This document shows positions 1 through 64,000 of a stretch of 64,000 nt of DNA, piece by piece. A model generated the notes under the pieces. The model saw only the letters and a list, made by a program, of their open reading frames with translations, ran no database searches and was not told the DNA's origin. A program made the translations under genes and the position numbers. The DNA lies in IMG/VR virus record IMGVR_UViG_3300010389_000001, positions 62,001 to 126,000 of that record. One strand, written 5' to 3'. The stretch's first letter is position 1. Every line of letters begins with the position of its first letter.

Positions 1-2
1 TG

Positions 3-560
3 CATCTAACCTCCTGCATTAACTCTGGCTTATCTATCGTCGGTGTGAACGCTGAGGTTGCAAAGGGTCAGTGGGAGTATCAGGTTGGTGGTCCCGGAGT
101 CAATGTTGTTGCTGCCTGTGATCATCTTTGGGTTTCAAGATTCCTTCTTCAGAGGGTGTGTGAGCTTCAGGGTGTTTCGGTATCATTTGATCCAAAGCCA
201 GTGACCGGAGATTGGAACGGAAGCGGAATGCATACAAACTTCTCAACGAGATCCATGAGAGAAGCTGGTGGCATTAACGCTATCAATAAGGCGTGCGAGC
301 TACTCGGGGAGGAGTCTGCGCTTATGGCGGCCAGAGCCAATTACGGAGAGGGCCTTGAAAGAAGGCTTACTGGGAAGCATGAGACTGCAAATATCGATGA
401 GTATTCTTTTGGTGTTGCCGATAGGTCTGCGTCAGTAAGAATTCCTCTTCACGTTTCTAGAGATGGACAAGGCTATCTTGAAGATAGGCGCCCAAACTCA
501 AACGCTGACCCCTACCGTGTTACTGCGGTACTGGTATCTAGCCTTGGAGGCTTAGGCTAG
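3..560 (+). CDS. glnII: Glutamine synthetase type II, C-terminal part (5' end outside window)
   Basis: Frame open from window edge; motifs NAEVxxGQWEYQVG, FDPKP..DWNGSGMHTNFS, RLTGKHET, RSASVRIP, GYLEDRRP..NADPY. Confidence 0.92.
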   Translation, partial: HLTSCINSGLSIVGVNAEVAKGQWEYQVGGPGVNVVAACDHLWVSRFLLQRVCELQGVSVSFDPKPVTGDWNGSGMHTNFSTRSMREAGGINAINKACELLGEESALMAARANYGEGLERRLTGKHETANIDEYSFGVADRSASVRIPLHVSRDGQGYLEDRRPNSNADPYRVTAVLVSSLGGLG

Positions 561-562
561 TC

Positions 563-979
563 GTGGGCAGAAAAATCGACAAATACTATAAATACCTTGA
601 GGTTGATCAGGGTAATGGTATTACGGCTTTTGGGTGGACCGATGCTGATTCTATAGATAAGAATCAAGATTATGTATTAAGCTATCCGTCTAGATCAAAG
701 AAAACTTCAGAAGAAGATCTGGAGTGGTCAAGCAAAGAAGGCTGTAGCGCAACTGCGCTTGTCGATTACGCAACTTACGTTGAGAGGCTAACTGGGGAAT
801 CTCCGCAGGGCTTCTTCGATGAGTGGGAAGAAAAAATAGACTTATACGATGAATCTAAAGAAAGCTGGAGAGAGGGATCTGCGGAGTTTATATTAAATCT
901 ATGCAGACTAATCTTGGGAGAGAAAGCTAGCTTCACACAATTTGGAAGAGTTTATAAAAGAGTCAATGTCGAAAGCTAA
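563..979 (+). CDS. Hypothetical protein
   Basis: 138-aa ORF with GGAGG RBS, tightly packed between neighbours. Confidence 0.6.
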   Translation: MGRKIDKYYKYLEVDQGNGITAFGWTDADSIDKNQDYVLSYPSRSKKTSEEDLEWSSKEGCSATALVDYATYVERLTGESPQGFFDEWEEKIDLYDESKESWREGSAEFILNLCRLILGEKASFTQFGRVYKRVNVES

Positions 980-1532
980 AAAGATCTATTATAGCAATCC
1001 TGTTAATCCGCACAATTTTCGAGATAGAACCAGGCGACAAAGATATGAAACAAAAAAGTCTAATTCCAACGACTTAAATCTATCAATAGCAACGATAAAC
1101 TTCTCTAATGATGAGAACTTGGCCTTCACGATTAGGGGTGCTGCTTGTTTCGGAGTAAGAGACATTTACATTATAGGTTCTGTGCCGCCCAGATCTTTTC
1201 TAAATTCCAGGTCTGGGTCACTGTACGATTACGTAAACATTAAGTCTTTCTCAAGGCCCTCAACTTTTCTGAGATTCTGCAGAGATAATGAGATCGACTT
1301 ATTTAGTTTAGATATTACGGATGACTCACGGTCAATATATGATGTGGAGTTTTCTGCAGAAAAAAAGTCTGCAATCGTCCTGGGGCATGAAACAATGGGC
1401 ATTCCTGCAGAGATCTTGTTTAACAGCAAACATATTCATATTCCGATGCCAGGAGTTGGATACTGTTTAAATGTAAGTCAAGCCGGCACAGTTGCCATGA
1501 GCGAGTTCTTTAGAAAGACACTAACACGATAG
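966..1532 (+). CDS. SpoU/TrmH-family RNA 2'-O-methyltransferase
   Basis: SPOUT motifs NLAFTIRGAACFG, IVLGHETMG, IPMPGVGYCLNVSQAG; ATG at 966 preferred. Confidence 0.88.
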   Translation: MSKAKKIYYSNPVNPHNFRDRTRRQRYETKKSNSNDLNLSIATINFSNDENLAFTIRGAACFGVRDIYIIGSVPPRSFLNSRSGSLYDYVNIKSFSRPSTFLRFCRDNEIDLFSLDITDDSRSIYDVEFSAEKKSAIVLGHETMGIPAEILFNSKHIHIPMPGVGYCLNVSQAGTVAMSEFFRKTLTR

Positions 1533-1541
1533 GGAGCAAAA

Positions 1542-1733
1542 ATGAGCGAAGAAAGAGAAGACTTTATTTACTTTACCTACGACAATCGAACTTCAGGAAA
1601 TGCTGAAGGGCAAGGCGGGAGTGATGAGCGCCGTAAAGTGCAGGTCTCTAGAGAGACATGGGAGAGGGGTTGGCTCAATTACTGGAAGCATGTTGAGCGA
1701 ACTATGGCTACAGAGCTGCCCTCAGAAGAGTAG
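1542..1733 (+). CDS. Small hypothetical protein
   Basis: GGGAG RBS, 63 aa. Confidence 0.55.
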   Translation: MSEEREDFIYFTYDNRTSGNAEGQGGSDERRKVQVSRETWERGWLNYWKHVERTMATELPSEE

Positions 1734-1747
1734 GTCGAAAAGCCCTG

Positions 1748-2809
1748 TTACCCTTGGCCCACAGCCTCTTTTGCTAGGCTGTGGATTTTCTCTTTTATGG
1801 GACTCCAATGCTTTTCGGATAGATGCTCTGAGGCAAGCTCTATCCCCAAGAGTCCAAATATTTGGAATAGGAAATCTCCGATGCCAAAGATAACGGCCGC
1901 AATCTTTGTTAGCACTGGTTCGGGGGCAGCAAGTAAAGCTAAGCTGATTGTATCAAGTATCAGTGCGATACCGTTTGTAATAGAGAATACTAGGTCTAGC
2001 TGAAATGCTTTAATCACCGATGATATTTCAAGTATCTCCATAAGCTTTTTTGGATCATCAGAGTTTACATCAACTTGGTTATCTAGCGCATCAATAGCTC
2101 CGCCAGGTTTTATTGCATCAGATACCGATAAGCCATAATCTGAAAGAGGAAGGTTTGATAAAATATTCAGACCATTATTATAAGTCTCATTTACATTTTT
2201 TGTAAAAAGCGTAAGGGACGCAAGAGCGCCAGCCACTTGTAAGAATGCTCTTTTAAATATGCCCTTATTCAAATTCGCTTGCCCTTCTGGTAGCCCAATA
2301 ATAGACGATATAGCTTTATCGGTATCCGCCTGGAGCTTGTCAAAGTCCGATGTTATAATTGGCAAATCTTCGGTCATCTGATCATCTGCTGAATTTTTCG
2401 CTTGACCAATTAGCTCGGACAGGTTACCAGAGAGGAGGGGTAGGATCTCCTCTCTTTCGTCGTCAGATTTTTTCGGTATGTTTCCTTTAGCCCTGGCGGC
2501 CTCAGTGTCTTTGCTTAGTCTTCTAGATATTTCTTTCATATCTATTTCATAAGGAAACTTTTCATTTCCCTCAATTGCTTTTAGCAATTCCTCCCAAGCT
2601 CTGAGCTTATCAGGGTCTTGTTCTTCTTTTTCGCCTTCTGGCTCCATTCCAAGATTTGGACCAACACCCTTTAGGGCTTCTAGAACTTCCTTAATCCTAG
2701 AAGACTCTGCGAGCGCAAGCTTTCCGGCAAATTCAGACTCATCACGGAGTCCATAATGACTCAGTAAATAAGATAAAGAACTTAGTTTTCTAATCACTTG
2801 TAACCTCAA
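1748..2809 (-). CDS. Hypothetical, probable virion/membrane-associated protein
   Basis: 353-aa ORF filling a + strand gap; C-terminal hydrophobic helices (ISLALLAAPEPVLTKIAAVIFG); CTACTAAT motif upstream. Confidence 0.7.
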   Translation of the reverse strand: MRLQVIRKLSSLSYLLSHYGLRDESEFAGKLALAESSRIKEVLEALKGVGPNLGMEPEGEKEEQDPDKLRAWEELLKAIEGNEKFPYEIDMKEISRRLSKDTEAARAKGNIPKKSDDEREEILPLLSGNLSELIGQAKNSADDQMTEDLPIITSDFDKLQADTDKAISSIIGLPEGQANLNKGIFKRAFLQVAGALASLTLFTKNVNETYNNGLNILSNLPLSDYGLSVSDAIKPGGAIDALDNQVDVNSDDPKKLMEILEISSVIKAFQLDLVFSITNGIALILDTISLALLAAPEPVLTKIAAVIFGIGDFLFQIFGLLGIELASEHLSEKHWSPIKEKIHSLAKEAVGQG

Positions 2810-2835
2810 GATAACACTTAATATTAGTAGTAAAA

Positions 2836-3111
2836 ATGAACAAGCTAGATGACTTTAGAGAAATGATCGATGGTATTGACGACGAGCTTCTGTTAGAAGC
2901 TGGACTTGCCTTAACTAGAGATATGATTCGTTACAATGAAATGAAGAGGGAGATGGCCAAAATCGAAGAGTCTTTCACAGAGGGGCAGAAGGCTATTTTC
3001 TATTTCTTTGCAGACTCTCTGGATGAAGATGAGATTGTTTTTGCCGCAGAAAGAATCTCCGGAAGAATGAAGAGGCTTCAGACAAAATCAGTGAAAAAGG
3101 ATGGCGAATAA
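2836..3111 (+). CDS. Hypothetical protein
   Basis: 91-aa ORF. Confidence 0.55.
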   Translation: MNKLDDFREMIDGIDDELLLEAGLALTRDMIRYNEMKREMAKIEESFTEGQKAIFYFFADSLDEDEIVFAAERISGRMKRLQTKSVKKDGE

Positions 3112-3171
3112 TGGTAAGATAGCTATTGATAAATAGCTGTTTGCGATTACCATTATTACATAGGAGATATA

Positions 3172-4773
3172 ATGTCGAAAGAAGTTTCGTTTGGAGCCGA
3201 GGCAAGAGCGGCTCTGCAAGAAGGTCTTGATATTCTTGCTAATGCTGTTAAGTCAACTCTGGGCCCAAGAGGGAGGCACGCCGCCATTGATAGGGGCTAT
3301 GGACCGCCTCTTATTACAAAAGATGGCGTAACTGTAGCACGCTCCATTACGCTTAGCGATAAGCTAAAGAATATGGGAGCTTCTCTAGTAAAAGACGTTG
3401 CATCATCCACTAATTCTTTAGCTGGCGATGGAACGACTACTGCTACGGTTCTTGCGCAAGCCATCTATAATGAGGGCGCTAAGATGGTTGCCGCTGGGCA
3501 CAATCCTGTCCTAATTAAAAGAGGTGTTGATTTAGCTACGGAGCGCGTAACATCAAGGCTTTTGGATGTATCAATTGACGTTTCTAGTCAGGAGATGCTT
3601 GAAAGTATTGCGGTTATTTCTGCAAACAATGATGACGCATTAGGAAGGCTAATTGCAGAAGCAGTTGCAGCAGTAGGCGAGAACGGACTAATCTCTGTCG
3701 AAGAGTCAACAGGAGCGGATACGACGGTTGCTTACTCCGACGGCCTATCGTTTGACCGTGGTTATATCCATCCAATTTTCGTAACGAATCAGGATAGATA
3801 TGTAGCGGAACTTGAGAATCCTTTTATCCTTTTCTACGATGGAAAGATAACAAATACAACAGACATAATGAAGGTAGCAACAGAGGTATCAGAAACAAAG
3901 AGACCGCTTCTGGTTGTAGCTCAAACAGTTATGGATGAAGCACTTGAGACTCTAAAGCTAAATAAGCAGCGCGGAGCACTGGCTTCCTGCGTGGTTAGAG
4001 CGCCTGGGTTCGGAGATATTAGGCGCGATATGCTGCTGGATCTAGCCGCTGTGACCGGAGGAAAGGTTCTTTCCTCTGATACTGAAGATCAGCTTTTGAG
4101 CGTCAGTCTATCAGATTTAGGCCAAGCAAGAAGAGTTCTGGTAACGCGAGATACCACTACTATTATTGACGGTGCTGGTGATGATGAAGAGGTTAGTCGC
4201 AGAGAAGAATCTATTAAGCAAAGAATGAGAACAGAAGCTCTTGAGACATACGAGATTGCTGCCTTTAGAGAGAGGCTGTCAAAGCTTGCTGGGTCTGTTG
4301 CCGTCTTTAGGGTGGGCGGAGTATCTGAGGCAGAAGTCAAGGAAAAGAAGGATAGAGTCGAGGATGCCATCAACGCCGTTAAGGCGGCTATAGAGCAGGG
4401 CGTTGTTCCGGGCGGCGGCTCCGCTCTCTTGCACTGTGTTGAGGATCTAGAGGCATTTATAAAGAGCGGGGACTTTATGCACGAAGAGGTTGTTGGAATG
4501 GAGGTTGTATCTCGTGCAATCAGAGCGCCATTTTCGCAGATACTAAATAATGCCGGCCTTGATTACCACCTTCATATGGAGACAATAATTAGGACGGACA
4601 ACATACAGTCAGGCTTTAATGCATTGAGGATGCAGCTTGAGGATAATATGGTTGAGGCTGGTGTAATTGATCCAGTTAAAGTTGTTCGAACTGCTCTTGA
4701 GAATGCAGCATCATCTGCCGGCACGCTGTTGACAACTCAGGTTGCTATTTTTGATGAAGAAAACCCGAAATAA
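3172..4773 (+). CDS. groEL: Group I chaperonin GroEL (phage-encoded)
   Basis: TLGPRGR, ITKDGVTVA, AGDGTTTATVLAQA, APGFGD, GVVPGGG, GVIDPVKV; no GGM tail. Confidence 0.97.
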   Translation: MSKEVSFGAEARAALQEGLDILANAVKSTLGPRGRHAAIDRGYGPPLITKDGVTVARSITLSDKLKNMGASLVKDVASSTNSLAGDGTTTATVLAQAIYNEGAKMVAAGHNPVLIKRGVDLATERVTSRLLDVSIDVSSQEMLESIAVISANNDDALGRLIAEAVAAVGENGLISVEESTGADTTVAYSDGLSFDRGYIHPIFVTNQDRYVAELENPFILFYDGKITNTTDIMKVATEVSETKRPLLVVAQTVMDEALETLKLNKQRGALASCVVRAPGFGDIRRDMLLDLAAVTGGKVLSSDTEDQLLSVSLSDLGQARRVLVTRDTTTIIDGAGDDEEVSRREESIKQRMRTEALETYEIAAFRERLSKLAGSVAVFRVGGVSEAEVKEKKDRVEDAINAVKAAIEQGVVPGGGSALLHCVEDLEAFIKSGDFMHEEVVGMEVVSRAIRAPFSQILNNAGLDYHLHMETIIRTDNIQSGFNALRMQLEDNMVEAGVIDPVKVVRTALENAASSAGTLLTTQVAIFDEENPK

Positions 4774-4779
4774 AAAATA

Positions 4780-4808
4780 TTGCACCATATCCCAGCCCGG
4801 TTATAGGT
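4780..4808 (+). promoter_or_regulatory. Repeated 29-nt promoter-like element, copy 1
   Basis: TTGCACCATATCCCAGCCCGGTTATAGGT, identical to 17109-17137; intergenic, upstream of an RBS. Confidence 0.7.
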
Positions 4809-4833
4809 TGGTGTAGAGCGGAGGCTAGGTTTT

Positions 4834-5097
4834 ATGAGTGACTCTAATGTTGTAGAGATTGTCAGCACTTTGCGAGATAGTGGTGTTGATGAGTCGGTTC
4901 TTTATAGGTTGGCGGCCCTGGGCATCAATTATGTTTATTCCTCGTATCGCTCTGATAAAGTAGAGCTTATGAGGCAATACGGAATGTTGCCTAAGAAAGT
5001 TTTGATTGAGATGTGGGATGACTTAGATGTAAAGCTTAAGGTTGAGTATGTTAACGAAAATTCCGAAGACTTCAAAGAGTGGATGAGAAATGGCTGA
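4834..5097 (+). CDS. Hypothetical protein
   Basis: 87 aa, GGAGG upstream. Confidence 0.6.
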   Translation: MSDSNVVEIVSTLRDSGVDESVLYRLAALGINYVYSSYRSDKVELMRQYGMLPKKVLIEMWDDLDVKLKVEYVNENSEDFKEWMRNG

Positions 5098-5923
5098 TGC
5101 AATCGACAAGTTTGTTGCGGAAGGTCTTAGTTCTATCTTCGTTGGCGGGTATAGGTCGCGCGGAATTAATGGCTTTGGTCTTCAGATTCTAAACGATCCG
5201 GCGTTTGAGGTATACTTCTCGAATCTTATTAGTTCAGATGATTGGACTTCGGAGGCGGCACTTCACCGTATTGCAAAGACATTTTTGCAGGCGAAAGAAG
5301 ACGAAAATGGGGCGGAACCATCATCCTTCTGGAAGGATAGCTTTGCACGCTTTTCCAGCCCAGAGTATGTATCAAAGCATGTTGCAGGCTACGTCAGAGG
5401 TAACTGTCCTCATATTGAGTATGGCATGGAGATTAATGATAATCTTCAGACGTACACCCTGTTTGAGCTAGTCAGCGATAATCTCATCAAGAACAACTGG
5501 ATTAATTCAAGGTGGCTGTATCTCCTGAATAGGCTAGGCGAAGAAAGCCCGCTATCTCTCAAGCTATTGGTTGATACCAAGTTGTTTGGCAAGAGCAAGG
5601 CTGGTCGCCCAAAGTCTGCCGTTAGAGGTCGCATGTACCGAAAGTACATTGAGTGTGGCTTTCTTGATCTAAAGACTGCAAGAAAGATTCGCTCCGAATC
5701 TTCGGAAGAAGCCTCAGTCGCAGGAGTTAAGGCCCTGCTCGAATGTGGGGATATTTACGAAAATCATACGGACCTGTTGCTTAGCTTTTCTGATTCAAGG
5801 TATCCTGATGTTCTTTACGCCCTAGCCAATGGACTTCCAGTTTACCTTCTATCTTCTCTGCTTGGAACAGAGAATGATTGGGTCAGGCGTACAGTAGAAG
5901 CAAGGATGAATTCCGGAGAGTGA
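5090..5923 (+). CDS. Alpha-helical protein, paralogue family member 1
   Basis: C-terminus (WVRRTVEARMNSGE) resembles those of 13047 and 13813. Confidence 0.65.
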   Translation: MADAIDKFVAEGLSSIFVGGYRSRGINGFGLQILNDPAFEVYFSNLISSDDWTSEAALHRIAKTFLQAKEDENGAEPSSFWKDSFARFSSPEYVSKHVAGYVRGNCPHIEYGMEINDNLQTYTLFELVSDNLIKNNWINSRWLYLLNRLGEESPLSLKLLVDTKLFGKSKAGRPKSAVRGRMYRKYIECGFLDLKTARKIRSESSEEASVAGVKALLECGDIYENHTDLLLSFSDSRYPDVLYALANGLPVYLLSSLLGTENDWVRRTVEARMNSGE

Positions 5924-5925
5924 TT

Positions 5926-6192
5926 ATGGATGACTTTGTGTGGTTGGAAAAGCCTTTGCATAAAAATAACTTTCCAAAGAACTTCTTTGAAGATAATAAG
6001 GGAGTTCTAGAAACTTTAAAGCTGTCATTTGATGGCTCTATTGTTGCCGTGAAGCGCGATCTAGTTGAGAAAGAATTTGAAGCTCAACAGGTAGATATGA
6101 TGAGGCTTGGATATAAGCCATGGCCAGAAAAGGTGAGGGTTGAATCTGTAGAATCATTCTATAATTACCTGGCCCTTTGGGTTGAGATGTAA
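5926..6192 (+). CDS. Hypothetical protein
   Basis: ATG 5926 after GGAG; ends before a terminator. Confidence 0.55.
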   Translation: MDDFVWLEKPLHKNNFPKNFFEDNKGVLETLKLSFDGSIVAVKRDLVEKEFEAQQVDMMRLGYKPWPEKVRVESVESFYNYLALWVEM

Positions 6193-6213
6193 AAAACAGC
6201 TAATAAAAAATAT

Positions 6214-6247
6214 AAAGCCGAGAGGATTTTTCCTCTCGGCTTTTTTT
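6214..6247 (+). terminator. Intrinsic terminator
   Basis: AAAGCCGAGAGGA-TTTT-TCCTCTCGGCTTT followed by a T run. Confidence 0.85.
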
Positions 6248-6286
6248 GTTATATGCATCATGGAATTCAATTAGGTAGAATAAAAT

Positions 6287-6733
6287 ATGGATAACTTTAT
6301 ATCTCATAAACAAAAGTTAGTGAAGCTTGCCGGCCCCGAAGAGGGAGGGCTCAATGATCCAAGGACAGGGCTTCCGATTTATGTGACAACGACTGTGAGA
6401 AAAAAGTATAGAGAATACTTCTCTGAGGAAAAGGCTCTAAGGTATGATCGAGAGATTTACTCTGACCTGAGAAACAAGCAGCTAAACCAAATAATTGCTC
6501 AGGACTTTGCTGCAAGCGCCAATGGGGTTGTTCATCATTTCTTAGCAAACTCTTCCGATGTAGCTTCCCGCAAGAGACATTGGATAGAAATAAGAAAAGT
6601 TTATACAATGAGAAGGCCTTTTAACATTTTTCTATCTATAATTGGATCAAGTTTTATAACAATAATTGGAGTCAACACATCCTACTTTAAGCCAAAAAAA
6701 CCTAGAATGATGTCTCCAAAGGCTTTTAATTAA
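6287..6733 (+). CDS. Hypothetical protein
   Basis: 148-aa ORF. Confidence 0.55.
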   Translation: MDNFISHKQKLVKLAGPEEGGLNDPRTGLPIYVTTTVRKKYREYFSEEKALRYDREIYSDLRNKQLNQIIAQDFAASANGVVHHFLANSSDVASRKRHWIEIRKVYTMRRPFNIFLSIIGSSFITIIGVNTSYFKPKKPRMMSPKAFN

Positions 6734-6750
6734 AAAGAATCGGAATTGAA

Positions 6751-7317
6751 ATGTATAAAAAGGCAAACTCACCTCCTCCATACTGGCAATCTATTTTAAC
6801 AAAGATAAAGAATCTAGGGCTAAGGCCAGAGATAATGGCGATGCTTAACAACTTCAATCAGATAGTGTGGGATGCGGCCCCGCCTCCTTCTGAGCCAAAT
6901 GCTGTAGCGTATGTTACAAATGAAGACAAGAATGGTGACGGAAAGATAGATAAGATACACTTTGTTTTAAGCAAATTTCCTCCAAACGCAAATGAGGATG
7001 AGATGGATGCCATTGTTGAGATGGTTGCAAAAACTTTGGTGCATGAATATGGTCATATCGAAGATTTTAATCCAGAAACAGGCGAATTTCCCGGAGGCGA
7101 AGCTGCCGCAGAACAGGCGGAGAGAGCATTCGAGCCGGTGCTAAGACAAAGGCTTGAGCAAATGGCTCCAGCTAATAACAATAGTTCCTTTGAAGGAATG
7201 TCTGCTGCAGCAAAGCTGGAGATTATTAGAGATTTGGTTAAGATATCAAACGCCCTGGATAAGCATGGCTTGATTAAAGAAGCAGATATACTAGATGGAT
7301 TGATCAAAAAGAGTTAA
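6751..7317 (+). CDS. Putative zincin-type metalloprotease with C-terminal helical module
   Basis: LVHEYGH (HExxH) with downstream E; C-terminal LVKISNALDKHGLIKEADILD module. Confidence 0.55.
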   Translation: MYKKANSPPPYWQSILTKIKNLGLRPEIMAMLNNFNQIVWDAAPPPSEPNAVAYVTNEDKNGDGKIDKIHFVLSKFPPNANEDEMDAIVEMVAKTLVHEYGHIEDFNPETGEFPGGEAAAEQAERAFEPVLRQRLEQMAPANNNSSFEGMSAAAKLEIIRDLVKISNALDKHGLIKEADILDGLIKKS

Positions 7318-7322
7318 GAATC

Positions 7323-7330
7323 CTACTAAT
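7323..7330 (+). promoter_or_regulatory. Putative late-promoter motif CTACTAAT
   Basis: Same 8-mer at 8834-8841 and on the - strand at 2823-2830, each upstream of a start codon. Confidence 0.45.
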
Positions 7331-7377
7331 AATTCATGTTATTTGGAATGACAAACAAAATATCTGGAGATATTAAA

Positions 7378-8466
7378 ATGCTAAAAGAATTAGTAAAGCT
7401 AGCAAATCATCTAGACTCTATTGGTCATAGAGACTTATCTGATGATTTAGACTCTGTTATAAGAAAGATGGCTCAAGCCACGACGGGCCAGACTATGAGC
7501 GGAGCACTTTCTGAATTTGAATATGGCAAGTCATTGCTAACCCCCTCTCGTGAGGCGGCGGTTAAAAAGACCAAAGAGATCCTTGCGAATATAGAGAACT
7601 CTGTGTATGGCGATCAAGTTACACAGTTATTCCGTGGTTCGCCAACTGGCAGAAAACTCTCTGGTGCAGCCCCCGATTTTGAGCAGGCTCCCGCTCTCAG
7701 GTGGCAGCTAGAGACGATTATTAAGTCATTAGGCGAAGCCAATTTGCCCTTTGAAAAAGAACTCCTTGAGGAAGATAAGGATGAACTCAAAGCCTACATT
7801 GAAAGGGCCGAAACGGAGAAGAAAAGTGTGATGCTTGCTGAGCAGGCCATGGCTCAAGAGACGGACTCAGAATCTGATACCATGGCGGCCAGGGGCGATA
7901 TGCCCGATGAGTCAGAGGGCGTTATTCGTAATAACGAAGATATAATGGCTATCGAGAGTATAATTGGGGCACAGGCCACTGGCCAATTTCCTTTCAACAA
8001 GGGAACTTATTTTGCTCTCAAGGCATTCTTAGAGGCTAATGCTGATAAGCTGTCTCACTCAGAGCATAGCCCGGAAGATTATGTGCAAACAATCCTCGAT
8101 ACTGGCCCGGAAGGGTTTTCTGTAAGGGGCGGAGAGCATGCGAGAATAACGGGCAGAAGCTTCCGAGACTGGCGAAATCTTATAGAGGATCTTCAGATGA
8201 CCACAAGAAGAGGCGTCGCCCAGACAGCCCAGATGGTAACAGCCTCTCATGATGGCGATTACATGTCAGAGTTTCACGCTAGAAGCATTGAAAATAGTGC
8301 CGAGGAGATCGTAGGGGATTTGGAAAGAGGCAAGAAACTTGACCCTTGGCAAAAGTCTTACTTAGCGCAAGCTGATCAAATGACGGACAGTGTTGAAGAA
8401 AGGCTTGATCAAGAGGCTAAGATTGAGGCTATGACAAAAGCTTTGGATAAGCTTTTCAAGTATTAA
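7378..8466 (+). CDS. Probable virion (internal head) protein
   Basis: GGAGA RBS before ATG 7378; N-terminal LVKLANHLDSIGHRDLSDDLD module; acidic. Confidence 0.6.
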   Translation: MLKELVKLANHLDSIGHRDLSDDLDSVIRKMAQATTGQTMSGALSEFEYGKSLLTPSREAAVKKTKEILANIENSVYGDQVTQLFRGSPTGRKLSGAAPDFEQAPALRWQLETIIKSLGEANLPFEKELLEEDKDELKAYIERAETEKKSVMLAEQAMAQETDSESDTMAARGDMPDESEGVIRNNEDIMAIESIIGAQATGQFPFNKGTYFALKAFLEANADKLSHSEHSPEDYVQTILDTGPEGFSVRGGEHARITGRSFRDWRNLIEDLQMTTRRGVAQTAQMVTASHDGDYMSEFHARSIENSAEEIVGDLERGKKLDPWQKSYLAQADQMTDSVEERLDQEAKIEAMTKALDKLFKY

Positions 8467-8469
8467 AAA

Positions 8470-10311
8470 ATGGCCGGCTCAGATAACGAATTATCAATAA
8501 TTGATTTAATAGAGTATTATGAGCCGGGACCGGTTTTGAAAGAGCGAACACCCAATTTAAATAGAACATCATTTTATCCTGGCGACGGCGAGCATCATGC
8601 AGAAGATGGTGAGCCCGAGCCGGGCAAAAAGGTTACAAAAAAAGCAAGGCTGGATATTATTCGGAAAAAGGCGCTTGGGTTAACCGATGTTCCCCGTGCT
8701 GCAATTCCGGGTAATGAAGGGTATCTTGGAAGAAGAGACCCCGGCACTGAAGAGGGTCAGGAAGAATTTACGACATGGTTCGGAGGGCAGGAAGATTTTG
8801 TTCTAGATAATCTTGAAAAAGAAGATAAGCTACCTACTAATAAAAAAAGAAATGAAAATAAACCTGAATCAGGAGATTTAAATAAAATGAGCTTCGAAAA
8901 ATCTGAATTACTAAAACTAGCTAAAGCCCTGAGCGTCAGAGGGCAGGTCTCTGCGTCTGATTCTGTTATTAGATTGACAAAGCAGGCTGACACGAATTCC
9001 GGTAGTAACTCGGCATTCTTCGATGGATGGGAGGAACTAACGAGGGGTGCTGGTCAAAGCCTGAGAAGCTTGACGACATGGGGAGGGGGTTACTTACCCA
9101 AAAACGCGCTGAAGGAAAGAATAGCAGATATGTGGGTCACATATGGGGGCGAACTTCGATTTGTTGATCAGAGTGGCGTAGAGAAAACTCTAGAAGCTCT
9201 TATCGAATTCTGGATAAGTCAAGATCTGAAATTTGGCCGAGGAGGAGAGCCTAATGACACAGACAAAGCAAGAGTTAAGACTTTCCTCGATGGGAAAAAA
9301 AGCACAGAGATTACTGTTGAAGGACTAATTGGCGTTATGTGGAATGACGGAGAAAGTGGATATAAGACAGGTATAGGCCAGGCTCAAACTAGCTTTACGG
9401 ACATGGTGCAGGATGAAACAAAAACATTTGTTGATGCATGGAATAGTGTAATTAGGTACAAGCAGAAGCAGGGCACTGGCACATCAACCGGCCAGCCTGT
9501 TGCGGGTACAACTCAATCATTACCGGGAGGGACTAGCGCAGCTAAAGAGGAGCCCTGGGTGCCAGTACAGAAGAGAATTAACGAGTTATTTGCTGACGGT
9601 GGAGCACTGCAATCAAGAAGGCCCGATCCATGGGAGCCTCTAGCGACCGATGGAGATATGGGTGAGAAGTCTACCACTGCTTACAACGCAGCTACAGGAT
9701 CTAACTATGATCCCAATGCTAGACCGTGGCCTATACCAAAAGCGTTAACCCCGGAGCAGGCACTAGATGAGTTGAATGCTCAGATCGAAGAAGTCGTTGC
9801 CCCAACACCCTCTGAGCCTGCGGATACTACAAGGGGAGGAGGGCCAGGTGAGGTAGCTCCAGAAGAATCACCTATTGCCGAGGGCAAGGCCACAGGAGAC
9901 CTACAAGACTGGTATATAGCGGACTCGGATGATGGAAGCCATTATGTCGGGATAGGAAAAGAAGGAACTGAATATGCATACCAGATATTTGCAATATCAA
10001 AAGAGCCGAATGAAAGCGGCAGGCATGATGCCGTAAGAATAACCGATAGAGGTGATGATCCCAGATTCACTGGAGCAAGATTCTTGGAGGGCAAAGAGGA
10101 CGGAAGACTTATATCTCAGATAAGAAGAGATAGGCTGGGTCGAGCGCAGAGAACAAGATATACTGATGTGATCAGGGGACAGAGAAAGAGCGTTAAGGGC
10201 GATACCCGGAGAGGCAGAAGAAGAGGCGCTGAGAGAGCGGAGAGAGCCGCAGCTGGAACCAGAAGAAGAGACCTTAGGCAGAGGGGAAGATCCGAAAGAC
10301 GAAGAAGATAG
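8470..10311 (+). CDS. Probable virion protein with Arg-rich C-terminus; likely second in-frame start at 8887
   Basis: 613 aa; internal AGGAGA + ATG 8887; Arg-rich tail ending RGRSERRRR. Confidence 0.6.
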   Translation: MAGSDNELSIIDLIEYYEPGPVLKERTPNLNRTSFYPGDGEHHAEDGEPEPGKKVTKKARLDIIRKKALGLTDVPRAAIPGNEGYLGRRDPGTEEGQEEFTTWFGGQEDFVLDNLEKEDKLPTNKKRNENKPESGDLNKMSFEKSELLKLAKALSVRGQVSASDSVIRLTKQADTNSGSNSAFFDGWEELTRGAGQSLRSLTTWGGGYLPKNALKERIADMWVTYGGELRFVDQSGVEKTLEALIEFWISQDLKFGRGGEPNDTDKARVKTFLDGKKSTEITVEGLIGVMWNDGESGYKTGIGQAQTSFTDMVQDETKTFVDAWNSVIRYKQKQGTGTSTGQPVAGTTQSLPGGTSAAKEEPWVPVQKRINELFADGGALQSRRPDPWEPLATDGDMGEKSTTAYNAATGSNYDPNARPWPIPKALTPEQALDELNAQIEEVVAPTPSEPADTTRGGGPGEVAPEESPIAEGKATGDLQDWYIADSDDGSHYVGIGKEGTEYAYQIFAISKEPNESGRHDAVRITDRGDDPRFTGARFLEGKEDGRLISQIRRDRLGRAQRTRYTDVIRGQRKSVKGDTRRGRRRGAERAERAAAGTRRRDLRQRGRSERRRR

Positions 10312-10344
10312 TTTAATCATCAGATAAGGGAAAGAGACCCAATT

Positions 10345-10375
10345 AAAGCCTTCCGAAATAACGGAAGGCTTTTTT
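10345..10375 (+). terminator. Intrinsic terminator
   Basis: AAAGCCTTCCG-AAATAA-CGGAAGGCTTT plus T run. Confidence 0.85.
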
Positions 10376-10376
10376 C

Positions 10377-10402
10377 TTGCACCATATCCCATTCGGGTTA
10401 TC
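10377..10402 (+). promoter_or_regulatory. Repeated promoter-like element, diverged copy 2
   Basis: TTGCACCATATCCC identical to the other copies, then attcgGGTTAT; directly after a terminator. Confidence 0.6.
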
Positions 10403-10423
10403 CCATTCCGAGGAGGCGCCCCC

Positions 10424-11014
10424 ATGAGCCCAAAGTCGATCAGTATATTCGATACAGCCCAAACAAAGAAGCGGACGAACCGCAATAACAAGCAAAAGAA
10501 AAGTACGGCAGAAAAGCAGCGAATTGCAGATAAAGAAGCTCTGGGTAAGGCGGCTCTTCAAAAGTTAAATCCAATGGTCATCCCTCTACTTGCAGCCCAA
10601 GAAAGGCCGTCTGGATTTATCACTTCTTCAATCGATGTAATTCAGAACAATCCTCATCGTCTATCGGATAATTGGATTGAGAAGCTAAATAAGTGGGTTG
10701 ATGATGTAGCTGCCGCATCAATTTTAGAGGAGCCCGATATTAAGATCGGAGAGAGAATCGATATTGGCCCCATCATGGTAGATCGGATTATTCCTCCAAA
10801 GCTTGAATCCCAATATCCTATGCCAGCCATTATGTGCAAGGACGAAAGAGGCTGGAAGTGGTACTTTAAAACAAGTAAGGCTGGACAGTTCTCTTCTGGC
10901 GACTATATTACCTTCAGGGCAATTCCCTCCGGTCACGGAGAGGGGATTACCTTTCTGCGCAGGCCAACTAAATTGGTTAAGGTAGAAAAGAATATGGAGG
11001 AAGATAGTGATTAG
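10424..11014 (+). CDS. Hypothetical protein (beta-rich C-terminus, possibly OB-fold)
   Basis: GAGGAGG RBS, 196 aa. Confidence 0.6.
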   Translation: MSPKSISIFDTAQTKKRTNRNNKQKKSTAEKQRIADKEALGKAALQKLNPMVIPLLAAQERPSGFITSSIDVIQNNPHRLSDNWIEKLNKWVDDVAAASILEEPDIKIGERIDIGPIMVDRIIPPKLESQYPMPAIMCKDERGWKWYFKTSKAGQFSSGDYITFRAIPSGHGEGITFLRRPTKLVKVEKNMEEDSD

Positions 11015-11097
11015 TCAGGAAGGTAGATTTGATCTATCATTAAAATATAATCTTCTATATTTTTGTTTTTACAAAATTCTATAGCAGCAGCTTTTTT

Positions 11098-11150
11098 GGC
11101 TCCTATTAATTGCCTTGGGATTAATAGAAAAGCCCAACTCCCCAAGGCAG
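11098..11150 (+). promoter_or_regulatory. Structured purA leader (pseudoknot or alternative hairpins)
   Basis: CTATTAAT(11103-10) pairs with ATTAATAG(11120-27); the enclosed loop TGCCTTGGG pairs with CCCAAGGCA(11141-49). Confidence 0.55.
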
Positions 11151-11174
11151 TCATTAGAGAAAAGGAGGTGCTTT

Positions 11175-12222
11175 ATGTCCAAGCTAATCAGACTCGCAGA
11201 TGTTGTAGTTGGTTTAGCTTGGGGTTAACTACCCCGGCGATGAAGCAAAAGGGAAAATTACTGCCCAACTCGCATCAACAAGGTCAGCGTCAAACGGTGG
11301 CTCATTCTACGATTACATCGTCCGTTGGGCCGGTGGTAATAACGCAGGCCACACTGTATGGGTTGGCGGAGAAAAATTTAAGACACACTTGGTTCCATCC
11401 GGAGTATTCTATGGTGTGAAATCGATTGTTGGCCCTGGCTGTGTTTTGCACCAGGAGCACTTTAATGTGGAGCTTTCTTATCTGGAGAAGAACGGCTTTG
11501 ACCCAGGGCTGGTAAAGGTTTCTCCAAGATGCCATATTGTAACTGATGAGCACCTTGAGTATGACCGAAATAATCTTGCTAAAAAGCTTGGAACTACAGG
11601 ACGAGGAATTGCTCCAGCTTACTCTGCAAAGTTTGCAAGAACCGGAATTCTAGCAAAGGATGTTCTTCCAAGTCATATGCTGTGGGATGAGCGGCTAGAT
11701 GGCAATGTCCTATGCGAAGGAGCACAGGGCGTATGGCTTGACATTGATCATGGTCTTTATCCTTATGTAACTTCATCAACGACTCTGCCTTATGGAGCTT
11801 GCAGCGTCGGCTTTCCTCCTCAGAAGATTCGCAATATTTGGGGTGCAGCAAAGATTTATGATACAAAGTCTGGAGAGGATCCAAGATTTCCTGACTCACT
11901 CTTAGATGATCCAAAGCTTTTGAATGTTGCGAATCTTGGACAAGAATATGGCGTAACCACGGGGCGAAGAAGAAAGGTTAATTGGCTAAATTTAAATATG
12001 CTAATTGACTCTATAAATCTTTCTGGCACAACCAACTTGGTTATAAGTAAATGTGATATACTGCTTGATCTTGGAGAAGGATACTTTAATCTGTTCTATA
12101 ATGATAATATGGTGAGTTTTGCATCATTAAAGAATATGTGTGAGTTCATCACCAACGAAGTTACTTTAAACTGTCCTCTGGTAACTGAGATAAGGTATTC
12201 AAGCTCCCCTATGGAGATTTGA
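11175..12222 (+). CDS. purA: Adenylosuccinate synthetase (short form), interrupted by a 13-nt insert in the P-loop
   Basis: AGGAGGT RBS, ATG 11175 MSKLIRLADVVVGLAWG then TAA; resumes in +1 frame at 11236/11239 (G)DEAKGKI..RWAGGNNAGHT..HLVPSG..GTTGRGIAPAY..EGAQG..YPYVTSS..GVTTGRRRKVNW; 344 aa if the insert is skipped. Confidence 0.93.
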
Positions 12223-12223
12223 T

Positions 12224-13045
12224 TTGTCTAACGTAACTGTTCTTTATCACGCAGGCTGCCCCGATGGCTTTGGCTCTGCGTGGTCTTTCTACAAAAAGTA
12301 TGGCACTAAAGCTGAGTATATACCCGTTCGTCACGGAGATCTTCCTCCAGACGTTACAGGAAAGACTGTTTTTATTGTTGACTTTTCTTATCCCAGGACT
12401 ATACTGGAGGAAATGCACGCGGCAGCAGAATCGCTGACGGTAATAGACCATCACATTACTGCCCAAGAAAGTCTGCATGGCTTAGACTATTGCCACTTTG
12501 ATATGTCTCATTCCGGCGCTTATTTATCATGGGCCTTTCTCTTTGGAGAAGAAGACGTACCGCTTTTAATTAGGTATATTGAGGATAGAGATTTGTGGAA
12601 GTGGCAGCTTCCTTCTGCAGAGCAGATTTTATCTGCTATAGATTCGTATGACAAGAGCTTCTCCACTTGGGACTCTTTAAATGAGAAGCTAGATGAGCCT
12701 CATTCGAGGTCATGGTTTAAGCTGCACATTGAGGGCTCTGCAATCTTGCGCTATAACAAGCAGCTTATCGAGAGGCTGAAAAAGAAAGAGCATACAGTAA
12801 AGATTGGCGATGATACTATCCGCGCTGTAAATTCTCCATTTTTTCAATCAGAGATAGGCGCTCAATTGAGTCGCGGTGAAAAGTATGCTGCTGTTTACTA
12901 TTATGATGGAGAAAAGTATGTCTTCTCGCTTAGGTCGGACGAAGATGGAGAGAATGTCTCTGTAGTGGCCAAAAAGTTTGGAGGAGGAGGCCATAAGAAA
13001 GCTTCTGGTTTTTCGGTTATGAACATCTCTGATTTGGAAAAGTAA
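12224..13045 (+). CDS. DHH/DHHA1-family phosphoesterase (nanoRNase-like)
   Basis: YHxxCxDG, VDFS, IDHH, DRDLW, SLRS, GGGGHKKASG. Confidence 0.9.
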   Translation: MSNVTVLYHAGCPDGFGSAWSFYKKYGTKAEYIPVRHGDLPPDVTGKTVFIVDFSYPRTILEEMHAAAESLTVIDHHITAQESLHGLDYCHFDMSHSGAYLSWAFLFGEEDVPLLIRYIEDRDLWKWQLPSAEQILSAIDSYDKSFSTWDSLNEKLDEPHSRSWFKLHIEGSAILRYNKQLIERLKKKEHTVKIGDDTIRAVNSPFFQSEIGAQLSRGEKYAAVYYYDGEKYVFSLRSDEDGENVSVVAKKFGGGGHKKASGFSVMNISDLEK

Positions 13046-13046
13046 A

Positions 13047-13811
13047 TTGACTATCAAGAACAGTGTAACGAAGAAGATTCGCGGAATGAAGCTGCCGCAT
13101 AATCCGTCAACTCCATGGAGGTCGGTAGAGCTTCTGAGCGTTGACTCCATGCTAGAAGACGCCGATGAATCGGAATGCCTTTCCATTGCCATGGATGAGA
13201 CGGCATTAACTGAAATCGCAAGACATTTGCATTCGAGAATGTCAAAGAACGGCCTTCCAACATCCCCTTGGTATGAGCGTTATATTGAGAATAAGCTTTG
13301 CGCTTCTTTTATTATGAAGCTTGCCAGCAAATCGGATGAGCTTCTTAAGAAGTCAAAGAACCATCGCCTAAAGTTGGCTCTATTTACCGGAGGACACTAT
13401 CAGTCAGTCGAAATGATTGATTGGATTGCCGAAAATTCAGAAGATATAGATCTTGTTGTTGCCGCATCAAGAGTATGTTCAATTTCAGTTCTTAGAAAAA
13501 TATCGAAGAAGAAGGATGCCCTTAGGTTGGTCAAGACTATCGCATACGAAAGGCTAGGGCCTGTAGAGTGTCTTGATGAAATGATTAATGATAAATACGC
13601 AAAGAATAGAGAGATGGGTTATAACTATGCTCCGCATGGCTATCCGCCCCTAGAAGAGAAGGCTCTAACCGAAATCGCAAAGGGGCCTACGATAGCTTTA
13701 ATTAAAAAGCTAAGCTCGGAGTATTTGCCAATGCTAATGGCGAATAGGAATGTATTAAAGAATCGGTGGATTGCTAGTTATCTTGAAAAAAGAATGAACT
13801 CGGGAAAGTAA
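13047..13811 (+). CDS. Alpha-helical protein, paralogue family member 2
   Basis: C-terminus WIASYLEKRMNSGK. Confidence 0.65.
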   Translation: MTIKNSVTKKIRGMKLPHNPSTPWRSVELLSVDSMLEDADESECLSIAMDETALTEIARHLHSRMSKNGLPTSPWYERYIENKLCASFIMKLASKSDELLKKSKNHRLKLALFTGGHYQSVEMIDWIAENSEDIDLVVAASRVCSISVLRKISKKKDALRLVKTIAYERLGPVECLDEMINDKYAKNREMGYNYAPHGYPPLEEKALTEIAKGPTIALIKKLSSEYLPMLMANRNVLKNRWIASYLEKRMNSGK

Positions 13812-13812
13812 T

Positions 13813-14757
13813 ATGTACTTCGGTGATGTAACTGTTGAAGCAAAAGATGTAGAGCTAAACTCATTTCCGGATGAGGTGTATGAATATGCCCTGGTACACG
13901 CCTGCCAGGAGTATTCTTATTGGAATAACAATAAAACTTCTGTTATTACAAGCTTCTTTACTGGAGGCAGGCTCCTAAAGATCTGGAACAATTACCCTAA
14001 CCTAAGGGATAGTATATTTGATAATATTGTTCTGAGATTTTCGGTTGTAGATAGATCTCTTTCCGCAAAGAATATGGTGACCGAACGTCAAGATATTAGG
14101 CGCTCGTGCTCTGAGATTGCCAAGAAAATCTTGGAAAGTCAGTCTGACAACTTTTCCAGACATTGGGTCGATAAAGTTGACCGAATGGTAGGGGCTGGCA
14201 TTCTGAGTAAAAGCTGGGACCATAAGAGCATTCTTTCTTCTATGGAGGAGTATGACGAAGAGTATATGTACTGGCTTAAGAAGTATATTAAAACTCTAAA
14301 ACAAGGAGATGAGAAGGCTTTCGAGGAGCTTTATTTCTCTGTAAAAAGAGGAAAGGGAGCAACGGAAGTAAGAGACTTTATTTTAAGGAAGTCCTTGGAG
14401 TACGGAGCTTTGTCAAATAAGATTCTTGAAAAAATTGCTAAGTCCTCGCCAATCTCTCTTCGCAGAACGATCGTACAATGGCTTTCTGCCGATAAGCACG
14501 ACCTACTTAATCGACTCTCCTATATGAAGAGGAACGATTATAATGGAGGGTATACGGATGAAGATTTCAAGGATATGCAAGAAAAAGCTGACGCCATAGA
14601 TTCTAAGCTTATACTGTTTGCGCCCATTCAAGATATGAATGTTCAGATTAAGTTGGTCGATGTGCTGAGTAAAGATAATCTTGTATGGTGTGTTCCTGCC
14701 GTTTCCTCCCTAGGGAGTTCATGGCTATCTTCAAGACTAGAAAAGAATATGTCATAA
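13813..14757 (+). CDS. Alpha-helical protein, paralogue family member 3
   Basis: C-terminus WLSSRLEKNMS; RKSLEYGALS matches RKYIECGFLD of 5090. Confidence 0.65.
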   Translation: MYFGDVTVEAKDVELNSFPDEVYEYALVHACQEYSYWNNNKTSVITSFFTGGRLLKIWNNYPNLRDSIFDNIVLRFSVVDRSLSAKNMVTERQDIRRSCSEIAKKILESQSDNFSRHWVDKVDRMVGAGILSKSWDHKSILSSMEEYDEEYMYWLKKYIKTLKQGDEKAFEELYFSVKRGKGATEVRDFILRKSLEYGALSNKILEKIAKSSPISLRRTIVQWLSADKHDLLNRLSYMKRNDYNGGYTDEDFKDMQEKADAIDSKLILFAPIQDMNVQIKLVDVLSKDNLVWCVPAVSSLGSSWLSSRLEKNMS

Positions 14758-14772
14758 AAGACTGGAGTAATT

Positions 14773-14961
14773 ATGTCAAAAGGTCTGCTGTTAAAAATTA
14801 AGGTTACCAACCTAGACTCAAAGCAAGAGTATATTCACTCAAATGTTCCGCTAGATCACGTAGAGATGATTAAGATGAATCCAAACCTAAGAGTAGAGGT
14901 TATAGGAAGAAGTCGCGGCCGCACTAGGGGGCCTAGAAATCAGGACGAATCGAGTCAGTAA
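14773..14961 (+). CDS. Small hypothetical protein
   Basis: GGAG RBS, 62 aa. Confidence 0.55.
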   Translation: MSKGLLLKIKVTNLDSKQEYIHSNVPLDHVEMIKMNPNLRVEVIGRSRGRTRGPRNQDESSQ

Positions 14962-15009
14962 TATATCAAGTGTGATAATGCAAGCTATAGCTGGAGGCAA
15001 GAACAGGTA

Positions 15010-15660
15010 ATGTATACGGCCAGTTTTGTTGACCATATCAAGAATACTATATTCATCTTATTTTTTTCGATTTACTCAGCCACCTTAAGTGCTGAGGCGG
15101 CTGAGCCTTATAAGAGTTCATTTATCAAGCATGTCAGAACCGAGACCGTTATGGACAAAGTTCTGGTTATCGAGAATGGAAGCTCTAGGCTCAAAACGCC
15201 GGTCACCATATCTTATGAGGTGGGTAAGGGCGACTATATTCGACAAAAGTATACCGAAGAATATATCAAAAATAACTTTGCATTATCGCACATGATTGTT
15301 ATGGATGAGCTAAAGGGTATTGGTGTTACTCCAATCGAGTGTCGCTCTCCCTACGAGTTGCATATTTTTATCCTTCATCCAGACACAATGTACTCTTCGA
15401 ATTTATTTCAGAAATTCAGAGAAGAATATAACTACCATTATAAAATTCACGCCTTTTTTGATGCAACGGTTGAAGTAAAGGGGCACAACAATATTCTTCT
15501 ATCTGACATGGGCGACTGGGAAAATTACCAATCTATCCAGCATGAACATGCTCATTATTGGTGGCTCCGGTATTGTCTAAAGAAGCATTATCCATCTTCA
15601 GAAGACTTTGCTCGTTTGATAGAGAGAAAAGCGGAGACAACTTACAATGAATATTTTTAG
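15010..15660 (+). CDS. Putative exported zinc metallopeptidase-like protein
   Basis: N-terminal hydrophobic signal-like segment ending AEA; HEHAH motif with downstream SEDFA. Confidence 0.5.
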   Translation: MYTASFVDHIKNTIFILFFSIYSATLSAEAAEPYKSSFIKHVRTETVMDKVLVIENGSSRLKTPVTISYEVGKGDYIRQKYTEEYIKNNFALSHMIVMDELKGIGVTPIECRSPYELHIFILHPDTMYSSNLFQKFREEYNYHYKIHAFFDATVEVKGHNNILLSDMGDWENYQSIQHEHAHYWWLRYCLKKHYPSSEDFARLIERKAETTYNEYF

Positions 15661-16741
15661 GCCAGGAGACTCTCTCGAAAAGTTAGATGCCCCACCGGCT
15701 TTTGATGATGTGCTGCTTGTTCCAAGATACTCTGGGCTTGCCTCTCGATTGGAACCGAATATTAGCACTTCACTTTCCACCTCTTTCGCCTTAGAGGTTC
15801 CGGTCGTATCTTCTCCGATGGATACTGTTACCGGATCTCAGATGGCTTCTGCTATCGGCAGAGAGGGCGCAATGGGTGTGGTTCACAGGTTTATGTCTCC
15901 AGAAGATCAGGCCGGAGAGCTTCACCGTGTATCTGACTTAAATCAAGGCCCAGGAGATCCTGCTCCACTTGCCTTTGCGGTCGGAGTGGGCTCTTCTGAG
16001 AAAGAGAGATTCGATAAAGTTTATTCTCAATTTGAATCTGCCATCGATTGGGTATCCATAGACGTTGCAAACGGTCACTCTAAGTATATGGCCGAAATGC
16101 TAAGCTGGATAAAGGATCGAGTATCACCTGATACAAATATTATGGTTGGCAATGTTGCGACTGGCGATGGGTACAAGTTTCTTGCTGATCGTGGCGCCGA
16201 TGCAATTCGCGTTGGGATAGGTGGCGGAAGCATCTGTAAAACCAGAATTATGACAGGCTTTGGCGTTCCTACTCTTGCTTCAGTTGCGGATTGTTATAAG
16301 GCAAAGTTGAGCGGCAATTATAACTCGTCAATTATTGCCGATGGAGGAATCAGGTATCCATCCGATTTGGTTAAGTCTTTGGCCTTCGGGGCAGACGCAA
16401 TAATGGCTGGAAGAATATTTGCGGGAACCTTAGAGTCACCTGGCGAAACAGTTATTGTTGACGGCGTAAAATCAAAAACCTATAGAGGGATGGCGTCAAG
16501 AGAGGTTCAGGAGGACAAGCGCGGAGGCTTAAAGCCTGGAACCTGCGCAGAGGGTGTATCAACCCATATTCCAATAAAGGGTAAGGCCAGATATATTCTA
16601 GAAGAGTTCTCGGGCGGTTTGAGGTCTGCCATGACTTACTGTAACGCAAGAGATATTGCAGAACTCAGAGAGAATGTTAGGTTCATTAGAATGTCTCCGT
16701 CATCTCTCGACGAGTCTCATGCATTTGGAACAAAAGTTTAG
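15647..16741 (+). CDS. guaB: IMP dehydrogenase (IMPDH/GMPR family), without CBS domains
   Basis: [39 protein letters not shown] (catalytic Cys), IIADGGI, YRGMAS, AEGV. Confidence 0.9.
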
Positions 16742-16749
16742 GAGGTAGC

Positions 16750-17079
16750 ATGTCGAATGCCGACTTTGAAAATGCTGTTTTAGATAGGCTTTCGTCTATT
16801 GAGAACAGGCTTTCTTCAATCGAAGATAGTCTAACTGGAATAGGTGATTTTGCATCAGATATTATTTCTGACGAATCGAGCCCGCTAAATCTAGAGATGC
16901 TAGAGTCACTGAAGACGACTCTATCTTCACTATCTGTTCCGCTCGATTCATTTGATCCGACTCAAGGAGTCGATAAAGATAATATGTCATTCGAGGAGGT
17001 GGTTGGATCATTAAACGAGTTTAAAGATAGAATTGCAGGCATCAGAAACGCTATGGCTGCAGCAACTGAAAAAAGTTAG
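16750..17079 (+). CDS. Hypothetical coiled-coil protein
   Basis: AGGAGGT RBS, heptad repeats. Confidence 0.6.
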   Translation: MSNADFENAVLDRLSSIENRLSSIEDSLTGIGDFASDIISDESSPLNLEMLESLKTTLSSLSVPLDSFDPTQGVDKDNMSFEEVVGSLNEFKDRIAGIRNAMAAATEKS

Positions 17080-17108
17080 TAGGCAAACTGAATTCGGGTG
17101 CAAATTTC

Positions 17109-17137
17109 TTGCACCATATCCCAGCCCGGTTATAGGT
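17109..17137 (+). promoter_or_regulatory. Repeated 29-nt promoter-like element, copy 3
   Basis: Identical to 4780-4808; overlapped by inverted repeat GGTGCAA-N5-TTGCACC. Confidence 0.7.
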
Positions 17138-17189
17138 AGGCGTGGCACCGGGCCGCGCCGAAAATTTCCCCCCAAAGAGGTTGTTTAAG

Positions 17190-18266
17190 ATGAATATTGC
17201 ACAGACCAAAGAAGTTCTCAAGGATATGCCTGCCGATAAGTCGGTTATGCTTCACGCTAAGCACGGCGTTGGAAAGTCCTCTGTTGTTCGCCAGGCTGCA
17301 GAAGAAATTGCTGCTTCTACTGGCGAAGAGTGCGGGTTTTTCGATGTTCGACTTTCGCAGTGCGAAGTTGGCGACATTAAGGGAATGCCTGTTACTGATG
17401 AGGAGCGAGACATTATTCGCTTCCTAAAGCAAGAGTGGTGGCCCCGTGCTATGGATTCAAAGGGCATCCTTTTCTTCGATGAGCTTAACCGAGCATCAAA
17501 GGATGTTCTTCAGGCTGTCTTTGAGATTTGCCTTGACCGTCGCCTTGATGGCGAAAAGCTGCCTGATGGTTGGCGCGTAGTCGCTGCGGTTAACTCCGAT
17601 GATGACTACGATGTTGTTGAGCTTGACCCTGCTCTGCATGATCGCTGGTTCCATATCGAGTTTGACCCCTCTGCTGAAGAGTGGCTCACCTGGGCTCGTA
17701 GCAATGGAGTCCACAAGGCTGTCGTGGAGTTTGTTAACCGCAATCAGAATCTTCTGGACCCTCCCGTTGGAAACCTGGAAGCAGGTCGCGTTTACCCGTC
17801 GCGTCGTAGCTGGGTTTCACTCTCTGATACCATGATCTACATGGGACTTGATTCTCGAACGGATGATGGTATGCTAACCCAAATCACTAAGGGCTGGGTT
17901 GGTCGAGAGATTGCTGTAATGTTCCAGAAGTTCATTACCAATGAGTTCTCAAACCTTCGTCCAGAAGAAGTCATTGACTCCTACGATAAGGTATCTGGAA
18001 AGATTGAAGCTGCTTGCAATGACATTGAGGTTATCGCAGCCCTTTCCCGCTCTGTTGTAGCGGAGGTCAATGAGCGTAGCCTTACGACTATGAAGGAAAA
18101 GCAGCGTACCAATCTTCGCAAGTTCTTTATGGCTCTGCCGCCTGACGTAGCATCGCAGGCTTGGGTCGGTCTTCTTGCCGGTAAGAAGTCGAAGAAGATT
18201 GTTATGGAGTGGCAGTCTGATGAGGACTTCCGTGAGCATCTTAAGGTGATTTACCTTAGCAACTGA
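17190..18266 (+). CDS. MoxR-like AAA+ ATPase
   Basis: Walker A variant AKHGVGKS, Walker B ILFFDELNRA, sensor VAAVN, LDPALHDRW, PSRRSW; ATG 17190 after GAGG. Confidence 0.88.
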   Translation: MNIAQTKEVLKDMPADKSVMLHAKHGVGKSSVVRQAAEEIAASTGEECGFFDVRLSQCEVGDIKGMPVTDEERDIIRFLKQEWWPRAMDSKGILFFDELNRASKDVLQAVFEICLDRRLDGEKLPDGWRVVAAVNSDDDYDVVELDPALHDRWFHIEFDPSAEEWLTWARSNGVHKAVVEFVNRNQNLLDPPVGNLEAGRVYPSRRSWVSLSDTMIYMGLDSRTDDGMLTQITKGWVGREIAVMFQKFITNEFSNLRPEEVIDSYDKVSGKIEAACNDIEVIAALSRSVVAEVNERSLTTMKEKQRTNLRKFFMALPPDVASQAWVGLLAGKKSKKIVMEWQSDEDFREHLKVIYLSN

Positions 18267-18364
18267 TTTGGGGAAACCCACAGGGGGGCACAGGGTTATC
18301 AGGTGTCCCGCTCACTCTTTCCTCAAAAGATATTGAAACCCACCTGTTTGCGAGGGGATAAACA

Positions 18365-19510
18365 ATGGCTAACTCACAGATTAGAGCGCGACTTGATTCC
18401 GCTATTTCAAAACTTATCTCTTTTCAGCCGCTTTACGGTGAGGTTTTCCTTCATCTAAACAAGCGCGAAAACAAGGAGATTCCAACGATGGGCGTTGGAG
18501 TTATCCGTCGCGTAGATTTGGCTCTTTACTACAATCCAGATTTCGTCGCAGGACTTAGCTCAACTGAGCTTAGAAGCGTCCTTAAGCATGAGGCTTTGCA
18601 CGTTCTTCTGCATCATCTTACGCGAGCAAAGCACTTTGCTTACAATCCTCGTGGATACAACATTGCTGCAGATTGTGCAATTAACTGTCATATTGAGGGG
18701 CTTCCAGATGGAGCCCTTTATCCAAAGCAGTTTAACCTCGATGATAACCAGTCTTCTGAGTTCTACTACGAGAAGCTAAAGAAGGAAGCAGAGGACAAGC
18801 ATGGAGGAGACTTCGACAAGGCGATTGAAGGCAAGGGAGATACTGTAGACGACCACGGTATGTGGGGCGAATTTGACGACGATATTATCGAAGAGAAGGT
18901 CCGCAATATCGCAGAGAAGGCTATTAAGGAACAGGAGAAGAAGGGCTGGGGAAGCATTCCTGGCGGCCTTGCAGGTCAGATTATTGCTGCAAACAAGCCT
19001 GTTGTAAACTGGAAGAAGGAAGCTCGTTGGTTTATCAACAAGGTTGTTATGATGGGTCGTCGCAGTACCCGTATGCGCCCTAATCGTCGCTACGGAACAT
19101 CGCAGCCTGGGAGCAAGAGAAACTACACTAGTCGCCTTCTTGTTGCGTTTGATACTTCTGGCTCTGTTTCAAATAAGCAACTTGAATACTTTGCTACAGA
19201 GCTAAACGGTATGATTGACCACGTTCAGGCTGACTTTATTCAGTTTGATACCCAAATCTATGGAAAGCCAGAGCCTTACTCAAAGCGCGCTGCCAAGCTG
19301 GACATTAAGGGTCGAGGAGGCACTTGCTTTGCTCCAGTCATTCACATGGCCGATGAAGAGAGGTATGATGGTCTAGTTATCTTTACGGACGGTTATGCTC
19401 CATTCCCTGCAAAGCCAAAGACCCGTGTGATGTGGGCTGTTTGTGAGCGTGATTCAGCCGTAGAGTTTCCATACGGAAAGAAGGTTGTGATCGAAGAAAA
19501 GTCTCGATAA
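18365..19510 (+). CDS. Metallopeptidase + vWA domain protein (DUF2201-type MoxR partner)
   Basis: HEALH, NIAADCAIN, MIDAS DTSGS, GRGGT, FTDG. Confidence 0.88.
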   Translation: MANSQIRARLDSAISKLISFQPLYGEVFLHLNKRENKEIPTMGVGVIRRVDLALYYNPDFVAGLSSTELRSVLKHEALHVLLHHLTRAKHFAYNPRGYNIAADCAINCHIEGLPDGALYPKQFNLDDNQSSEFYYEKLKKEAEDKHGGDFDKAIEGKGDTVDDHGMWGEFDDDIIEEKVRNIAEKAIKEQEKKGWGSIPGGLAGQIIAANKPVVNWKKEARWFINKVVMMGRRSTRMRPNRRYGTSQPGSKRNYTSRLLVAFDTSGSVSNKQLEYFATELNGMIDHVQADFIQFDTQIYGKPEPYSKRAAKLDIKGRGGTCFAPVIHMADEERYDGLVIFTDGYAPFPAKPKTRVMWAVCERDSAVEFPYGKKVVIEEKSR

Positions 19511-19520
19511 TAAATGTCGC

Positions 19521-19563
19521 GGGGGCGGGCTGGGTTTATCCTATGCCTGCCCCTATTTTTTTT
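19521..19563 (+). terminator. Intrinsic terminator
   Basis: GGGGCGGGC...GCCTGCCCC hairpin plus T run. Confidence 0.75.
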
Positions 19564-19617
19564 GGCTTACCAACTGAGCCTCGCCGGGCAAAGCACTTAC
19601 ATTTTAATAGGATTTTT

Positions 19618-20814
19618 ATGATTCACGAAATAACAAAGACTCATTCTAGAATTGCGACCATCATAGTAGCATTTGATGCTGGCTCAAGAAACGAGAAGAG
19701 ATCAAGGCATAATTATGGCATAGCTCATATGCTTGAGCATTCTATCTTTAAGGGCACTCAAGAGATGAGTGCAATGGAGATCCAAAAGAAGATAGCTTTT
19801 TTGGGAGGAAGATCTAACGCCTTTACTTCGCATGAGATGGTAGCATACTATATCACTGTTCCTTATGAAAACATAGAATCCTGCATGAGCATTCTTTCGG
19901 ACATGGTATTTAATCCGGTTTTTCCTGAAGAAGAAATTATCAGAGAAATTGAGGTTGTGAAAGAGGAGGAAATGTCAACAAAGGACGATACCGAGGGATA
20001 TATCTGGAATGAATTTTCCTCTAAATTCTTTGGCGACCATTATCTTGGCGTTCCAGTCATTGGGTATCAGGATACGATCTCTAGGTTTACCAGGGATGAG
20101 ATCGATTCATTTCACAAAAGATTCTGCAGCAGAAAGGATGCTATCGTATCTCTTTGCAGTAACTTAACCAAAAAAGACTCAAAGGCTTTGCTTACTAAGT
20201 ATTTTGGCAAAGCCAGCGGCAGAACAAAGACGCACTACAAGTTTGATGACCCAGTTTACGGCGATTCATGCGAGCTAAACCTTTCTAGAACGGGGCTGGA
20301 GCATTCATACGTGTGGATGGGTATGCCATCTATAACCAAGTCCTCAGACATGGGGCCTTCCGTGAGGCTTCTTACGTCTATACTCGGATCCGGTATGGAC
20401 TCAAGGCTATTTGAGGAGGTAAGGGAAAAGCGAGGACTTGTATACGGGGTATCTGCATCATCCAGCGAATGGCAAAATGGAGGGCTATCTCTGGTTGAAT
20501 TTTCCACTAGAGAGGCAAACGTAGAAGAGGGTATGCAGGTGGTCCTGGGTGAGCTAGAGAAGATCAAGACCACACTTGTTAGCGACGAGGAAATCCAGAG
20601 AGCAAAAAACAAGATTAGAGCTTCTTTCTATTCGGCTATAGAGGATAGTTACAACCTAGCATCCTGGGCTCTAAAGAAGAGGCTCGTAGGTATACCTGAG
20701 ATTGATGATTATATGAGGATGATAGATGAAGTGAGCCCAGAGGATATAAGGGCTGCTGCAAAAGAAATATATAATACAGATAAGCTTTTGACATGCATCT
20801 GTAGAGGCGATTGA
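19618..20814 (+). CDS. M16-family zinc peptidase
   Basis: AGSRNE, GIAHMLEHSIFKGT (HxxEH), NAFTS, SRLFEEVREKRGLVY; ATG 19618 lies after the terminator. Confidence 0.93.
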   Translation: MIHEITKTHSRIATIIVAFDAGSRNEKRSRHNYGIAHMLEHSIFKGTQEMSAMEIQKKIAFLGGRSNAFTSHEMVAYYITVPYENIESCMSILSDMVFNPVFPEEEIIREIEVVKEEEMSTKDDTEGYIWNEFSSKFFGDHYLGVPVIGYQDTISRFTRDEIDSFHKRFCSRKDAIVSLCSNLTKKDSKALLTKYFGKASGRTKTHYKFDDPVYGDSCELNLSRTGLEHSYVWMGMPSITKSSDMGPSVRLLTSILGSGMDSRLFEEVREKRGLVYGVSASSSEWQNGGLSLVEFSTREANVEEGMQVVLGELEKIKTTLVSDEEIQRAKNKIRASFYSAIEDSYNLASWALKKRLVGIPEIDDYMRMIDEVSPEDIRAAAKEIYNTDKLLTCICRGD

Positions 20815-20825
20815 GTCGCTTACCC

Positions 20826-20850
20826 CCCCGGCAGTGATGCTGGGGTTTTT
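20826..20850 (+). terminator. Intrinsic terminator
   Basis: CCCCGGCA-GTGA-TGCTGGGG-TTTTT. Confidence 0.8.
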
Positions 20851-20900
20851 AATTTGTGGACCGCTCTAATGCTGTGCCTATAATATGGGAGAGGGGTAGC

Positions 20901-21095
20901 TTGAGCGACTTTACCAATTCAAATCCTGCTGATATAGCTTGCCTAACCAATCACCTAATAGCCGCTATAGATAGTTACATTAGGGAAGTGCCAACCTATA
21001 AGGAGGATCTTTATAGGGCGGAATCTGAGGTTAGTAGATATCTTTTTGATTTAGCAAATTATTGCGACGAAAAAGGTCATGCAGATGAGCGGTAA
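20901..21095 (+). CDS. Small hypothetical protein
   Basis: TTG start after GAGGGG; TATAAT at 20879-84. Confidence 0.45.
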   Translation: MSDFTNSNPADIACLTNHLIAAIDSYIREVPTYKEDLYRAESEVSRYLFDLANYCDEKGHADER

Positions 21096-21123
21096 TGGGT
21101 AGCCGTCTATCCGGGAGAATGAT

Positions 21124-21360
21124 ATGGCAAGATACAATTACATGCTTCCGAGAACGGAGCAGATTAGAAGGTGCAGTAACGGACTAGAGCATTATTACGT
21201 CCCCATATCTGTGTGCGCGAGCACAAATAGTGTTGGCGTTCGCTTTGTATGCAAGAGATGCGAAGCTCTAGCCGCAGGATTCTTTACAGAAGAAGAATAC
21301 GAGCTTAGAAGAAATACTATAGAAAAAGCAATAGAGAAAGCGGGAGGAACTTTGGCATGA
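21124..21360 (+). CDS. Small Cys/His-rich (Zn-binding?) protein
   Basis: C..H and CKRC motifs; GGAG RBS. Confidence 0.5.
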   Translation: MARYNYMLPRTEQIRRCSNGLEHYYVPISVCASTNSVGVRFVCKRCEALAAGFFTEEEYELRRNTIEKAIEKAGGTLA

Positions 21361-21584
21361 AGGAGCAGGTTAATCATCCCGGCCACTACCAGTTTGGAGA
21401 GAAGGACGCAGATGGAACTTCGAAGTACGAGGCAATAAAGGTAATTGAAGCTTGGGATTTGGACTTTCATCTTGGGAATGTTGTAAAATATGTTTCGAGA
21501 GCGGGAAGAAAAAGCGAGTCTCCGCTCCAAGATATTAAAAAGGCAAAGTGGTATCTTGATAGGTGGCTGGAGAAAAATAGTTAG
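21357..21584 (+). CDS. DUF3310-family phage protein
   Basis: VNHPGHY, FHLGNVVKYVSRAGRK, DIKKAKWYL. Confidence 0.9.
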   Translation: MKEQVNHPGHYQFGEKDADGTSKYEAIKVIEAWDLDFHLGNVVKYVSRAGRKSESPLQDIKKAKWYLDRWLEKNS

Positions 21585-21594
21585 GAGGGTTGAG

Positions 21595-21885
21595 GTGAAT
21601 TATACAAATCAATATTATCCAGTGGCTATAGCTCTAACTAATGAGTGGGGCTGGCAAGCGATCTATGAAGGCTTTGACTTTAGGGGCCTCACCTTTGAAA
21701 AGGTCTTTTGGTTGCGGAGTCCATCAGATGAGCTTGGGCTGCAAGTTGGGCTTTACACAAGTCAGAATAGTTCTAGCGAACTTGCTGGCGGAGAGAATAT
21801 GCTTGTGCCTGAGCTATACCGAATGATAAAGTCATTCGATATTGAGCTTGATTTGGAAAAGATAAAGGAAGATGGCCGAAAATGA
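21595..21885 (+). CDS. Hypothetical protein
   Basis: GTG 21595 after AGGAGG. Confidence 0.5.
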   Translation: MNYTNQYYPVAIALTNEWGWQAIYEGFDFRGLTFEKVFWLRSPSDELGLQVGLYTSQNSSSELAGGENMLVPELYRMIKSFDIELDLEKIKEDGRK

Positions 21886-22370
21886 GGTTTGTTGACGTAT
21901 TTGATCTTCCGGAGGAAAGGCCCAAGAGAATCGTTATAGCCTCAGGTTATTTTAATCCTTTGCACGTAGGGCATGTGGAGTATCTGCATTTGGCCAAATC
22001 ATGCGGAGACGAACTATGTGTTATCGTAAACAATGATGTTCAGCGCGCCTTAAAAGGTTCGAGCTATTTTATGAATGAGCAAGAAAGGCTGTTAATTATC
22101 AAAAGCCTGAGAGATGTTGATCATGTTATTCTTTCAATAGATGATGACAGAACCGTGTGCAATACTCTTCGTGAAATAAGTAAGGTTCATGCTCCGAAGT
22201 GGCATAATAATTGTAACCTTTATTTTGCAAACGGCGGCGATCAAAAAAATGACTCAATCCCAGAGAGAGCAGTTTGCGAAGAGCTAGGCATAGCCCTAAT
22301 TGATCGACTGGGCGAAAAGATTCAGTCTTCATCATGGCTTATAGATGGAGGTAGAAATGAGCCTTATTAG
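21882..22370 (+). CDS. Cytidylyltransferase-like nucleotidyltransferase (HxGH family)
   Basis: SGYFNPLHVGH, VIVNND, FANGGD, KIQSSS. Confidence 0.88.
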   Translation: MRFVDVFDLPEERPKRIVIASGYFNPLHVGHVEYLHLAKSCGDELCVIVNNDVQRALKGSSYFMNEQERLLIIKSLRDVDHVILSIDDDRTVCNTLREISKVHAPKWHNNCNLYFANGGDQKNDSIPERAVCEELGIALIDRLGEKIQSSSWLIDGGRNEPY

Positions 22371-22569
22371 AAAGAGCGCATTTCATATGGTTGTTCGCTG
22401 TGGATTGGGCGCTCACGGAGCAATTCATTTGATTGAATTTTTCATAAACTTGTTTGAGCGAGCCTGGGGATCTGCATTCTTCACGCTTTTGGCGGCCTTA
22501 CTAATGCTGTCAGGCGCCTTAATTGATTATCAGCACCATTCTGAGGGAAAATATGAAGTACCAAGTTGA
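22357..22569 (+). CDS. Small two-helix membrane protein
   Basis: Two hydrophobic segments; GGAGGT RBS. Confidence 0.5.
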   Translation: MSLIRKSAFHMVVRCGLGAHGAIHLIEFFINLFERAWGSAFFTLLAALLMLSGALIDYQHHSEGKYEVPS

Positions 22570-22921
22570 CGTAGATTACATTGGAGCAAACACTAAAATT
22601 GTGTGGACTTACAATGGCGAAAAACATTGTGAGCATGGACCTGCAGTTTGGTGGCAAGACGGAACTTATGACTTTTATTTAAATGGGGTATCGCTTTCGG
22701 TAAGCGAGTGGGAAGAGGCTGTTGACAGGCAGTGGAACCCTCAAGCAAAAAGGTCATCAAGAAGGGAGTTCCCCAAAGTTTATCTCGTAACGAAAGTTAC
22801 TTCGAATGGTGCCTCCGAACCTGTTGCAACTTTCGATTCCCTGGCGAAAGTTGATGAGTTTATTCTGAAGAATGAAACTGATGAAATTTGGTTCAACTGG
22901 GTTCAAGTAGAGCTTAGGTGA
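22553..22921 (+). CDS. Hypothetical protein with one HxxxGPAV viral beta-repeat
   Basis: KHCEHGPAVWWQDGTYDFYLNG. Confidence 0.5.
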   Translation: MKYQVDVDYIGANTKIVWTYNGEKHCEHGPAVWWQDGTYDFYLNGVSLSVSEWEEAVDRQWNPQAKRSSRREFPKVYLVTKVTSNGASEPVATFDSLAKVDEFILKNETDEIWFNWVQVELR

Positions 22922-23345
22922 TCTGCACGCGCGCTTGCAAGTGCGCCTGAAATGGAGGCTTCAGATATGAGAAAGAAAAAGGTAGTTGGAGATTTATGTC
23001 CTAGCTGCGATGATTCAGTAGAGTGGTATCCGATTCCTGATTCACTGGCATCAGCCTGCGAAGATTGCGGATTCGTCAGAATTTACTTAGGAGAAAAGGA
23101 TGCTGAAGGAAACTTACTTTATGATGTAGGCGTCTCAATCCCCGAATGGTTGCAGAGTCTTTATGAGCCAGATGTTAGCGGCAGCCTGCGGAGGGCAAAG
23201 TGACCAAAGGAAACGATCGCTTATTTTGCTCAACTAATAATAAACATTTGTTTATTTTGAAATCCGATTGCTCTCATGACTGGATCTATCTCGGCGGTCA
23301 CAATGAGCTTTGGGTTTGCAAGAAATGCGGAACTAAGGAAAGGCG

Positions 23346-23552
23346 ATGAAAGTCGGTGATAGAGTAAGAGTCAAGAAAGATGGGCAACTTTGTTGGGCGA
23401 AGTCAGGCAGGATATATGTTCCAGACTTTTATATCGGATATGTGACTTATGTGAATCACGGGAATGGAAATCTGATGGTTCATCTGGAAGAATTAGATGA
23501 CAGAGTTCAGACTAGCATTGAGCACTGGATTGAGGTAGAGAGCGAAGAATGA
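23346..23552 (+). CDS. Small MKVGD-type (SH3/KOW-like) phage protein
   Basis: MKVGDRVRV start; similar starts at 23549 and 31209. Confidence 0.55.
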   Translation: MKVGDRVRVKKDGQLCWAKSGRIYVPDFYIGYVTYVNHGNGNLMVHLEELDDRVQTSIEHWIEVESEE

Positions 23553-24586
23553 AAGTCAGAGATCTTGTAAGGCCAAAAAGTCAGTGGGATGAAAACTTCA
23601 AAAAGAAAAAGCATGATATTGGTCTTTTAATAGACATTGAAAAAGACTTCTATCGCCACAACGATTATTTTCAAGATCGTTTGACTATCTTGTGGTCACA
23701 TGGTGAAATAACAAAAGAGCCCCCTGGCTATGTGGAGGTTATGAAATGAGCAACGAAGATCAAATCGCAAAAGAAATCGCTAAAATGACTGATGATGAAG
23801 TTATTCAAAATGTCGAGAAGTATTTCCCGAAATGGACTGCAACCGAGTCTATGAAGCGTATGCTCACCAAATACGGACGTTTGGATGAACAAGTTTATTT
23901 TCTTGAGATTCTTCGTCTTGAGTCTCTTTGTCGCAGAGCGGCAGAGGAGATCAAAATGCTTGATGATAAGTTGCAAGAGATTTCGCCCGATCCAGATGGC
24001 ACTCACACCTCTGTAAATCTGCTTTCAAGACTTGACGGACGGATTGGTGGGTGGTATACTATGACTGAGCCAAACGAGGAGAAGTGATGAAAGTTTGGGT
24101 CGTAACAAAACGATGGGTTCACGAAGATCGTATGAATGTTGCCGTTTTTTCAACGGAAACGGCAGCGTACAATTTTGTTAGAGACAATGAGACAGACGAC
24201 AATTGGCGAGTTTGTTTTGATGTTGAAGAGTGGGAGGTTGATAGTGAGTGTAAAATGGCGAAGGCTTGTGATATTATTTGATTTGTAAGGAGAAATAATG
24301 AGCGCTGACAAGACTGGGTGTCCTAAGTGTGTAACTGGATCTATTCAAGAAACTTATCTCACTCCCCCAGATAAAGGAAAAGTGAAGGGATGTAATCGCT
24401 GTTCATATTTTCATTACGACCCATACGAAGTGGATTGGGGTGCTCTTCCACCAGAGGTCTTCGACCAATACACAAATGCCTGTGAAGAGGTTAAGAACCC
24501 TGTGATTGTTGAATCCACACCAAAAAAGAAGCAAAGTCACTTCGAGAAGTTGTATCACATGAATCTTCTCGTGAACGAAAAAAAAG

Positions 24587-24615
24587 TTGACACAGAGACC
24601 TAAGTGGGCTATACT
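24587..24615 (+). promoter_or_regulatory. Near-consensus sigma70 promoter
   Basis: TTGACA-17 nt-TATACT with an A-tract upstream; predicted start ~24622. Confidence 0.85.
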
Positions 24616-24621
24616 GTGAAC

Positions 24622-24743
24622 ATAGAGTGAGGCGGTATTACGCAGGGTTCTACTGAGACGATACACGACCCGGTTCAAGGAATAAGCGTCTAACAAAGGA
24701 ATACTTGAACATCTGTGGGTTTAAACCCCACCACTCTATTCCA
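24622..24743 (+). ncRNA. tRNA-like non-coding RNA, non-canonical
   Basis: Acceptor ATAGAGTG/CACTCTAT plus T-CCA; T-arm GTGGG-TTTAAAC-CCCAC; three internal helices; no canonical 7-nt anticodon loop. Confidence 0.7.
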
Positions 24744-25710
24744 TAATGAAGTTACCCCGATTGTAAGGATCAAGCAGGAGAGGGATAAACTCCATGATTG
24801 CTAATCTGCGGGTGGGGCTGGAAACAGTCAGTTAGGTGGGTTGGTTGCCTAACACCTTTTGGGAGAGAAGAATGAATGATAGACAAGGGCACCCAGAGCC
24901 AGAAGATTGTTGGCTTTATTACTGTGTGAGCCTGAAAGAAGAATACAGAACCGAAGAAGGGCAAATTCGCATTCATCCATCACTTCCTATCGAGGGGGTG
25001 GTTAGTGCGGATCTAACCGATCCTGATGTTTTTTGTGTGGTTCACGGAACAGGATCAATGGTGAGAATGCTCCAAGAACACAAAGGGTTTTATGAAAAGA
25101 AGGAATATGCAAACGAGTTTGCTGAATTTATGTTCAGTTTTGCTCAACAAAACTTGGAGAGAAGAAAATGAGCGATGAGTTTGTAGACAAGAAAGGTATT
25201 CGGTGGCATCCCAAAGAAATGCTCAATGACCTATCACAGCGTCTCGAAACAGCCAAAGCATTTCACAGAGTTGCCGTAAAAGAAAGAGATTACGAGAGAA
25301 CTCTCTGCGACCGATACAAAAAAGAACTGTACGAACTTCGCTCACTTTACGAAGGTGTTCTTTCTCGCATAAACAAGTTGGAAGACGATACAAGGTCAGC
25401 GATAGAGTTTGCCGACCTCGCAGAAGACGATAAGGGAACAGAAATGATCTTAGAATTCTGCGATGATATTACAAAGTTGGTTGGAGAGTGAAGGTGAGCC
25501 AACAAGAGGTAAAACAAGCAGTTGCTCCGATGTGGATAAATCTTGATGCTGCCAACAACCGTCTTAGGCAAATCTCACAACTTTGCTGGGAACTTGTAAA
25601 CGAACTAAGAGAAGCAGACAATCTTCTTGTTGGCGAATACCCAGATGAATTTTCAAAAGTTTTTGACGTAGCAAACGAAATAGAGTCTTGGCTTATTGAG
25701 GGAAAGCAAA

Positions 25711-26091
25711 ATGAAAACAGTTAGTTCTATTGTTCAATCAGAGATTCTTCAGCAACTGCTGGAAAACCAAAGGCGTTTTGCCGAGGTTGCTAAACCTCCT
25801 TTCTATCCTAAAACTTGGAAGGAGTTTCGCAATCGAGAACTCGCAAACTATATGAGCCGCGAAAGGGGAAAGAAGCGTCTTCGTAAGAAAAAGGCTCTCA
25901 AGAGAATGCGAGAAGTCTGGGGTTTCTATCTTCTTACCCGACCAGTAAGCCATTTTGTGAACTACCAAGAGCTGGGAAGAAAGCTGTTCCCCGTCCAGCC
26001 TCTCCCAGATGGCGCAAAGCTCATTTACAGCAACCACACTGATAACGAAAGGCATCGCATCGCAGAGATTATCAGAGGGAAGATCGAATGA
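25711..26091 (+). CDS. Basic hypothetical protein with capsid-protein-like segment
   Basis: VNYQELGRKLFPVQPLPDGAKLIY. Confidence 0.45.
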   Translation: MKTVSSIVQSEILQQLLENQRRFAEVAKPPFYPKTWKEFRNRELANYMSRERGKKRLRKKKALKRMREVWGFYLLTRPVSHFVNYQELGRKLFPVQPLPDGAKLIYSNHTDNERHRIAEIIRGKIE

Positions 26092-28484
26092 GTTCTAGCG
26101 TCGAAATCAAAACGGACGGATGCAAGTCTCTTTACCTTGATATAAAGACCACAGGTGTAGAGTTTGAGGCTTGGAATCAAGATTATCCAGAAGCGGAACT
26201 CATTACGATGTGGTTTGATCTGAAAGACAAGGAAGATCGAAAGGCAATCAAGAATCTTATTTCACATCTCCAGCATCAGTTGCAGGTTCATGAATCACCT
26301 CCCTATTCTACCTGTCCTTCCTGTTCTTGGCTAAAAAGAGAGCGAGGTGTTGAGGCCTGTGAGGAGCATAGCAAATGATTGGAACAGCAAAGAGGCTTGT
26401 TGAATGTCGCTATTTCCGATGGCTTCCGGGTATGCGAGACTTGGGCGGAAACTTTTATCTTGGGCAAAGAGCAAATGCACCAGAAGGCGTTCATATGTGG
26501 GCCGGTTTTGATAGGGGAAGTTGGGAGTGGAACGAAACAGAGTTTGGACTACCAGACCTTGAAGATCCCGCAACCCTTGGGTGCGTTCTTGCTTTGGTTC
26601 GCAACGCTTGGAAAGACGATGGTATTGCGTGTGTAACGGGTTCTTACACCGCAGAGTCAGGTTACAGGTTTCGCATCATTGGTGGAATGCGCCAAGATAC
26701 AAAGTTCTTTATGATGAGCCAAAAGCATTACCTTTCAGAAGGCGAGGCACTTGTTGCTGCTTTGGAGTTGGCAGGATGACTAACGAAGATTTCAACAAGA
26801 ATATGAGCAGAATGTTCTTTCGTCTTGGAAATGCTTTCCGCGATGTAAGAGACAATATGATCGAAAACTTTGGAAGAGAAAACGATACATCAGAACTTCT
26901 CTTTCGCCTTGAAGAAGTTTGCGATATTATGATTGAGCATTATGGGGAGGAAGAATGATTTCTCTTTACGGAATCAGGGAAGAACATGAATATGGTTACG
27001 GCGGCTGGACAGGAAACCGAGAGACTATCCGAGAGCTTGTTGCTACTTTCGATGAAGTTCAAGATGCAAAAGACTATGTGAAAAACTCAACGCTTGCAGC
27101 AGCAGATAAGCCCTACTTTCGTGCTGATCCCATTTCGGGAAAGTTTAGATATAGAAAAGGTTCTTTACTTCGCCATTATGAAAGCTGCGAGATTGAGATT
27201 GAGGAAGAAGAAAACCCTCCTCCTCATAATCCGATAATGCCAAATGGAGACTATTAATGAAACAAGATGCTGCATACATCAATTCCTACAATGCCGGATA
27301 CCACAGAGGTCTAAATACTGAATACCACGATATTCCAATCAACATTCTTTTCACTAAATGGATTGCTGATGTTCGCAGACCAGCATCAGAGGCACTTGAT
27401 ATTGTTGCTTTTGAGAAAGGCTTCAATGACGGCATAGAAGATTATGAAGATTCTCTGAAAGAATTCGGAGACGGAGCAGCAACTACAGCAGGTTGGGAGA
27501 AAAAATGAAAGAAACACTTGAAGACTTTATGAAACAATTGCACCACAACCACACCTCATTTGAGGAATTGGCTCATTGGTATCATGATTTAGAAAAAGAA
27601 TGTGCAAACCTTAAAGAGAAAAACGAAAAGATGTTTGAGGTCCTAAGGATTATTTGGGATGCCGATGCACTTCAGCAGTGGGCTTGGGAAGATCCTGATG
27701 ATGAAGGTTCAATTGCTGACTTGGTTCGTGAAGTTGTGAGAGGCAAATAACAATGGATATTAGACCAGAAAACAACAAAGACACTTTTCGCGGAAGAGGC
27801 AAAACCATCGAGGAGTTGAGAGATCAAGTTAATTTCTTAAATGAAGAACGAGAGCGCTTAATCAAGAAGCTTGAAAAGATCGAAAATCTTTCTCGGTACG
27901 CTTGGGAACAAGTTAGCAGAAATCCGGAAGAAGCAGTAGAGCTTTTTAGAATGATAAACTTTGAGAGTAAGTGATGAACGATTATTTTGAAGATCTATCT
28001 TACGAACTAAGAGAAGAGGTTAGCGATCTAAAAGAACAACTTGGCGCTCTAAAGTCTATTATTCGCCAAACCTACAAGGCGATTGGCTGCTCTGACGATA
28101 TTATCGAAGGAGAAGATTGGGGAGGTTTGCCTTCAAGGGTTGCTTGTCTCAAAGCGGCTGTTGACCTATCGATTCAGCGAGGAAAGGAAGCTGAGAAAAA
28201 TCTTGAGATCTATCGACGGATTGATCAGTTGGAGTCAATTGTAGAGTCTGTGCTTGATGATAGAGATATTGAGGACTCTTACTACGTTTTGAAAACAGAC
28301 TATGACGCCTATCAAGAAGAGCATTACGCGATCAAGCACGACCGTCCTCACAAGGAAGTAGGAAGAGGAAGGGCGGCGAAGGTTCATAGAGTTCCAACTG
28401 CTGACGAGATGGTTGCGTCTCAACAAATGACAGCACCAACAAGGCTGGAAATTGAATGGAGAAACATTCAAAAGGTGAATGAGA

Positions 28485-28709
28485 ATGAGTAACTATCAAC
28501 TATTGCAAAAACTCAAAAAAGCGTTTGAAAAAGCCAAGAAGACCGACCGTTCTTTTGAAAGAGCCCTGCATTTCAGAGGGGATATGTTCAGACTTGAAGA
28601 AGAGTTGTTTGAAGCACTCGGAGCAAAAGACACCTCAAAGTGGTATGACTGCGCTCATTGTGATGCCGGATACCCAGACCAAGAATGTACTTGTGAGAAC
28701 GAAGAATGA
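28485..28709 (+). CDS. Small protein, paralogue of 30567
   Basis: AFEKAKKTDRSFERALHFRGDMFRLEEELF; Cys-rich tail. Confidence 0.65.
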   Translation: MSNYQLLQKLKKAFEKAKKTDRSFERALHFRGDMFRLEEELFEALGAKDTSKWYDCAHCDAGYPDQECTCENEE

Positions 28710-29523
28710 AATGGCTCTTTGCACACTTTATATTTCTGCCCTTTATTTGGATCATGGATAAGCTTGGAATTAGGCCATAGGTGAAAGATGACACGTAGAG
28801 AAATTATTTGTGTGATTACTGGTGCTTTAATTGTGGTAGTCCCACAGTGGATCAGCGTACTTTGTCAATTGATATTGTCGTAAAGGAGAGCAAAAAAAAT
28901 GAAAAAGTGGGCAGTTTATCAATCGCGTTCAAAGTATGATCTCTCAAAAGGTTTTCGTAAGAATCCAAAAGGTTATGTGATTGCGGAGACTGAGGACGAA
29001 GCACACGTTGAAGTGGGCAAATATATTTTTATTCCAGATGGCTATTGGGCCAAAGTTGTCGAGGTGGAAGAATGAAGGTTCGCATTGACTACTCACACTA
29101 CGTTATTGTAGATGTGCCGGACAGTATCATTAAACAAGATGAGAACGGATATTATGGCGATTTGCCATTTGAGTTTGATGAAATGTTTGAAGTTCTAAAG
29201 GCCCATGTCCCAGAGGGGGCAGAGGTAGAGGGTTGGGAATATCCAGACTTGTTGCCAGAGGGTGGAGAATGAAGGATGGTGATTTCTACAAATTTAACTA
29301 TGACTTCAAGCCATTTGTTACTTTTTTTCAGTCAAAAGTCGCGAATCCTGACGCGATCTTTCTGTACTTGTTTAACAACAGGTTTCGTGTGAATTATACA
29401 CATAATAAGTCCGAAACAAGAGAGACAGGCTTTTACTTTCATGTCTTTATGCCAGAAAGCTGGTACTTACAGGTCTGTTTTTGCAATCACAACTTTGGAT
29501 TTACTTGGTAAGGAGAGCGAAGA

Positions 29524-29916
29524 ATGAATGGTAGTATTAACGTAACCCATCACCCGGAACATAACTTCACAATTTATCGTGGAAATTCTGGCACAGGCAA
29601 AACAGCGCTATTGGCAGGTCGAGCAACTCAAGCAAATTGGCATGGCAAAAAGGTGCTGTGGCTTTCTACTGATATTGCAAACGATCACATTCGTAACATT
29701 GCAACTGATTGCATTAGGGTTTATGATCTGTCAACACTGCGTCAAATTATGGACAGCGATCAGTTTCATCTTTATGATATGGTTGTATTCGATGATATTG
29801 GGCGATTGGACGTTCCCATGGATATGCTAAGTGCTCAGTGCATTGCAGACTTTCGCAGTCGCAACAAAAGGGATGGGCAAGTTCGATTGTGCTCGCTCAC
29901 GGTGAGGAAAATGTAA
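29524..29916 (+). CDS. Small P-loop NTPase-like protein
   Basis: GNSGTGKT Walker A, MVVFDD Walker B-like. Confidence 0.6.
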   Translation: MNGSINVTHHPEHNFTIYRGNSGTGKTALLAGRATQANWHGKKVLWLSTDIANDHIRNIATDCIRVYDLSTLRQIMDSDQFHLYDMVVFDDIGRLDVPMDMLSAQCIADFRSRNKRDGQVRLCSLTVRKM

Positions 29917-30566
29917 TGAATTATTATGTAGAAGAAGAGGCCAGTAAGGCTGGCTATAGGCCTATTGAACAAGATGAGTGGGAAGAAGTTGTTTCAGAGG
30001 GCTTTATTTACAATGATGTAACCAAGGTAGGGTTTAGGCGATACAGAATTGTTGAATTAAATGAGCGATGGTATTGCTGGGTTACTGAACCCCGTTATGC
30101 TCAGCCTGCTGATCCTAAAACATGGCACACTTGCTGGGAAATTGATTCAAAGATTGAGATTAGCATAGAAGGCTTTCAGCGCTATCGAAATTTTTTTATT
30201 GAGATAGAACAGCTTATTAGTGATAAATAACGAGGTCATTGTGAATTTTTCCGTAGAAGAAGAAGTCCGCTCCCTTATATTAGGTGAGCGATTTGCTGGT
30301 GAGTTTCAGGGCGTCTCTTACGAGGTAAAGATTTGTTGGAGCGAAGACTGGACCGTAAACGTTGACCTGTTAAAATTTAAACCGCGCATGGGTTCGCACA
30401 CACATTTCTGGCTGAGTAAAATTACAAACGTGATTATCGAAGAAGTTCTTTACGATGCTATCTACGAACTTCCAGAAGTAGTAGATTTTCAAAAGCGGAT
30501 TGATGCTATGCGAGATGTTGATGAAGATGTTTTGGATAGCATTATTGAAAAGGTGGAGAACGAAGA

Positions 30567-30734
30567 ATGAAACCACCTGACCTGACTCTTTTAATCATGG
30601 AACTCAGAGAAGCATTTAGAGAAGCCAAGAAGTCTGATCGCTCTTTTGAAAGAGCCCTGCACTTTAGGGCTGCTATGTTTCAACTTGAAGAAGAGTTGTT
30701 TTTATTTCTTGAATCTATGGAGAATGAAGAATGA
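30567..30734 (+). CDS. 55-aa protein, paralogue of 28485 (not in the ORF track)
   Basis: AFREAKKSDRSFERALHFRAAMFQLEEELF; junction repeat on both sides. Confidence 0.7.
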   Translation: MKPPDLTLLIMELREAFREAKKSDRSFERALHFRAAMFQLEEELFLFLESMENEE

Positions 30735-31401
30735 AAAAGGTATCTGCAACAATTACTATTGATGTTGCTGCATGGGTAAAGGACAACTATGATACTGATG
30801 AGCTTATCCAATATCTCAAGTGCTACTATGATGGCGCTGTGCCAGATGGCTGGCTCCATGAGATTGAGGAGTTGGAAGGCAAGCAAACAGTATCTAATGT
30901 TGTAGTGGAGAACGAAGAATGACTAAAATGAAGAAGAAAAACAGAATGGGAGCACAGACAGAAGAATACATTTTTATTCTAAAGCACCAAAAAACGATGG
31001 GCGAGGACGATCAATTTTTCTGTGTTCAAGTGCAAATTGAAGGCGGTCGACCTGACTATGTCCAAGAGATTATTGACAGTGTAATAGAAGACTTAGAGGC
31101 TAAGCATAACGCATCCGTTCTCTATTGCACAAATCTAAACTGTGTAGAATATTATCGTGCAGAAACAGGCATTAGATTAATTGAAATGTAAAGCGTAGGG
31201 AGTAAAGAATGAAAGTCGGCGATACTGTAAGGCACATTCCGCTTTCAAACGGCGCCTCTCTGGGTAACGGAGAAGTCCTGAGAGTCGGAAGTGATAAGGT
31301 CGAACATGATGTAGTTCTCGTAAACTTTTATGATTACGATGGGAAGCTGCCAGTTCGATGGATGCTCCCAGAGACCATTGAGTTGGTAGACAGTCAGCGC
31401 A

Positions 31402-31722
31402 ATGATTGAAGAAGAGGAGATTGAGGCGGCTCTAATATTGCTCGAAAGATCTAATGATGTAAGAGTTAGGGATAGAATAGCAATGGATCTTTGCGAAATG
31501 CAGGTCGAAGAGATAGTCCCTGTTCTAACGAGGGTGTTGCCCCAGCAAAGAGTTATTGGAAAGAGGTCCACGCTGATTTATGCTCTAGGAAAAATTGAGA
31601 GAAAAGAAGCATTTACTCCAGAGATTATCTCAGTCCTTCGGTACATCGATGAAACTGACGAAGGTGGAGCCGGCGCTGAAGCTGAGATTATCCTAAAAAG
31701 ACTGCGTGAGGATAAAGAATGA
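31402..31722 (+). CDS. HEAT-repeat-like protein
   Basis: VRDRIAMDL...VPVL...LIYALGKI pattern. Confidence 0.55.
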   Translation: MIEEEEIEAALILLERSNDVRVRDRIAMDLCEMQVEEIVPVLTRVLPQQRVIGKRSTLIYALGKIERKEAFTPEIISVLRYIDETDEGGAGAEAEIILKRLREDKE

Positions 31723-32224
31723 ATGAAAATCTAAGTAAGATGTACCGCTACTTAAGAGAACATAAAGTCATTGGCGAAGAGCAACTCAGAGAGCTTGAGT
31801 CGATGGGTATGATTCCAAGAGACAAGCTTAAGGACAGAGCCTATTACAGAGGCATCTGCCGAAACACCAGCATTGCTATGTGGGTGGAAAGTCCAGGCTG
31901 GCCTTCAAAGGATGAATTGCCCTCCCCAAATCTAGACAGAGGGCCTTGCTTTTATCATATGAGGGAGAAGGCAAATGTAATCTATGTAGAAACGATTAAC
32001 CATCCAGCCGATGATGATGGCTTTGATCTTTTTATTCCGGTTGAAGAATTGTTGCCATATGATGAATAAATATTATATTGAAAAATATAGTTGCTTAAAA
32101 CAAAAGATTTCATATTAAAATCTATCACCTTATTACTTTTTGAGCATGGGATAAGAAAAGGCTTTCTGACGAAGAAGGCTTCAAAGAGGGCGGAAAAAGT
32201 TATTCAGACTATTAGGAGCAAGGT

Positions 32225-32809
32225 ATGAAGCCGGAGCTAGACGAAAAGCTGGTAAAAGCTTTTCCAAATCTTTACTCAGATCGTTATATTGGAAATAAGT
32301 CTAGCGGAATGCGCTGGGGCTTTTCTTGCGGAGATGGATGGTTGGATATCATCTGGGATTTAAGCTCAAAGCTTGAAAAGATAATAGAAGATTATATTCA
32401 AGAAAATCCAGATATGTCTTGTGCAAATTGCGCTTGTTCTAAAGCTAAGCACTATGGCTCAAAGACTATTTCTCCCGGTAGGTGTCTTTCGATTCATATA
32501 GACCCAGAATCAGAAGGAGAGCCTCCAGAAAATTATTATGCTTGTTTCTGCGATAAGTACAGGGGAGATTACCCAAGGGCGCTACAAGTAAAGGAGAAGT
32601 TTGGTGGCTTAAGATTTTATATGACATCAGCAAGTGATCAAATATATGATCTTATTCGAAAGGCAGAAGAAGAATCGTATTCAACTTGCGAATATTGCGG
32701 AAGCAATGGAGAGCTAAGGGATACTCGCTGGAGGAGAACCCTTTGTGATGACTGCTATTCAGAGCAGCTTGGGGTGCAAGCCTCTGATGATGGCATAACT
32801 GTTAGGTGA
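32225..32809 (+). CDS. Conserved phage hypothetical protein
   Basis: CGDGW, QVKEKFGGLRFY, CEYCG...LCDDC. Confidence 0.65.
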   Translation: MKPELDEKLVKAFPNLYSDRYIGNKSSGMRWGFSCGDGWLDIIWDLSSKLEKIIEDYIQENPDMSCANCACSKAKHYGSKTISPGRCLSIHIDPESEGEPPENYYACFCDKYRGDYPRALQVKEKFGGLRFYMTSASDQIYDLIRKAEEESYSTCEYCGSNGELRDTRWRRTLCDDCYSEQLGVQASDDGITVR

Positions 32810-32815
32810 CCGATC

Positions 32816-33313
32816 ATGGAAGATGACGTTATAAGAATAGCTTTTTATAAAAATGGAAGAGGCCTAGTCCATAACGTTGTTAGGTGGTATACGAATAGCA
32901 AATATTCACATGCAGAGTTGATTATGCCAGATGGCACAACTTGGATTACAATAAGTCCATTTTATAATTCAAGAGTTACTCCAAGAATTGTAAGCGAATA
33001 TGATGAAGATAAATGGGACTTTATAGATCTTCCGCTAAGTCAGAGAGATCCCGTTAGAGAATACCAAAAAATAAACTTGGTTAAATTTATAGAGGATACT
33101 TCTGGAGATAGATACGACTGGCCGGGTATGTTGCTTTCAAATCTAACTCCCTTTAAAGTTCGTAGGGCAAACAGGTGGTATTGTTCCGAATGGATTGCTT
33201 ACGCCCTTATATACTCCAGAATAATAATGTGGGATGAAATAAAAATGTACAACGCACCGGACATGAGTCCCGGAAGGTTGCACGGTCTATTGAATTCTCT
33301 AACCGCCAAGTAA
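32816..33313 (+). CDS. Permuted papain-like (NlpC/P60, YiiX-like) enzyme
   Basis: YSHAEL (His) precedes WYCSEW (Cys); YDW motif. Confidence 0.75.
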   Translation: MEDDVIRIAFYKNGRGLVHNVVRWYTNSKYSHAELIMPDGTTWITISPFYNSRVTPRIVSEYDEDKWDFIDLPLSQRDPVREYQKINLVKFIEDTSGDRYDWPGMLLSNLTPFKVRRANRWYCSEWIAYALIYSRIIMWDEIKMYNAPDMSPGRLHGLLNSLTAK

Positions 33314-33562
33314 CGGTTGTCAAAGTTAATTCTGAACGAGGCAAAAAAATATGATAACCAATAACTAATGGGGTAAGATAAGGTGTTGACTAACATCGCC
33401 ATGTGTTTACTATGGTTTTGGCCAAGGGGCCGAGAGCAAAAAAATCGGGCAAAAGGTTTACATAAATACCGGCGCTTTTTAAGAAGCCGCGCGATAATGC
33501 GACAGTATTAAAAAAATATTGATAATTATAGATAAATAAAGTATATATAAGATGAAGGTAAT

Positions 33563-33886
33563 ATGGATTTTGTTGATCTTGTAATATTCCTCCTGGTATC
33601 AGCCGGGGCAACTTCTGGAGTTGTAGGAAGCTCGCTTCTTGAGCCGGTAAGATTTTTTATATTTTCTAGATCAGATTTTCTAAAAGAACTTTTGAGCTGC
33701 CCAATGTGTACCGGACTTTGGGTTGGAGTATTCTTTTCTGCCTTCTTTGGCATGAATCCCGTGTATGCCGGCTTGTCCTCAAGTCTAGTTAGTTGGCTTG
33801 CATATTCTTTTGCTGATGCATTAAACACGGTTACTTTTTATTTTGAAACATTAATTGAAAAAGAGGAATCAGATAGCGATGACTAA
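33563..33886 (+). CDS. DUF1360-like membrane protein
   Basis: Hydrophobic helices with ELLSCPMCTGLWVG. Confidence 0.65.
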   Translation: MDFVDLVIFLLVSAGATSGVVGSSLLEPVRFFIFSRSDFLKELLSCPMCTGLWVGVFFSAFFGMNPVYAGLSSSLVSWLAYSFADALNTVTFYFETLIEKEESDSDD

Positions 33887-34409
33887 AGATGGAAACCTAA
33901 AGGCAGAGGCGGTCAGAATATCAGTTCCAGGCAGAGTCTGGGATTTGCTGTGGAGGGACGATGAGTTTTACAGAGAAGTTTCTTCAAACAAAAAGGTATC
34001 CTCGTCTGGAAAGTTCCCTAGATGCGACCAATGGTGCGATTCAGATGGCTTTCATATGGCCTTCGCATTAGCCGGATACAGCCCTGGCGATATTAGCATT
34101 AACGTTCGTGGTAACGAGGTAGAAATTAGGGGCTTTTGCGAAAAGCTCGGAGAAGCACTCGGCGATTCTAGTGATCGATCCGTGCCTTCGGATGAAGAGG
34201 ACTATCCGGCGCTAACTCCGACCGTTGCCGTGCAAAGAGGCATGATACTAAGAGGAATTGCCAGGAGAAATTTTCAGGCAAAATATTTTATTCACACTTC
34301 ATTTGATCCCTCAAGTATGCGGGCAGCGATGGTGAATGGCTTACTTGAAATAGTCATTCCCGCAAGAGATGAAGTTCAATCTGTAAGCATAGATATATTG
34401 GAGAAGTAA
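33879..34409 (+). CDS. Small heat-shock protein (Hsp20)
   Basis: FALAGYSPGDISI, RGIARRNF, AAMVNGLLEIVIP. Confidence 0.85.
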   Translation: MTKDGNLKAEAVRISVPGRVWDLLWRDDEFYREVSSNKKVSSSGKFPRCDQWCDSDGFHMAFALAGYSPGDISINVRGNEVEIRGFCEKLGEALGDSSDRSVPSDEEDYPALTPTVAVQRGMILRGIARRNFQAKYFIHTSFDPSSMRAAMVNGLLEIVIPARDEVQSVSIDILEK

Positions 34410-34678
34410 TGTCTAACCCAGTTTTTAAAGATTTAGAGCAAACGCTTAGAACCTTAGTTCTATCGATTATAGACAGCCAAGATCTTCTTGAAGTGGAGAC
34501 GCAGGAGGTTGATTCCGGCGTATCCTTTGAGGTGAAGGTCGGCGCAGAAGATGTTGGAAAGATCATTGGTAAGGGCGGAAGAATCGCCAGTTCAATAAGA
34601 ACTGTAATGAAGGCCGCTGGAGCCAAGCTGTCAACGAAAGTTATGGTAAGCATTTCTAATAAGCCAGCTGGAGACTAG
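34409..34678 (+). CDS. khpA: KH-domain RNA-binding protein (KhpA-like)
   Basis: EDVGKIIGKGGRIASSIRTV. Confidence 0.88.
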   Translation: MSNPVFKDLEQTLRTLVLSIIDSQDLLEVETQEVDSGVSFEVKVGAEDVGKIIGKGGRIASSIRTVMKAAGAKLSTKVMVSISNKPAGD

Positions 34679-34680
34679 TC

Positions 34681-35058
34681 ATGGTTGAATGGCAGGATAG
34701 ATGCAAAAAATATCCAGGCATAGTTTTTGGCGAAGCTTTAAGGAAAGCTAGAAAGAGATCACAGAAAAGAAGAGTTCCGTTTAATATAGATAAAGATTAT
34801 CTTATTGATTTATTTGAAAAGCAAAACGGAAGGTGTTATTATTCCGGATTAAATCTAAACATGGTTAAAGAAGACAGGCTTATAAACGACCCGATGAAGA
34901 TGTCGCTAGATTGCATTGATCCAGACAGGGGCTATACAATCGGCAATGTTGTTTGGTGCGCGTATTGCGTAAATGTATTTAAGCAAAAGATGTCAGTAAA
35001 CCAAATGATCGATATATGTGGCGGAATAATCAAGACCTCGGCAGTCGGAAGGTCTTAA
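34681..35058 (+). CDS. HNH-type endonuclease
   Basis: QNGRCYYSG, SLDCIDPDRGYTIGNVVWCAYCVN. Confidence 0.8.
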   Translation: MVEWQDRCKKYPGIVFGEALRKARKRSQKRRVPFNIDKDYLIDLFEKQNGRCYYSGLNLNMVKEDRLINDPMKMSLDCIDPDRGYTIGNVVWCAYCVNVFKQKMSVNQMIDICGGIIKTSAVGRS

Positions 35059-35061
35059 GCT

Positions 35062-35283
35062 ATGGCTGAGGAAAAAGAAAAAAAGAAAGAGAAGATAAAT
35101 GAAGCTCTCTTGAGAAAGATATACAAGATATATGAAAACTACGGGATTGATCCGGAGGGACTAGACGAGGGAGATATAAGCATAGTATATAATTTCTATC
35201 ACAGGAATCCGGATAAACTTGAGTCAGATTATAATAACTCAAGAAATCTTCCTGTAAAATTCGATGAAGAAGAAATAATATAA
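35062..35283 (+). CDS. Small hypothetical protein
   Basis: 73 aa, GGAAGG upstream. Confidence 0.5.
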   Translation: MAEEKEKKKEKINEALLRKIYKIYENYGIDPEGLDEGDISIVYNFYHRNPDKLESDYNNSRNLPVKFDEEEII

Positions 35284-35347
35284 TTGCTATTAATAAAATA
35301 TAATACATTGACTAGCACGCACACGCGCGTGTACGAGTGAGAAAATT

Positions 35348-35632
35348 ATGATAAACAAAAAAGAACTAGCTAAAAGAATCTCGAAGAAGACTCTTCTGAC
35401 TCAAAAAGAGTCTTTGGATATTTTAGAGGTAGCGCTAGAAGAAATAGTATCTTCGCTCGAAGAAGGCAATGAAGTTTCCCTTGTTGGTTTTGGAAAGTTT
35501 TACCTATATGAGCACAGCCCAAGGCCGGTTCGAAACCCAAAAACTCAAGAAGAAATGATGCTCAAGACTTATAAGTCGGTTAAGTTTAAAGTCAGTGAGA
35601 AAATAAAGAAACATTTTAAAAATCTTGAGTAG
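35348..35632 (+). CDS. HU/IHF-family DNA-binding protein
   Basis: NKKEL, VSLVGFGKF, RPVRNPKTQE. Confidence 0.92.
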   Translation: MINKKELAKRISKKTLLTQKESLDILEVALEEIVSSLEEGNEVSLVGFGKFYLYEHSPRPVRNPKTQEEMMLKTYKSVKFKVSEKIKKHFKNLE

Positions 35633-35637
35633 ATTAA

Positions 35638-37695
35638 ATGGCTGTAGACAACAATAGCAAATTAACGAAGTTTAAGTCAGCAACCACAATCGTTACGGCA
35701 GACTATGCCAATTCGGTATATGGCGGTTTGTATGGCTCTTCGGAGGCTGATAATTTAGCGCCCGATGATCCGCGGGTCATTGGGCATGTCCATGATGGGG
35801 TTAAGGCAGATGGACACGCCGGAAAGATAGACCTCGTAGATCATGTTGATAATCAGCTTTTAAATGTTAATTTGGCTGATGATGCTGTAACAAAAAGGAA
35901 TGTAAGGGAAACCGAGTATCAAGATCAGGCAATACCGGAGCTTGAGGTAATTGACGGTATAACTTATTATTATCTTGATCTAACCGCAGTAAGAACTGAC
36001 TTTACCTTTATAGAGGACGACTCTCCTAGTTCAGCTGCTTCTGCGATATCCGAAAATGCACTTATAAGACAAAGAAGCCAATACTATGATGGCTCATCCT
36101 TTGTTGACATACCCGATGTGTGGGGAAGGACAACTGGGAGAGACTTTGTATTTGGCTCACCGTCATTGGAGGATATTGATGACGGTGGCGATGGTGATAG
36201 CCGCTTCTTCTTTGACAAAAGCAAGGGAACTTTTCATGCTGGGCTGGCCAACTCAACGCAGTGGGACGAGGCAAATAGGGGCGTCGGCACTGCCGTATTC
36301 GGAGTAAATAATGCCGCATCATCGAACGCATCCGCTGCCTTTGGATCTGGAAATAGCCTAACTTCTTCTGACTACTCCGCAGTATTTGGCCTGGATAATA
36401 CAGTTCAGAATTCGGAGTATTCAGTTGTTCTTGGGAATGCAAATGCTGTAGGCAACTCAAACTATGCGTTTGTCGGGCCATCAGACAGCTCTGTTATAAT
36501 AAACAATTTATATTCTTCTATTTATTCAGGGTTCAGCGGGGAGATCACAGATACATCTTCTCCGGACCCATCATTTATCGCTTTTCATAACTCTATTTTA
36601 AGTGGAAGTAGTGGCCAAATTAACAGCTCTAGGTTTTCTTATATTAGTGGTGGGAATAGCAACTCAATAGAGGGCGGCCAGCACTCCAGGGTGATGGGCG
36701 GTGAGTTTAATGTCATAACAGGAACGTGGTCTGTATCCGGTGGGCCTTTCAAGATCTTTAGCAGCAGCTCAAAGTATTCCCAGATATTAAATGGAAGTTA
36801 TAATTACATTACAGATGCATCTTATTCGCTGATAAAGGGCGGCAATCTTAATGCTATAGCAATTTCTCAAGAATATAATTCATCTGAAACTCCAGACTAC
36901 TCCTCTGTATTTGGGAAAAGCGCAACATCATATGCCTACGGTCAGAATGCTCAGTCATCAGGAACCTTTGATCCGTCTGATGCTCCGTTAAATACTTTTT
37001 CTACGACCTTCCCTCCTGCTGGCTCAGAGTGGGTTCTGCTCGTTCCGGATCAAGGCGGGGCCCAAACATTTACAATGACGATGTTTGGAAACTTCCAGTA
37101 TGAGTCAACTGATCTTATCCCTCTCACTCTAAATACTCCCCAGACAATGATTGCGAATCTTGATAACGGGCAAGATTCATCTTCTCCAGGAAGGCCGTTC
37201 AGACCAAGGGTAAATGCTTCTTATTCTATAAAAACAATAGGGACAATCTCTTTTTCAGAGCCCGATCCTGCGCCGCCCTATGGGCCTATAAGAACGATGA
37301 GGCACTCCGTTACGTTTGAGCTTCATACGGGCATTACGGTTCAAAATGATGGCTCTATACTGTACAATACAGACTCTTTTGTAATAACCCACGATTCAAG
37401 GGATCTTTACGGCTTTGGATCAGTTAGGTTTAGCGTTCCGGGAACTACGAATCCGAATGATGATTTTCGCTTATGGTTCACGCATGATACGACGACTCCT
37501 GTAAATCGTTCGTCCGCACTGATCGGGCCTCCAGGCCTTCCTCCTGGTTATGGATTTTCTTTTGTTCTAGAGAATAGAACATTCTTAAATAACGGAGGTC
37601 CCGGCACTAGTTCTGGCTCAGTCTTATACGGAGAGGCCCTGTCAGCGAGAATGGACGTAACAGAGTTAAGCATAAATCTCTATAGACAAGTTTAG
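35638..37695 (+). CDS. Fibre/adhesin-like virion protein 1
   Basis: N-terminal domain shared with 37704 (GHVHDG); Ser/Gly/Asn-rich G..N beta-roll-like repeats. Confidence 0.6.
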   Translation: MAVDNNSKLTKFKSATTIVTADYANSVYGGLYGSSEADNLAPDDPRVIGHVHDGVKADGHAGKIDLVDHVDNQLLNVNLADDAVTKRNVRETEYQDQAIPELEVIDGITYYYLDLTAVRTDFTFIEDDSPSSAASAISENALIRQRSQYYDGSSFVDIPDVWGRTTGRDFVFGSPSLEDIDDGGDGDSRFFFDKSKGTFHAGLANSTQWDEANRGVGTAVFGVNNAASSNASAAFGSGNSLTSSDYSAVFGLDNTVQNSEYSVVLGNANAVGNSNYAFVGPSDSSVIINNLYSSIYSGFSGEITDTSSPDPSFIAFHNSILSGSSGQINSSRFSYISGGNSNSIEGGQHSRVMGGEFNVITGTWSVSGGPFKIFSSSSKYSQILNGSYNYITDASYSLIKGGNLNAIAISQEYNSSETPDYSSVFGKSATSYAYGQNAQSSGTFDPSDAPLNTFSTTFPPAGSEWVLLVPDQGGAQTFTMTMFGNFQYESTDLIPLTLNTPQTMIANLDNGQDSSSPGRPFRPRVNASYSIKTIGTISFSEPDPAPPYGPIRTMRHSVTFELHTGITVQNDGSILYNTDSFVITHDSRDLYGFGSVRFSVPGTTNPNDDFRLWFTHDTTTPVNRSSALIGPPGLPPGYGFSFVLENRTFLNNGGPGTSSGSVLYGEALSARMDVTELSINLYRQV

Positions 37696-37703
37696 GCGGA
37701 GTA

Positions 37704-39569
37704 ATGGCGAGCGATAACGAAAAGAAACTAACTAGATATACATCGTCTGCGACAGTAATTACTGCCGACGCCATGAATAGGATTTATGGTGGAGAGTTTG
37801 GGTTTAGAGATGATGTCGATGAATTTGATCCTCTTGTTTTTGGCCATGTACACGACGGAACTCATGAGGACGGCCATGCATCAAAGATTCTTTTGACAAA
37901 CGGCGCTCACATTAGGGGCTTTTTGTCTAACGCAAACTTGGGCGGGACAAACGGCAGCAATCCAGCTGTTAGATATACAAATATAGTTTGCTACTCTGAG
38001 TCGGTATATGGAACGCCTGCTGCCAGAAGGGCTGCCGCAGCAGCTGGGGGTTATGATCTTGAGATATTGGCGATACCAGAATACACCGAAGACCCGCTGA
38101 CAGGAGATCGCTGTTATTATCTTGACCTATCAAATTCAGCAGGTGGAGTCGACGGGTCTGTTCAATTCAATGAGGCAGGCTCTTTCGGTGGAAATGACGA
38201 CCTTTTTTATGACTATTCAAATTTAAAGCTTGGAGTTGGAACTAATTCTCCGCAGAGAAAGATACACATAGCAGACGGCTCTAGTCCCCCGGTTAGAATT
38301 GAGGGTATTTCCCCTGGTACTGGCGTTGTTCTGGTCGTAGATGGCAGCGGGGATGTATACGGTGATCCATCAATCGTAAGTCAAGATTCTTTTAAAAGAA
38401 TTAATTTAATTAACGTTGGCGGAGGCTCTGCGACCGGAGGGCCTGTTGTTGCGGACAGTCCAAATGATCAGCTTTATCTGGATGCAGGAACAAATATCGT
38501 TCTAACTGGCGATGCTGGAAACGATAGAGTTACTATATCAGCTAGCGTACCAGATCAAGATCTGTACAACACAGTAGATCTGACGGCTACCAGCGGAACT
38601 CAGACGGGGGACGCAACCTTATCTGCAGATTCTCCCACAGAGACGCTAACCCTCGCTGCTGGGCCGAATATAACTTTGGATGGCGATGCCGCATCTGACA
38701 CCGTAACAATATCTGCAGAAGATGCTCCAAGAAAGTTTTTCTCTCAATGGATTGACGTAGATCAGGCAGTGATACCTAAGGATTCAGGAAGCAGGGGAAA
38801 TACTCTACTCGGAGACAGAATAATAGCCTACAAATATAAGGTAGGCCTTGGGGATCTCGGAATTAGCGATTTCTTTATAAATGTTTCGATGCCACTTGAC
38901 GGTCAGCTCGGACAGGCGCAGACTGGATCCCTTACAACGGATGGCTCATTCCAAGGCGGGCTGACAGGCTATCCGGTCGGAAACAACATATCAGATACAG
39001 CTAATGATGCCCCAACCTCCTGTAGGGTGACGGCATATTTTGTTCTAGACAGAACAAATGACACTCTACCGGGCTTGCCGTCAGGTGAAACACCTAGCAG
39101 CCTAGAGGGGGGCGCGGACTTAACGGTAAGTGTTGCATATGGCAATTTGACTGGCATAGTTCCTCCGCCGCAAACAAGGATTGTTCCAGTTGCAGATGCT
39201 GAGTTCCTGCAGAATCACAACGGACTTGGAGTCGTCAGAGATTGGGGCACAAATGATTCCTCTGATTCTTTTGCTCTTCAAAATACTCACTCATATTCCG
39301 GAGGAATAAATCCGGGACCGCCACCTTCCCCATTTGGAACCGTACAGGATGGGATGATGGTTGTAAGTGATTTTTCCCCACTAAAGCTACAAACTCAGCT
39401 ACCTACGGATGGCCTTGCAAATTTCAGAATAACTCTTAGCGATATTAGCGGCTCATTTTATTTAACAGAGACTCCTGAGCCAGCAGATCCTTATGCGGAG
39501 ATGGATAACGAAGACAAGGCCGCATGCACCAGACTGGTTGGCGTAAGACTTTTGTGGATTTGGGAATAA
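37704..39569 (+). CDS. Fibre-like virion protein 2
   Basis: GHVHDG N-terminal domain; GSVQFN..GSFGG, LGVGTNSP; two ADSP..L.L.AG.NI.L.GDA..D.VTISA repeats. Confidence 0.65.
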   Translation: MASDNEKKLTRYTSSATVITADAMNRIYGGEFGFRDDVDEFDPLVFGHVHDGTHEDGHASKILLTNGAHIRGFLSNANLGGTNGSNPAVRYTNIVCYSESVYGTPAARRAAAAAGGYDLEILAIPEYTEDPLTGDRCYYLDLSNSAGGVDGSVQFNEAGSFGGNDDLFYDYSNLKLGVGTNSPQRKIHIADGSSPPVRIEGISPGTGVVLVVDGSGDVYGDPSIVSQDSFKRINLINVGGGSATGGPVVADSPNDQLYLDAGTNIVLTGDAGNDRVTISASVPDQDLYNTVDLTATSGTQTGDATLSADSPTETLTLAAGPNITLDGDAASDTVTISAEDAPRKFFSQWIDVDQAVIPKDSGSRGNTLLGDRIIAYKYKVGLGDLGISDFFINVSMPLDGQLGQAQTGSLTTDGSFQGGLTGYPVGNNISDTANDAPTSCRVTAYFVLDRTNDTLPGLPSGETPSSLEGGADLTVSVAYGNLTGIVPPPQTRIVPVADAEFLQNHNGLGVVRDWGTNDSSDSFALQNTHSYSGGINPGPPPSPFGTVQDGMMVVSDFSPLKLQTQLPTDGLANFRITLSDISGSFYLTETPEPADPYAEMDNEDKAACTRLVGVRLLWIWE

Positions 39570-39599
39570 ATCTGACTATAACCTCTATGAGCATGGCTA

Positions 39600-39947
39600 A
39601 TGGATATAATGATAATATTGGGTTGCAACGGACTTGTCGATGAAAATAACTTTGTTTACTGCAACTCTGCAGCTAATCCGATTATTGATCTATCAAAAAT
39701 TGGCGCGTCTAAGAGAGAGAAAATTATAGCCTTTCTGGAGAGAGCTTGCGGACTCTTTGATGGGCCATGCTTTGACTATAACAAGAGCGTAAATATAATA
39801 AACTTATTATACAGACAGTTCGGTATAATAGAAGAAGAAAAGCTCCATATGATACAGGCATTTATAAAAATGCATAAATCTTGCGGTATCTATGTTATGC
39901 TTATGCTAGAGGAGGACTATTGTGAGCAAACTAAACATTCCGGCTAA
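39600..39947 (+). CDS. Hypothetical protein
   Basis: 115 aa. Confidence 0.5.
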   Translation: MDIMIILGCNGLVDENNFVYCNSAANPIIDLSKIGASKREKIIAFLERACGLFDGPCFDYNKSVNIINLLYRQFGIIEEEKLHMIQAFIKMHKSCGIYVMLMLEEDYCEQTKHSG

Positions 39948-40275
39948 TAACAAATACTTGCAATCTAAGGCTGCTGCGAGAAACACTGTGGAGAAGGCCT
40001 TCGATGATTTCAAGACCCTTCTGAAAGACAAGACTCATCCAGATAATCAAACTCCGGCTTACCATAACAATGTAGTTTCAGTTTTAAATCGACTGCTGGT
40101 CGCAGCAGATAAGTTAGATGAGGAAAATCCGGGAGAGGGCATCTTTGGGCTAATAGTCCTATCTCTAAGGTCTTCTTTAAAATTGAGGGACGAAAATATA
40201 AAGCTAGAAGTAAAGCTTGCTGAGCTGGAGAGAGAGCTGAAGCGGGTAAAGAAAAACCAGGGAGCCAGAAAGTGA
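39922..40275 (+). CDS. Hypothetical coiled-coil protein
   Basis: GGAGG RBS, 117 aa. Confidence 0.6.
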   Translation: MSKLNIPANNKYLQSKAAARNTVEKAFDDFKTLLKDKTHPDNQTPAYHNNVVSVLNRLLVAADKLDEENPGEGIFGLIVLSLRSSLKLRDENIKLEVKLAELERELKRVKKNQGARK

Positions 40276-40499
40276 CGGACAAAGACCTTGCTGGATGGCT
40301 TATGAAAAAAATACAGGATGAAGCTGCCATAATCAGGGCGCTGGAGGATCGGGGGGCGAAGCTTTCCCTTGACCTTACCGGCGATCGTGCTTATATTGCC
40401 CATGTGGCCTATAAGCAGGCCCTCGAAGATGTATTGCAAAAGCTGAGAGGTTTTGATGGGGCAGTTTCAAGAGTGCGAAGTACCGTTTCAGGTTTATGA
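40272..40499 (+). CDS. Small hypothetical protein
   Basis: GTGA overlap with the upstream gene. Confidence 0.5.
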   Translation: MTDKDLAGWLMKKIQDEAAIIRALEDRGAKLSLDLTGDRAYIAHVAYKQALEDVLQKLRGFDGAVSRVRSTVSGL

Positions 40500-41556
40500 T
40501 ATTGATGAGTCAAGGCTTCTAAATATCCTGAAATCCTTTAAGGTGAGCGTTTCCTCGATCACCCTGGAGAGAGGGAGGTTTTTCGACTATTACTATATTA
40601 AGCTTTCGCCTGGAGTTAGAGCTTCGAAGCTCGATCGTCTGCTGAAAGACATTGGGTTGGCGCTTGGAGCCCAAACTCTTCCGACTGGAACCCTCCTAAT
40701 GAGTAAGGGGGTTTATAGGCTATCGGTTCAGCGAGAAGAGATTGAGTCTCCAACTTTTGGCGATATGCTTAACGGTTATAATGGATCCTATTATATGCCA
40801 TTGTTCATTGGCATCTCAGAGTCCGGAGAGGCCATTTACAGTGATCTAAATAAAATGCCCAACCTCATTGTTGGGGGCACAACGGGCTCTGGAAAGAGCG
40901 TTCTACTTCATTCCTTGGCAATGTCTCTTCTAAAGCACGGAACAAGCCTTTACCTTTGTGATCCAAAAATGGTTGAGTTCGACCGATACGCAAAGTTCGA
41001 TGGAGTAAAAAAAGTTGTAAGCTCCCCAGAGGATACCTCTGCAGTAATTAAAGAATTAACGGCAAAGATGAATCAAAGATTCTCAGTCCTTAAGAGAGCT
41101 GGAGCAAGAAGCGCCAATGAATTTGTAGACCAAAATGGTCGCGAAAAAATCAATCCGATATGTCTAATCATTGATGAGTGGGCAGACTTGGTTCTGCAGG
41201 AAAAGGGATTGCAGAAGCAGCTGTGTGTTCTTGCGCAAAAGGGCCGGGCTGCAGGCATCTCTGTGGTGCTAGCCACTCAGAGGCCGGCATCTTCAGTTAT
41301 CTCGGGGCTAGTTAAGGCAAACTTTCCTGGCAGAATTGCCATGCGAGTAGCATCGGCGGTTGACAGCAGAGTTATTCTTGATAAGGCTGGCGCAGAAAAG
41401 ATAGACAATATCGGAGTCGGACTTATTCTTGACGGCAGAAGCTCCGAGCCGACCCTATTCAGGGCTCCAAATATAAGCGACATCGACAAGGAGCTATCGG
41501 CCCTAAATCTAAAGAAGTCTAGGGCGTCAGGAATATTTGGGTTTTTTGGGTTCTAA
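40456..41556 (+). CDS. FtsK/SpoIIIE-family DNA translocase motor domain
   Basis: PNLIVGGTTGSGKS, DPKMVEF, LIIDEWADL, LAQKGRAAGI, ATQRP, DSRVILD. Confidence 0.92.
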   Translation: MGQFQECEVPFQVYDIDESRLLNILKSFKVSVSSITLERGRFFDYYYIKLSPGVRASKLDRLLKDIGLALGAQTLPTGTLLMSKGVYRLSVQREEIESPTFGDMLNGYNGSYYMPLFIGISESGEAIYSDLNKMPNLIVGGTTGSGKSVLLHSLAMSLLKHGTSLYLCDPKMVEFDRYAKFDGVKKVVSSPEDTSAVIKELTAKMNQRFSVLKRAGARSANEFVDQNGREKINPICLIIDEWADLVLQEKGLQKQLCVLAQKGRAAGISVVLATQRPASSVISGLVKANFPGRIAMRVASAVDSRVILDKAGAEKIDNIGVGLILDGRSSEPTLFRAPNISDIDKELSALNLKKSRASGIFGFFGF

Positions 41557-42092
41557 TGTATTTTTCTAAAGAACAAATTCTGCTAAATGTAAAGATATCA
41601 GACGTTGCCGAGATCATGGGAATTGCCATGGAAGAGGTAAGTACGGGGAACTTTACTCATCGCTGCAAGTGTCCAAGCCCAGAGCATAAGGGTGGCCTCG
41701 AAAGAACAGGTTCTCTTTATATTGATAACGAAAGAAACAATTTTTATTGCTTTGGATGCAATGCATCAAATAATGTAATCGACTTTTACATACTATGCAC
41801 TGACAAGGGCTTCTCAGACGCGATAAGAGATTTATCAGAGCATGTTGATGAAGCTAACCTGAAAAAGGTTAAGACTTATTCAAAGAATACCATATTCTCA
41901 AGCCTATTGGATATTTCGCATTATTACCGGGAGCTTTTGATGGCCCACCCAGACGATTCAGATTGGATAGAAATGATGATGAAGAGAACGGATCATTACA
42001 TTTCGGAAATGGGAAGGTACGATGTTGCGTCGGCAAAAAAGCTTATGCTAAATATAAAAAGAGCTGCCATCAGGAGGTATAGCAGAAAATGA
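41556..42092 (+). CDS. Stand-alone CHC2 zinc-finger protein (primase-type)
   Basis: CPSPEH...ERTGS...FYCFGC...NVIDF; no TOPRIM domain. Confidence 0.8.
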   Translation: MYFSKEQILLNVKISDVAEIMGIAMEEVSTGNFTHRCKCPSPEHKGGLERTGSLYIDNERNNFYCFGCNASNNVIDFYILCTDKGFSDAIRDLSEHVDEANLKKVKTYSKNTIFSSLLDISHYYRELLMAHPDDSDWIEMMMKRTDHYISEMGRYDVASAKKLMLNIKRAAIRRYSRK

Positions 42093-43255
42093 GAGCTATT
42101 ATATGCGGTGATGCTCATATCGGAGCTATCTTTGGGCTTGGAAGGCCAGACGGCAATGGCGGAAACACCAGGGTAAATGATTATGTTAAAAGTCTAAATC
42201 ATATTGTAGATTACGCGATTTCTTCTAAAGCCGATATATTCATTCAGACCGGTGATATATTTGAGCATAGAGATCCGGACGTTAGACACATGGCGATTGT
42301 TGATTCAGCACTAAAAAAGCTATCAAATGCTGGTGTCTCTACTTTTGTTATTATGGGTAATCATGATTACAGAAGAAACGGCTCTAGCTTTACGAGTTCC
42401 ATTACATCCCTGGCTGCAGCAGATTATCCGAACGTTCGAATGGTGTTGGACCCCGAAGTTATAGAGGTATCGAACAACGATGGCGATTCATCGAATTTGC
42501 TGCTCATTCCTTTTCGGGACCAAAGAATGTATGCAGGCAAGGGGAATCGGGACAAGTCCGATAACTTTGAGAAAGAAATACGAAGTTTGATTGAGGGGAT
42601 ACAAAACCAGAATCCTACAATCGCTGTGGGGCATAACTTCTTTTTTGAAGGAAGTTACAACGACTACGGCGGATCTGAACTTATGGCTAGGCCCGCAGCG
42701 TTCGAAGGCTGTGACGTAGCCCTAATGGGTCACCTTCATCAGTTTAGAGTTTTAAGAAAAAGATCGCCAGTTTGTATCTATACTGGATCGATGGAAAAGT
42801 CGAACTTTGGTGATGCAAACGTTGAGAAGTATTTCATTGATTATGATATTTCCACAAAAAAGGCTTCCTTTAAAAAGGTCCCAAGCAGGGATCTTGTTGA
42901 TGCATCTATAGACCTGACTGGCCTTGACTTTGCTGATATATCAGATGGTATCGACAAGGAGATTGCGAAGCATGACCTTTCTGATAAAATTGTAAGATTT
43001 AAATTTGTTATTGATGAAAAGGTTCTTCCTGCAGTAGACAAGAAATCTATAACAGACAAACTGTATGCCGCTGGGGCTTTTTATGTATCAAAGATTATTA
43101 TTGAAGTCGTAGCGAAAAGAATTGTTCGAGACAATTCTGTCCTTGAGCACAAAGATGATTATTCTATGTTTAAGGCTTTTGTGGAAAAGCAGGGCTTGGA
43201 TGCATCAATGCTAGAAGAGATGCTGAAAGAAGCTAAGGTCATAATGGAGGCATAA
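42089..43255 (+). CDS. sbcD: SbcD/Mre11-like nuclease
   Basis: GDAH, GDIF, GNHD, GHN, GHLH, YTGS. Confidence 0.9.
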   Translation: MRAIICGDAHIGAIFGLGRPDGNGGNTRVNDYVKSLNHIVDYAISSKADIFIQTGDIFEHRDPDVRHMAIVDSALKKLSNAGVSTFVIMGNHDYRRNGSSFTSSITSLAAADYPNVRMVLDPEVIEVSNNDGDSSNLLLIPFRDQRMYAGKGNRDKSDNFEKEIRSLIEGIQNQNPTIAVGHNFFFEGSYNDYGGSELMARPAAFEGCDVALMGHLHQFRVLRKRSPVCIYTGSMEKSNFGDANVEKYFIDYDISTKKASFKKVPSRDLVDASIDLTGLDFADISDGIDKEIAKHDLSDKIVRFKFVIDEKVLPAVDKKSITDKLYAAGAFYVSKIIIEVVAKRIVRDNSVLEHKDDYSMFKAFVEKQGLDASMLEEMLKEAKVIMEA

Positions 43256-45360
43256 TGATTCCGACCAGATTACATTTGAAAAATTTCTTTTCTCATAAGG
43301 ACAGCGAGATAGATTTCACCACATTCGATTCTGCGTTGCTTATTGGCAATACGGAGGGCGACTACGATAAGTCGAATGGCTCTGGAAAAAGCTCTATATT
43401 TGAATCGATGCTCTGGTGCTTGTTTAATAAGTCTAGGCAGTCGATGATGGATGATATCGTCCGATGGGGAGAGACGGAATGCTCTGTTACTCTTGAGTTT
43501 GTTCATAGCGATACAAAGTATCGTGTTATTCGAACAAGGAACAGGCTAAGCTCTACATCAAGCGTGTCTCTTTATTACGTTGATATGGCGGGCGACTGGG
43601 TAGATATATCTGGTTCGACAGCTGGCTACACAAACTCCAAGATAGAAGATCTAATTAAGCTAGAATACAAAACTTTTATCAACTCGGTGTATTTCAGGCA
43701 AAATGATATATCAGAATTTGCGGAAGCGGAGCCTTCTAGGAAGAAGGAGATTTTGAAATCAATAATAGATATATCTAGATGGGACTCCTATGAGAAGACC
43801 GCCAAAAAACTTTCAAAGGATATTTCTGACGAATGCAAGGTGTTGGTAAAGTCTACCGAGTCCTATGACGAACAATATCAGAGTCTGATTGATCTTAGGG
43901 CGGAAATAGAAGACAAGAAGTCTGTTATATCATCTTTGGGCAAAGATATTGCAAGTTTGGCCGAATCAAAGAGGGCCTTATCAAGGCGGTATGATGAAAT
44001 CAAGAATTCACTTGACACTGATACTTACGATAGAGTGATTGATGATCTAGAAAAGCTCAGAGAGCAGAGAGCATATCTTATCAAATCTGAGGCAAGCCAG
44101 CAGAGTCAAATAGAAGAAACGGAGAAGGAAGCGGGAAGGTATGCGGAACTCGTAGGAAAATTAAAAGATTTTCTTGCTTCAAAGGAAACAATAGAAGTAA
44201 GTGAGTCTGAAATTCAAGCTTATAAAGATGAGCTTATAAGCTTAAAAGCCGAGAAGAAATCATGCGAAGAGTTTGTAGCTTCGCTGGATGAAATTTCTAT
44301 TACACCAGATCAGTGCTATGTATGCAAACAAGGTATTGATGAAGATCTTTATTCAAAATTGGTCAGAGACATAGAGGGTAAGAAGAGCGATTACAATGAT
44401 AAAAAGGTTAGAGCAATAAATCTAATTATCGAGCATGAAGAAAAGCTTAACGCTCTGCAGGAAACAGTAAAGATAAATAAGAAGATCGCTTTAGCAGAAG
44501 AAAAGCTGTCTGATTCAGAGCCAACCTTAGAGCTGCTTAACTCAAATTGTGACAAGCAGAGAGAGAGATTGGGCGAAATATCAGATAAGCTAAGAACTGT
44601 GATGATGAGTATTGAGACAAATATCGGCATCCTGAACTCTATCAAGCGAGAGGACTTCCAGGAAATCAGGAAGAAGCTGAGAGAGACTGAGGAAAAAGAG
44701 ACTAAGTTGAAAGAGGCGGCTTCGCTGGAGGATAGGGAGCTTGGAAGGCTAATCGAGAGGGAATCGCTGTTAAAAGAGGCGGTGGATAAGATTCTTGAGG
44801 ACAAAAAGAAAGTAACAAGCAAGATGGAAAAAGCATCGCTCTTTGTTCGCCTCTCAAAGATGTTTGGCAAAAACGGTATACAGTCTATTCTTCTTGATGC
44901 AATTATTGAAGATCTAGAAAAGACATCTAACATTACTCTTTCATCAATATGCAATGAGCCTGCTACAATTGTTCTTGAGACGCAGAGAGTCGGCTCAGAT
45001 GGCTCTTCCCTCATAGAGACGCTTGACCTAAAGGTTAGAAAGGATGGAAATCTTCAGAGCTTTAAGTCTTTGAGCGGCGGGGAGAAGTTCAGAATATCTC
45101 TTGCCCTAAGAATTGCTCTTAGCGAGATATCCTCAAGATACGGAGGGTCATCCTTGGAATTTCTTCTGCTAGATGAAGTTAACTCGCCATTGGACCGATT
45201 CGGCGTCGAGACCTTATTCGTAAATGTAATAAAGTCTCTAGAAGAAAAGTACAAGATTATGGTCATTACTCATGATGAGTCACTAAAGGAAAAGTTTGAT
45301 AATATCATTGATTCCACAAAGATCAACGGCGATACAGAGATTGTCTTTACGAGAAGATAA
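43255..45360 (+). CDS. sbcC: SbcC/Rad50-like ATPase
   Basis: NGSGKS, coiled coils, CYVC zinc hook, LSGGE, LLLDE, ITH. Confidence 0.93.
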   Translation: MIPTRLHLKNFFSHKDSEIDFTTFDSALLIGNTEGDYDKSNGSGKSSIFESMLWCLFNKSRQSMMDDIVRWGETECSVTLEFVHSDTKYRVIRTRNRLSSTSSVSLYYVDMAGDWVDISGSTAGYTNSKIEDLIKLEYKTFINSVYFRQNDISEFAEAEPSRKKEILKSIIDISRWDSYEKTAKKLSKDISDECKVLVKSTESYDEQYQSLIDLRAEIEDKKSVISSLGKDIASLAESKRALSRRYDEIKNSLDTDTYDRVIDDLEKLREQRAYLIKSEASQQSQIEETEKEAGRYAELVGKLKDFLASKETIEVSESEIQAYKDELISLKAEKKSCEEFVASLDEISITPDQCYVCKQGIDEDLYSKLVRDIEGKKSDYNDKKVRAINLIIEHEEKLNALQETVKINKKIALAEEKLSDSEPTLELLNSNCDKQRERLGEISDKLRTVMMSIETNIGILNSIKREDFQEIRKKLRETEEKETKLKEAASLEDRELGRLIERESLLKEAVDKILEDKKKVTSKMEKASLFVRLSKMFGKNGIQSILLDAIIEDLEKTSNITLSSICNEPATIVLETQRVGSDGSSLIETLDLKVRKDGNLQSFKSLSGGEKFRISLALRIALSEISSRYGGSSLEFLLLDEVNSPLDRFGVETLFVNVIKSLEEKYKIMVITHDESLKEKFDNIIDSTKINGDTEIVFTRR

Positions 45361-45390
45361 TATGCTAATCTCTATCGTTATATAGAGGAT

Positions 45391-46299
45391 ATGATGATAG
45401 AGCTAACCTTATATGAAAGCGAAAGTCAAATTATCTCCGGAATCCCGGAGTATGTTGAGCTTGAGGCTAATGTCACTTCAAATATATTCTATACTCTTGA
45501 CGGCACAGACCCTACGGAAGACTCGCTTATAGCACTTGGAAAAGTATATCTTCCAACCTCGGGGCTGACCGTAAGGATAAGGGCCATAGCAATATCCGCA
45601 GATGATTCCTCGGATATTTTAGACCAGGATTATAGCTCTGACTCAACTAACTTAGATGGCCCAAGAAATATAGGGGAGGGGGTGTCTGTTCTGCCCGCTG
45701 GCTCATTATCGGTTAACAATCTCTCCTTTGATTCAAGTGGCGCCGCCGCTCAAGAAAGTTCTATAAACTTTGTTGAACTAGACATTAAGGCCTCCCCTCT
45801 AGAGGGGACGAAAGAGACCTCCATTCCATTTATAAACTTTACAGAGGTTCTCAAGTCCGATGATGAGTTTTCTGCCTCAAGTGTTAATGGCACGTCTTAT
45901 TTCGATCCAAAGGCAAAACTTATTCTTATAGATGGCAGTACAGACGACGCGCTAAATAGCCAGCAGGTAAGGCTGATTAATCGAACTTACAATGCGATGG
46001 ATCCAACTTCCAGGCTTTACACAGAAAGGCTCGGCCAGAAGGAGCCTATAATTACAGGTAATTATGTAAGAAGCTACTTTAACCCCAGAACAAATGAATA
46101 CGTATCCTTTTATTATGAGAGCACAGATTCTCGCTGGATAATTTCAAAGCAAAAAGTGAAGAATACAGAGACGAAGAGAGGACATACGTCAGGCGGCTCT
46201 GGAGGAGGAAAGTTCGTCTACAGATGGGTAGAAGATCCGGGAATCTCGACTGCAACAGCCTCCGTGTCAGCTTTAATTGGCAAGACCAGCTCTAGCTGA
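45391..46299 (+). CDS. Protein with Fn3-associated (chitobiase C-terminal-like) Ig domain
   Basis: IFYTLDGTDPT...IRAIAI. Confidence 0.6.
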   Translation: MMIELTLYESESQIISGIPEYVELEANVTSNIFYTLDGTDPTEDSLIALGKVYLPTSGLTVRIRAIAISADDSSDILDQDYSSDSTNLDGPRNIGEGVSVLPAGSLSVNNLSFDSSGAAAQESSINFVELDIKASPLEGTKETSIPFINFTEVLKSDDEFSASSVNGTSYFDPKAKLILIDGSTDDALNSQQVRLINRTYNAMDPTSRLYTERLGQKEPIITGNYVRSYFNPRTNEYVSFYYESTDSRWIISKQKVKNTETKRGHTSGGSGGGKFVYRWVEDPGISTATASVSALIGKTSSS

Positions 46300-46339
46300 A
46301 AGAAAAGCCTTTCGGAAGTCATGTCTTAATCAATATTGG

Positions 46340-46368
46340 TTGTCAAAATCGGCACCTGCGCCTATAAT
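46340..46368 (+). promoter_or_regulatory. sigma70-type promoter
   Basis: TTGTCA-17 nt-TATAAT upstream of an AGGAG RBS. Confidence 0.75.
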
Positions 46369-46391
46369 GTCTGGGAAAACAGGAGAATAAT

Positions 46392-47162
46392 TTGATTACC
46401 AAATTTTCAGTATCTTCTTTGGATACACACAAGAAGTGTCCAAAGAAATACCATTATAGATATATAGAGAAGCCTGATGTAAAAGTTGAGAAGTGGGCTT
46501 TCACAGAGCTTGGCTCTTGCGCTCACAGAATAATCGAACTTTTCCACGAAAGACTTTTGAAGGGCAATGTTGAGCGGGCAGACTTCCCTTTCGTAATGAA
46601 GGAGTGCTTTGTTGCTGGGGTAAAAGAATTCGACCTAAGGCTTCTGCAGCAAGAAACTTGGATGCCATCAGGCGAAATGCCAGGAACGATGGCGTTAAAG
46701 ATTATGATTCAAGATTACCTGGATAACCTAAGGGGTCTTGAGGATCTGCCCAATGTTATAGCAAATGAAATGCCCTACAGCTTTGAGCTGGATGACAAGA
46801 CAGTAGTACGAGGCTACATCGATAGGGTCGATCAAATTTCCGAGGATACATATGCTGTAGTCGACTACAAGACCAGCAAGGATCCCAAGTATCTAAACAA
46901 CTTTCAGCTTCTGGTGTACGCAGAAGCTCTTCGTCGTAAGTTTAAAAATGTCAAAAAGGTATACGGCTCTTATGTTATGCTCAAACACAAGTCTAGCTCA
47001 AAAGATTATGAGTTTAATGTATATGATATGGACAAGTGCAATGAAAAGCTGCATAAGAAAGCGAGCTTAATATACGAAGATAAAACTTGGGTAAAGAAGC
47101 CGTCTATACTTTGCAGATATTGCGATTACAGATCTATATGCCAAGATGCATGGGCGGAGTAG
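46392..47162 (+). CDS. PD-(D/E)XK RecB/Cas4-like exonuclease
   Basis: CPKKY, RGYIDRVD, VDYKTS, QLLVY, CRYCDYRSIC (four Cys). Confidence 0.88.
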   Translation: MITKFSVSSLDTHKKCPKKYHYRYIEKPDVKVEKWAFTELGSCAHRIIELFHERLLKGNVERADFPFVMKECFVAGVKEFDLRLLQQETWMPSGEMPGTMALKIMIQDYLDNLRGLEDLPNVIANEMPYSFELDDKTVVRGYIDRVDQISEDTYAVVDYKTSKDPKYLNNFQLLVYAEALRRKFKNVKKVYGSYVMLKHKSSSKDYEFNVYDMDKCNEKLHKKASLIYEDKTWVKKPSILCRYCDYRSICQDAWAE

Positions 47163-47166
47163 CATC

Positions 47167-47952
47167 ATGAAAAACTATGAAGGATTAGTCAGAATGTATG
47201 ATGAAGAAATCTTCATCAGCAAAATAACAAAAGTTGGCTATGATAAGGTCTTGAAGAGAATTGACCCATTACTATGTGGTTGGGCTTCCAGAGCCTACAT
47301 GCCGGGTTATTCTTTTGAGGATATAAAGCAAGAGGTATCACTGATTGCAATAGAAGGCATAGATGCTTATGACCCAGAAAAGAAGGTTAAATTAAGCTCT
47401 TTTCTGCAAACGCACATAAAGTATAAGGTAATATCTAAAATAAAAAGTCTAAATAAGCTTAGTAGTGATGCATCACTAATAAAGCTGTCCGATGAAGAAA
47501 GGTACTGCTCATGCAAAAATCCTGATTTAGATATTTTTGACAACATATGCAGAGGTTGCGACTCACCACCCAAGCCGGAGTATCGATCAACTAGAAGCGA
47601 GTATTCTTTTTCATCTTTAAATAACGACCTCAAATTAAACAGTGGAGAGCAGGTTTATTACGATAGCTCGGTGTCAAATTCTGATAATTTTTACTTTGAT
47701 GGTATAGATGAGTATGATAAAGCAGATATGGATATAGCACTGGACAGACTTGAAAATTCTTTGGATGAAAAAACGTTTAAGATATTAAAGTTAGTTTGGA
47801 TAGACGGTCACTCAAAGGAGCATGCGGCAACACAGGTAGGGATAACCGGATGGGCTGCAAGCCAAAAACTAAAAAAATTAGAAAAAAATAATGTTATTGC
47901 AGATCTTCTTTCTGACATAAGGCTAAAGAATCTAGATATAAAAGATGAATGA
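47167..47952 (+). CDS. Phage sigma70-family sigma factor
   Basis: Region 2 (FEDIKQE...IDAYDPEKKVKLSSF) and C-terminal region-4 HTH. Confidence 0.75.
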   Translation: MKNYEGLVRMYDEEIFISKITKVGYDKVLKRIDPLLCGWASRAYMPGYSFEDIKQEVSLIAIEGIDAYDPEKKVKLSSFLQTHIKYKVISKIKSLNKLSSDASLIKLSDEERYCSCKNPDLDIFDNICRGCDSPPKPEYRSTRSEYSFSSLNNDLKLNSGEQVYYDSSVSNSDNFYFDGIDEYDKADMDIALDRLENSLDEKTFKILKLVWIDGHSKEHAATQVGITGWAASQKLKKLEKNNVIADLLSDIRLKNLDIKDE

Positions 47953-49246
47953 AGAAATAGCAAAATTCATTAAGAATGAAAAAGAGATAGCTGAGTATAA
48001 GCTATCTCTTTTGCGTGCATCAAAAAGGAGAGGCTATACAAATAGGCTTATCTCAATGGAGGAAGAGTATATAGAGTTTGACTTTGAGTCTATAGGGTTT
48101 GATACGATCGAAGAGGCGAGAGAAGCTCTAATCTTATTTCGTATCGACAGACCGATGTTCAATAATAAATATTCAACAGTAGATGATGGCAAAAGAGCAT
48201 CCGCCTCTCAAGTCGAAAATCTGTTTAAAAGAATATCCTTTTTAAGCAATTCTTATAAGACGCTCATAGAAGACAGGATCTCCTCTGATGAGATCGACTC
48301 CTATGTGGCTGCAATCGTAGGAAAAAGCAGTGGGGCAATATTCGAAAAAGCAAAGGCCAGGATACAGATAATTATTTGCTCGTTATCTAGGCATATATTT
48401 GTTGAGACAAAAAAGCTTCGGGAAAAAATAGGCGACACACTGACAAGGGGGCAGTCCGTAGAGCTAAAGAAGATTGTAGACTCGCTCTATGAAAGTTCAA
48501 TTTATGAAGTTTTTAAATATTATAATGATTCTATAGATCAAACTTATAGTCTTCTAAATTCAAATAAAAATAGCGATTTTATTTTATCTATTTATCCGCT
48601 CACTAATCTGCTCGATAAGTATTCAGAAGATAGCTTCAAGATAGAAAGAATGCTAAACGTGGATAAGAACTTTTTCTCAAAGACGGGTAGGCCTATATCA
48701 AGAAAGTCTACGGAAAGGGGGTGGGGCATAAAGACTCCTCTGAACCGTGTAGGCAATGAAACGACAGAAGTTCTATACCGAACCATTTATTGTAACGACG
48801 ACACTTGCCTGGACAAGATTCTTGAGAGGGGGTTTTACAATGCAAGAATATCCGAAGGAGAATATGTAAAGGCGATATCGACAAAGCCGGTCTGGAACAT
48901 ATTGGCAGATAATCTAGATGATTCTTTGGCTTTAAAAATGTCTGATCTTTTAGGGATTAATCTTGAGTCGATATCCGCATCGAAGCTGTCTGATCCAGAG
49001 AAGATTAAGGCAATAAACTTATCTAATAATGTAATCGATATTGACTCAAGTCGCAGTAAAATACTTATTGCAGCAACAAGATCAGAGGCCTCAAAGCTTA
49101 ATGAGGCCAAAAGTTACATAGAGTTACTAATAAAAGAATTAAAAGAAGAATACGATAATGAATTCTGTGGTGGCAAGAATACTGTTGATAAACAGGGCTT
49201 CAGAAGAGATAAGATAAAAGAGATTATTGGGAGCATAGTGAGATGA
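47945..49246 (+). CDS. Hypothetical protein
   Basis: 433-aa ORF coupled to both neighbours. Confidence 0.65.
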   Translation: MNEEIAKFIKNEKEIAEYKLSLLRASKRRGYTNRLISMEEEYIEFDFESIGFDTIEEAREALILFRIDRPMFNNKYSTVDDGKRASASQVENLFKRISFLSNSYKTLIEDRISSDEIDSYVAAIVGKSSGAIFEKAKARIQIIICSLSRHIFVETKKLREKIGDTLTRGQSVELKKIVDSLYESSIYEVFKYYNDSIDQTYSLLNSNKNSDFILSIYPLTNLLDKYSEDSFKIERMLNVDKNFFSKTGRPISRKSTERGWGIKTPLNRVGNETTEVLYRTIYCNDDTCLDKILERGFYNARISEGEYVKAISTKPVWNILADNLDDSLALKMSDLLGINLESISASKLSDPEKIKAINLSNNVIDIDSSRSKILIAATRSEASKLNEAKSYIELLIKELKEEYDNEFCGGKNTVDKQGFRRDKIKEIIGSIVR

Positions 49247-52200
49247 TAAGCTCAAAGGAAGCGTTAAGCATATTTAAGATTTTTAAGTCACTGAAGTGGC
49301 TTAGAGAGAACTCCTCCAATTACATGGAGGTGATTAATCCGGCCGTAGAGATAGTTAGTATAGCGGGGTTTGACGAAGGAAGCACGTATAGCGAAGACTC
49401 TGAGGGTCTTGAGCCATATGGCGGTAACTTTGGCCCGATGTTCCCAGACGACTTTATTAATTCTTCAGAAGTTATTTTTTTTGACGATAGATCATCTGCG
49501 GAAGACTTTGGGGCTGTTTCAAGCCGATGTAACGAAATCATAGAGAAGCTAAAAGAAGTCGATGATGTAATCAAAAAGATTCGTGACCTTGGATTAGATG
49601 CAGAATTAAATGTAGATGAGATATCGCAAAAGAAAGAAGAATTAGATAAAAACTGCAAGCTCCTGAAGGAAAACCTTGAGGCTCTTGGTGAGGAGGGCAG
49701 GGAAAGATTTTCCATAGTGCTGGAGGATGGCGCAAATGCTGTTATGGATGAGGTTTTTGAGGCTCCGCAATATGCCACTCAGATAATTGCAGAAACATTC
49801 AAGAAGAATAAGCCCGAAGCTCCAGTCGAGCCATCCGAGCCCGCTGAATCCGAAAAGACTCCCGAGGAAGTAGCGGCGGAAACTGAGGCTACGGAGGTTG
49901 CAGAGGGTGAAGAGGGTGCGGCTCCTCCGCAGGAAGATATTGAGGCGGCATATAGCAAAACATTGCTTGAGAGCTATCGCTCCCTGGATACAGAGGAATA
50001 TAAAAGACTATTCTCTCCTAGAAAGAAGGGGCCGCCTACATTTCCAAATCTAGATGGAAGCTCCGTTTCGGACCCTACAACAAGAGATAAATACATGTCT
50101 TTTGTGGCCAAAAAAAACGAGAAAGATTCTGTCTATGAAAAAATCAAAGGCATAGAGGAACGCGGAAAATATTCTGAAGAATACGGCGGAAAAAGCTTTC
50201 TGGAGTTTGATGGGTCCATATTTTACGGCAAGTTTGAAAACATGGAAGATGCCATAGGCATAAATATAATAGAAAGCTCGATTGGCACTGATCCACTAAT
50301 TGAGGTAGATGACGAAAAGGTGGCTGCGACACTAAAGGTCGTAACAGACGAGATGGAGCGAATTATAGAACTTTCAAAAAAGCTTTACCCACTGACAGGC
50401 AAAGTTGCTAGGGAGGTTGCTGAGGACATAAACATTCGCAGAAGAATTTTGATTAACGATATTGAATATCTATTCGCCTCGATAAACCAAAGAGATAAAG
50501 AGGTCGCATCTTACATGGCGGAAATGTATCCTAAATCAGACATTTTGACAAAAGTTTTAATAAAGCATACGTTTATGGATCCAGAAATAGAATCGGGCAG
50601 CCTTTTGCGAGATCCTGAATTAGAGAGGTCATTCATAAAAGCCGTCTTATCTGTGGTTAGGCCAGAACTTGTTAGCAATATCCTGCATAAAAAGAAAGAG
50701 CGAGACTTTCGTGAAAAGTATGGTGTCAGATGGGTCGACGATGGCTTACGGTCCGAATATAATGACGTTGTAGCAAAAAATGCTATCAAAAAAATTAAAT
50801 CTTCCTTTTACGACGAAAGGATAGACTTGGTCACAAAAGACTTATACGATCTTAGCGCGAGCTACCTTGTGGCTGCCACAAGTGATCGTAAGCTCGACAA
50901 GGCTATGGTAAAAAAAGTACTAAAACTCTGCTCTGTCTGTGGCAAAGAAGTATGGTCCGACAATTACCTCAGAAGACGCAATGTTAAGGCGAGCGAAAAA
51001 GCTTCCAATAATCTGCAAGTGGAGCAATATTCGCTTTTTAGAGATATTGGATTCCTCGAAGGAAGATCGCCAATGATAACATTGGAGGAGCTGATTTCTC
51101 ATGGCAGATTTGTTCTATCGAGCGAGGATTCAGAGAGCATAAGGGAAGCTCTAGACTCTATGGGTCTTGGTGCTAGGATATCTGCCGGCAAAACGTGGGA
51201 AGAAATAGAACAAGATTATTATAGCGGCAATTATGCCAAAAATATAGAATCTATAATGCGCAAAAATTACGCCCTCAAAAGTCTTGGAGGCAAAAAACTG
51301 CCGGCGACCTTTAATCTTGCGGTCTCAAGATTTCGGTGCCCATTTGGCTCAGAGAAGGAAGCTGGCGCGACCGAAGCTGGGCAGTCTGCGCAATTTGACA
51401 CAAAGAGTGCTCTAAGAATTATTGAGAGAGCCAACAAATCTTTATATGCCAAGGATAAAGTAAAAGATAAAATTCTTGCAATACAAAATAAAGTTTTGGA
51501 GAGCGGCGCAAGCCATGACGAAGCAGTAAAAGCTGTTTCCAAAGTTATAGATGAGCTTAAATGGCTTGAGGACAAGTCTAAAACGGCAGCCAAGGCAGCG
51601 CTAAAGGGTCAGGTATCTTTTCGGCAGGGTGGCGCTAAAGATGAGTGGAATTGCGGCTTAGGATATAACGATCAAGCCCAAAGGGGCCTTGAGCTATACC
51701 TTGAGGAAGCAGAAGGCACTGGAGCTATAAGCAAAGAGCAAAAGGAAAAAATCATTGCATTATCTAGCGAGCAAAGCTTGGGCGGCTTCAAATTCTCTGC
51801 GAGATCCTTTGTATGCCCAACAGAAATAGACGCCTCAGGAGAGGATGCTCTAGACCTAATTGATAAGCACAAAATGCTTGTAGTTCCGATACGCTCTAAG
51901 GTCGGCCAAACAGAGCACCCGGCAACAGCTGCCGTACTAGGAGGGGGAAAGATACTTAGCTTACGCTGCGGAGCCCCCACTAGCATATCTCAATTTGATA
52001 GAATGAAGTTTTACGAGAACATCAAGGATCTTGTAGATGAGAAAAATCATGATGATTATATGAACTTAGTCAATTCTATGATCGAGCTTGGGGTAGACGT
52101 TACTGATATTCTACCATTTACGATGCTTAAGCATGCTAATAACGAAGATCTTACAGACGTGACTGCTGGATTGCTGCTTTCTGATGGAGGTATATCTGAT

Positions 52201-55200
52201 GCCGCTATTTTCAGAATGAACAAAATCTCTGGTCTGCTAAAGCAGGCTATGGCCACCACGGGTACAGGCGCCCAACGCGGCCAGCTAAATGTTTCCAAAT
52301 ATTTTGATTATATACAGAATATAGAATTAAACTGTATTCACGGGCACAGCTTTTCTCCAGGGCAGTCTGTGGCGTTCACCAAAGAGTTTATAGATATAAA
52401 CTTCGATCTAAAAACCAAGGAGCAGATAGTTAGAAGAAATATATTGGCAATGTCTGGAGAGGAGCAGCTGAAGGGAATTCTGGAGCTTAGCGGTAGCCCC
52501 ATTATCAGGAGGCTAAATATTGGCGAGAAAGCAAGGCCGTATTCTTCATATAAATATGGTGACAGAATAGCTGACATAGGATTTGGCGGACCAGACGCTG
52601 AAGGTAGCGATCTTATATATGCAGATAAAGCCGTAGGGAAAAACATATCGATGTATCCTGGGGCAGATGAAATTTATACAATTCCTAATAAAGCGAGCAT
52701 AATAAGGACAAAGGAAAGTACAGTGACTCTCCGCTCGGAATACGGCAGAGGCAAGTCGTCTTCGACAGTCGGCAAATCTGATGATAAAGGCATTACGGAC
52801 ATCATGAATACCGTCAAAGATCAGGGCCCCTCTCCTGATGCCTTACTAGAATCCTCCGGCGGGCAGGGACTAAGTAAAGCGTCGATAATGGCAGGTATGA
52901 ACAGTGCGAAACTTCAGGAAACTATTATTCTAGCTTTAATTCAGAGCAATATAACCACAATTCAGGAGCTTTTACTTACCGCAACATCCACAAGCAAGGA
53001 GGATGTATCGTTTTTCTCGCCTCGTCTGGCAGGCAAAACAATATCAGAAAAGATCGGCTCAAAAGAGTTTTTGGATGACCTAAGGGGCCTAATTGATTTT
53101 GTATTCAGAGAAAAGCTTTCCGAAGATGCCCTGGTAATGCTGGGTGAAAAGGGTCAGGCCGAGGATGGACTAAAAGAGAGCATCTACAGCAGTGTTAAGG
53201 AAAGAATTATTCGAGACATAGGGTCTCAGGAGGTTGCTTATGCATATGCCTCTAGAAAAGTTCTGCTTAATTATTTTTACGAAGTAATCATAAGTAGTTT
53301 TAAAAATCTCGCAGGAAGCCTGGGTAACGAAGATTTTTCGGTATCCGTCGAAGCTATAGGCTCTCTGACGCCCGAAGAGCTGTCGAATAAACTTCCAAGC
53401 TTTTTCTCACTAAAATCTATCGAGGAGTTCGAGGTTTCAGATTCAGTATCAGATTTTGCAAAAATTCTGACAGACCCCAAGGGAAGTCCCGACCAGATGC
53501 CGAAGCCTATGAAGGCAAAGGTAATGAACATAACAGAGCTATGGTTTGGAAAGCAGCTGGTTATTTCGGCTACTGCCTTTTATATGGCAGAGAGCTTGCT
53601 AAATATATATGATAGATTCTTCAATAAAGAATCTGTAGATTACCTTGGGTATAACCCGCTTAGAAATTTTCAGCCAAAAAGCGTTAACGATATAATCAAG
53701 ATAACTATAAGCGATGCTTTAATGGGAATCTCTGAAGAGCCCAGCAGGCTTTTGGGCATTTATGAGGAGATGATGGAAAAGGTTGCATCTGGGGAAGATA
53801 TGGGCCAGCTGGCAGGGTCAGCAGCCACACTTGTTCGCAAAATGAATGATGCGGCTAATGAGCTTGGAAGGGCTCATCACGGCGCTGAGTACGCCTGTAG
53901 AACGGAGAAGTATCAGGGGCTAGGCCTAGAATACATTAAAGCCGTGTATGCAGAGGCCCTAAGCATCGAAGATTCGAGCGACCCTCATGTTGAAAAAATT
54001 CTAAACAATGTTTTGACAAATACTAGAAATATTAGCGTATCGCTATCCGGTGAAGATGAAAAGTATTCAGGTTATTACGCTAAATTTGAAAATGCGCACA
54101 CACTACTCCCTCCAACTATGCAGAGGGTTCTGGAAGTAGATGAGAAAAAGACTAAGCTGACTAAACCAGTATATGTTATTTACGCCCCTGGCCTAAATGA
54201 TGATGAGCCATACCCCTTTGGAATAAGGCCGTCACTGGTCAAGGGTCGCCACTATGCATTTTTGGTTCACAATGATGACGCACAGTATTTTGATCAAATT
54301 ACTTCACTTGAAAGCAGCAAAAGCTTCGCTGAGGAACATGAGGCATTTTATCAAAATGGATGGAGGCTATATCTTGGCGGTAGAGAAGCCCAGGAAATTT
54401 ATAAAAATAAAGATATATCGACAAAGGGTAAAAGGGTTGAAAGCAGCAGTGTATCACTGATAGATCATCCTGGCACATATGTTGTATATGATGAGTTTGG
54501 AGATAGGTCTGGATATGCAAATGACACTGTAGGCTTAAGAACCGATGTAGGCTTTCATATTGGAACATACGGAGCGTGGACGAAAAAATCATCTTACGGT
54601 TCAGCATCTAAGTTTTACCCTCCCATGCCCAATGCTGACTGCGGAGTTGGCATTCCTATTCCAATAAGTATTCCGGCAGAGCTTGACAATTCCGAAAAAA
54701 AGGTGAGGGGCTCGACTATTAACATATCTATGTGTGATATTCCTGTCGATCTACCTACTGAGAGCGGAGAATTCTTGCGGGCAAATATTTCAGACCTTAT
54801 GATGAGAAGGCCCCCCGAGCTGGCTAGCAAGATGCTTTTCGAAATAGAAAAGGAGCACGCAAATTTCAAGAAGGAATATGGAGCCCTTTTTAGAAGCGGT
54901 GCCGATGAATCTGAGCTTGAAAAGTATAGAACTACCTATATTATGGGCGCCCGGCGCAAGATGGATCGATACAGAAGCCTGCCACTAAATGTGATTATGG
55001 ACTCTAACACAAGAACTCATATGAATGCCAAGGGAGGCTTCTCTCTGGCTCTAGGCGCTTATGCTCCCTTGGTTGACCCAATAACGGCCAATCGCTTCTT
55101 GACTCAAGAGTGCTTTTCTCAAGAATATGCAGGTCATCGCATATTTGGTGACGAAGTTGATCCTGAGTTGGCGAAAAGCTCCATAAGATCCTTCCTTGTT

Positions 55201-56217
55201 TCAGCATTCGGGTATGATAGACTGGCTGACATGATGAATGAGCACGACACTGCCGTTAAAACTGGCCGAAAAGTGGGCAACAAATATTCTATTTCCGGAG
55301 AGCCTATTGATGGCGAAGACCTCCTGTTTCCCGCCCAAATGCTCAATCTTCGCGGAGAAGGAGGCAAGGGGATATCTAAAGACGCGTTATATGGAGCCGG
55401 TGCGACTACTGACTTTGTATTGGATGAGGCAACGGGCAAGGTCATCCAGAAGGTTGTTGGCATCAAGGAGTTTGATAAGCTAAAGAGCATCTTGGGCCCG
55501 AAGCAATTTGCAATGCTCGCTCCATCTATATTCCCCATATTCGAAGACCCTGGAGACTTCTTTGGAGATGATTACGTTAAAAGAAATATGGACAAACTAA
55601 CCGGAGTTACCACTGCAAAGAGAGACATCGAAAAGCTTTTGGAGGCAATAAAAGCATCCTTTAATAAAAAGGGACAGGGAACAAGAATATCTGATAGATA
55701 CATTGAATCCTTCGACAAGACTTTGCCAGGCTGGAGATATCACACTCCGAAATTTAAACATCTTGGCGTAACGGGCTCTGGAGATATTGGGGGCGTAGAT
55801 TTTGAGGAGCCAAAGCTTGTTCTAGAAGGCCCTATATTTGCTCGCAGCAAAGAAGGGCCTCCTGGCAAAGAGAATATTCTGAGCTTTAGAGACTTGCTTC
55901 CGGTAGGAATCCAAAAGAGAATAACTCGTAAGCTGGGGATTTACGATTTTCATCATGCCTTAAACAAGTTCTTCTCCAAAAAATTCGAAGGAATAAAGGA
56001 TTACATCGAAGAATATAAGGAGACCTTAATAACAGCAGAGACATATGGCTTTGATAAAGAGTCCTTATTTGACCCGGCAGCCCTATTTAAGAAGACCTCT
56101 TCTATGATTATTTGCTCTGGCTTCATTAAGAAATCTGAAAAATACAAGACAGATATTTTCCAGGAGATTAGCATAAGGGACGAGGCAATTATCCGCCTCC
56201 TCGACAGGATCAACTAA
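49243..56217 (+). CDS. Giant 2324-aa hypothetical protein
   Basis: Uninterrupted ORF; scattered Cys knuckles; no catalytic motif recognised. Confidence 0.75.
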   Translation: MISSKEALSIFKIFKSLKWLRENSSNYMEVINPAVEIVSIAGFDEGSTYSEDSEGLEPYGGNFGPMFPDDFINSSEVIFFDDRSSAEDFGAVSSRCNEIIEKLKEVDDVIKKIRDLGLDAELNVDEISQKKEELDKNCKLLKENLEALGEEGRERFSIVLEDGANAVMDEVFEAPQYATQIIAETFKKNKPEAPVEPSEPAESEKTPEEVAAETEATEVAEGEEGAAPPQEDIEAAYSKTLLESYRSLDTEEYKRLFSPRKKGPPTFPNLDGSSVSDPTTRDKYMSFVAKKNEKDSVYEKIKGIEERGKYSEEYGGKSFLEFDGSIFYGKFENMEDAIGINIIESSIGTDPLIEVDDEKVAATLKVVTDEMERIIELSKKLYPLTGKVAREVAEDINIRRRILINDIEYLFASINQRDKEVASYMAEMYPKSDILTKVLIKHTFMDPEIESGSLLRDPELERSFIKAVLSVVRPELVSNILHKKKERDFREKYGVRWVDDGLRSEYNDVVAKNAIKKIKSSFYDERIDLVTKDLYDLSASYLVAATSDRKLDKAMVKKVLKLCSVCGKEVWSDNYLRRRNVKASEKASNNLQVEQYSLFRDIGFLEGRSPMITLEELISHGRFVLSSEDSESIREALDSMGLGARISAGKTWEEIEQDYYSGNYAKNIESIMRKNYALKSLGGKKLPATFNLAVSRFRCPFGSEKEAGATEAGQSAQFDTKSALRIIERANKSLYAKDKVKDKILAIQNKVLESGASHDEAVKAVSKVIDELKWLEDKSKTAAKAALKGQVSFRQGGAKDEWNCGLGYNDQAQRGLELYLEEAEGTGAISKEQKEKIIALSSEQSLGGFKFSARSFVCPTEIDASGEDALDLIDKHKMLVVPIRSKVGQTEHPATAAVLGGGKILSLRCGAPTSISQFDRMKFYENIKDLVDEKNHDDYMNLVNSMIELGVDVTDILPFTMLKHANNEDLTDVTAGLLLSDGGISDAAIFRMNKISGLLKQAMATTGTGAQRGQLNVSKYFDYIQNIELNCIHGHSFSPGQSVAFTKEFIDINFDLKTKEQIVRRNILAMSGEEQLKGILELSGSPIIRRLNIGEKARPYSSYKYGDRIADIGFGGPDAEGSDLIYADKAVGKNISMYPGADEIYTIPNKASIIRTKESTVTLRSEYGRGKSSSTVGKSDDKGITDIMNTVKDQGPSPDALLESSGGQGLSKASIMAGMNSAKLQETIILALIQSNITTIQELLLTATSTSKEDVSFFSPRLAGKTISEKIGSKEFLDDLRGLIDFVFREKLSEDALVMLGEKGQAEDGLKESIYSSVKERIIRDIGSQEVAYAYASRKVLLNYFYEVIISSFKNLAGSLGNEDFSVSVEAIGSLTPEELSNKLPSFFSLKSIEEFEVSDSVSDFAKILTDPKGSPDQMPKPMKAKVMNITELWFGKQLVISATAFYMAESLLNIYDRFFNKESVDYLGYNPLRNFQPKSVNDIIKITISDALMGISEEPSRLLGIYEEMMEKVASGEDMGQLAGSAATLVRKMNDAANELGRAHHGAEYACRTEKYQGLGLEYIKAVYAEALSIEDSSDPHVEKILNNVLTNTRNISVSLSGEDEKYSGYYAKFENAHTLLPPTMQRVLEVDEKKTKLTKPVYVIYAPGLNDDEPYPFGIRPSLVKGRHYAFLVHNDDAQYFDQITSLESSKSFAEEHEAFYQNGWRLYLGGREAQEIYKNKDISTKGKRVESSSVSLIDHPGTYVVYDEFGDRSGYANDTVGLRTDVGFHIGTYGAWTKKSSYGSASKFYPPMPNADCGVGIPIPISIPAELDNSEKKVRGSTINISMCDIPVDLPTESGEFLRANISDLMMRRPPELASKMLFEIEKEHANFKKEYGALFRSGADESELEKYRTTYIMGARRKMDRYRSLPLNVIMDSNTRTHMNAKGGFSLALGAYAPLVDPITANRFLTQECFSQEYAGHRIFGDEVDPELAKSSIRSFLVSAFGYDRLADMMNEHDTAVKTGRKVGNKYSISGEPIDGEDLLFPAQMLNLRGEGGKGISKDALYGAGATTDFVLDEATGKVIQKVVGIKEFDKLKSILGPKQFAMLAPSIFPIFEDPGDFFGDDYVKRNMDKLTGVTTAKRDIEKLLEAIKASFNKKGQGTRISDRYIESFDKTLPGWRYHTPKFKHLGVTGSGDIGGVDFEEPKLVLEGPIFARSKEGPPGKENILSFRDLLPVGIQKRITRKLGIYDFHHALNKFFSKKFEGIKDYIEEYKETLITAETYGFDKESLFDPAALFKKTSSMIICSGFIKKSEKYKTDIFQEISIRDEAIIRLLDRIN

Positions 56218-56230
56218 ATAGGAGAAAGTA

Positions 56231-56512
56231 ATGTCAGGAGTTTTGAGAATTTTTAATGAGGATGACGACAACAGCGAGAACACCACCTGGTCAATGGATG
56301 ATGTAAAGGCCTATGTAAAGCAGTACATGGTCTACGAAGTTCAGATTAAAGATCTTCAGACATCTCGAAGAGAGTGGTCGGCAGACTTCATTAAAAGCAA
56401 GAGTCTTCCAAAGAAGGAGCTTTCCCAGGCCCTTCGAGCGGCAAAGCAGGAGCTTGACATGGATGTTGTCAATGAGATCTATGACAACATTCAGACGATG
56501 GTAACTGAATAA
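56231..56512 (+). CDS. Putative dsDNA-binding protein (T4 DsbA/GapR-like)
   Basis: Size and helix pattern (VKAYVKQY..IKDLQ..KKELSQALR); low-confidence family call. Confidence 0.45.
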   Translation: MSGVLRIFNEDDDNSENTTWSMDDVKAYVKQYMVYEVQIKDLQTSRREWSADFIKSKSLPKKELSQALRAAKQELDMDVVNEIYDNIQTMVTE

Positions 56513-56540
56513 GTAGACAAAAAAGTTTTTCTGATTAAGG

Positions 56541-56568
56541 TGGGTGCAAAGCAATTTGCACCCATTTT
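56541..56568 (+). terminator. Hairpin/terminator upstream of dnaE
   Basis: TGGGTGCAAA-GCAA-TTTGCACCCA-TTTT. Confidence 0.7.
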
Positions 56569-56592
56569 CTATTTGGAAAGGAGAATATTTAA

Positions 56593-59256
56593 ATGCCAAA
56601 AGGTCCGTTCATATCGCTTCATAACCACACCGAGCTAGGCTCACCTCTCGATGGAATGAATGATGTAAAGGATTTATTCGTAAGAGCAAAAGAGGTGGAT
56701 CATCCGGCTGTAGCGGTTACAGACCATGGTACGATGACCGCAATGTATGATGCTTATCTCGCATCACAGGAAACTGGCGTAAAGTTAATCCCAGGAATGG
56801 AGGCTTATTTTGCTGATGATCTAGAGAATAAAAAGAGCCACCACCTTGTTTTGCTTGCGCAAAACCAAAAGGGTTACGAGAATATTCTTACCCTAAATTA
56901 CAAAGCTTTCCAAAATCAAGTCGCCGGATACATGGGAAAGAAGACCCCCAGAATTACATGGGAGCATATTCGGGATCACAATGAGGGGGTTATAGCTCTC
57001 ACGGCATGTTCAAATGGCCTTATCGCAAAAACCTTAATTACAGAGCAAGATGAAGCAAATGCCCTAAGGTATATCTCTATGTTTAAGTCTATTTTTGGAG
57101 ATAGATTTTTTCTTGAACTTCAGCCTCATGCTCTACATGCTGTGGGTAAAAATGGAAAGGAAGTAAATCAGCAAAAGCTGAATCGCTCTCTTCTAAGAAT
57201 ATCAAGAGATTATGATATCCCCTATGTAATTACTTGTGATGCTCACTATAGAGACAAAGAACATGCAAAGTATCACGACTTTATGCTTGCAATCAAGGAT
57301 AAAAAGGCCGTAGATGATCCGGATCGCTTTAGATACGGCGTTCAAGATATGTACCTCAAAACACATGAAGAAGTTATAGACTTCTTTGGACGTGATATTG
57401 CTGAAGTCGGCATGCAAAATACAATAAAGATCATGAATTCATGCCAAGATCCGCATTACATTGAGCCACAAGGGCCTCGGCTTCCCGCATTTCCCGTTCA
57501 AGATCAGGAGGATTATTCGGAGTTCTCAGATTGGAAGGAGAAGAGTCGGTCCACTATTCCAGAGGATCAGTCTTATCTTCGCTACAAATGTATCGAGGGC
57601 TTTAAAGAGAAGCTGTCACACTTATCCGAAGAAGATAGGGAACTTTATTGGGATCGGGTAAAGATGGAACTTTCAGTTTTGGAGGACAAGAACTTTTCAT
57701 CTTATATGCTGATCGTTTCCGATTATATTAACTGGGCCAAACAAAGAATGCCAGTTGGAGACGGAAGAGGGAGTTCGGCCGGATCCCTTGTCGCTTACCT
57801 AACAGGAATTACCGGCGTGGACCCAATTGAATACGATTTGATCTTCGAAAGGTTTCACAATAATCAAAAGAAGTCTTTCCCAGATATTGATACTGATTTT
57901 TCAGATCCTTCTCTGGTAAAAGAATACATTAAAGAAAAGTATGGCGAAGATAGAGTTGCGTCTATTTCAAACTGGAGCACTCTCTCTCCAAAGGTCGTAA
58001 TTAAAGATGTTGCCAGAAGCCTACGGCTTGGTGGCGATAAAACTGCTGCATTTAAGATTGCAAATCACATCACATCAATTATGCCCGATGCAAAGACCCT
58101 TGAGCAGGCGATGAGCGACAGCTCTCAGTTTGATGCTTACATGAAACAGTATCCAGAGCTTTATGAGTATGGAGAAAAGCTGCAGAATCTAACCAGAAAC
58201 TGGTCTGTACATGCCGCAGGAATGGTTATTGGAGAAGAACCGCTTCATAAGACCGTCCCGCTTAGAATCGATGATGAAGGCGGCGTCGTAACTCAGTGGG
58301 AAAAGAATCGCTGTGAAACAAATGGTCTAATTAAAATGGACCTTCTCGGCCTAAAGACCCTCACTGTTATCGATAATACTTTTAAGCTTATACAGTCTTC
58401 AACCGGAGAGAGCTTATCAACTGATGATATCGATCTTAACGACCAAGAAGTTTATAAGATGCTAGGTCGCGGAGAAACATCTGGTGTATTTCAGCTTGAG
58501 TCATCTCTTACTCCATTCTGCATAAAGCTAAAGCCAAACTGTATTGAGGATATCTCTGCCATTAATGCAATCGGAAGGCCCTCCTGTCTTCCGGAGGAAA
58601 GAAAGAAGTATGCAAAAAGAAGACTTGGCCTTGAGCCTACAAAGTATGACCATCCCAAGCTAGAAAGAGCGCTAAAGAAAACTTATGGAATTCTTGTTTA
58701 CGAAGAGCAGGCCATGTTTATTGCGCAAGACTGTGCCGGCTGGGACCTAAACCAGGCTGATTCTCTAAGAAAAATCAGCAAGCTAAAGGGCAAGGATCCA
58801 GATCTTGTGCTTAAGACCGAAGCAAACTTTGTTAAAGATTGCATGTCGCACTCCGGAATGGACTATAAAACTGCATGCCTAGTTTGGAAGCGGTATATCG
58901 AGGTTTTAGGAGGCTATGCGTTCAATAAGTCATTGCACTTTTCTGAGAAAGTAAGTATAATAAGAAACGGGGAGCCTTTAACCCTTGATATTCAAGACGT
59001 TAAAAAAGGCGACCTTGTACCTTCGAGAGACGAGAAAACAGGTGAAGACCTTCTGATTGAAGTAAAAGGCAATCATTACCACGGAAAACTGCCCGTACTG
59101 AAAGTTACGCTAGAAACTGGAGAAACTGTAACATGCACAAAGAATCACAAATTCAGAACCACAACCGGGGAAATGCTGCCCCTATGGCTAATCCTGGAGG
59201 CAAACATGGAGATCGTTGTTTCTGCGGAAAAGAATCAAAAACAAAGGGAGGCCTAG
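56593..59256 (+). CDS. dnaE: DNA polymerase III alpha N-extein (aa 1-779) fused to N-intein
   Basis: PHP motifs (LHNHT, TDHG, DAHY), GRGSSAGSL, FERF, PDIDTDF, HAAG, KMDLLGL, GVFQLES, then GYAFNK followed by the intein. Confidence 0.96.
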   Translation: MPKGPFISLHNHTELGSPLDGMNDVKDLFVRAKEVDHPAVAVTDHGTMTAMYDAYLASQETGVKLIPGMEAYFADDLENKKSHHLVLLAQNQKGYENILTLNYKAFQNQVAGYMGKKTPRITWEHIRDHNEGVIALTACSNGLIAKTLITEQDEANALRYISMFKSIFGDRFFLELQPHALHAVGKNGKEVNQQKLNRSLLRISRDYDIPYVITCDAHYRDKEHAKYHDFMLAIKDKKAVDDPDRFRYGVQDMYLKTHEEVIDFFGRDIAEVGMQNTIKIMNSCQDPHYIEPQGPRLPAFPVQDQEDYSEFSDWKEKSRSTIPEDQSYLRYKCIEGFKEKLSHLSEEDRELYWDRVKMELSVLEDKNFSSYMLIVSDYINWAKQRMPVGDGRGSSAGSLVAYLTGITGVDPIEYDLIFERFHNNQKKSFPDIDTDFSDPSLVKEYIKEKYGEDRVASISNWSTLSPKVVIKDVARSLRLGGDKTAAFKIANHITSIMPDAKTLEQAMSDSSQFDAYMKQYPELYEYGEKLQNLTRNWSVHAAGMVIGEEPLHKTVPLRIDDEGGVVTQWEKNRCETNGLIKMDLLGLKTLTVIDNTFKLIQSSTGESLSTDDIDLNDQEVYKMLGRGETSGVFQLESSLTPFCIKLKPNCIEDISAINAIGRPSCLPEERKKYAKRRLGLEPTKYDHPKLERALKKTYGILVYEEQAMFIAQDCAGWDLNQADSLRKISKLKGKDPDLVLKTEANFVKDCMSHSGMDYKTACLVWKRYIEVLGGYAFNKSLHFSEKVSIIRNGEPLTLDIQDVKKGDLVPSRDEKTGEDLLIEVKGNHYHGKLPVLKVTLETGETVTCTKNHKFRTTTGEMLPLWLILEANMEIVVSAEKNQKQREA
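58930..59256 (+). mobile_element. Split intein, N-fragment (108 aa, Ser1)
   Basis: Block A SLHFSEKV, block B VTCTKNHKF (TxxH). Confidence 0.88.
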
Positions 59257-60215
59257 GCAAGCATAAGGCAAAGTGTGTTGTTTACATTAAAAAAGCTTTG
59301 GAGATCGGTGAAATTATCCAATGCTCCCTTTGCGATCATAAGGCCAAGACTCTCAGGCGACATATAGAAAAAGAACATAAGGACATCTCCGTTGATCAGT
59401 ATGTTGAGTTGTACGGAAGCTATATGGCTCCAATTACAAGAGAAAAGAAGAAAAGGGCCGCCAAGCAAAATGGCTCTTGGTTTGCAAAGCTTTCTGCCGA
59501 TGAGAAGGCCGAAGTAAGGGCTGGCTGGATTGAGAATGGAAAGAAAATTAGCGATTCTATTATGAGCAATCCCGAAGAAAGAAAAAGAAGAGCTTCTATG
59601 CTGAAGGAAATGTGGGATGACCCGGATAAGGCGGCCATTTTCCGGGAGAATCAGAGCGAGACGGCAAAAAAGACATCCGCAAGAGCTGATGTTCAAGCCG
59701 CAAGGGCGGAAAGGTTAAAAAACTGGAGAGACAACAACCCCGAAGATTTTTATAATAAATGCACAAGAGCCATGCATAAAACGTGGACTTCCAAGCCTGA
59801 GAAAAGACTTCGGGCTTTCGCCCAATCAATAAACCCTTTATTTAAGGGAAATCAGCAGGTTAACTCGAACAAGCATTTTTTTACAAACAAAACCTGCAGA
59901 AAGCAAGTCGACCTTATTGACAAAGAGAATAAAATAATCATAGAGTTAGACGGCCCGCACCATTTCGATCCGATCTTTGGCGATGAAATCCTAAAGATTA
60001 ATAAGAAAAAGGATAAAGAGCTAGACAAGTTCTGTTTAGATGGCGGCTATCTTCTAATAAGAGTCTCGCATACGGAATACGATTACAGAAAGTCTTCCAA
60101 CGACTTTAGTACACGTACTTTAAATAAGGTCAGGGAAATACTGGACGCTGGCGCGCCTGGCGTTTATTATCTTGGCGAAGAGTACCTCGAAAAAAATATG
60201 CTTCCAAAGGAGTAG
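59133..60215 (+). CDS. Free-standing Vsr/DUF559-like homing endonuclease (start uncertain, possibly 59184)
   Basis: N-terminal Zn fingers, basic helical linker, SKPE...VD...IELDGPHHF...KD...GYLLIRV. Confidence 0.82.
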   Translation: MHKESQIQNHNRGNAAPMANPGGKHGDRCFCGKESKTKGGLGKHKAKCVVYIKKALEIGEIIQCSLCDHKAKTLRRHIEKEHKDISVDQYVELYGSYMAPITREKKKRAAKQNGSWFAKLSADEKAEVRAGWIENGKKISDSIMSNPEERKRRASMLKEMWDDPDKAAIFRENQSETAKKTSARADVQAARAERLKNWRDNNPEDFYNKCTRAMHKTWTSKPEKRLRAFAQSINPLFKGNQQVNSNKHFFTNKTCRKQVDLIDKENKIIIELDGPHHFDPIFGDEILKINKKKDKELDKFCLDGGYLLIRVSHTEYDYRKSSNDFSTRTLNKVREILDAGAPGVYYLGEEYLEKNMLPKE

Positions 60216-60218
60216 CTC

Positions 60219-60329
60219 GTGGCTAAAATCATTTCTGCAGATAATGTAGGCGAAGAACATACTTATGATCTTGAGGTTGATCACCCTGATCATCAGTATT
60301 ATTTGGCGAACGGAATTTTAACTTCTAAT
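60219..60329 (+). mobile_element. Split intein, C-fragment (37 aa)
   Basis: Blocks F/G TYDLEV..HQYYLANGILTSN followed by Ser+1. Confidence 0.9.
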
Positions 60330-61364
60330 TCGCACTCTATTTCTTACTCACACATTTCTTTTTATACCGCGTGGCTTCGATGTCATTATCCAACGCAGTT
60401 TATGTGTGCTTTGCTAAACTCTGAAGATCCGAACTCCGATAAGGCGCAGGAATATCTTTCGGAATGCAAAAGCATGGGCATTAACATTGTCGCTCCCAAC
60501 GTAAACGACTCTGTTGGAAATTACAAAGTTCTTGAAAATATGGTTATTTCAACCGGGCTGTCTGCAATCAAGGGGGTTGGAGATAAGGCTATTGAATCGA
60601 TTGTAAATATGCAGCCATATAATTCTTTTATAGAGTTTGTATCAACAAATGACAGTCGCACGGTTGGAAAAACAGTTATTCAATCCCTGGCAAAAGCGGG
60701 CGCCTTAGACTTTACGGGTTTAACGAGAATGGATATGCATGATAACTATCAGAAGTATCGATCCAAGGCAAAGAACGCTATAAAGAAAGAGGTTGAAAAG
60801 GATATTCTTGCGGCCCATCCCGAAATAAAGAAGATAACAAAAGATGTGAGGGATCGCTATTTTGAGCAATTTGATATTCTTCCGGATTCGGAAAGATTCA
60901 ACAATATCGTTTCTGCCCTAACTTATACTCCGTCAGAAGATGAATGGGACAGAAAGGATATCTTGCTGTACGAGAGAGAAGTCCTTGGACGCTCTATATC
61001 CGGCAGCCTTCATGAAGTTTTCTCAAGCTTCTTTTCTGGAGGGCCTTTTGTTACGCCGCTAAAGAATATCGAAGAGCAAAGCAATGGTGCCAGAATAAAA
61101 ATCGAGGCTATAATTAAGACGAAGATTAAAGAATTTAAGATTAAGAACGGCAAAAATGTTGGAAGAAAGTTCGCCAAGTACTTGGTGGAAGATGTTAATG
61201 GCGATACATGCGGCTTAACCCTTTGGGCCGATGACTATGATAAATATAAATCCGTTCTAAAAGAAGGTCTGCCTATTAAGGCCATATGCAAGGTAAACGA
61301 ATATATGGGCCAGAAAGACCTTGCGCTATCATCACTTGAAAGAGTTTATGGGAGAAAGATATGA
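60219..61364 (+). CDS. dnaE: C-intein fused to DNA polymerase III alpha C-extein
   Basis: AAGGAG RBS; SHSISY...YPTQFMCALL, GLSAIKGVG, LAKAGALD, EREVLG, C-terminal OB fold. Confidence 0.95.
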   Translation: MAKIISADNVGEEHTYDLEVDHPDHQYYLANGILTSNSHSISYSHISFYTAWLRCHYPTQFMCALLNSEDPNSDKAQEYLSECKSMGINIVAPNVNDSVGNYKVLENMVISTGLSAIKGVGDKAIESIVNMQPYNSFIEFVSTNDSRTVGKTVIQSLAKAGALDFTGLTRMDMHDNYQKYRSKAKNAIKKEVEKDILAAHPEIKKITKDVRDRYFEQFDILPDSERFNNIVSALTYTPSEDEWDRKDILLYEREVLGRSISGSLHEVFSSFFSGGPFVTPLKNIEEQSNGARIKIEAIIKTKIKEFKIKNGKNVGRKFAKYLVEDVNGDTCGLTLWADDYDKYKSVLKEGLPIKAICKVNEYMGQKDLALSSLERVYGRKI

Positions 61365-61870
61365 TTGATTGTAGAAAATGCAAATTCTCTGTGCAGCAGA
61401 GCATGCGTCATGCTCTATCAAATAATTGCTGCCCCGCTTGTGGAAGCGCCCTGCTTGGAGAGGTACACAGTAGAAGGCTTAGCTTATTTAAGAACAAGCT
61501 GTCAAACCAAGCTTTTTCCTCAAAGCTAGATGGTGACGATATATTTGACATAGCCCTGTTTATGCTGGTTGAATTTTTCCCGCCGAGCCTTGATGTCGAA
61601 AAGAAGGATGTCTCAGAGCCGGAAGAGGAGTCCGGAGAAGAAAAGGTAGCTAGAGTAAGCGCAGAGGTGGCTAAGCGCGAGAAAGAAGAGGAAGATTCTG
61701 AGTCTTACGAAGATATAAGGGATCAGGTTAGAATGGAAATGGTCAATTCTGCGGAAGAGCTTTCTGCCGAAGAAATGGACGAGGATCTTCGAATACAAAG
61801 GCTTAAGAGAATTGCTAAGGAAAACCAGATAAATAAGCCTGGAGCGGTTGTTAGAAGAGTCGGCTCGTGA
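61361..61870 (+). CDS. Zn-ribbon protein with acidic region
   Basis: CRKC...CPACG. Confidence 0.6.
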   Translation: MIDCRKCKFSVQQSMRHALSNNCCPACGSALLGEVHSRRLSLFKNKLSNQAFSSKLDGDDIFDIALFMLVEFFPPSLDVEKKDVSEPEEESGEEKVARVSAEVAKREKEEEDSESYEDIRDQVRMEMVNSAEELSAEEMDEDLRIQRLKRIAKENQINKPGAVVRRVGS

Positions 61871-62196
61871 TTAGAGCCGTAGGTAACAAGAGGCTGGATC
61901 TTAACGATGCAGAATATGACTATTATCTTGAAATAAAAAAAGCCGTAGGAGATGCTGATTTTCTGGGGCTATTTGATACGGATAAAAATGGTTTAATTAC
62001 GGGGATAATGCCGCCGGTTGATAAGGGCATAAATGTAATGGTTATTTATTTCGTTTTAAACGTTATGATAAATCAAAGAATAAGGATTTTAGAATCCTCT
62101 ATTAAAAAAGTCGAAAGTTTCGTAGACCAGATCGGCGCGCTGCCTAATATAATTGAGAGGCTGGAACGGCTCGAAAGAAAGGAGGAGGAAAAATGA
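61867..62196 (+). CDS. Hypothetical protein
   Basis: Coupled ORF, 109 aa. Confidence 0.55.
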   Translation: MIRAVGNKRLDLNDAEYDYYLEIKKAVGDADFLGLFDTDKNGLITGIMPPVDKGINVMVIYFVLNVMINQRIRILESSIKKVESFVDQIGALPNIIERLERLERKEEEK

Positions 62197-62747
62197 CGCT
62201 ACTGCACAAGGTTGCATTCAGCAATAATTTTTCACTGGACAATATTGACATTCAGCCAATTCGTGATATTATCGATATGCTGCCAAAGAATGGTGTTGTT
62301 GATCTAAACATCGCCGAAAGAGGTCTTCTGCTAACTCTTGAGGCCCAGAACCTCTGTCAGGAGCGAATTATTGAAATTGATCGACTAATTGGTTCTTTGG
62401 AGTCTGACAAAAATCGAGCATGGTCTAATGCGGCCCTAAGCAAAGCGAAGGAAGCTGGTTACAAAACTGCCAAAGATAAAGAGTGGTTTGCCCAAGCAGA
62501 TGACGAATACATTAAGGCTTGCAACAACTTGACTATGGCAAAGGCCTGCAAGAAGTGGCTTGAAAATAAGGCTAGCTATTTCTCTGGATGGCACTATTCT
62601 CTAAAGACATTTTTAAAGAGAGATTATTCTATTGAAATGTCTAGTAATATTCCATATAATGGAGTAGATGCATCTTCTGGAACACTCCCTTCCCGAAGAG
62701 AAGAAGATGATATCATCGTAGATGATAGCGACAGTCCCTGGGAGTAA
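62193..62747 (+). CDS. Putative UvsY-like recombination mediator
   Basis: Helical, ADDEY..GW motif, next to SSB; family call is an inference. Confidence 0.4.
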   Translation: MTLLHKVAFSNNFSLDNIDIQPIRDIIDMLPKNGVVDLNIAERGLLLTLEAQNLCQERIIEIDRLIGSLESDKNRAWSNAALSKAKEAGYKTAKDKEWFAQADDEYIKACNNLTMAKACKKWLENKASYFSGWHYSLKTFLKRDYSIEMSSNIPYNGVDASSGTLPSRREEDDIIVDDSDSPWE

Positions 62748-62817
62748 ATCCTCAAAAAAACAATGGCGCTAATTTGCAATAATGCAATAATTGCCTAAAA
62801 ACAAATAGGAGTAAGAA

Positions 62818-63438
62818 ATGTCAAACATGGTATTTGGTGAAGTAGATTGGAATGCAGCAGACTCAGGTTCAGGCGGAAAGTCTGACTTCATGAGGCTCGA
62901 AGAGGGCGAGAACACCGTTCGAGTTATGGGTAACCCCGTTCAGTTTTACATCCACTGGATCGTAGGCTCAGACGGCAAGAAGGGTAAGATCAACTCTCCC
63001 GTCAACAATCCCGAGCTTGTCTCTAGGCTTGAGGACTCTGGTTTTAAGCGCCAGGCCCGATGGCTAATCAAGGTTCTTGATCGTAGTGACGATTGCTTCC
63101 GTCTTCTTGAGGTTGGCCCTCAGATTTACAACGGAATCAAGGCTCTTTACAACAACAGCCGGTGGGGAAAGGTAACTCAGTATGATATCACCATTCTCCG
63201 TGGAGCACCTGGGCAGCAGCCGCTTTACAGCGTGCAGCCAAACCCGAAGGAAAGTCTATCATCTGACTTTAAGGCTAAGTTTATGGAGTTTAACGACAGA
63301 GTTAATGTTGAAAAGGCAATTTCCCCTTCAACGGCTGAGGCTGTATGTGAGCGAATGGGCTGGTCAAGCAGCGATGCGTCCAGCTCAACGACTGACACGA
63401 CCGCAGCGGATGATGATTTTGACTTTGATTTTGAGTAG
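62818..63438 (+). CDS. Single-stranded DNA-binding protein (gp32-like)
   Basis: FMRLEEGENTVRV, YDITILR, acidic-aromatic tail DDDFDFDFE. Confidence 0.75.
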   Translation: MSNMVFGEVDWNAADSGSGGKSDFMRLEEGENTVRVMGNPVQFYIHWIVGSDGKKGKINSPVNNPELVSRLEDSGFKRQARWLIKVLDRSDDCFRLLEVGPQIYNGIKALYNNSRWGKVTQYDITILRGAPGQQPLYSVQPNPKESLSSDFKAKFMEFNDRVNVEKAISPSTAEAVCERMGWSSSDASSSTTDTTAADDDFDFDFE

Positions 63439-63455
63439 TTTTTAGAAAAATAAAA

Positions 63456-63499
63456 TTACTTTTCAGAGGCGCGTAAAGTATAATCTTTACGCGCCTTTT
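63456..63499 (+). promoter_or_regulatory. Hairpin with TATAAT loop (terminator/promoter overlap)
   Basis: AGGCGCGTAAAG-TATAAT-CTTTACGCGCCT-TTT; TTACTT 17 nt upstream of TATAAT. Confidence 0.55.
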
Positions 63500-63502
63500 G
63501 TT

Positions 63503-64000
63503 ATGAAGAAAGTAATTGGATTAGACATATCATCATCGACTGTCGGCTGGGCCGTTATGTCTTACGATAAAGATGGCTGCACCTTAGAAGAGTACGGTCA
63601 TATTAAGCCAATGAAGTCGGCAAAAGGATCCCTATCTGTTAGGTCGGCAGATTATCTCGATAAGATAATGAATTTCTTATCTGATAAATCTCCAGATTCT
63701 GTTGCCATAGAAGCTTATGCGAATAAGTTCTCAAGAGGAAGGAGTACTGCCAGGACAATTATTGTCTTATCAGTTTTTAATGAAGTAACGTCTATAGGCT
63801 CAATAAAGTCAGTTGGAATTGAGCCAAGCAGATATGCCGTTGTTTCAATTAGGTCTGTTTTATCTAAAATTGCAGGTAAGAAGATATCCTCTAAAGAGGA
63901 AGCCTTTGATTTTATTGTAGAAAAATTTAAAGGATTTGAGATAAGAAAGAAAAAAACAGGCTCTATAAAAGACGAGTGTTTCGACGAAGCTGACGCTATA
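63503..64000 (+). CDS. RuvC-like Holliday junction resolvase (3' truncated)
   Basis: MKKVIGLDISSSTVGWA, VAIE, DEADAI at the window edge. Confidence 0.82.
   Translation, partial: MKKVIGLDISSSTVGWAVMSYDKDGCTLEEYGHIKPMKSAKGSLSVRSADYLDKIMNFLSDKSPDSVAIEAYANKFSRGRSTARTIIVLSVFNEVTSIGSIKSVGIEPSRYAVVSIRSVLSKIAGKKISSKEEAFDFIVEKFKGFEIRKKKTGSIKDECFDEADAI

Follow-up and report, generated by a model that had tools for sequence, protein, structure and literature searches.

The dnaE gene of an uncultured marine jumbo phage is divided into two open reading frames that each carry one half of an intein, with the gene of a putative homing endonuclease between them. The locus lies in a 64,000-nt window (the whole stretch of DNA analysed; positions 62,001 to 126,000 of IMG/VR record IMGVR_UViG_3300010389_000001). 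With a probability of about 85%, it represents a fractured gene in which a mini-intein was split by a free-standing endonuclease gene, where the intein halves would restore the polymerase by trans-splicing, and where intein and endonuclease would home jointly. Window coordinates of the features are collected in Table 1; a vertical bar within a motif marks the intein junction or insertion site.

Table 1. Features of the divided dnaE locus in the window
Feature	Position	Strand	Description
dnaE-N gene	56593-59256	+	887 aa = 779-aa N-extein + 108-aa IntN
dnaE N-extein	56593..58929	+	779 aa, end ...LGGYAFNK; PHP, Pol III alpha core and finger domains
Unoccupied second intein site, PVGDGRG|SSAGS	57769..57774	+	Junction 57771|57772; occupied in relatives
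IntN	58930..59256	+	108 aa + TAG stop; Ser1 (SLHFSEKV), block B TKNH
Putative free-standing homing endonuclease gene	59184..60215	+	343 aa; ORF open from ATG 59133
Ros/MucR-type C2H2 zinc-finger DNA-binding module	59262..59417	+	Endonuclease aa 27-78
Vsr-fold nuclease domain	59787..60203	+	Endonuclease aa 202-340; predicted structure
Putative AAGGAG ribosome-binding site of dnaE-C	60207..60212	+	Read from sequence
dnaE-C gene	60219-61364	+	GTG start; opens MAKIISADNVGEEHTYDLEVDHPDHQYYLANGILTSN|SHSISY
IntC	60219..60329	+	37 aa; blocks F and G ...TYDLEVDHPDHQYYLANGILTSN, penultimate Ser, terminal Asn
dnaE C-extein	60330..61364	+	344 aa + TGA; from Ser+1 (SHSISYSH...); HhH and OB domains

The host N-terminal part with IntN, the endonuclease gene, and IntC with the host C-terminal part were colinear on one strand, as is typical of fractured genes. 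The N gene read ...LGGYAFNK|SLHFSEKV...TCTKNHKF...QREA up to its stop codon, and the exteins together give a DnaE of 1123 aa (779 + 344). The gene ends, the lengths of both intein halves, the SHSISY start, the rebuilt total and the presence of an ORF on the same strand between the halves were all as given in the preliminary description of this DNA. Pfam matches PF02811, PF07733 and PF17657 were found in the N-extein, and HHH_6 (5.9e-18) in the C-extein. The phage DnaE profile PHROG 405 was matched over positions 43-794 in the N gene and 793-1055 in the C gene, and because it runs to 794 in the former and resumes at 793 in the latter, the break is exact, with no gap between the exteins. This continuity agrees with the intein-less and contiguous-intein alleles, the HINT and Vsr fold matches, the selection on the intein halves and their predicted docking, all described below, in supporting the fractured dnaE with split intein and Vsr-like endonuclease gene proposed earlier. 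Only one dnaE copy was identified in the 232-kb record; as the completeness of the record is about 68%, the phage may have a further polymerase.

The second intein site, empty in the window, held a split intein in L003, L004 and L008 and a contiguous intein in P0003 and P0009, and one contig of run X2 carried a 1393-nt insert at 57755/57776. Stop-codon recoding was rejected because all three stop codons are in use in the window (TAA 11, TAG 10, TGA 8). Read-through of the N-gene TAG (59254) was likewise rejected, as it leads into a short frame with further stops and yields no fusion.

Class-1 inteins are marked by Cys or Ser at position 1, T-x-x-H in block B, a terminal Asn, and Ser, Thr or Cys as the +1 residue. 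In the phage intein Ser1, TKNH, YDLEV..DH and TSN|S were all intact, Ser1 directly following FNK at a position fixed by the intein-less alleles. In phmmer searches against PDB, IntN matched DnaE inteins at 5.6e-8 to 1e-5, and an exhaustive search retrieved 74 relatives with E<=1e-10, almost all of which share this DnaE insertion point; together these place the intein identity far beyond chance. By sequence, the phage intein is a member of a large metagenomic family at the FNK|S site of DnaE whose first residue is Ser, Cys or Thr (63, 35 and 15, respectively, of 113 motif-bearing relatives; the Thr1 alleles include P0019 and P0041). In alignment A2 the His of block B was invariant and its Thr/Ser kept, and the phage TKNH aligned to TKDH of Npu DnaE. 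IntN holds a single, non-catalytic Cys (VTCTKNH). IntC ends ...YDLEVDHPDHQYYLANGILTSN|S, and its Asn and the +1 Ser were kept in all 18 intein-bearing loci, as was the motif DHQ[YF]YL.(N/D/S)G.LTSN|SH (18/18); IntC was near-invariant even where the exteins share just 35-40% identity. The penultimate Ser in place of His, pointed out earlier as a departure, is present but unremarkable, since Npu DnaE IntC (4lx3_B) also has it (...FIASN) and can be aligned over its full length with the phage IntC.

The intein of a contiguous relative, P0003:910-1054 (63% identical), was modelled at pLDDT 92.9 as a HINT horseshoe fold whose best PDB match was the Npu DnaE intein (TM 0.82/0.85), the top 50 matches being inteins or related BIL domains. 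IntN and IntC of the window are predicted to dock: their ipSAE is 0.67, and the best of three controls scored 0.00, although the high score may owe something to solved split-intein complexes already familiar to the predictor. In calibration, 51 of 78 solved complexes attained the mark set for such docking, as did 2 of 108 mismatched pairs. Purifying selection acts on both intein halves, with dN/dS of 0.14-0.17 for IntN and 0.11-0.22 for IntC, compared with 0.03-0.05 for the exteins (N-extein 0.04 against L002).

Endonuclease domains borne by inteins normally occupy the loop where the phage intein is split. According to the proposed scheme, a mini-intein would have been seated in the conserved GY(A/G)FNK|SHS motif of a Pol III alpha-like polymerase when a free-standing homing endonuclease gene entered its endonuclease loop and cut the intein gene in two. 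One strand would thereafter encode three products, DnaE(1-779)-IntN, the endonuclease, and IntC-DnaE(780-1123). IntN and IntC would assemble into the HINT fold and splice in trans by the class-1 route with oxygen nucleophiles: an N-to-O acyl shift at Ser1, attack by Ser+1 to give a branched ester, cyclisation of the terminal Asn, and an O-to-N shift leaving a native FNK-SHS peptide bond in a polymerase of 1123 aa. Translation of dnaE-C may be coupled to the endonuclease gene, as the AAGGAG sits within the final endonuclease codons, 6 nt upstream of the GTG start. The endonuclease, composed of a probable zinc-finger DNA-binding part and a Vsr-fold nuclease, would most likely cut element-free dnaE in co-infecting phages, and repair of the cut gene would introduce intein and endonuclease jointly.

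The endonuclease gene had previously been located between the intein halves. It is indeed there, but its start is most likely at 59184 and not past the IntN stop codon. This start coincides with the database gene call P0160 (343 aa), and both an ATG or GTG at this position and the CxCGK...H...C knuckle were kept in L002, L003, L004, P0163, P0166 and P0168. A start at 59184 would give an overlap of 73 nt with the 3' end of IntN (last 24 codons) in another frame. Upstream of it, RNA folding was no better than that of shuffled sequences (z +1.2), and a sigma-70-like scan returned promoter-like sites at background level. In the 21-member family alignment (A1), Pfam ROS_MUCR was identified in 12 members (best E 2.8e-10), and the A1 profile matched Ros (2jsp) in PDB at 5.1e-6; in sequence searches of PDB by phmmer and family profile only this zinc finger was matched, with no solved nuclease. 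In the AlphaFold model (pLDDT 86.8), the C-terminal domain has a Vsr-type restriction-endonuclease-like fold: Vsr 1cw0_A was the top Foldseek match (probability 1.0) and also ranked first in VIA-align (Z 12.2, rmsd 2.9 A over 120 residues, model residues 202-340), in accordance with the Vsr-like identity suggested earlier, and I-Bth0305I was absent from the fold-match lists. Vsr-like enzymes are recognised by a catalytic Asp/His/Asp set (Vsr Asp51, His69, Asp97) with an extra invariant Glu; in the 21 homologues D243, E254, D256, H260, D277 and R293 were invariant. A second copy of the endonuclease family was not found in the genome.

Related viral contigs presented an allelic series at FNK|SHS. 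The intein-less allele (...GGYAFNK SHSISYSH...) was found at 24 loci, the nearest being L011 with about 91% extein identity. A contiguous mini-intein of 140-147 aa occurred at three loci, a split intein lacking the endonuclease gene at three, a split intein with a short ORF between the halves at two, and one with a full-length ORF at ten loci and in the window. The element is more alike between phages than the flanking dnaE and has had a separate history: compared with L003, its nucleotide identity was 78-91% (mostly 84-91%) against mostly 71-77% for the C-extein (up to 84% at its 3' end), and dS was 0.35-0.48 in the intein against 0.6-2.5 in the exteins. Among GenBank phages neither megablast of the locus nor tblastn of IntN returned a match, and DnaE was at most 37% identical to that of deposited phages.

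The target of the endonuclease might instead be the endonuclease-less mini-intein, the endonuclease gene alone being mobile and the intein a fixed resident. This would parallel the 'gene-breaking' step of Dassa et al., and alleles of the required type exist in related phages (L007, L008, L033); moreover, elements that are nearly identical have swapped the nuclease core by itself, and in L009, L030 and L045 this intein loop is filled by different ORFs. This alternative is nevertheless unlikely, if worth keeping in mind, as the identity with L003 drops most clearly at the IntC/C-extein boundary (60330) and shows no drop at the endonuclease/IntC junction, and the low dS of the intein relative to the exteins fits joint movement of intein and endonuclease. 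Intein-less alleles, being the commonest state, are also the most abundant potential targets.

It is quite improbable that the DnaE pieces join non-covalently through the intein halves with no splicing, or that the gene is broken and another polymerase used. Such a non-covalent rescue is described for the endonuclease-fractured NrdA of an Aeromonas phage (PMC3045599), and the incompleteness of the genome record leaves room for another polymerase. Against both stand the retention of all catalytic intein positions family-wide, including loci with 35-40% extein identity, the strong purifying selection on inteins and exteins, the single dnaE found, and the position of the break in the best-conserved motif of the polymerase, which could hardly accommodate 145 additional residues. 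The view that the locus is a contiguous intein with an in-frame endonuclease domain, disrupted by an assembly or frameshift error, deserves hardly any credence. The window is a metagenome assembly, and the endonuclease gene and dnaE-C share one frame, only TAG and one codon apart; yet the N gene and the endonuclease gene lie in different frames with their 73-nt overlap, and the layout, complete with separate stops and starts, is repeated in L002, L003/L010, L004, L016, L031, L036 and L044 as well as in contigs of independent runs. Assembled contigs of runs X2 and X3, 95-99% identical to the window, span the extein/IntN, IntN-stop/endonuclease-start and endonuclease-stop/IntC junctions; in these, the single contiguous dnaE-intein-endonuclease frame named earlier as a possible refutation was not seen.

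Under the favoured reading of a fractured, trans-spliced dnaE, the locus is a whole-locus case of a selfish endonuclease that breaks an essential replication gene, which a split intein would mend at the protein level. Because relatives show this one codon empty, with an intact intein, split, and after loss of the endonuclease, gene-breaking and homing-cycle models become testable on natural alleles, and L011 (intein-less) and L007 (mini-intein with no endonuclease) are candidate endonuclease substrates. The Cys1 and Thr1 sister alleles constitute a natural experiment on nucleophile choice. A natural split intein devoid of catalytic cysteine would be of practical interest, and the DnaE-resident Ser1/Ser+1 pair with its very acidic IntC is a candidate orthogonal, redox-insensitive ligation tool. 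The intein may be orthogonal to Npu DnaE, the one feature pointing this way being the reversed net charge of IntC (-6 against +3 in Npu); the IntN second lobe is nearly neutral (+1), so that an electrostatic 'capture' partner for IntC is not obvious. A more speculative and rather doubtful extension is that the lineage keeps every 'gene-breaking' stage (empty site, mini-intein, split with endonuclease, split after endonuclease loss) at one dnaE codon together with Ser/Cys/Thr nucleophile switching, that the Ser1/Ser+1 pair is efficient, mesophilic and orthogonal to Npu, and that the FNK|S family could be a phage-borne sister, perhaps the source, of the cyanobacterial split DnaE intein.

Fractured genes were described as a class by Dassa, London, Stoddard and Pietrokovski in 2009, including DnaE-1, DnaE-2 and DnaE-3 (PMC2677866). 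Split inteins interrupted by Vsr-like endonuclease genes in phage metagenomes, which the preliminary description took as established, have been known since then, also for dnaE. The phage locus is an added member of this class. It shares with those loci the one-strand layout, marine phage-like metagenomic DNA and the dnaE host, with DnaE-2 a Vsr-like endonuclease, and with gp41-7 the existence of an endonuclease-less allele (PMC2677866). The dnaE loci of that study are read-length fragments, whereas the phage locus is whole, within a 232-kb genome and accompanied by an allelic series; the study also gives Cys1 as the N-terminal catalytic residue, in contrast to Ser1 here. The endonuclease genes of Dassa et al. 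are preceded by a spacer of 27-51 nt with a hairpin; in the phage locus the endonuclease start lies inside the IntN coding sequence with no non-coding spacer and no significant hairpin. A spacer hairpin or late-promoter box, present in 15 of 16 of their 5' regions, is a common accessory and not a defining feature (PMC2677866). The literature search returned nothing relevant on an intein at FNKSH or on a split DnaE intein in a jumbo phage.

Like the I-Bth0305I-type, Vsr-like homing endonucleases (PMC3239194; Dassa 2009), the phage enzyme combines a predicted C-terminal Vsr fold and a possible counterpart of the Glu/Asp/His/Asp set with an N-terminal DNA-binding extension, and it resides inside a mobile element of a phage replication or repair gene; it differs in that the DNA-binding part is a Ros/MucR-type zinc finger. 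Natural cysteine-less split inteins, described as rare and sought as tools, have so far been reported in phage PolB (Aes123 PolB1, CP21 PolB1, LCGC14 PolB2 and GOM-OPS-1 PolB2; PMC11923092, PMC12707363). The phage intein resembles these in being split naturally where the endonuclease would sit, in pairing Ser1 with Ser/Thr+1, and in its phage origin, but its host is DnaE and not a family B polymerase, and Aes123 was only 25th in the fold list.

With the cyanobacterial split DnaE inteins (Npu, Ssp), its best solved-structure relatives, the phage intein shares the DnaE host, the split position and an IntC of 36-37 aa. The cyanobacterial intein sits at KFAEY|CFNK with Cys1 and Cys+1, a site seen as KFAEY|C in P0122 and, as noted earlier, four residues upstream of the phage FNK|SHS with its Ser1 and Ser+1; its halves are at distant loci devoid of an endonuclease gene, and in the exhaustive search its E value was only about 6e-6, compared with 1e-10 to 1e-33 for members of the FNK|S family. 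Because of the different site and Ser1/Ser+1, the phage intein is related to the cyanobacterial one and not an allele of it; it was previously termed independent, which holds for its own site and family, but it is clearly homologous to the cyanobacterial DnaE inteins. Given the solved-structure matches and the shared split position, the two may have a common origin.

The dnaE locus was found in the genome of an uncultured jumbo phage, the record of which comprised 232,533 bases (window, bases 62001-126000) with a completeness of ~68% (CheckV). Sequence near-identical to the window was present in marine, sediment and lagoon metagenomes. Among deposited phage genomes, no DNA-level resemblance to the locus was detected, and the DnaE was at most 37% identical to those of GenBank phages. 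The record contained one copy of dnaE, and the locus consisted of three consecutive ORFs, all on the plus strand. dnaE-N ended in ...LGGYAFNK followed by SLHFSEKV...VTCTKNHKFRTTTGEMLPLW...QREA and a TAG codon, and dnaE-C began with MAKIISADNVGEEHTYDLEVDHPDHQYYLANGILTSN followed by SHSISYSH.... On the phage DnaE profile PHROG 405, the match to dnaE-N runs as far as profile position 794 and that to dnaE-C begins at 793; owing to this continuous coverage, the exteins abut exactly and the extra 108 and 37 residues represent an insertion. The residue counts (108, 37, and 1123 for the rebuilt DnaE) and junction residues of the preliminary description were all right.

Features of the dnaE locus and of related sites (window coordinates unless another sequence is named)
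Feature	Coordinates	Strand	Remarks
ORF directly upstream of dnaE-N	49243-56217	+	2324 aa
dnaE-N	56593-59256	+	887 aa; PHP, Pol III alpha and finger domains
Second intein site	57771|57772		empty, PVGDGRG|SSAGS
IntN	58930-59256		
Middle ORF	59133-60215 (open)	+	
Endonuclease gene	59184-60215	+	343 aa (database gene call P0160)
GC-rich hairpin	60142-60166	+	TGGACGCTGGCGCGCCTGGCGTTTA, then T-rich tail
dnaE-C	60219-61364	+	GTG start 6 nt 3' of AAGGAG; HhH and OB domains
IntC	60219-60329		
RecA-like gene with mini-intein	viral contig L050 502-2061 = whole record (G000:C1) about 127686-129245		~1.7 kb past the 3' end of the window
Second intein site in dnaE of relatives	L003 4554-8590; L004 5192-8572; L008 4326-8676		
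ORFs in same intein loop of relatives	L009 3231-3716; L030 5491-5910; L045 4016-6001		161, 139 and 661 aa
dnaE of Rossellomorea phage phiT1 (H3)	PV767480.1 10590-12981		

The order giant ORF, 93-aa ORF and dnaE was kept in relatives, with Cpn60 and RecA further downstream. Syntenic counterparts of the 2324-aa upstream ORF, 2010-2051 aa in length, were present in related viral contigs L003 and L004, with no Pfam match on record. A contiguous mini-intein (…GDPS|CVDPF…VNHN|TSPGG…, Cys1/Thr+1) was also present in the RecA-like gene of this phage, and the genome thus holds at least two inteins.

All intein blocks were identified in the two halves, i.e. A (Ser1), B (TKNH), F (YDLEV..DH) and G (TSN then Ser+1). 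At the sequence level, IntN alone matched the solved DnaE inteins 7qil (5.6e-8) and Npu DnaE (about 1e-5), and also gp41-1 (4.5e-4). The alignment of IntC with Npu DnaE IntC MIKIATRKYLGKQNVYDIGVERDHNFALKNGFIASN spanned both from first to last residue, which makes the split position canonical; the penultimate Ser, singled out in the preliminary description, is shared with this best-studied fast split intein and is hence no peculiarity. A contiguous version of the same intein (related protein P0003, residues 910-1054; 63% identical) was modelled with a pLDDT of 92.9, and the top PDB match of the model was the Npu DnaE intein (TM 0.82/0.85). When the IntN and IntC halves of the window, each with 8 flanking extein residues, were submitted to docking prediction, an ipSAE of 0.67 was obtained in 3 runs, versus 0.00 for the best of 3 controls; calibration of the tool placed 51 of 78 solved complexes and 2 of 108 mismatched pairs at or above its mark. 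The predicted score supports split-intein likeness rather than activity, and could be owed in part to solved split inteins already known to the predictor.

No single contiguous dnaE-intein-endonuclease frame was seen. The frame of the endonuclease gene differs from that of dnaE-N, and readthrough of the TAG at 59254 leads to a short frame with further stops. Stop-codon recoding was ruled out, as TAA (11), TAG (10) and TGA (8) all terminate long ORFs in the window. All three junctions were spanned by assembled contigs from independent runs.

The start codon of the endonuclease gene (ATG or GTG) and a CxCGK...H...C knuckle were conserved in L002, L003 and L004, and also in the more distant homologues P0163, P0166 and P0168. 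Given this conserved start, the gene overlaps the last 24 IntN codons (59184-59256) out of frame. Its 3' end (60213-60221) shares the frame of dnaE-C, with TAG and one codon in between, and the ribosome-binding site of dnaE-C sits within the last endonuclease codons; the sequence suggests translational coupling from the endonuclease gene to dnaE-C. The hairpin, which is terminator-like, is located within the 3'-terminal part of this gene, ~50 nt before dnaE-C. A Ros/MucR-type C2H2 zinc finger was identified by Pfam in 12 of 21 aligned family members (best E 2.8e-10), and the family profile matched Ros (PDB 2jsp) at 5.1e-6. In the C-terminal domain, D243, E254, D256, H260, D277 and R293 were invariant in the 21-member alignment. 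E. coli Vsr was the first match of the AlphaFold model (pLDDT 86.8), with a Foldseek probability of 1.0 and a VIA-align Z of 12.2 over 120 residues (model residues 202-340), in line with a predicted Vsr-like nuclease fold. One homologue carries the JGI annotation very-short-patch-repair endonuclease; I-Bth0305I was absent from the fold-match lists of the model.

An exhaustive phmmer search with IntN against 1.84 billion representative proteins returned 197 matches at E<=1e-3, of which 74 reached E<=1e-10, and nearly all top matches directly followed the same DnaE motif, GY(G/A)FN(K/R). The cyanobacterial type (KFAEY|CL..., P0122), confirmed to be inserted four residues upstream, appeared only at about E 6e-6. 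By these matches, the intein belongs to a large family at the FNK|SHS site, known so far from metagenomes alone, which is related to the cyanobacterial DnaE inteins but not allelic to them. No IntN homologue was found in 50,697 GenBank phage records. In 113 fetched motif-bearing proteins, intein residue 1 was Ser (63), Cys (35) or Thr (15); IntN ended the protein in 78, i.e. was split, and the protein ran on in 35. Thr1 inteins are unusual; some of those at this site (P0015, P0019, P0023, P0040, P0041, P0052 and P0104 among the 15) are contiguous mini-inteins in which the TSN|SH end is intact.

Alleles at FNK|SHS were classified from the gap between N-extein end and C-extein start in 39 viral contigs with dnaE-C relatives and several with dnaE-N relatives. 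Intein-less alleles (distance 0, ...GGYAFNK SHSISYS...) were present at 24 loci, the closest being L011 with about 91% extein identity. Contiguous mini-inteins (L007, L008, L033) formed an open insert of 420-441 nt, and split inteins without an endonuclease gene (L027, L028, L047) had 498-557 nt between exteins. Split inteins enclosed a short ORF in L009 (Cys1) and L030, and a full-length ORF in L002, L003/L010, L004/L005, L016, L031, L036, L044, L045, L048 and the window. The loop ORFs of L009, L030 and L045 had no Pfam matches and may be decayed or different endonucleases. The second dnaE site, PVGxxRG|SSAGS, was occupied in several relatives by a split intein, resulting in a three-piece dnaE in L003 and L004, and in others by an intein that was contiguous or LAGLIDADG-bearing (P0003, P0009). 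A contig of independent metagenome run X2, 95-99% identical, had a 1393-nt insert exactly at the site that is empty in the window; occupancy of the site hence varies among near-identical phages. The dnaE annotation of the isolated phage phiT1 comprises two CDS named 'DNA polymerase III subunit alpha' and a hypothetical protein, and the gene may be another fractured dnaE.

Compared with L003, the DNA of the element was mostly 84-91% identical (78% in one segment), and that of the C-extein mostly 71-77%, rising to 84% at the 3' end. The dS of the intein (0.35-0.48) was well below that of the exteins (0.6-2.5), and the element accordingly has a history different from, and more recent than, that of its host gene. 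The identity drop was clearest at 60330, the IntC/C-extein boundary, with none at the endonuclease/IntC junction, which favours movement of intein and endonuclease as a composite into intein-less alleles. Targeting by the endonuclease of mini-intein alleles that lack it is a live alternative. The endonuclease is itself mosaic: relative to L002, its 5' two-thirds were 95-97% identical and the nuclease core (about 59720-60170) 43-57%. In L002 and a depth-190 contig of run X4, about 347 nt of diverged sequence replaced 59765-60119, while the flanking zinc-finger part and C-terminal tail stayed 95-97% identical, a pattern resembling an exchange of domains between homing endonucleases.

In comparisons with L002 and L003, the exteins had a dN/dS of 0.03-0.05; the values were 0.14-0.17 in IntN and 0.11-0.22 in IntC. 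The IntC motif DHQ(Y/F)YL.(N/D/S)G.LTSN|SH was kept in 18/18 intein-bearing loci, even where exteins were only 35-40% identical to the window. Judged from these patterns, intein and polymerase function are maintained; together with the single dnaE and a site in the most conserved polymerase motif, they argue for a splicing-dependent polymerase.

The 2009 text of Dassa et al. (PMC2677866) describes a 27-51-nt spacer upstream of the endonuclease start, a hairpin there in 15/16 cases, three dnaE loci, and Cys1 as N-terminal catalytic residue. In contrast to that spacer, the endonuclease gene here overlaps IntN; the region upstream of its start folded no better than shuffles (z +1.2), and promoter-like sites were at background level. 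Unlike the Cys1 inteins, both nucleophiles are Ser, and the one Cys of IntN (VTCTKNH) is non-catalytic. Natural split inteins functional without catalytic Cys are described as rare, and are reported only in PolB (Aes123, CP21, LCGC14, GOM-OPS-1) in PMC11923092 and PMC12707363. As the net charge of IntC is -6, versus +3 for Npu IntC, the 'capture and collapse' model would make cross-reaction with Npu halves improbable, an electrostatic argument left incomplete by the nearly neutral second lobe of IntN. Profile continuity, intein matches, alleles, Vsr fold and selection show the interpretation in the preliminary description to be essentially right and the finding real. The locus is a complete, full-context example of the already known fractured genes, to which it adds modestly the Ser/Ser nucleophile pair, a natural allelic series, and Ser/Cys/Thr variation at position 1.
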